Positions 1 to 20,000 of a stretch of 20,000 bases of DNA are shown here, piece after piece. Both the position numbers and the translations under genes were made by a program. The notes beneath the pieces were generated by a model that was not told the origin of the DNA, did not search any database, and was given only the letters and a program-made list of their open reading frames with translations. How positions within the stretch are numbered: the stretch's first letter is position 1; each line of letters opens with the position of its first letter. The DNA comes from an uncultured virus (IMG/VR IMGVR_UViG_3300020472_000022) (taxonomy: Duplodnaviria; Heunggongvirae; Uroviricota; Caudoviricetes), in the IMG/VR virus record IMGVR_UViG_3300020472_000022, one strand, 5' to 3'.

Positions 1-464
1 AACTGAGCTGCTGCTTCACCTTTAGCAAACAATTTAGTAAAACCTGTAGTTTTAGGAGCGACAGCTGTAAATTTCTTAATAGCTTTTAAACCTTCTATAG
101 GCTTAGTAACTTTCCCAACACCTAAAAAACTACCAGTAAAAGCTCCTATATCTCTTACAAATGAAGCTGCTGCATTTTCAGGTTCAGCTATCTCGGTTAC
201 TTCTTCCTCACCTCTCATAATTTTTACTACATTTTCAGAACCTACAACATGAGTGTATAAATTTTTTAAAAATTCTTCTGTCTTTTCCCTTTCAGAAGCT
301 GTTGGTTTTTTTATCATATTATAAAAATCTAAAGTACCACGAACCACATCACTAGCTCCGCCCGCTACTATTCTTTTAGTGTCTTGACCACTAAAGGATG
401 TTGTTACTTCTAACTCAGAGAGTTTAGATTGTTGTTCTGGTGTAAGAAAAGAATATCTATCCAT
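1..464 (-). CDS. 5' part of a large hypothetical protein, probably an internal virion protein (runs off the left edge)
   Basis: Manual translation from ATG at 464 (MDRYSFLTPEQQSKLSELEV...) stays open to base 1. An AGGA RBS lies upstream, and the gene follows the other putative internal virion genes. Not in the ORF track because it is truncated. Confidence 0.7.
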   Translation of the reverse strand, partial: MDRYSFLTPEQQSKLSELEVTTSFSGQDTKRIVAGGASDVVRGTLDFYNMIKKPTASEREKTEEFLKNLYTHVVGSENVVKIMRGEEEVTEIAEPENAAASFVRDIGAFTGSFLGVGKVTKPIEGLKAIKKFTAVAPKTTGFTKLFAKGEAAAQ

Positions 465-522
465 CTATATTTTTCCTATAATTATAATTAGTGTTGGTTG
501 TAAAGGCTAAGAGTATTTATCA

Positions 523-1896
523 CTATAAAGGTAGGTAATCTAGTACTGATCTCATATTGTGTAACTGTTCCTGTACATATTCAGCTTTAGTAATGTCTCT
601 ACTCTCAAGCATTGATATTATTGCGGGATTAGATAGAGTAGGTATAAGACTAGCAATAACAGAGTTTTCTATTAGTTCTAACCTGTCAGCACCTTCTAAA
701 TCTTGTAGTTGCTTTTGAGCTACCTTTAATCGAGATCTCTCAGTAGCGGTTAATGAGTCTTGTTCCCGTAAAGTACTTATTGTATTTACAAGCCCTGCTA
801 TTGTATAGTTGGTAGGATCTACCTGAAATACATTAATAGCTAGATATTCATCAAGCTGTGATTTATACTCAGGAGATGTCCTATCAATGTCATTTACAGA
901 TGAAAGTTCAGTATTTGTCCTAACCAATCTAGCCTCAAATACTCTAGTTCCATCTTCTACTGATTTGTCAATCTCATCCTTATTTGCTGGATTCAATATT
1001 TTTCCAGTTAAAGCCAAATCAAAAATATCTTCATTCCTAAAACCAATAGAATTAGGTTGGCTTTCTATAAGGCTATATATATCATCAGCAGTATTAGTAT
1101 CTATATCTTGTTGTATTATAATATCTTCAACTCTTTGTAGAGCTTCCTCTTTTGTAAATATTTGTTCTTGTCTAGGAGGCATAAGTTGTCTTTCTTCTTG
1201 AGCTTTAACTATATCTCTAGCACCTGTTCTATCTTTATTTTCTAAAGCATATTCTAATTCAGCTTCTTTCTGATCAAAAGCCTTAGGAAATATTTTATTA
1301 ACTGCTGCTCTTAATACAGATGTTTTAGTAGGATCATCTTCAATTTGTGATAAAGCAGCTTTATATTCATTATAGTATGCTTTATTATAATCTTGAAAAC
1401 TAGATGAACTATACAAAGGATTATCTTTGAGAATATCAAACTCCCTTTGTGCCTTATTTCTTAATGATTGATAAAACTCTTCGTCTATTTTCCTAGTTTC
1501 TTCATCAGGTATTAAACTTCTATTATTAAAAGTCATGTTTCTTTTTGTATTCAGATCAGACTCATTATAATATTGTCTAGCTAAATCTGTTATAGCTTTA
1601 TCTGGATCTGAATTATAAGCTGTTAATCTATCTCTATTAGTTTTATTTAATTCACTATTGTAAAGTTCTTGTCTACCTAAATGAGAGATATTATAGCTTT
1701 CTTTTAAATCATCAGTAGCATCTATTATCTTTCTTTTCTGATTATTCTGTAAAGCTCCAAAACCTGATAGAATAGCGGAAGCTATTAAAGCTCTCTCTGC
1801 TCTTTTCTTATCTTCTCTTCGTCTACCTGCTAATAAACTACCAGCAAGTTGTCCGTATTGTTGACCAGCACCTTCGAAAAAATCTTCAATAGCCAT
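523..1896 (-). CDS. Hypothetical protein, putative internal virion (ejection) protein, 457 aa
   Basis: Long ORF with AAGGAG RBS, coupled to the upstream stop (TAATG overlap). N-terminal G/A/L-rich segment followed by helical charged sequence. Function inferred from position only. Confidence 0.6.
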   Translation of the reverse strand: MAIEDFFEGAGQQYGQLAGSLLAGRRREDKKRAERALIASAILSGFGALQNNQKRKIIDATDDLKESYNISHLGRQELYNSELNKTNRDRLTAYNSDPDKAITDLARQYYNESDLNTKRNMTFNNRSLIPDEETRKIDEEFYQSLRNKAQREFDILKDNPLYSSSSFQDYNKAYYNEYKAALSQIEDDPTKTSVLRAAVNKIFPKAFDQKEAELEYALENKDRTGARDIVKAQEERQLMPPRQEQIFTKEEALQRVEDIIIQQDIDTNTADDIYSLIESQPNSIGFRNEDIFDLALTGKILNPANKDEIDKSVEDGTRVFEARLVRTNTELSSVNDIDRTSPEYKSQLDEYLAINVFQVDPTNYTIAGLVNTISTLREQDSLTATERSRLKVAQKQLQDLEGADRLELIENSVIASLIPTLSNPAIISMLESRDITKAEYVQEQLHNMRSVLDYLPL

Positions 1897-2627
1897 TATT
1901 CATCTCCTTTACTTAATAAACTTCTTATTTCTGGACCTTGTGTTTTAACCTGAGCAAGAATACTCTGAGGTACAGCATTTGTATCAACTTTAGAAGTGTC
2001 CATATTTTTTAAAGTTCCATTCTTAATATCTGTAAAAACATTTCTAAAGTTATCTATGTTTGCTTTTACTTCATCTTCATCTTCAACATTATCATCAAAC
2101 TCATCTGCATCATCTTTTTCAATGTTATATTGGATATTAGCTTCTTCTCCAATAGCCATGATTGTATACATAACAGGTTCTGCTAATAACATCATAGTAT
2201 CTGCAGTTATTTTACCCTCTGTAAATTTAGTATAAAGTATTGCATTAGCTATATCAGAAACAGCAGCGCCTTTGGCAAGTGCTGGAACTAAATTTTTTAT
2301 AGCTTCAGGTTGTAATATAGAAGCTGTTATATCATCTAAAGCTTCTCTAGGATTAGCAAACTCAGGAGGCTTTTCCCAAGCATAAGGCTGTTCTGGATCA
2401 TTAGTTAAAGACTGACCCGGAATAGCTGCACCTTGACTTGTTAAATTAATAAGCTCATCAAAACTTTCTTGATTAAACTTACCTTTAGCTCGAAGTTTTG
2501 GTCCAGTATCAGGAGCAATTTCTTCTATATCAAATCCTGCATCTAAACCATCAGCAACTAGTTGAGCTGCTGCTTCGCCTATGTTATCAGAAATTATTGA
2601 TTTAACTTGTCGTTTTTCTTTTGCCAT
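1896..2627 (-). CDS. Acidic hypothetical virion-module protein, 243 aa
   Basis: ORF abuts both neighbours. Contains a PGQSLT...PYAWEKPP segment of a kind I recall from podovirus internal-protein modules (not verified). Confidence 0.65.
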   Translation of the reverse strand: MAKEKRQVKSIISDNIGEAAAQLVADGLDAGFDIEEIAPDTGPKLRAKGKFNQESFDELINLTSQGAAIPGQSLTNDPEQPYAWEKPPEFANPREALDDITASILQPEAIKNLVPALAKGAAVSDIANAILYTKFTEGKITADTMMLLAEPVMYTIMAIGEEANIQYNIEKDDADEFDDNVEDEDEVKANIDNFRNVFTDIKNGTLKNMDTSKVDTNAVPQSILAQVKTQGPEIRSLLSKGDE

Positions 2628-3545
2628 TTACGCCACCTGAAAAGTTTGTTGTTTAAATAAATCATTACCATACATAGTGCTTGGATCAGAGTTACCATAT
2701 AATAAATGAGAATATATATCATTTGTATTAATATTATTTGAAGATGCATAAACTCTTAAAGGATCAAAATTACTTGCACCTTCATAAGCAGCTCCTGCCA
2801 TAGCTCCTTGTGTTGCTGGATCACCTGCAATATAATTAGCTGCAACTCCAGATAGAGTTGAACCTAATACAGTTGTTCCTACAGCTTGTGTAACTTGACC
2901 TGCAGTAGTATCAAAAAATCCTTGTGTTGCGGCTACTGCTTCACCAGTTGCAGGATCTATAAGAGACTCTGGACTTAGTTTTACAACATTACCAGCAGCA
3001 TCAATCATTGTTCCTGTTCCATGTATTGTATCTGTGCTTCCTTTAAGCTGTGCTAATGTTCTTCCATCCATAGTAGTTTTAGAAGGGTCTACTACAAACT
3101 CACCGACATTTGATGGCTCTACGACTCCTCCTCCAAGAGGCTGTATTTGCGTATATCCTGCTCTAGAAGCTTCTGAAGTAAGTCCTGTAAGATCAGTAAG
3201 TTTTCCTGCTGTTCCACCTATAAACTTACCTGCTGTGGCGAGAGGTTTGAAAACTGCACCAACATTTAATCCTCCAACAGTAAATCCAGTTATTGTATTA
3301 CTGGCAGCCATCATCCAACTACCAAAACCAGAAGTAGCTAAAGATCCTCCAAACGCACCAATGGCTGCACCTCCTGTAACTATTACAGCAGCAGCGATTG
3401 CTAAAGCTTTTAATACTTTACTTTTTCTAAGTTTTTTTCCTGCTTTTGTTAAACCTCTACCTACTCTTTTAACAGTCTTTTTAATTCGTTTTCCAATACC
3501 ATTAAAAAAACCTTTTATTCCACCTTTGATACCTAAAAAAGCCAT
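2628..3545 (-). CDS. Putative DNA ejection/pilot protein, 305 aa
   Basis: GAGGAG RBS. Lys/Arg-rich amphipathic N-terminus, then a hydrophobic stretch (ALAIAAAVIVTGGAAIGAFGG) and a Gly/Ala/Thr-rich body, as in podovirus membrane-interacting ejection proteins. Confidence 0.55.
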   Translation of the reverse strand: MAFLGIKGGIKGFFNGIGKRIKKTVKRVGRGLTKAGKKLRKSKVLKALAIAAAVIVTGGAAIGAFGGSLATSGFGSWMMAASNTITGFTVGGLNVGAVFKPLATAGKFIGGTAGKLTDLTGLTSEASRAGYTQIQPLGGGVVEPSNVGEFVVDPSKTTMDGRTLAQLKGSTDTIHGTGTMIDAAGNVVKLSPESLIDPATGEAVAATQGFFDTTAGQVTQAVGTTVLGSTLSGVAANYIAGDPATQGAMAGAAYEGASNFDPLRVYASSNNINTNDIYSHLLYGNSDPSTMYGNDLFKQQTFQVA

Positions 3546-3562
3546 TTACTTTCTCCTCTCTA

Positions 3563-5929
3563 TTAACCACTTAAATCAGTAGCTATTGCTCCGATTAATG
3601 CTTGGATACTTTCTACGCTTGCACCATATTTGTCAGGGTCTGAAGCTATTGCAGTATTGACAAGTTGTGCAATCCTATTTCGATTATTCTCAGCATTTCT
3701 AAAATCATAATCTGCTTGATCTCTTAATTGTTGCCACAAGAAGGCTTGTCCTGTTTGTGACATTGCAAAAGCATTTGATGCATTCTGCATATTGATTTGA
3801 TTTTGCATTGCTGTATTAACTGTATTAACATTTCTACGCCATTGAACATTAGATTGTTCTACAGCTGCAGTATTTTGTGCGTTCCATTGATTACGAGCAA
3901 AATCTTGATTTGCATTGAACTGTTCTACTTGAGTTGAAAGTTGTGCATTAAATCTATCAACATCAGCAGCTCTACCAGCATCTCTTGCAGCAGCAGCATT
4001 AGTTGATGTAACATTAAACTGCTCCATTGTATTTTTCTGAGAAACATTAAATTGTTCTACTTGAGCATTTAAACTAGCCATAAATTGCTGTGTTTGATTT
4101 TCACTAGTTGAATTGAATTGTTTAGCAGCATTACTTGCAGATTGATTAGATAACATTCTTTGCTGTGTTTGTTGAGCTTTTAACATATTGGATTGTTGTC
4201 TATTACTAAGATTTGCCATATCTGTTTGTAAGAATGCTTGAGCATTTTGTATTTGCGCTCTTTGATAAAAATCAGCTTCTGCTAAGTTTGCTTGTGATGT
4301 TAAAACTGCATTTTGAATAGCAGCTTGTTGATCATTACTAGCTTCTGTTAAAGAAACAGTCTGTAAAAATTTACTATTAGACAAAGCAATTTGTTGGTCA
4401 GAACTAAACTGAGCCATATCTAAATTAAATACTTTATCAGCATTTGACAAAGCTACTTGTTGTCTTCTCTGTGCATTAGCTTCTTCAGCTTGAGCCTCTA
4501 TATTTTTTTGTTGAGAAACACTTTGTTGTATAGCTTGTGCATTGCTTTGAGCAATAGGTAAAGCACTTTGTATAATAGCATTAAATAAATTATCTCTACC
4601 AACTGAAGATGCTGATAGTCCTCGTCTTGCTAACATAGCTTCAACATTTGCTACTGCTGGAGCAGCCCATGCAGGAATCTCACCTTCTTCAATACCTGTT
4701 AGTAATCCATCAATTTGAGTAGATACTAAAGCTTCTTCAGGTAATCCTTCAATAATTCCTCTTTCTTCTTCAGTAAAATCAGCTAGTCTATCTTCTAAAG
4801 CTTCTGGATCATTTCCTATTGATTGAATATCTTCATCAGATAATCCTGCTTTACTTAGTTGTTTTTTAGCTCTTGTAATTCTAGATAAACTTGTTCCAGC
4901 ATTTTGAGCTGCTTTAGCTTTTGCTTCAGGACTAAGAGTTCCTACAACTCTGTCTGTTAATGCACCTTCAGGAATTTCAACATCAGCTCCCTCTACTGGT
5001 GCTACTCTGTCGACTTTAGCAGCTTCAGCTAAAGAATCATCTCCTACTTCTCCTTGAGCAGTATCAACTGTGACATCTTCATCTACAAGAGTTGGATCAT
5101 ATGTTTTAGTATCTATTTGATCTGGGGTTGTTACAGTATCTGCAGTTCCTTTAGTTACTGTTTCTGGATCAACTCCTTCAGCCCTTGTACCGGTTACAGG
5201 TGTAGTAGCATCCATTCTTGTTTGTCTTTGATCAACTCCTTCTTGAAGTGGAACAGCCTCAGGAACTCTAACATTTTCTGGAAGAACACCTGCTGCAGCT
5301 TCTTCTGGTGTAGGAGGAACATCGCCAACTTTATATTTTTGAGTAGGCGTAGGAGGAGCTGGAGGAGGAGGAGGAGTTGCAGAAGCAAAAGTTGTAGTAT
5401 CTTTTAATGCATCTAAATCTAGTTTCTCTCCGGGTTTTAATGCCGAACCAAAGCCAGTACCAAAGCCACTTGGCATTGGTCTAGTAGATCCTCCCGGTGG
5501 AGCTGTTGCAGCCGTTTGAGAAACAGGTTGTCCTTGTTGTTGTACAGGTTGTCCTGCAGGTACTGGTGTAAATTGAGGTTGTTGTGTAATAGGAGGCTGT
5601 GTAGGTGTCGTTATAGGTGTAGATTGTTGTGTTATACCGCCTACATTTCCACCAGTTTGTATTGCTTCTGAAGCACCACCACCTGTAGGTTGTTGTACAG
5701 GTCCTTGAGTTGGAAGATCCTTTCCTCCAGAACTACCAAGAAAAGGGGTTAAATCTAATCCTCCTTCTCTTTCGGCTTTCTGAGATTCTGCCCACTCTTT
5801 ATAATCCATACTGTATTCTCTACCGGAATCATAATCTTTCCGTAATGGCATTGGTCCACCAGCTTGATAACTAACCCTACCGCCTTTGCGATAGTCCTGT
5901 CTCTTTTTATATTGTCTTTTACGAGCCAT
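3563..5929 (-). CDS. Putative internal virion/ejection protein, 788 aa, with Pro/Gln/Thr-rich N-region and Gln/Asn/Ala-rich coiled-coil C-region
   Basis: Long ORF. The C-terminal third carries QFN-type motifs spaced 11 residues apart. Confidence 0.65.
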   Translation of the reverse strand: MARKRQYKKRQDYRKGGRVSYQAGGPMPLRKDYDSGREYSMDYKEWAESQKAEREGGLDLTPFLGSSGGKDLPTQGPVQQPTGGGASEAIQTGGNVGGITQQSTPITTPTQPPITQQPQFTPVPAGQPVQQQGQPVSQTAATAPPGGSTRPMPSGFGTGFGSALKPGEKLDLDALKDTTTFASATPPPPPAPPTPTQKYKVGDVPPTPEEAAAGVLPENVRVPEAVPLQEGVDQRQTRMDATTPVTGTRAEGVDPETVTKGTADTVTTPDQIDTKTYDPTLVDEDVTVDTAQGEVGDDSLAEAAKVDRVAPVEGADVEIPEGALTDRVVGTLSPEAKAKAAQNAGTSLSRITRAKKQLSKAGLSDEDIQSIGNDPEALEDRLADFTEEERGIIEGLPEEALVSTQIDGLLTGIEEGEIPAWAAPAVANVEAMLARRGLSASSVGRDNLFNAIIQSALPIAQSNAQAIQQSVSQQKNIEAQAEEANAQRRQQVALSNADKVFNLDMAQFSSDQQIALSNSKFLQTVSLTEASNDQQAAIQNAVLTSQANLAEADFYQRAQIQNAQAFLQTDMANLSNRQQSNMLKAQQTQQRMLSNQSASNAAKQFNSTSENQTQQFMASLNAQVEQFNVSQKNTMEQFNVTSTNAAAARDAGRAADVDRFNAQLSTQVEQFNANQDFARNQWNAQNTAAVEQSNVQWRRNVNTVNTAMQNQINMQNASNAFAMSQTGQAFLWQQLRDQADYDFRNAENNRNRIAQLVNTAIASDPDKYGASVESIQALIGAIATDLSG

Positions 5930-5931
5930 AA

Positions 5932-6105
5932 TTATTTCATCCTATTAGTAAGTTCTTTAACAGTATCAGTTTCCCATATCCTGATACCAGTCCATATCAA
6001 TGTAAACAAAGCAGCTAGAGGAGGCAGCCATCCCATTAAAGCACCAGCAGTTCCTGATACAGCTATTACATCTACTACTGTTTTTAATTCTTCATCAAGC
6101 GGCAT
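5932..6105 (-). CDS. Small membrane protein, holin-like, 57 aa (absent from the ORF track)
   Basis: Manual translation: MPLDEELKTVVDVIAVSGTAGALMGWLPPLAALFTLIWTGIRIWETDTVKELTNRMK*. AGGAGA RBS, fills the gap before the 788-aa gene, hydrophobic core with charged ends. Confidence 0.7.
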   Translation of the reverse strand: MPLDEELKTVVDVIAVSGTAGALMGWLPPLAALFTLIWTGIRIWETDTVKELTNRMK

Positions 6106-6162
6106 TAAACCTTCTCCTGTTCTTTTAATATCTTTATATTGTGTGTATTTTATATTCCATAC

Positions 6163-6408
6163 TTATGGAGTATAAGCTTTTGCTTTGGTAATAGCTGCAT
6201 TAATTGCAGTAAAATCTTCGCTTCCCCAATCATCTAATGCGACACCATATTCTAAATAACCACAAGTTCGTAATACGCGGGCTTGTTTTTCAGCGTTGGT
6301 CATATCGTTACAAAAGTCATTGCTGTCGTCTAGACAGTTATCAATAACAGTAATCATACCTACCATAGCATTATACATTTGTGCTTTTTCATCTGATGTT
6401 CTTGCCAT
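6163..6408 (-). CDS. Hypothetical protein, 81 aa (possible tail-fibre accessory protein)
   Basis: AAGGAG RBS. Would directly follow the tail-fibre gene if the 438-bp insert were removed. Confidence 0.7.
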   Translation of the reverse strand: MARTSDEKAQMYNAMVGMITVIDNCLDDSNDFCNDMTNAEKQARVLRTCGYLEYGVALDDWGSEDFTAINAAITKAKAYTP

Positions 6409-6420
6409 TTATTTTACTCC

Positions 6421-6442
6421 TTACATTTACATTTATTGTTTT
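6421..6442. repeat. 22-bp direct repeat, copy 1 (TTACATTTACATTTATTGTTTT)
   Basis: Identical to 6859-6880. Confidence 0.95.
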
Positions 6443-6816
6443 TTTCTTTTAAATATTTTCCAATCTTTAGAACGCCTTCCATTTTTAATAAGAGTTCCTT
6501 TTTGTTCTAGTTCTCCATTCTCATAGAAAATTTCACATAGTCCATTAGGAATACCATCTTTATGCATAGTTTTTCGTTGTATGTTTCCGTTTTCCCAATA
6601 CCAAGTTGCTAATCCAATTCTATATCCTGCTCTATTATTTGGTAAATTTCCTTGTACAACTCTATTAGAAGGTCTATTTTTTGGATCACCAGTTTCATAC
6701 TCTTCTGGAAAAATTTTAGTTCCTATTGGTTTATTAATAAATTCTTTTGGCATCTCTACATAGTAACCAGTAAATTTTAATGTTTTATTATCTTCTTGGA
6801 ATCTTTCAATAAACAC
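6433..6816 (-). CDS. MORN-variant/YwqK-like repeat protein, 127 aa (GTG start)
   Basis: GLATWYWENGNIQRKTMHKDGIPNGLCEIFYENGELEQKG has two G-x-x-x-x-Y/F-Y/W-E-N-G MORN-variant units. Confidence 0.7.
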   Translation of the reverse strand: MFIERFQEDNKTLKFTGYYVEMPKEFINKPIGTKIFPEEYETGDPKNRPSNRVVQGNLPNNRAGYRIGLATWYWENGNIQRKTMHKDGIPNGLCEIFYENGELEQKGTLIKNGRRSKDWKIFKRKKQ

Positions 6817-6851
6817 TACTTCTTCCGATATTTTTGTTAATATAATTTTAA

Positions 6852-8717
6852 TTATTTTTTACATTTACATTTATTGTTTTCTAACTCTTCAACTTTAGCA
6901 GACAGTTCTTGGACTGACTTAACTAACATAGGTACAAATTTACTATAGATTAAACCATACTGATTACCATCATTACTAAGGGTAGTTGTAAGGTTTGTTT
7001 TATCAGCTATATTATAACCATACTCAGATTCTAATTTTTCTACATCTTGAGCTAAGAACCCAGTATCTAACCAATCTTCTTTGTGAGTACCATCAGTAAT
7101 TAAGTCTTTAAAGTCTTTGCCTTGTTCAACATATTTACTTCTTTTGTCCCATCTATAAGTAACAGGTTCTAACTTATTAACAAAGTCTAAACCCATTTCC
7201 ATTGGTGTTACATCTGTTTTATCACGCTTATCAGAAGCTATTGACCAAGCTACTTGAACATTTGCACTAGTAATAGAGGCATGACCAAGACATATATGAT
7301 TACTGTCTGTTGTTATATTTCCACCCGGATTTCCTGTTCTACCTGCATCAGTACCTAAAAATATATTATTAGCACCGCTTGACACCGCAAAACCTGATCC
7401 TTGACCCAATGCAACATTATAATTACCTGTAATTGTACCTCCACCCATAGCATCAGTTCCGATTGCTGTGCTACCATTACCTGTGGTTTGAGCATCAGCA
7501 GCTCTAGCACCAATCATAGTATTTGATACGCCTGTGCTTAAAATTTTTCCTGCTTCATAACCCAAAGCCGTATTATAATTAGAAGTTGCTGAATCAAAGT
7601 CTTGTGTTTGTAAAGCTCCATAACCTACAGCAGTTGCACCACTTCCTAACTGATCTCCTGTTAAAGCATTTGCTCCTACAGCAACATTATAATCAGCATC
7701 TTCTAGAGCATCACCTGCTGAATGACCTATAAAAGTATTATAAACTCCTACAGTCATACCATATCCTGCATTAGCACCTACTGCTGTATTTCGTGTAGTT
7801 GTAACTGATGTAAAGTTTTGTACTCCTAAAGCTGCATATCCTATAGCAGTACTCTGATCTCCTTTAGTGTCTGATCCTAAAGATGAAACACCTATAGCAG
7901 TATTAAAATCAGCATCCGAAAGAGCATCACCTGCAAATGCACCCATAATTGTATTGTTAGTTCCTGTACTTATTGTAGTACCAGCATTATATCCAACGGC
8001 TGTATTATCATTATTAGCATCATTATTTTGTGTGCTTAGTGTCCCATAACCAACAGCCGTTGATCTACTACCTGTATCTTCTGCGTCTAAAGCTGCATAA
8101 CCTATGGCTACATTGTTATCCCCTGTCGTTAAAGCCGTACCAGCTTCATCACCAATAACAGTATTATAATTACCGCCACTTGCAATGCTGTTACCTGCAT
8201 TAACACCTGCTCTAAAGTTACTTGTTCCTGCTGAAGCTGTGATTATATCTGCACCATCTGAAAATGTTGTATCTCCAGCAATAGAAAGGGTTCCTGCCAA
8301 ACTTAAATCTGTAAACGCATCATAAACAACCGCTCCAGAGCCACCTCCATCCGTTGCTATTACTTTTACCTGACCTGCCAAAACAGCGACATTAGCTCCT
8401 GATCCTTGAGAAAAAGTAAGCGTATAGGATGTTGCATTTTCAATAAACCAAACTTTACTAACAGTATTTGGAGCTAGAGTAACAGTACAAGCTTGACCTC
8501 CTCCTGTGCATTTTAAATACAAACTTCTGGCTTCATCGGCAGTTCCATCAGCCATTGTGATAGTATGTGTCGAAGCATCTGCTATGGCTTCTGAGCCATA
8601 GCTAAAGGCAGAAGCAATTTGTTCGATGCTGGCATTAAGTTTTGTTCCCCAGTCACCACTATTCTCTCCAGTAGTTTGTTCTTCAATCCTAAGATCATTT
8701 ACATAAGTGCTTGCCAT
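6852..8717 (-). CDS. Tail fibre/spike with beta-helical 14-aa repeats and a C-terminal intramolecular chaperone (peptidase S74-like) domain, 621 aa
   Basis: Repeated N-T/V-A-V/I-G-Y-x-A turns. SDKRDK autocleavage-type motif, then GFLAQDVE and YSKFVPMLVKSVQELSAKVEELE, which are typical of S74 chaperone domains. Confidence 0.85.
   Translation of the reverse strand: MASTYVNDLRIEEQTTGENSGDWGTKLNASIEQIASAFSYGSEAIADASTHTITMADGTADEARSLYLKCTGGGQACTVTLAPNTVSKVWFIENATSYTLTFSQGSGANVAVLAGQVKVIATDGGGSGAVVYDAFTDLSLAGTLSIAGDTTFSDGADIITASAGTSNFRAGVNAGNSIASGGNYNTVIGDEAGTALTTGDNNVAIGYAALDAEDTGSRSTAVGYGTLSTQNNDANNDNTAVGYNAGTTISTGTNNTIMGAFAGDALSDADFNTAIGVSSLGSDTKGDQSTAIGYAALGVQNFTSVTTTRNTAVGANAGYGMTVGVYNTFIGHSAGDALEDADYNVAVGANALTGDQLGSGATAVGYGALQTQDFDSATSNYNTALGYEAGKILSTGVSNTMIGARAADAQTTGNGSTAIGTDAMGGGTITGNYNVALGQGSGFAVSSGANNIFLGTDAGRTGNPGGNITTDSNHICLGHASITSANVQVAWSIASDKRDKTDVTPMEMGLDFVNKLEPVTYRWDKRSKYVEQGKDFKDLITDGTHKEDWLDTGFLAQDVEKLESEYGYNIADKTNLTTTLSNDGNQYGLIYSKFVPMLVKSVQELSAKVEELENNKCKCKK
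6859..6880. repeat. 22-bp direct repeat, copy 2 (encodes the tail-fibre C-terminal NNKCKCK)
   Basis: Identical to 6421-6442. Confidence 0.95.
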
Positions 8718-8731
8718 ATTCTATTCCTCTA

Positions 8732-9427
8732 TTAAGCTGCTTCTTTCCATGTTGTCGATGCAGCAGATTGTTCTGTCCATGTAGTATCAGCCTCTCCTTG
8801 TTCGTTCCAAGAAGTTGACACATTCGTTTCTTTACCCCATATAAAAGGGATACCAATGGAGCCTGTCATTGCTAAACCTTCTAATGTAATTGATGAGTTT
8901 CCAGTTGTTGTGACACTACCAAGCGAGCCAGTAGATGAAACACCTGTTACTGAAATGGTACTTGCAGTTGATATTACAACTGATCCTAATGAACCAGTAA
9001 TGCTGATTCCAGTAGGAGAAATAATGGCTCCTCCTATTGCTGTTACAGATCCAATGCTTCCACTTGATGCATTACCAGTTACACTGGTATTTGCATCAGC
9101 AGAAATAGTTACGCTACCTAAAGCACTTGTACCAACATTGCCAGTAGGTGATACAACAGCTGTACCTGTAGCTGTAATACTTCCTAATCCGCTTGTGCCA
9201 ACATTACCTGTTGCAGATACATCGGCATTTGCTGAAACGCTAACACTACCTAATGAAGTTGTGCCAGCTAATCCCGTTACAGAAAAACTTGCTCCTGCAC
9301 TGATTGTTACTGATCCTAAAGCTGAAGTAAGGCCAGTGATTGCTTGTTCAGCATCACCATAAGTTAACTCTCCAAAATATATATTAGATGAGTTCCAGCC
9401 TTGATATGCAACTTTGGTATCAGCCAT
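8732..9427 (-). CDS. Repetitive virion structural protein (fibre-like), 231 aa
   Basis: About seven 22-aa repeats beginning (L/I)GS(V/I), then Trp every 10 residues at the C-terminus. Confidence 0.7.
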   Translation of the reverse strand: MADTKVAYQGWNSSNIYFGELTYGDAEQAITGLTSALGSVTISAGASFSVTGLAGTTSLGSVSVSANADVSATGNVGTSGLGSITATGTAVVSPTGNVGTSALGSVTISADANTSVTGNASSGSIGSVTAIGGAIISPTGISITGSLGSVVISTASTISVTGVSSTGSLGSVTTTGNSSITLEGLAMTGSIGIPFIWGKETNVSTSWNEQGEADTTWTEQSAASTTWKEAA

Positions 9428-9431
9428 TTTG

Positions 9432-9863
9432 TTAAGCTATCCTGATAATTGCATTTGAAGCATCTGCTGTTGGAAAAGCTATTGAAAATGTACCAGCTGT
9501 CGAAGTCTTATCTCCACCAAAATCTAAAATAGCTACTGCTGGATCACCAGAAGCACTATCATTAAAAATCATAGCTCCTCGTGCGGTTATTGTCGCTGTT
9601 GACCAAGAAGTATCTGAAAAATCTGTCAAAGCGGTAGTTGAACTTGTTGTTGGATCAACTCTAGTGAGTGTATTTCCTTTTGCTGTATATCCAGTTCCAG
9701 AAACTTCATTGCTTGTAGTATATGCTGTAGTAGCAGCTCCAAGACTTGCACTAGATGTATACAAAGCAATTTGAAAGGTGCTGCCACCTGAGTTTTTAAA
9801 ATTGTGTACGCCTTCTAACAGTTCTTGTTTAAAACTGGTACACATTGCTTGTGATATTGCCAT
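9432..9863 (-). CDS. Phage structural protein (tail/neck associated), 143 aa
   Basis: MAISQAMCTSFKQELLEG...IALYTSSA...EVSGTGYTAKG...DFGGDKTSTAGTF resembles a widespread phage virion family (recollection). GGAGA RBS. Confidence 0.7.
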   Translation of the reverse strand: MAISQAMCTSFKQELLEGVHNFKNSGGSTFQIALYTSSASLGAATTAYTTSNEVSGTGYTAKGNTLTRVDPTTSSTTALTDFSDTSWSTATITARGAMIFNDSASGDPAVAILDFGGDKTSTAGTFSIAFPTADASNAIIRIA

Positions 9864-10145
9864 TTATAATCTCTCCAAAATTAAAGCCATATCTTTATGA
9901 CCTTGTTCTCTTAATTTATTAGCTAAAGTTGTTTTGTCATTTACAATCGCTTCTTTCATTGCATGAACAATAATATGAAAGATGCGTGTCTTAAACGCTC
10001 TAGCTTGCTCTTTTATTTTTGGATCGGCAGTGTCAGCTATGCTAAGGATCTGGTATACTGTTCTTTCCGCTATTTCTTCTGGTGTAAAACCACGATGGTC
10101 TGTGGTACTTACTTTTACTGTTCCAGGCTGTATAAAGGACAGCAT
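9864..10145 (-). CDS. Hypothetical protein, 93 aa
   Basis: Translationally coupled to both neighbours. Confidence 0.7.
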   Translation of the reverse strand: MLSFIQPGTVKVSTTDHRGFTPEEIAERTVYQILSIADTADPKIKEQARAFKTRIFHIIVHAMKEAIVNDKTTLANKLREQGHKDMALILERL

Positions 10146-10762
10146 TATTGCAAAGGCTTAAAAGCCATTCGCATTGATACTTGTCCTTGTGATCTTTCAT
10201 TGCTGATGTTCATATCAGCAATGGCTTTTTCGTAAAGACCAAAAAATGTTCCTAGTCTTTCATCATTCTGTAAATATGGTGCGCTTTGAATAAGCGCTCC
10301 ATATAAATAAATATCTGGTGATAAAGATAAAAGCCAATTACTTGTATTGCTATCTGATAAAGCTTCTACTTTTCCATAATAAACAACTTCTGCTGTATAG
10401 CTTGCATCTGGAGATGGATATACTTCAAACTCGGTTCCTACCATCGTAAAATATTTTGGTCTACCTGATGCACTAGAAGCATGTCTTTTTTCATTAATTT
10501 GTTCTTGTGTAATATATTCAAGTGGCTCTATTGGATCAGTCTGTAGATTTAAAGCTACTGTCTGCATCCAGTCAGTAGGTGTAGCACTATATCTTTCAGA
10601 TATAGTTGCTGTTGATCTTGTTACCATTTTTCTATGTCTAATAGAACGATTAAACTGAGCTTCAGCTAAAGTAATAAAATCTGGTATCACTGAAGATAAA
10701 TCTGAACGATTTAACCAATCTCCAACGCTACTTTGTAATTCACTATAAGTAGTAATTGCCAT
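10145..10762 (-). CDS. Head-to-tail adaptor (tail tubular protein A-like), 205 aa
   Basis: TYSELQSSVGDWLNRSDL...IPDFITLAEA...SGRPKYF...SNWLL...PDIYLYGAL pattern. Located two genes downstream of the capsid gene. Confidence 0.75.
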   Translation of the reverse strand: MAITTYSELQSSVGDWLNRSDLSSVIPDFITLAEAQFNRSIRHRKMVTRSTATISERYSATPTDWMQTVALNLQTDPIEPLEYITQEQINEKRHASSASGRPKYFTMVGTEFEVYPSPDASYTAEVVYYGKVEALSDSNTSNWLLSLSPDIYLYGALIQSAPYLQNDERLGTFFGLYEKAIADMNISNERSQGQVSMRMAFKPLQ

Positions 10763-11094
10763 TAAATCCTACCGCCTCTTGTTTTAAAATATTTATTGTC
10801 TGGATCATTAAGCCACTTTTTCATTGCAGCTTGATCGTTAGTAATTCCTTTTTTCTTTAGTTCGTAATAAATACTCATAGGAATAGAAGCTACTTTGCTC
10901 CATTCCCCATATTTTTGATGCTTGTCTATTTCATTTGCTTGTATCTTGTTATGTTTAATTATTGACGAAACATCTTGTACTGTTTGTATGACGATTGAAT
11001 CATCACTTTCTCTACCGCTACTTGATTCTTCATATTGAAAATTAGTTGTTGTACTTGTAGCTAAATCTTTATCAATTATTCTTTTCATAACCAT
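10762..11094 (-). CDS. Hypothetical protein, 110 aa
   Basis: ORF between capsid and adaptor, coupled to the adaptor start. Has QDV...VASIP...KKWLNDPDNKYFKT motifs. Confidence 0.75.
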   Translation of the reverse strand: MVMKRIIDKDLATSTTTNFQYEESSSGRESDDSIVIQTVQDVSSIIKHNKIQANEIDKHQKYGEWSKVASIPMSIYYELKKKGITNDQAAMKKWLNDPDNKYFKTRGGRI

Positions 11095-11137
11095 ATATAT
11101 GTTTTTCTATACATTATTTTATCATTTTCTAAAGATC

Positions 11138-11159
11138 AGGAGAGGGTTGCCCCTCTCCT
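11138..11159 (-). terminator. Stem-loop downstream of the capsid gene (probable terminator/mRNA stabiliser)
   Basis: Perfect 9-bp stem AGGAGAGGG/CCCTCTCCT with a GCAA tetraloop on the minus strand, 20 nt after the capsid stop. The U tract is weak (GATCTTT). Confidence 0.7.
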
Positions 11160-11179
11160 TCACTTTACTTTTTACTCGA

Positions 11180-11411
11180 TTAAGAAACGCTTAAGTCGTA
11201 AGCAGCTCCCAAACCTTTTTCATTTCTAACTTCTAATCCACCTTCAAAGATCAGCATGCTTTTCTCAGCATCACCAGTCTTAGCCAGTTTTACTTCCTGA
11301 ATAGGTCGCAGTGTTGCTACTGCTGCTAACTCAGGATCAAGAACATAAGCATCTCTTGATCTTGAGAATCTATTAGGTACGATTGAAACAGAACCGAAGT
11401 CACTCACATAA
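11180..11411 (-). CDS. Major capsid protein, exon 2
   Basis: (T)TAT GTG AGT GAC TTC = YVSDFGSVSIVPNRF...LRP...LAKTGDAEKSML..EGGLEVRNEKG, the expected C-terminal part of this HK97-fold capsid family. Confidence 0.9.
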
Positions 11412-11663
11412 CAATTTTCTTCAAAATAAGTCGCTAACTTATTCCCGTTATTAACTGCTCCATGTCGCCATGAAGTTGAGACTATATCATCATCCGTTCT
11501 GGATGGATGGCGCTTCCGCTCGCTTGAGCGTACTCCTTTCGGATAGTCGTTGCACCTTCCCTTTCGGGCTTGGCTCAATATTGTCTTTGTACTAAAGAGT
11601 TTCATTGAATTCACCATCTTATTGCCTGCGTATCCCTACGCAGCGATGCTTAACATTGAGTCA
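11412..11663 (-). ncRNA. Group I self-splicing intron, IA2-like, 252 nt, no homing endonuclease ORF
   Basis: P1: exon GAUGU pairs with GCAUC, with the U.G wobble at the 5' splice site. Terminal G at 11412. P2 CUGCGUA-GGGA-UACGCAG. P3 GAUGGUG/CGCCAUC. P4 UUCAAUG/UAUUGAG. P5. P6 with CCC-GAAA-GGG. R element GCAACGACUAU and S element AUGAUAUAGUC form P7. P7.1 UCC-GAAA-GGA. P7.2 CGCUC-AAGC-GAGCG. P8 CAUCC/GGAUG. P9 UUCAUG-GCGA-CAUGGA. Distal stem AAUAAGU/ACUUAUU. Confidence 0.93.
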
Positions 11664-12382
11664 ACATCAGCAGCCCCTACGATCACCGTTGGACCATCAC
11701 TCGGAGCAAGATACCTGTTCGCAGCTATACCTGAAAATCCTGATACAACTGTCTTTACATGTGCCCCGACCATCAGCATTTGCGGATCACCGCCACTATT
11801 CCAAGTGCTTTGTAAAACAGCTTTTAAAATAGTTTCAGTAATTGCTCGTGGTGTTCCATCAGTACATTGAGTGCCATCGCCAGGTGAAGAACCACCAGAA
11901 CCATGAGAGACATTAGTTGCTACCCATGAGGAAAGTGAACCTGTCTCTCTAGCAGTGGAAGTGCCCCCACTAACCTTCGAATTATTCACCCCACAAAAAT
12001 TTAACTCAATATCTCGTTTTAGCTCACGGCCAGCTTTCACTAATTGATAAGCATGTTCTGATTTTCTACCTGCTTCATTAATTACTTCTAAGTTGTCAGC
12101 AATGATAAAAGTCTTACGCATAATTTGTGAAAAATTAGTACGAAGAGTTGTTGCTGCAACCGCAGAAAAAGATGAAACATCATCACCATCAAGTTGTGCA
12201 TTTGCTGCTGCATTTGCAAGTTGGTCTTGTTGCCAACTAAAGGTTGTGTTAGTTATTTTTCTTTTACCGATATTCGAAACGAATGGAGTGTCTTGAGGAG
12301 ATACATTCCAAATTACATTGGATAAATCCTCTCTCATTCCAACGGCTGAATACCTTGTAAAAGTATTAGTTACAATTGCCAT
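11664..12382 (-). CDS. Major capsid protein, exon 1 (spliced product 316 aa)
   Basis: GAGGT RBS. MAIVTNTF...VGMREDLSNVIWNVSPQDTPF...ELKRDIE resembles the SU10/DUF5309-type capsid family (recollection). Follows the scaffold gene. 719 + 232 nt = 951 nt, an intact frame. Confidence 0.9.
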
Positions 12383-12394
12383 TTTTATTTACCT

Positions 12395-13432
12395 CTATAT
12401 CATGTTTTTAATAAGATCTACCGCATCACCGAAGCGGCCACTTTTTTGTAACTTCTGTTGAGATTGCTTGACCATTCTATTTTGTGCATTAGGTGTGCTT
12501 TTACTAGAACCAGGTCTAACAGTTTTTTTACTGTTAGACTGTTTTGTTCGAGCTTTAGACACTCTCTTAACACCTTTATCATATAACCATGCCTTTCTGA
12601 GTAATTTGACATGATCTGCTTTGATAAGTTGTTGCATTTCTTCGTTGGTAATTCCTTGATCTAGTAACCACTCTCGTAGTTGACCTTTCTCATTACCAGC
12701 TACCTTATTGTCTTTCCATTCTGGAATCACTTCAGTAAGCTTTGCATTTTCTACAGTTATGACTGATTGAAGATAATTAGCGTGTTCCTTTTCGTTTGTT
12801 TGCCTGATTCTTTCTTGCTCTTGCTGTATAGCTTCGAGCTTTTTCGTTCTGGCCTCTTCTTGGGTTCGCCATTGTCTTTCTTGTCTTGCTGCTTCTATTG
12901 GATTAGCTTTATATAAAGCATCCCAATCGGGTTGACTTTGAGGTGTATCTGCTTGTAGTTGTTGTTCAAGCTGCCCAATTAATTGAGCATATTGTTGTCT
13001 CTCTTGAGTTACATTCGCAAGTTCAGAATCATAAGCTTTACGCTGTTCAGCTAGCTCTTGCGATTTTCTAGTGTAAGAGGCTTGACGAGAATAGCCTTTT
13101 TTAAGTTCATCAAGGGATACCTGCTCTTCTTGACCATCTACTTTGATGTCAAAAGATTCAGGTTCCTCTATAACTTCTTCTTGCTCTTCTGCTGTCTCAC
13201 TTTCTTCGGCAGAAACATCGTCTAGTTCGAGTTCTTCAGACTCCTCTAAAGCTTGCTCTTCTAGTTGTTCACTCTCTGCCTCGCCTTCAGCTAATGCTTC
13301 AGACTCATTATTAGCCGCTAAATCTTGGCTTTCACTCTCAGGTTGCTCGTTTGAGTCCTGGTCAAAAAGATCTTCCATAATTTGTTTGGCTTCACTTAAA
13401 TTGATCGGACCAGTTGGTTTTGTATCTGCCAT
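12395..13432 (-). CDS. Capsid scaffolding protein, 345 aa
   Basis: Very acidic N-terminus, then IKVDGQEEQVSLDELKKGYSRQASYTRKSQELAEQRK, a coiled coil and a basic C-terminus. Lies between portal and capsid. Confidence 0.85.
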   Translation of the reverse strand: MADTKPTGPINLSEAKQIMEDLFDQDSNEQPESESQDLAANNESEALAEGEAESEQLEEQALEESEELELDDVSAEESETAEEQEEVIEEPESFDIKVDGQEEQVSLDELKKGYSRQASYTRKSQELAEQRKAYDSELANVTQERQQYAQLIGQLEQQLQADTPQSQPDWDALYKANPIEAARQERQWRTQEEARTKKLEAIQQEQERIRQTNEKEHANYLQSVITVENAKLTEVIPEWKDNKVAGNEKGQLREWLLDQGITNEEMQQLIKADHVKLLRKAWLYDKGVKRVSKARTKQSNSKKTVRPGSSKSTPNAQNRMVKQSQQKLQKSGRFGDAVDLIKNMI

Positions 13433-13677
13433 TATTGCTCCTTGTTTATTTTACTTTTTAAAAAAATTGCATCATCTACTGATGCTTTCATTCTTGCAAA
13501 AAATCTATTTGCTCCAAGCATTTCTGCATGGATCTCTTCTCTTTGCTTTTCATTCTTTGACGATACCCATTCGTCAAAGAGATCGGTTTCAAGAATGTTT
13601 ATGATTTCTTGCAGCAATGGATCATTTACTAATTTTGCTACTTCATCTCCAAATTTAATATCATCTTGGTCTGCCAT
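13432..13677 (-). CDS. Hypothetical protein, 81 aa
   Basis: Overlaps the portal end and is coupled to the scaffold start. Confidence 0.7.
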   Translation of the reverse strand: MADQDDIKFGDEVAKLVNDPLLQEIINILETDLFDEWVSSKNEKQREEIHAEMLGANRFFARMKASVDDAIFLKSKINKEQ

Positions 13678-15775
13678 TGTTTATATTCCCCACTGGTTGT
13701 AAATTAGCTTGTTTAATAACTTCTCTATCTCTATCGGCTAAAGCCTTTATAGAAGCGACATCAACTTGAGCACCGAACTTTGCTTGAAGCTCTGCTGCTT
13801 TTAATAACCAATTAGCCTCATCATCATCTCTTTGCCTATCATCATCACGCATCATCTTTTCTCTATCGAGTTCAAGTTGTGCTGCTTTCTTTTGTATGTC
13901 AGCTTGTATCTGTTGCATTTGTACCTGGATTAATTGTTCATTAATATCAGGTTTAGGTTGTTGCGGTGGTGGTGGTTGATAATTAGCTGGATCACTAACA
14001 AAATTATTAACATCTTTAAAGCCTGATAGTTGCACTATCTGGCTTAAAGTATTGTAATACTGTTGCATGTTTACTAATGGATTTTCAGGACCTAATTGCT
14101 GAAGTAGTTGTTCTTGTTTTTGTAAAATGGTTTGCAAGAAAGCTAATCGTTCTTCATCAGATCCTTTTCCTAAAGCAACATTAACAATGACATCCATATC
14201 TGAGTTCCAAATTCTAGGATCAATTGGAACAAATTTATTAGTTAATCTAACCATTCTTTCTTGATCTTGATGAGTAATGATTAAATCAAAAATACCTTTA
14301 AATAATTGCTTCATACCTGTTGTTGCAAAATTTCTAGCAATTAATTCAGTTCTTTGTTGAGCTGCATTAATAGTTTGTGCAACTGCTAATTTAGTTGAAG
14401 ATTGTAATGCTGATGGATCAAGACCATCAGCAGCTCTTGAGACTCCTGTTCTGTTTTCTCTAACTAAATCTAAATACTCAAGCATTGGAAATGCTTCCTT
14501 ACCAATGTAAGGCATTGAGAACGGAATAACACTGCCTGGATTTCTCATTCTAATAATACCGCCAACTTCAGTATTTAAAACATCATCCATTGATGCTTGT
14601 CCTTCAACAACACCAACTCTAGGATGTGTTGATAAAGCTAACGAATCTAAAGAAGATCTTAAAACCATAGATTTAATTTTTTGAACATCCATTGTGATAT
14701 CTGCAATAGATAAACCAAAGAATTGATGTGGTTCTGGATCTGGCATGAAAGTAGCAAAAGGAATATGTATTGCTGGCTCATTTAACAAAATATCGTAATT
14801 TTCACCAATAGAACAAATCCTTCTTCTTTCAGCTATTCCATCACCATCCATATCAGCATAAATATACGATTCAACATATAAAGCCCTTCTCATTGAAGGA
14901 TCACTTGAATCATCATCAAAACTATTTAAGTCTTGGTTACGAGCTACGCTTTCTTGGTTGAAATCAAAATCTGTTTCGTTAGTAGCATAGCTACTTACTT
15001 CATCTTCTGAGTAACCCATGCTAACTAATTCTGAAATAGTTAAATACCTACGATGAGCTACAATATCAGCATCCTCTAAAGTTCTTGCATTTCTATTTAT
15101 TAAAAACTCTTCAGGAGGCACGCTTTCTATTCGTACTCTCCCATTGGGGATAGTACGAATAACCCTTACATTGTGAGAGTTAATTGGATTGCCCAGTTCG
15201 TCAACATTATCTGATGACTGAACAGTTTCTAAAATTTCAATTTCTATTCTTGGATCTGAAGTTAATGTCGTTAAAGAAATATCATCAATATTTTCTAATT
15301 CATAAGTTTCAACTTCGCTTTGATCATCCCAATAGAATTTAACAATTCCGCATTTCTTTATTAGAGCATCTTTAAAAGCTGATAATAAAACTGAGTAGCC
15401 ATCATTATCATTTTGAAAAACATAATTACAGTAATCAGTTGCTTGTTTAGCAAGAGGAACATCTTCTGGTCCTATTGGAACAAACTCAACTACATTTGAT
15501 CCACCATGAAAGATCCTCATTAACGATGGTAGTATTGCTTGAACAACATCTCTAACATCCATTGATACTGCTTGTGATCTACCGCTTTCTTCATTGCCAA
15601 AGGGCCTACCTAAATAATACTCTTCAGACTCAGCTCTAATAGGGCTTATCGTATTGTCGATAAAATCAATCGCATCATCTATTTCACTTTTTAAAATAGA
15701 TTGTAATAACTCATCAGACATTCTTTCAGGTTCGATAAGAACATCTTCTAATTCTTCTTCGTAATCTTTTTCCAT
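13661..15775 (-). CDS. Portal protein (P22-like with C-terminal coiled-coil barrel), 704 aa
   Basis: EEYYLG.PFGNE..GRS..VS.DV.D, FKDAL..K.GIVK.YW, VPPEEFLI, ENRTGVSR motifs. Gln-rich helical C-terminus. Size and position fit. Confidence 0.9.
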   Translation of the reverse strand: MEKDYEEELEDVLIEPERMSDELLQSILKSEIDDAIDFIDNTISPIRAESEEYYLGRPFGNEESGRSQAVSMDVRDVVQAILPSLMRIFHGGSNVVEFVPIGPEDVPLAKQATDYCNYVFQNDNDGYSVLLSAFKDALIKKCGIVKFYWDDQSEVETYELENIDDISLTTLTSDPRIEIEILETVQSSDNVDELGNPINSHNVRVIRTIPNGRVRIESVPPEEFLINRNARTLEDADIVAHRRYLTISELVSMGYSEDEVSSYATNETDFDFNQESVARNQDLNSFDDDSSDPSMRRALYVESYIYADMDGDGIAERRRICSIGENYDILLNEPAIHIPFATFMPDPEPHQFFGLSIADITMDVQKIKSMVLRSSLDSLALSTHPRVGVVEGQASMDDVLNTEVGGIIRMRNPGSVIPFSMPYIGKEAFPMLEYLDLVRENRTGVSRAADGLDPSALQSSTKLAVAQTINAAQQRTELIARNFATTGMKQLFKGIFDLIITHQDQERMVRLTNKFVPIDPRIWNSDMDVIVNVALGKGSDEERLAFLQTILQKQEQLLQQLGPENPLVNMQQYYNTLSQIVQLSGFKDVNNFVSDPANYQPPPPQQPKPDINEQLIQVQMQQIQADIQKKAAQLELDREKMMRDDDRQRDDDEANWLLKAAELQAKFGAQVDVASIKALADRDREVIKQANLQPVGNINNGRPR

Positions 15776-15832
15776 GTAAACCCTATATATAGATTATTCG
15801 TCTATATATTTTACAACATTTTTGTATTGCAT

Positions 15833-15861
15833 TTGTTTACATTGTCTTGTTTAGATAAACT
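15833..15861 (+). promoter_or_regulatory. Putative sigma70-type promoter (TTGTTT-N17-TAAACT)
   Basis: Spacing is 17 bp, and the predicted start lies at the base of the first hairpin of the structured region. The background is AT-rich, which lowers specificity. Confidence 0.4.
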
Positions 15862-15863
15862 AA

Positions 15864-15979
15864 TAGTACCAGAAACCCCACATCTGGATACTACTCACTA
15901 ACCCCTGAGTAGGATTTTGTCGCAATGACAATTACGCTGCTAGGCAGCAATGAGGAGGTCAGTCTCCTATCTGGCCTCC
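15864..15979 (+). ncRNA. Candidate structured RNA (sRNA or 5' leader) with five consecutive hairpins
   Basis: TAGTACCAGA/TCTGGATACTA; CTACTCA/TGAGTAG; TTGTC/GACAA; GCTGC/GCAGC; GGAGGTCAG/CTGGCCTCC. Locally GC-richer than the flanks. Confidence 0.55.
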
Positions 15980-15997
15980 GACTTTAAAGGATAAGTT

Positions 15998-16297
15998 ATG
16001 GCACATGAAAATAGAAAAAAAAGTTTGATGAACAAACATAATCTTAAAGGCGTAAATAAGCCTAAAAGAACACCTGGACATAAAACAAAATCACACATGG
16101 TTTTAGCTCAGGATGGCCATGATTTAAAGCTTATTCGTTTTGGTCAGCAAGGAGTTAAGACTGCTGGTAAACCTAAAATGAATGAATCTGAAACGCAAAA
16201 GGCTAGAAGAAGAAGCTTTAAAGCTCGTCATGCTAAAAACATTGCTAAGGGCAAAATGTCAGCTGCTTACTGGTCAGACAAAGTAAGGTGGAGTTAG
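15998..16297 (+). CDS. Small basic hypothetical phage protein, 99 aa, antisense to the structural operon
   Basis: AAGGA RBS. LIRFGQQG...ARRRSFKARH...SAAYW...W pattern recalls a family common in aquatic viruses (DUF6321-like, unverified). Confidence 0.8.
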   Translation: MAHENRKKSLMNKHNLKGVNKPKRTPGHKTKSHMVLAQDGHDLKLIRFGQQGVKTAGKPKMNESETQKARRRSFKARHAKNIAKGKMSAAYWSDKVRWS

Positions 16298-16366
16298 TAA
16301 AAAAAACCTCTTCACAGAATCGCTTCTACGGCACGATCTCGTCTTAACTAATATCCTAGATACCCC

Positions 16367-16576
16367 CTAAATTAGCTTATTTTTGTATTTTTCTAAGCTA
16401 TTGATGTTCTCTTCTGCCTGGGATAAAAGATCTGTCCATTTATGAATCTCAGTTAATATCTCAGTATGTTCGCCAATTCCAACGCTTTTTGTAAATAGCA
16501 TCCTCAAGGTCGCTATAGCTTTTAGCCTTTCTGATTGCCAATGAGCTATGGCTGCTTTATAAAAGTTATCATCCAT
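16367..16576 (-). CDS. Hypothetical protein, 69 aa (helix-VGIGEH-helix)
   Basis: Starts immediately after the terL stop, with an AAGGA RBS. Confidence 0.75.
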   Translation of the reverse strand: MDDNFYKAAIAHWQSERLKAIATLRMLFTKSVGIGEHTEILTEIHKWTDLLSQAEENINSLEKYKNKLI

Positions 16577-17980
16577 TTATACAATTCCTTTTAGTTGTCT
16601 TTTAATGGGTTTCTTCCAGTTGGCAAACCCTGTTTGCCCTCCAGCGGTTGCTGCATTGCTAGCAAAAGTCAGGCAAACAGCATCAGCTAGATCAGGAGAA
16701 GCAATTCCTCTTTTCTTCATTTGGTCCTTGCTTTCAATAATCATCTTCCCAGAAGAGGAGAATTTATAACGAGGTGAGACTAATTCAGCTAATAAATGCT
16801 CATTTTTTGGGATTCTTACATCCCTTTGTTCTAGCCAGGCTTTTACCTTAAACCACAATTCAGCCCTTAAATTCTGATAAGTTTTACTTAGAGCTGGAGC
16901 TTCAGAAGTGTTGATCCCAATACAAGGCAAGCCAAGCTCTCTTAAACGATCAACTACCCCTCCTCCAACTCCAATACTATCAACTAAGATCTCTACTGGT
17001 TTTAGATCATTATCAAATAAAGCATCATATTCAGCTTTAATTGCACCACATAACCTCATGGTATCTAAGCCTTTCCAACTCTTAATGTCCTTTATAACGC
17101 GACCTTGCCTAATAGCAAGGGCGCTAGAATTGCTTCCAAATCGTGCTACATCTAATCCCCAAATAACATTGGCTTTTTTATCTAGTTGAATATCCCTATT
17201 TTGAGCATCCACCACTAAACTTAAAGGAATGACAGTATCATCTTCTGATGCTGGAAATTCCCCTAAAACCCTTACTCTATAAGCATTGCTCTCTTCTCCA
17301 TATCTGATCTTCATCTCCTCAATGTATTCCTTAGAAACTCTAGGAGAGTTGATACAACTAACTTTTCTAGTCCACCAAGAGTCAGCCATTCTATGATGCG
17401 TATCAAAGAAGAAACCGCTTGATCTGGTTGGATTTCCTAGCAATATGGTCGTTGCATTATCTCCAGACATAGAGCCAGCAGCACTTTCAAAAACAGATTC
17501 GGGTATTCCTGATGCTTCATCTGCGATGAGCATCACATTCTCACTATGTACGCCTTGCAAAGCTTCTGGTGTTTCTGCTCTTGAAGTTCTACAACTGATA
17601 AAAGCCTCTGTTGGAGAGGCTTTTAGAAAGATACGATCAGTCTTGGTTTCAAGCAATTCAGACAGCACTTTTGGTAATTCTTTAAGCCATCGTTTAGATT
17701 CAGCAAATAAAGCATCGAATAACTGAGCGCTGGTTGGAGCAGTAACGACTACCTTACAAGGATACCTGGTCAGTATGAACCACAACATACCCCAGGATGC
17801 AGCAGTAGACTTTCCAGTTCCATGTCCTGATCTGACCGAGATTCTTCTTTCTCCTTTAGCGATTGCTTGAAGAAATTCAGCTTGCCACTCGTCAGGCTCT
17901 ACTTTAAGAATGTTTTTAACAAATGCAGTTGGATTATTGCGATATGCTTTAACGAAATCTAAAAATGGATTATCAGCCAT
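16577..17980 (-). CDS. terL: Terminase large subunit, 467 aa
   Basis: PDEWQ Q-motif, Walker A SGHGTGKS, Walker B LIADEASG, motif III GNP, nuclease GLDVAR and SPDLADA. Confidence 0.95.
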   Translation of the reverse strand: MADNPFLDFVKAYRNNPTAFVKNILKVEPDEWQAEFLQAIAKGERRISVRSGHGTGKSTAASWGMLWFILTRYPCKVVVTAPTSAQLFDALFAESKRWLKELPKVLSELLETKTDRIFLKASPTEAFISCRTSRAETPEALQGVHSENVMLIADEASGIPESVFESAAGSMSGDNATTILLGNPTRSSGFFFDTHHRMADSWWTRKVSCINSPRVSKEYIEEMKIRYGEESNAYRVRVLGEFPASEDDTVIPLSLVVDAQNRDIQLDKKANVIWGLDVARFGSNSSALAIRQGRVIKDIKSWKGLDTMRLCGAIKAEYDALFDNDLKPVEILVDSIGVGGGVVDRLRELGLPCIGINTSEAPALSKTYQNLRAELWFKVKAWLEQRDVRIPKNEHLLAELVSPRYKFSSSGKMIIESKDQMKKRGIASPDLADAVCLTFASNAATAGGQTGFANWKKPIKRQLKGIV

Positions 17981-18242
17981 CTGTTTGTTCGTCAGTCTTT
18001 TCTTCAGTTAAAAGTCTATTAGATTCTTCTGAACATGATGGGAAGTTGATAATGCAATGAGCTTTCCAGGCATTAAGAGAACATCCCCAGTCATCGCCCT
18101 TGCCTCGATAATGTAATGGGTAGTTTAATATTTCTTCTTTTAACAGAATCAACTCTTGTTGGTGGGATACTGTTGTGTATACACCAACTGCCGTTCCTGA
18201 AAAGAAAATCATAAATACGATTAGAATATATTTAACGCTCAT
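17973..18242 (-). CDS. Hypothetical membrane-anchored/secreted protein, 89 aa
   Basis: AAGGAG RBS and a hydrophobic N-terminal segment. Overlaps the terL start. Confidence 0.65.
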   Translation of the reverse strand: MSVKYILIVFMIFFSGTAVGVYTTVSHQQELILLKEEILNYPLHYRGKGDDWGCSLNAWKAHCIINFPSCSEESNRLLTEEKTDEQTDG

Positions 18243-18366
18243 TCTTCTTCTCCTTTTTTTTATCTTTTTTAAAGCATGAATAAGTTGCTCTACATCTTTG
18301 ACAAATACCTTTTTCTAAACGAGCGTCATTACCACAAAAATCACATTTAGCAATTAAGAAGCCCAA
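18232..18366 (-). CDS. Small zinc-ribbon-like protein, 44 aa (TTG start; absent from the ORF track)
   Basis: MGFLIAKCDFCGNDARLEKGICQRCRATYSCFKKDKKKEKKNER*. Two CxxC pairs, AAGGA RBS, overlaps both neighbours. Confidence 0.55.
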   Translation of the reverse strand: MGFLIAKCDFCGNDARLEKGICQRCRATYSCFKKDKKKEKKNER

Positions 18367-19049
18367 TTTTCCTTCTTGCCACAATGGCGCATGATTGTTG
18401 AAGGAGAACAAGGAAAAAACTTACTTGTAATTTCATCAGCAATTTTTCTAAAAGGAACATGATCAGATCTTCTTTGTCTCATAAGCTTGTCAGCTTCCGT
18501 CTTGTGTTTAGATTCAATTAAAAATGATTCCTTACCATTGCCCTTCAATTCCCATCCAAAGGGAATAGGACCGCCTGTATAGCCTTTAGATTTGATGTTA
18601 GGTAAAGACATTGCAGCTTTAGATTCTTTGCCTTTAGTAATACGATCTTTAATCATTAATCTTTCGTAATCTGCAAAAGAAGCCATGATGTTAATCATTA
18701 GTTGAGCTACGATATTTTTATCATCAGTTAGATCACCTAAATCTTTAGTAATAACTCTTACACCTAATGATTTAAGTTTTTCTATGTCATTTAAGCAATT
18801 CCTAAGATGTCTCGTAAAGCGATCTAGTTTAGCAACGATGATTACATCTCCTGATTTGAGTTCAATATCTTTCATAGATGGTCTTTCAAAGAAATTAGTA
18901 GAACCTGAAACGCCCACATCTTTTAAAATTTTTTTTATTTTTAGGTTCTCTATCATTGCTAGACCAGCAACTTGTCGTTCCTGGTCAGCAATGCTGGTGT
19001 TATCAGCTTGGCTAAGTGTAGAAACTCTTGCATATCCATAAACTGTCAT
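18354..19049 (-). CDS. Serine recombinase (resolvase/invertase family), 231 aa
   Basis: YGYARVST catalytic Ser motif, RP, GDVIIVAKLDRFTR, FADYERLMIKDR, G.YTGGPIPFGW and a C-terminal helix-turn-helix-like region. AGGAGA RBS. Confidence 0.92.
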   Translation of the reverse strand: MTVYGYARVSTLSQADNTSIADQERQVAGLAMIENLKIKKILKDVGVSGSTNFFERPSMKDIELKSGDVIIVAKLDRFTRHLRNCLNDIEKLKSLGVRVITKDLGDLTDDKNIVAQLMINIMASFADYERLMIKDRITKGKESKAAMSLPNIKSKGYTGGPIPFGWELKGNGKESFLIESKHKTEADKLMRQRRSDHVPFRKIADEITSKFFPCSPSTIMRHCGKKENWAS

Positions 19050-19073
19050 ATCGCTCTCCTATAGTTTTTATTT

Positions 19074-19102
19074 AATATACCCTGTCTTGTTTAAGGTGAC
19101 AA
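19074..19102 (-). promoter_or_regulatory. Leftward sigma70 promoter (TTGTCA-N17-TATATT) for the recombinase operon
   Basis: 5/6 match at both hexamers with 17-bp spacing, just upstream of the recombinase RBS. Confidence 0.7.
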
Positions 19103-19423
19103 GTGTTTTATTTTATATTTTTTTAAAAATTTTTTTGTGCGTCAGGACTTAGTCATTATCATCACCCGAAAACTATTTAAGGGGGGGTCGATTGATTTTT
19201 TATCTTCCAGAAAAAAACTCAACGAAAAAATGATAAAAATATACTTAATTGTAAGTTATTGATTATAAAGGCTTTGCGCTGTTTCATTTCATTGTTGTAA
19301 CACAGACGCAAATAATAATAATACTATATTTATCATTTTAGCTTAGATGCTAGCTTTTAAAATTCCTACATGCGTATTCTTTAACATATCTTAATGTCTT
19401 TTTAATTAGTTGTACTGTTAAAC

Positions 19424-19452
19424 TTGACACCATAAAGGTGACAGACGATAAT
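19424..19452 (+). promoter_or_regulatory. Rightward sigma70 promoter (TTGACA-N17-GATAAT)
   Basis: Perfect -35, 5/6 -10, 17-bp spacer. Lies upstream of a GAGGAGG RBS. Confidence 0.85.
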
Positions 19453-19504
19453 GGTACTTAATAACAATGATAGTTTAATTATTAATAGAGGAGGTTTCAG
19501 AAGC

Positions 19505-19696
19505 ATGAGCAAGCTAACATTAAAACAAATACAAACAAAAATAAATGATATTGAAAGTAAATATTACAAGGGTTGGAGACAATCAGAGGAATGGTGGCGA
19601 GTAAGTGGTGATGTTCACCCGATAGACAGAGGATTATGGTCAAGGTATACGAAGTTACTTACTACAAGAAAAGAGGAGGAGGAAGCTAATGAATAA
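19505..19696 (+). CDS. Hypothetical early protein, 63 aa (start revised from 19451 to 19505)
   Basis: GAGGAGG RBS precedes ATG 19505. ATG 19451 lies inside the -10 box. Confidence 0.75.
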   Translation: MSKLTLKQIQTKINDIESKYYKGWRQSEEWWRVSGDVHPIDRGLWSRYTKLLTTRKEEEEANE

Positions 19697-19955
19697 TATA
19701 CTTTATCGACTCCATCAAGTCTCAAAAGGCCAGAAAATTCAGCCAGCTTTTATACTTGAAAGCAAAGACTACAAGGAAGTCACTAGCGAATTAGAGCGAC
19801 TTCAGGCTCTAGATGAGAAATTGCAATCTAAGTATATTGATTATTGCAATAGCAATAATCAAAGAGTCAGTAACTCACTTTTATTCTGTTATCAGAGACA
19901 TTTTACTATTGAGACTGTCAGGATTAATAATAATGGATGCTCAGAAACTATATGA
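19689..19955 (+). CDS. Hypothetical early protein, 88 aa
   Basis: GGAGGAGG RBS. Overlaps the upstream gene end. Confidence 0.7.
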   Translation: MNNILYRLHQVSKGQKIQPAFILESKDYKEVTSELERLQALDEKLQSKYIDYCNSNNQRVSNSLLFCYQRHFTIETVRINNNGCSETI

Positions 19956-20000
19956 ATTAATTTATTAATAACTTAGTATATAATTAACCAATAGGAGAAA

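Follow-up and report, generated by a model that had tools for sequence, protein, structure and literature searches.

Within a 20,000-nucleotide stretch of DNA from an uncultured virus, which was analysed in full and is referred to here as the window, the gene for the major capsid protein is interrupted by 252 nucleotides. The question that this locus raises is whether the interrupting DNA is removed from the transcript as an intron, is translated as part of the capsid protein, or marks a gene copy that no longer works, and, if it is an intron, whether it does anything for the virus that carries it. A preliminary description of the locus, made from the window itself, had proposed a minimal group I self-splicing intron. 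Our analysis leads us to conclude that the insert is very probably a group I intron of the phage IA type that is functional and has no ORF, that its closest studied look-alike is the nrdD intron of phage T4, and that it is situated inside the valine codon of the capsid motif GAADV|YVSDFG.

The Interrupted Capsid Gene and Its Neighborhood

On the minus strand, the capsid reading frame opens with an ATG at 12382 and proceeds to ...VIVGAADV, after which it runs through eight codons of the insert (DSMLSIAA) and terminates at a TAG at 11638-11636. Capsid reading resumes at 11410 with YVSDFGSVSIVPNRF... (YVSDFG) and ends at a TAA stop codon at 11182-11180. Exon 1 (11664..12382, minus strand) is composed of 239 codons plus the GT of a split Val codon, and exon 2 (11180..11411, minus strand) contributes the T of that codon, 76 further codons and the TAA; translation of both exons shows neither a frameshift nor a stop. 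When the 252 nt are removed by script, GCT GAT GT|T TAT GTG is joined and a 316-aa protein is obtained. Both exons match the Pfam family SU10_MCP (PF17236, cut-off 24.1 bits), exon 1 at profile positions 2-204 of 292 (192.2 bits, E 1.9e-56) and exon 2 at positions 219-291 (78 bits, E 1.1e-21). Because the gap of 14 positions between the two profile matches is accounted for by the last 16 residues of exon 1, which remain unaligned, there is no room for an insert of 84 aa. Likewise, both pieces are assigned by PHROGs to phrog_1328, the major head protein.

Examination of the surrounding genes with Pfam and PHROGs reveals a standard head module, all of it on the minus strand. The scaffold gene (12395-13432) is located directly upstream of the capsid gene, with an SU10-type portal (13661-15775) and the large terminase (16577-17980) beyond it, and on the other side are found an SU10 adaptor (10145-10762) and a tailspike with a Peptidase_S74 domain (6852-8717). 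The interrupted gene is the only major capsid gene, of the SU10 family, of an uncultured marine podovirus of ~34 kb. No close cultured relatives were found, the closest capsid of a named phage being at most 53.1% identical. A terminator-like GC hairpin followed by a T-run was detected by pattern match at 11140..11155 (minus strand), 25 nt past the capsid stop codon, and a promoter scan near the capsid gene returned 5 sites compared with 5.0 expected. The 20-kb window contains no tRNAs that we could find, and its sole recombinase is a resolvase-type ORF at 18354-19049.

Identity and Boundaries of the Insert

Across the 20-kb window, the only Rfam family above its cut-off is Intron_gpI (RF00028), which matches the minus strand from 11673 to 11458 over the full model (positions 1-253) with a score of 86.6 bits against a gathering score of 50 (E 3.5e-21). 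Given this score, this E value and the lack of any other family above cut-off, the match is not a chance one. The covariance-model search had been put forward in the preliminary description as a check, and its outcome, well above the gathering score, together with a gap of exactly 252 nt relative to an intron-less allele described below, bears out a group I intron with boundaries at 11663 and 11412 (11412..11663, minus strand). Because a T is found on both sides of the junction, the cut could be set one base to the right. Only the placement 11663..11412 puts U11664 opposite G11649 in helix P1 and leaves a terminal G at 11412, so that the exon U paired to G in P1 and the intron ending in G are both found where they had been described. 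The P1 alignment of the covariance model chooses the identical 5' splice site (after 11664), and all 11 related introns that we compared end in G.

The intron had also been described as lacking an ORF, and we agree. Its helices take up all 252 nt with no ORF among them, and Pfam detected no endonuclease families among the 26 ORFs of the window. The sole long stop-free run within the intron is in the exon frame and spans 74 codons. One could imagine that the 252 nt are translated, with the UAG being read through or reassigned, to give a capsid protein of 400 aa with an 84-aa insertion. The UAG at intron nt 26-28 is indeed the only interruption of the exon frame within the intron, the insert is a multiple of three in length both in the window (252 nt) and in two related introns, L168 and L182 (258 nt), and when intron nt 29-252 were shuffled, only 147 of 20000 shuffles were stop-free in that frame. 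Nevertheless, TAG ends 3 of the 21 window genes, the scaffold gene directly upstream among them, and eight relatives with introns at site C' have between 2 and 9 stops in the same frame, and on these grounds reassignment or read-through of TAG was rejected. Furthermore, the window and L168 differ by indels of +4 and +2 nt that locally change the frame, indicating that no protein sequence is conserved in the intron frame, and the RNA-family match, the covariation and the junction contigs presented below all favor removal. We therefore consider the probability that the insert is translated to be close to negligible, and return to the insert as an intron.

Secondary Structure and Covariation

The helices P1, P2, P3, P4, P5, P6/P6a, P7, P7.1, P7.2, P8, P9, P9.1 and P9.2 were mapped by hand, and every pair in them is a standard one. 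Loops L6 and L7.1 (both GAAA) and L9 (GCGA) are of the GNRA type. All of the following elements are on the minus strand. In P1 (11644..11669), the end of the exon (11669-11664) and the first intron bases pair with the guide at 11652-11644, and the adjacent P2 hairpin (11626..11643) carries the in-frame UAG of 11638-11636 in its loop. The 5' strand of P3 (11618-11612), its 3' strand (11512-11506) and P8 (11505-11491) are each placed by the covariance-model alignment, the helix map and covariation. Between the two strands of P3 are located P4 (11608-11603 with 11580-11575), P5 (11598-11584) and P6/P6a with its GAAA loop (11574-11554), and two-sided changes are present in P3, P4, P5 and P6a. The 5' strand of P7 (GACUA, 11544..11548) pairs with 11484-11480, the P7 3' strand, which together with the 3' strand of P3, P8 and J8/7 makes up the segment 11480..11512. 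P7.1 (11543-11534, UCC-GAAA-GGA) and P7.2 (11530-11517, CGCUC-AAGC-GAGCG) are situated between P7 and the 3' strand of P3. Toward the 3' end, changes on both sides affect 5 of 7 pairs in P9 (11475-11458, with the GCGA loop), 2 of 3 in P9.1 (11455-11447) and 6 of 7 in P9.2 (11443-11425), after which a 3' tail extends to the terminal G at 11412. As read from the sequences, the UUA with which exon 2 starts (11409..11411) can pair with the UAA of the guide at 11652-11650 to form P10.

Covariation was assessed in an alignment of 11 related capsid-gene introns from the region of residue 240. In these 11 introns, 92.8% of 680 cells pair, compared with 34.2-44.6% when the partners are slid by 1-3 columns, a contrast that is inflated because the 11 sequences represent few lineages and the structure was derived from the window. 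Two-sided changes are seen at 34 of the 72 pairs (116 cells in the 11 introns), and on four of five measures none of 500 shuffles reached the observed value, the remaining measure, further pair types, being reached by 59 of 500. All helices other than P6 and P7 include pairs that covary or vary on one side, and the five pairs of P7 are identical in all 11 sequences. Standard pairs make up 90.9% of cells in P7.1 and 89.1% in P7.2, and in the latter helix two-sided changes affect 4 of 5 pairs. P1 and P2 were scored in only 3 of the 11 sequences, and in all three of those aligned there the U-G pair of P1 is kept.

The pairings that involve the exons also change in concert with them when the window is compared with L168 and L182. 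In P1, an exon change from GAU to GAC is matched in both by A>G in the guide, and in P10 a U>C change in exon 2 is matched by A>G in the guide, such that in L168 an exon CUA faces a guide UAG, a two-sided change. The site-C' group has a GUACGU/GCGUAC pairing that is similar in kind to P1, and 4-5 bp are possible for P10 in its introns. Taken as comparisons of sequence, these data mean that the predicted helices P1 to P9.2, including both P7.1 and P7.2, are supported by the 11 related introns, in accordance with the full P1-P9 core, GNRA loops and paired P7.1 and P7.2 originally described.

Resemblance to the T4 nrdD Intron and a Proposed Route of Splicing

Relative to the Rfam consensus, the intron has 29 additional nucleotides between the 5' strand of P7 and the 3' strand of P3, and these are P7.1 and P7.2. 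The T4 nrdD (sunY) intron, which we take to belong to subgroup IA2, matches the same family model with 105.3 bits and carries, at the corresponding position of the model, a 39-nt insert with identical flanking letters, P7.1/P7.2 and a common UCAAGCGA motif. The P7 3' strand and P9 are near-identical between the window (CUGCAUGGUGACAUGCAG) and T4 nrdD (CUUCAUGGCGACAUGGAG), although only 117 of 216 aligned bases (54%) agree over the two cores as a whole. The two introns differ in their setting, in that T4 nrdD interrupts a nucleotide-metabolism gene and carries the I-TevII endonuclease gene after its core, whereas the window intron has no ORF and interrupts a capsid gene. By analogy, the insert shared with T4 nrdD suggests that the window intron fits the phage IA2 type. 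P7.1 and P7.2 had been named as marks of subgroup IA2; their presence as in T4 nrdD is confirmed, but the marker is looser than stated, since P7.1/P7.2 mark subgroup IA more generally. Small, ORF-less group I introns of subgroup IA2 with both P7.1 and P7.2 also occur in a late gene of Staphylococcus phage Twort, orf142. In the T4 record (NC_000866, 45652-45883), the nrdD intron with I-TevII is annotated only as 'group 1A'.

We propose the following route by which the intron could be removed. The capsid gene would be transcribed as a single RNA, and ribosomes arriving from exon 1 would halt at the UAG in the P2 loop, nine codons into the intron, such that the catalytic core would not be unwound. 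In T4 introns, an early in-frame stop keeps ribosomes out of the ribozyme core. In 11 of 11 related introns, a stop in the exon frame follows within 9 codons of the 5' splice site, and this conserved early stop fits, by analogy, a T4-type arrangement that may protect the core from ribosomes. The core would fold as P3-P8 and P4-P6, with P7.1/P7.2 and P9-P9.2 serving as peripheral supports, and the guide would pair with the exon end GAUGU, such that U11664 would face G11649. The attack after U11664 would then come from a free guanosine bound in P7, P10 (UUA with UAA) would align exon 2, and the terminal G11412 would swap into the site, permitting ligation of the exons into GCUGAUGU|UUAUGUG, which would encode the 316-aa capsid protein. 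In this scheme the catalytic steps, the part played by the stop codon and the efficiency of splicing are inferred.

Intron-Bearing and Intron-Less Alleles

Of 1499 candidates in a protein search with exon 1, 923 qualified as relatives at E <= 1e-5, and the best 120 of these 923 were examined. The top relative (P0003) is a 316-aa protein, 96% identical to exon 1, that is encoded without an intron and reads GAADVYVSDFGS (GAADVYVSDFG) across the junction. Its gene is located on a metagenome contig of 34,208 bp (L082) that shows 94.6% nucleotide identity to the window (1040 of 1099 aligned bases), and the alignment of the two contains a single gap, exactly 252 nt long at 11663..11412, with identical flanks. 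This allele displays in nature the ADVYVSDF junction and the 316-aa protein that had been predicted from the window, and the homologous capsids are without the 84-aa insertion that would be expected of a translated insert.

Given the existence of an intron-less allele, we compared how often each form is encountered. In the 90%-identity cluster, the 248-aa intron-bearing form accounts for 5 sequences on 43 contigs and the 316-aa intron-less form for 6 sequences on 40 contigs (15 listed of 59 members). In a second cluster of 10 members, of the type of locus L036, 255-aa forms account for 8 sequences on 28 contigs and a 323-aa form for one sequence on 2 contigs. One intron-bearing protein (P0126) shares exon-1 substitutions with the intron-less P0003, indicating that exon haplotype does not dictate whether the intron is present; recombination, repeated gain or repeated loss would each account for this. 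The intron is polymorphic in the population, and its lineage repeatedly occupies capsid genes. A co-conversion tract beside the intron was considered and found no support, the closest cluster of differences that separates the window from L082 starting 24 nt upstream. The first 23 nt upstream and ~80 nt downstream of the intron are identical between the two, and the upstream difference patch of the window is unlike the L036 group.

The frequency of the two alleles bears on the suggestion, made in the preliminary description, that the intron could gate capsid production. According to this explanation, a genuine intron serves as a conditional switch, with slow or factor-dependent splicing timing or limiting the supply of capsid protein. 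Capsid protein cannot be made from the gene without splicing, and the in-frame stop that is kept near the 5' splice site in all 11 introns links translation to folding. However, intron-less alleles are about as common as intron-bearing ones (316-aa form on 40 contigs versus 248-aa form on 43, from the 15 listed of 59 members), and this near-equal frequency argues against a required function. In addition, several exon haplotypes carry the intron, a pattern more in keeping with a neutral or selfish passenger than with a required regulator, a search for regulatory elements found none, and one RNA contig presented below (X15) contains the joined form only. A switch is improbable, and we favor the view of the intron as a passenger ribozyme of the T4-nrdD type that is in working order.

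Exon Junctions in RNA Libraries

Sampled words of the capsid gene were sought in marine sequencing runs. Fourteen DNA-type runs hold 88-100% of the words, four of which may be the source sample, and six RNA runs from five studies hold 34-76%. Contigs were compared with the window in three RNA libraries from three studies (X15, X16 and X18) and in one DNA-type run (X7); for the remaining runs, among them RNA runs X19-X24, word shares by themselves were not taken as evidence. In each of the three RNA libraries, a contig joins 11664 to 11411 with exactly 252 nt skipped between 11410 and 11663; these junctions are seen in assembled contigs, not raw reads, and the cut is subject to the one-base ambiguity noted above. 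The contig from X15 is 922 nt long and unbranched, has a depth of 13.4 and 0 mismatches to the exons of the window, and is present in the joined form only. The spliced product of the window differs at 8-12 residues from each of the 6 listed intron-less proteins of its cluster (15 listed of 59 members). The exon-1 contig of X16 stops 31 nt short of the junction, where there may be a second path, and X18 includes a contig that extends past exon 2 into 9 nt of the intron, indicating that unspliced RNA or DNA is present.

Run X7, which is classed as DNA-type by guess only, contains the intron form together with a joined form whose 30-nt flanks are of the window type. Hence an intron-less DNA allele is present alongside the intron-bearing one and could be the source of the junctions in the RNA libraries. 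A search of RNA data for the junction had been proposed at the outset, and its result is mixed in this sense: exact joins are found in three RNA libraries, but the intron-less form is found in the DNA-type run X7 as well. Splicing in nature is likely.

The intron-less form in X7 could also be taken as the sole working one, in which case the window would contain a decayed remnant that no longer splices, its capsid copy would be dead and the record would represent a defective phage or an assembly chimera. Against this, every core helix is intact in the window, P7 is invariant, the U-G pair and the terminal G are in place, and the exons are free of frameshifts and stops. Moreover, the exact 248-aa exon-1 ORF is found on 30 contigs of the protein collection, a near-identical and independent viral record (G001) contains a 100% identical stretch, and the gene is held at 88-100% of sampled words by the 14 DNA-type runs, even if four may be the source sample. 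We regard a dead remnant as highly improbable and continue to treat the intron as a working ribozyme.

Related Introns at Other Sites and in Other Capsid Families

Five of the 120 listed relatives of exon 1 are 254-258 aa in length and end in GAADV followed by NS(E/I/T)(L/I)GVAA and a stop, the same break in capsids that are only 61-65% identical. When loci were fetched around relatives of P0003 and examined by tblastn, the capsid gene was split in 11 of 161, two of the 11 being the window's own near-identical record, and Rfam confirmed introns in all six split loci that were scanned (7 matches, 59.8-86.6 bits). In the numbering of P0003, insertions are found near residue 51 (L043/L115, L080 and L120), near residue 125 (L080, L120 and L160) and at residue 240 (the window, L036, L037, L039 and L108), with two introns each in L080 and L120. 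In distant SU10-type capsids (30-35% identical), a related intron is located two codons further on (DLYV|SPYG compared with ADV|YVSDFG).

An 18-nt core motif that is common to the window and L036 occurs in more than 122 viral metagenome loci, 80 of which were fetched. By Pfam, and with loci not de-replicated, 25 of the 73 upstream ORFs belong to capsid families (SU10_MCP 16, Phage_capsid_2 4 and Phage_capsid_3/4 5) and 11 are endonuclease ORFs (Endonuclease_7, LAGLIDADG, GIY-YIG or HNH), with smaller contributions from NrdD (2), Pol III alpha (2), primase-helicase (1) and Pol A (1, below cut-off); the other 31 have no family. Because the motif was picked from capsid introns, the figure of 25 in 73 describes this lineage and not phage introns generally. 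Downstream ORFs confirm that the gene is split for the SU10 and Phage_capsid_2 cases tested. This suggests that capsid genes are a regular home of the intron lineage in environmental viromes and not an exception.

A broader reading, tentative and on balance doubtful, is that these introns form a lineage of small IA-type introns, many of them ORF-less, specialized for the capsid genes of marine and other environmental phages. Relatives that share the 18-nt core are found at several SU10 sites (the three residues above and a fourth two codons past the site of the window), with up to two or three introns per gene, and in a further two or three capsid families; exon haplotypes with and without the intron are interchangeable and share the same waters. 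Such a lineage might still move between co-infecting phages without an endonuclease of its own, either by reverse splicing or with a nuclease acting in trans, with conserved capsid motifs as its landing pads. With several insertion sites, capsid ORFs at 25 of 73 and similarly common alleles with and without the intron, the spread of endonuclease-less introns can be tested with population data. How a lineage that lacks an endonuclease keeps colonizing capsid genes is, to us, the most interesting point.

Among cultured phages, 318 records match the intron core at 68-89% identity, the aligned part never exceeding 79% of the core; the matches of this DNA search are to the intron core only, and none covers 80% of it. 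The annotated features under them are DNA polymerase, thymidylate synthase, terminase and endonuclease genes, which agrees with the earlier statement that most known phage group I introns are found in DNA-metabolism genes and the like.

Published Precedents and Implications

The preliminary description regarded a ribozyme in a major capsid gene as unusual. On the evidence of the published precedents that follow, and of the 25 capsid ORFs upstream of related introns, that statement is overstated. The lactococcal phage Tuc2009 has a group I intron in its major head protein gene (PMC2504315; PMC3706429). It resembles the virus of the window in being a tailed phage with an intron in its major capsid or head gene, although Tuc2009 is a siphovirus of a Gram-positive host with a capsid of a different family, and the likeness is one of gene location. 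In mycobacteriophage LittleE, an 819-bp intron with an endonuclease ORF is spliced from the capsid gene, as established by RT-PCR, and its type is left open by the authors as 'most likely a group I' (PMC3706429). A tail-gene intron of phage BAKA, 265 bp in length and without an endonuclease gene, is likewise spliced by RT-PCR (PMC3706429), and is similar to the 252-nt window intron both in size and in lacking such a gene. As in the window, the LittleE and BAKA introns reside in late structural genes, follow an exon ending in U and end in G, but their hosts are actinobacterial, and the LittleE intron, unlike that of the window, has an ORF.

Group I introns are also reported in the MCP genes of crAss-like Delta and Zeta phages (PMC7886860). 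These phages come from the gut and have a capsid of another family, and it was endonuclease domains that led to their introns, whereas the window is of marine origin and its intron is ORF-less. For the Jug phages, 2513 group I introns are predicted (PMC12880540). In the literature outside subscription journals, we found no capsid-gene introns in pelagiphages or marine podoviruses, and neither a preprint on Pectobacterium phage Jarilo nor a paper on a Lactobacillus plantarum phage reported a capsid intron. With the case described here, which leaves knowledge of how group I introns work unchanged, an uncultured marine podovirus joins the few published phages in which the capsid gene depends on RNA splicing. 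There is also a practical consequence for annotation, in that gene callers split the capsid gene into a 248-aa ORF and a spurious ORF of 145 aa; with the truncated 248-aa form present on 30 contigs, capsid-based surveys of marine podoviruses miscount such genes.

Group I introns at other positions and in other capsid families

SU10-type capsid genes related to that of the window carry group I introns at two further positions, corresponding to approximately residue 51 and residue 125 of P0003, the intron-less capsid protein encoded on metagenome contig L082. These introns are found in metagenome loci L080 (1037-1276 and 1537-1757) and L043 (268-521), as well as in L120 and L160. Two introns interrupt a single capsid gene in both L080 and L120, and the gene is apparently split threefold in L164 and L176/L177. 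In addition, a related intron occupies a site (C') located 6 nt, or two codons, downstream of the window's insertion site, in L173, L176, L178, L183, L211, L232, L235 and L239, where the host capsids are only 30-35% identical. At site C' the guide is re-tuned (GUACGU/GCGUAC), P2 is absent and P10 is longer, at 4-5 bp.

The 18-nt core motif of the window's intron is also found in introns of other capsid families. Phage_capsid_2 (PF19821) genes in L170, L210, L222 and L231 are split at profile position ~60-62 by introns containing this motif, and motif-containing introns lie close to the 3' end of the Phage_capsid_3/4 genes of L180, L184, L196, L209 and L214. The closest relatives outside the group of capsid introns that share the window's site are those of L198 and L202, with 85% identity over intron nucleotides 19-207; the 98-aa ORF upstream of these two introns matched no family in a Pfam scan.

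Reading frame through the intron

On the minus strand, the exon frame remains free of stop codons beyond a single UAG to the end of the intron (11412-11635), and because of this a spurious 145-aa ORF is called at 11180..11617. Only 147 of 20000 shuffles of intron nucleotides 29-252 had a stop-free frame after the UAG. Intron length is divisible by three in the window (252 nt), a property common to the 258-nt introns of L168 and L182. Recoding of TAG was considered and excluded for this intron because TAG terminates three of the 21 genes of the window.

Differences between alleles

DNA comparison of the window with the intron-less allele L082 reveals differences clustered in patches (11687-11746, 11775-11792, 11945-12003 and 12150-12241) that are separated by long identical stretches. 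Furthermore, intron-bearing and intron-less capsid proteins have haplotype blocks in common. Together, these sequence patterns point to frequent recombination among co-occurring phages.

Other features of the window

Upstream of the terminase gene, a 231-aa ORF (18354-19049, minus strand) has an N-terminal resolvase (serine recombinase) domain (E 2.3e-26), a possible sign of a temperate lifestyle or of a DNA invertase. A 788-aa ORF (3563-5929, minus strand) had no match in Pfam or PHROGs, and a MORN repeat variant is present in the small ORF (6433-6816, minus strand) that adjoins the tailspike gene. Terminator-like hairpins are common after highly expressed capsid genes, and 25 nt past the capsid stop codon a pattern match alone identifies a terminator-like GC-rich hairpin followed by a T-run (11140-11155, minus strand).
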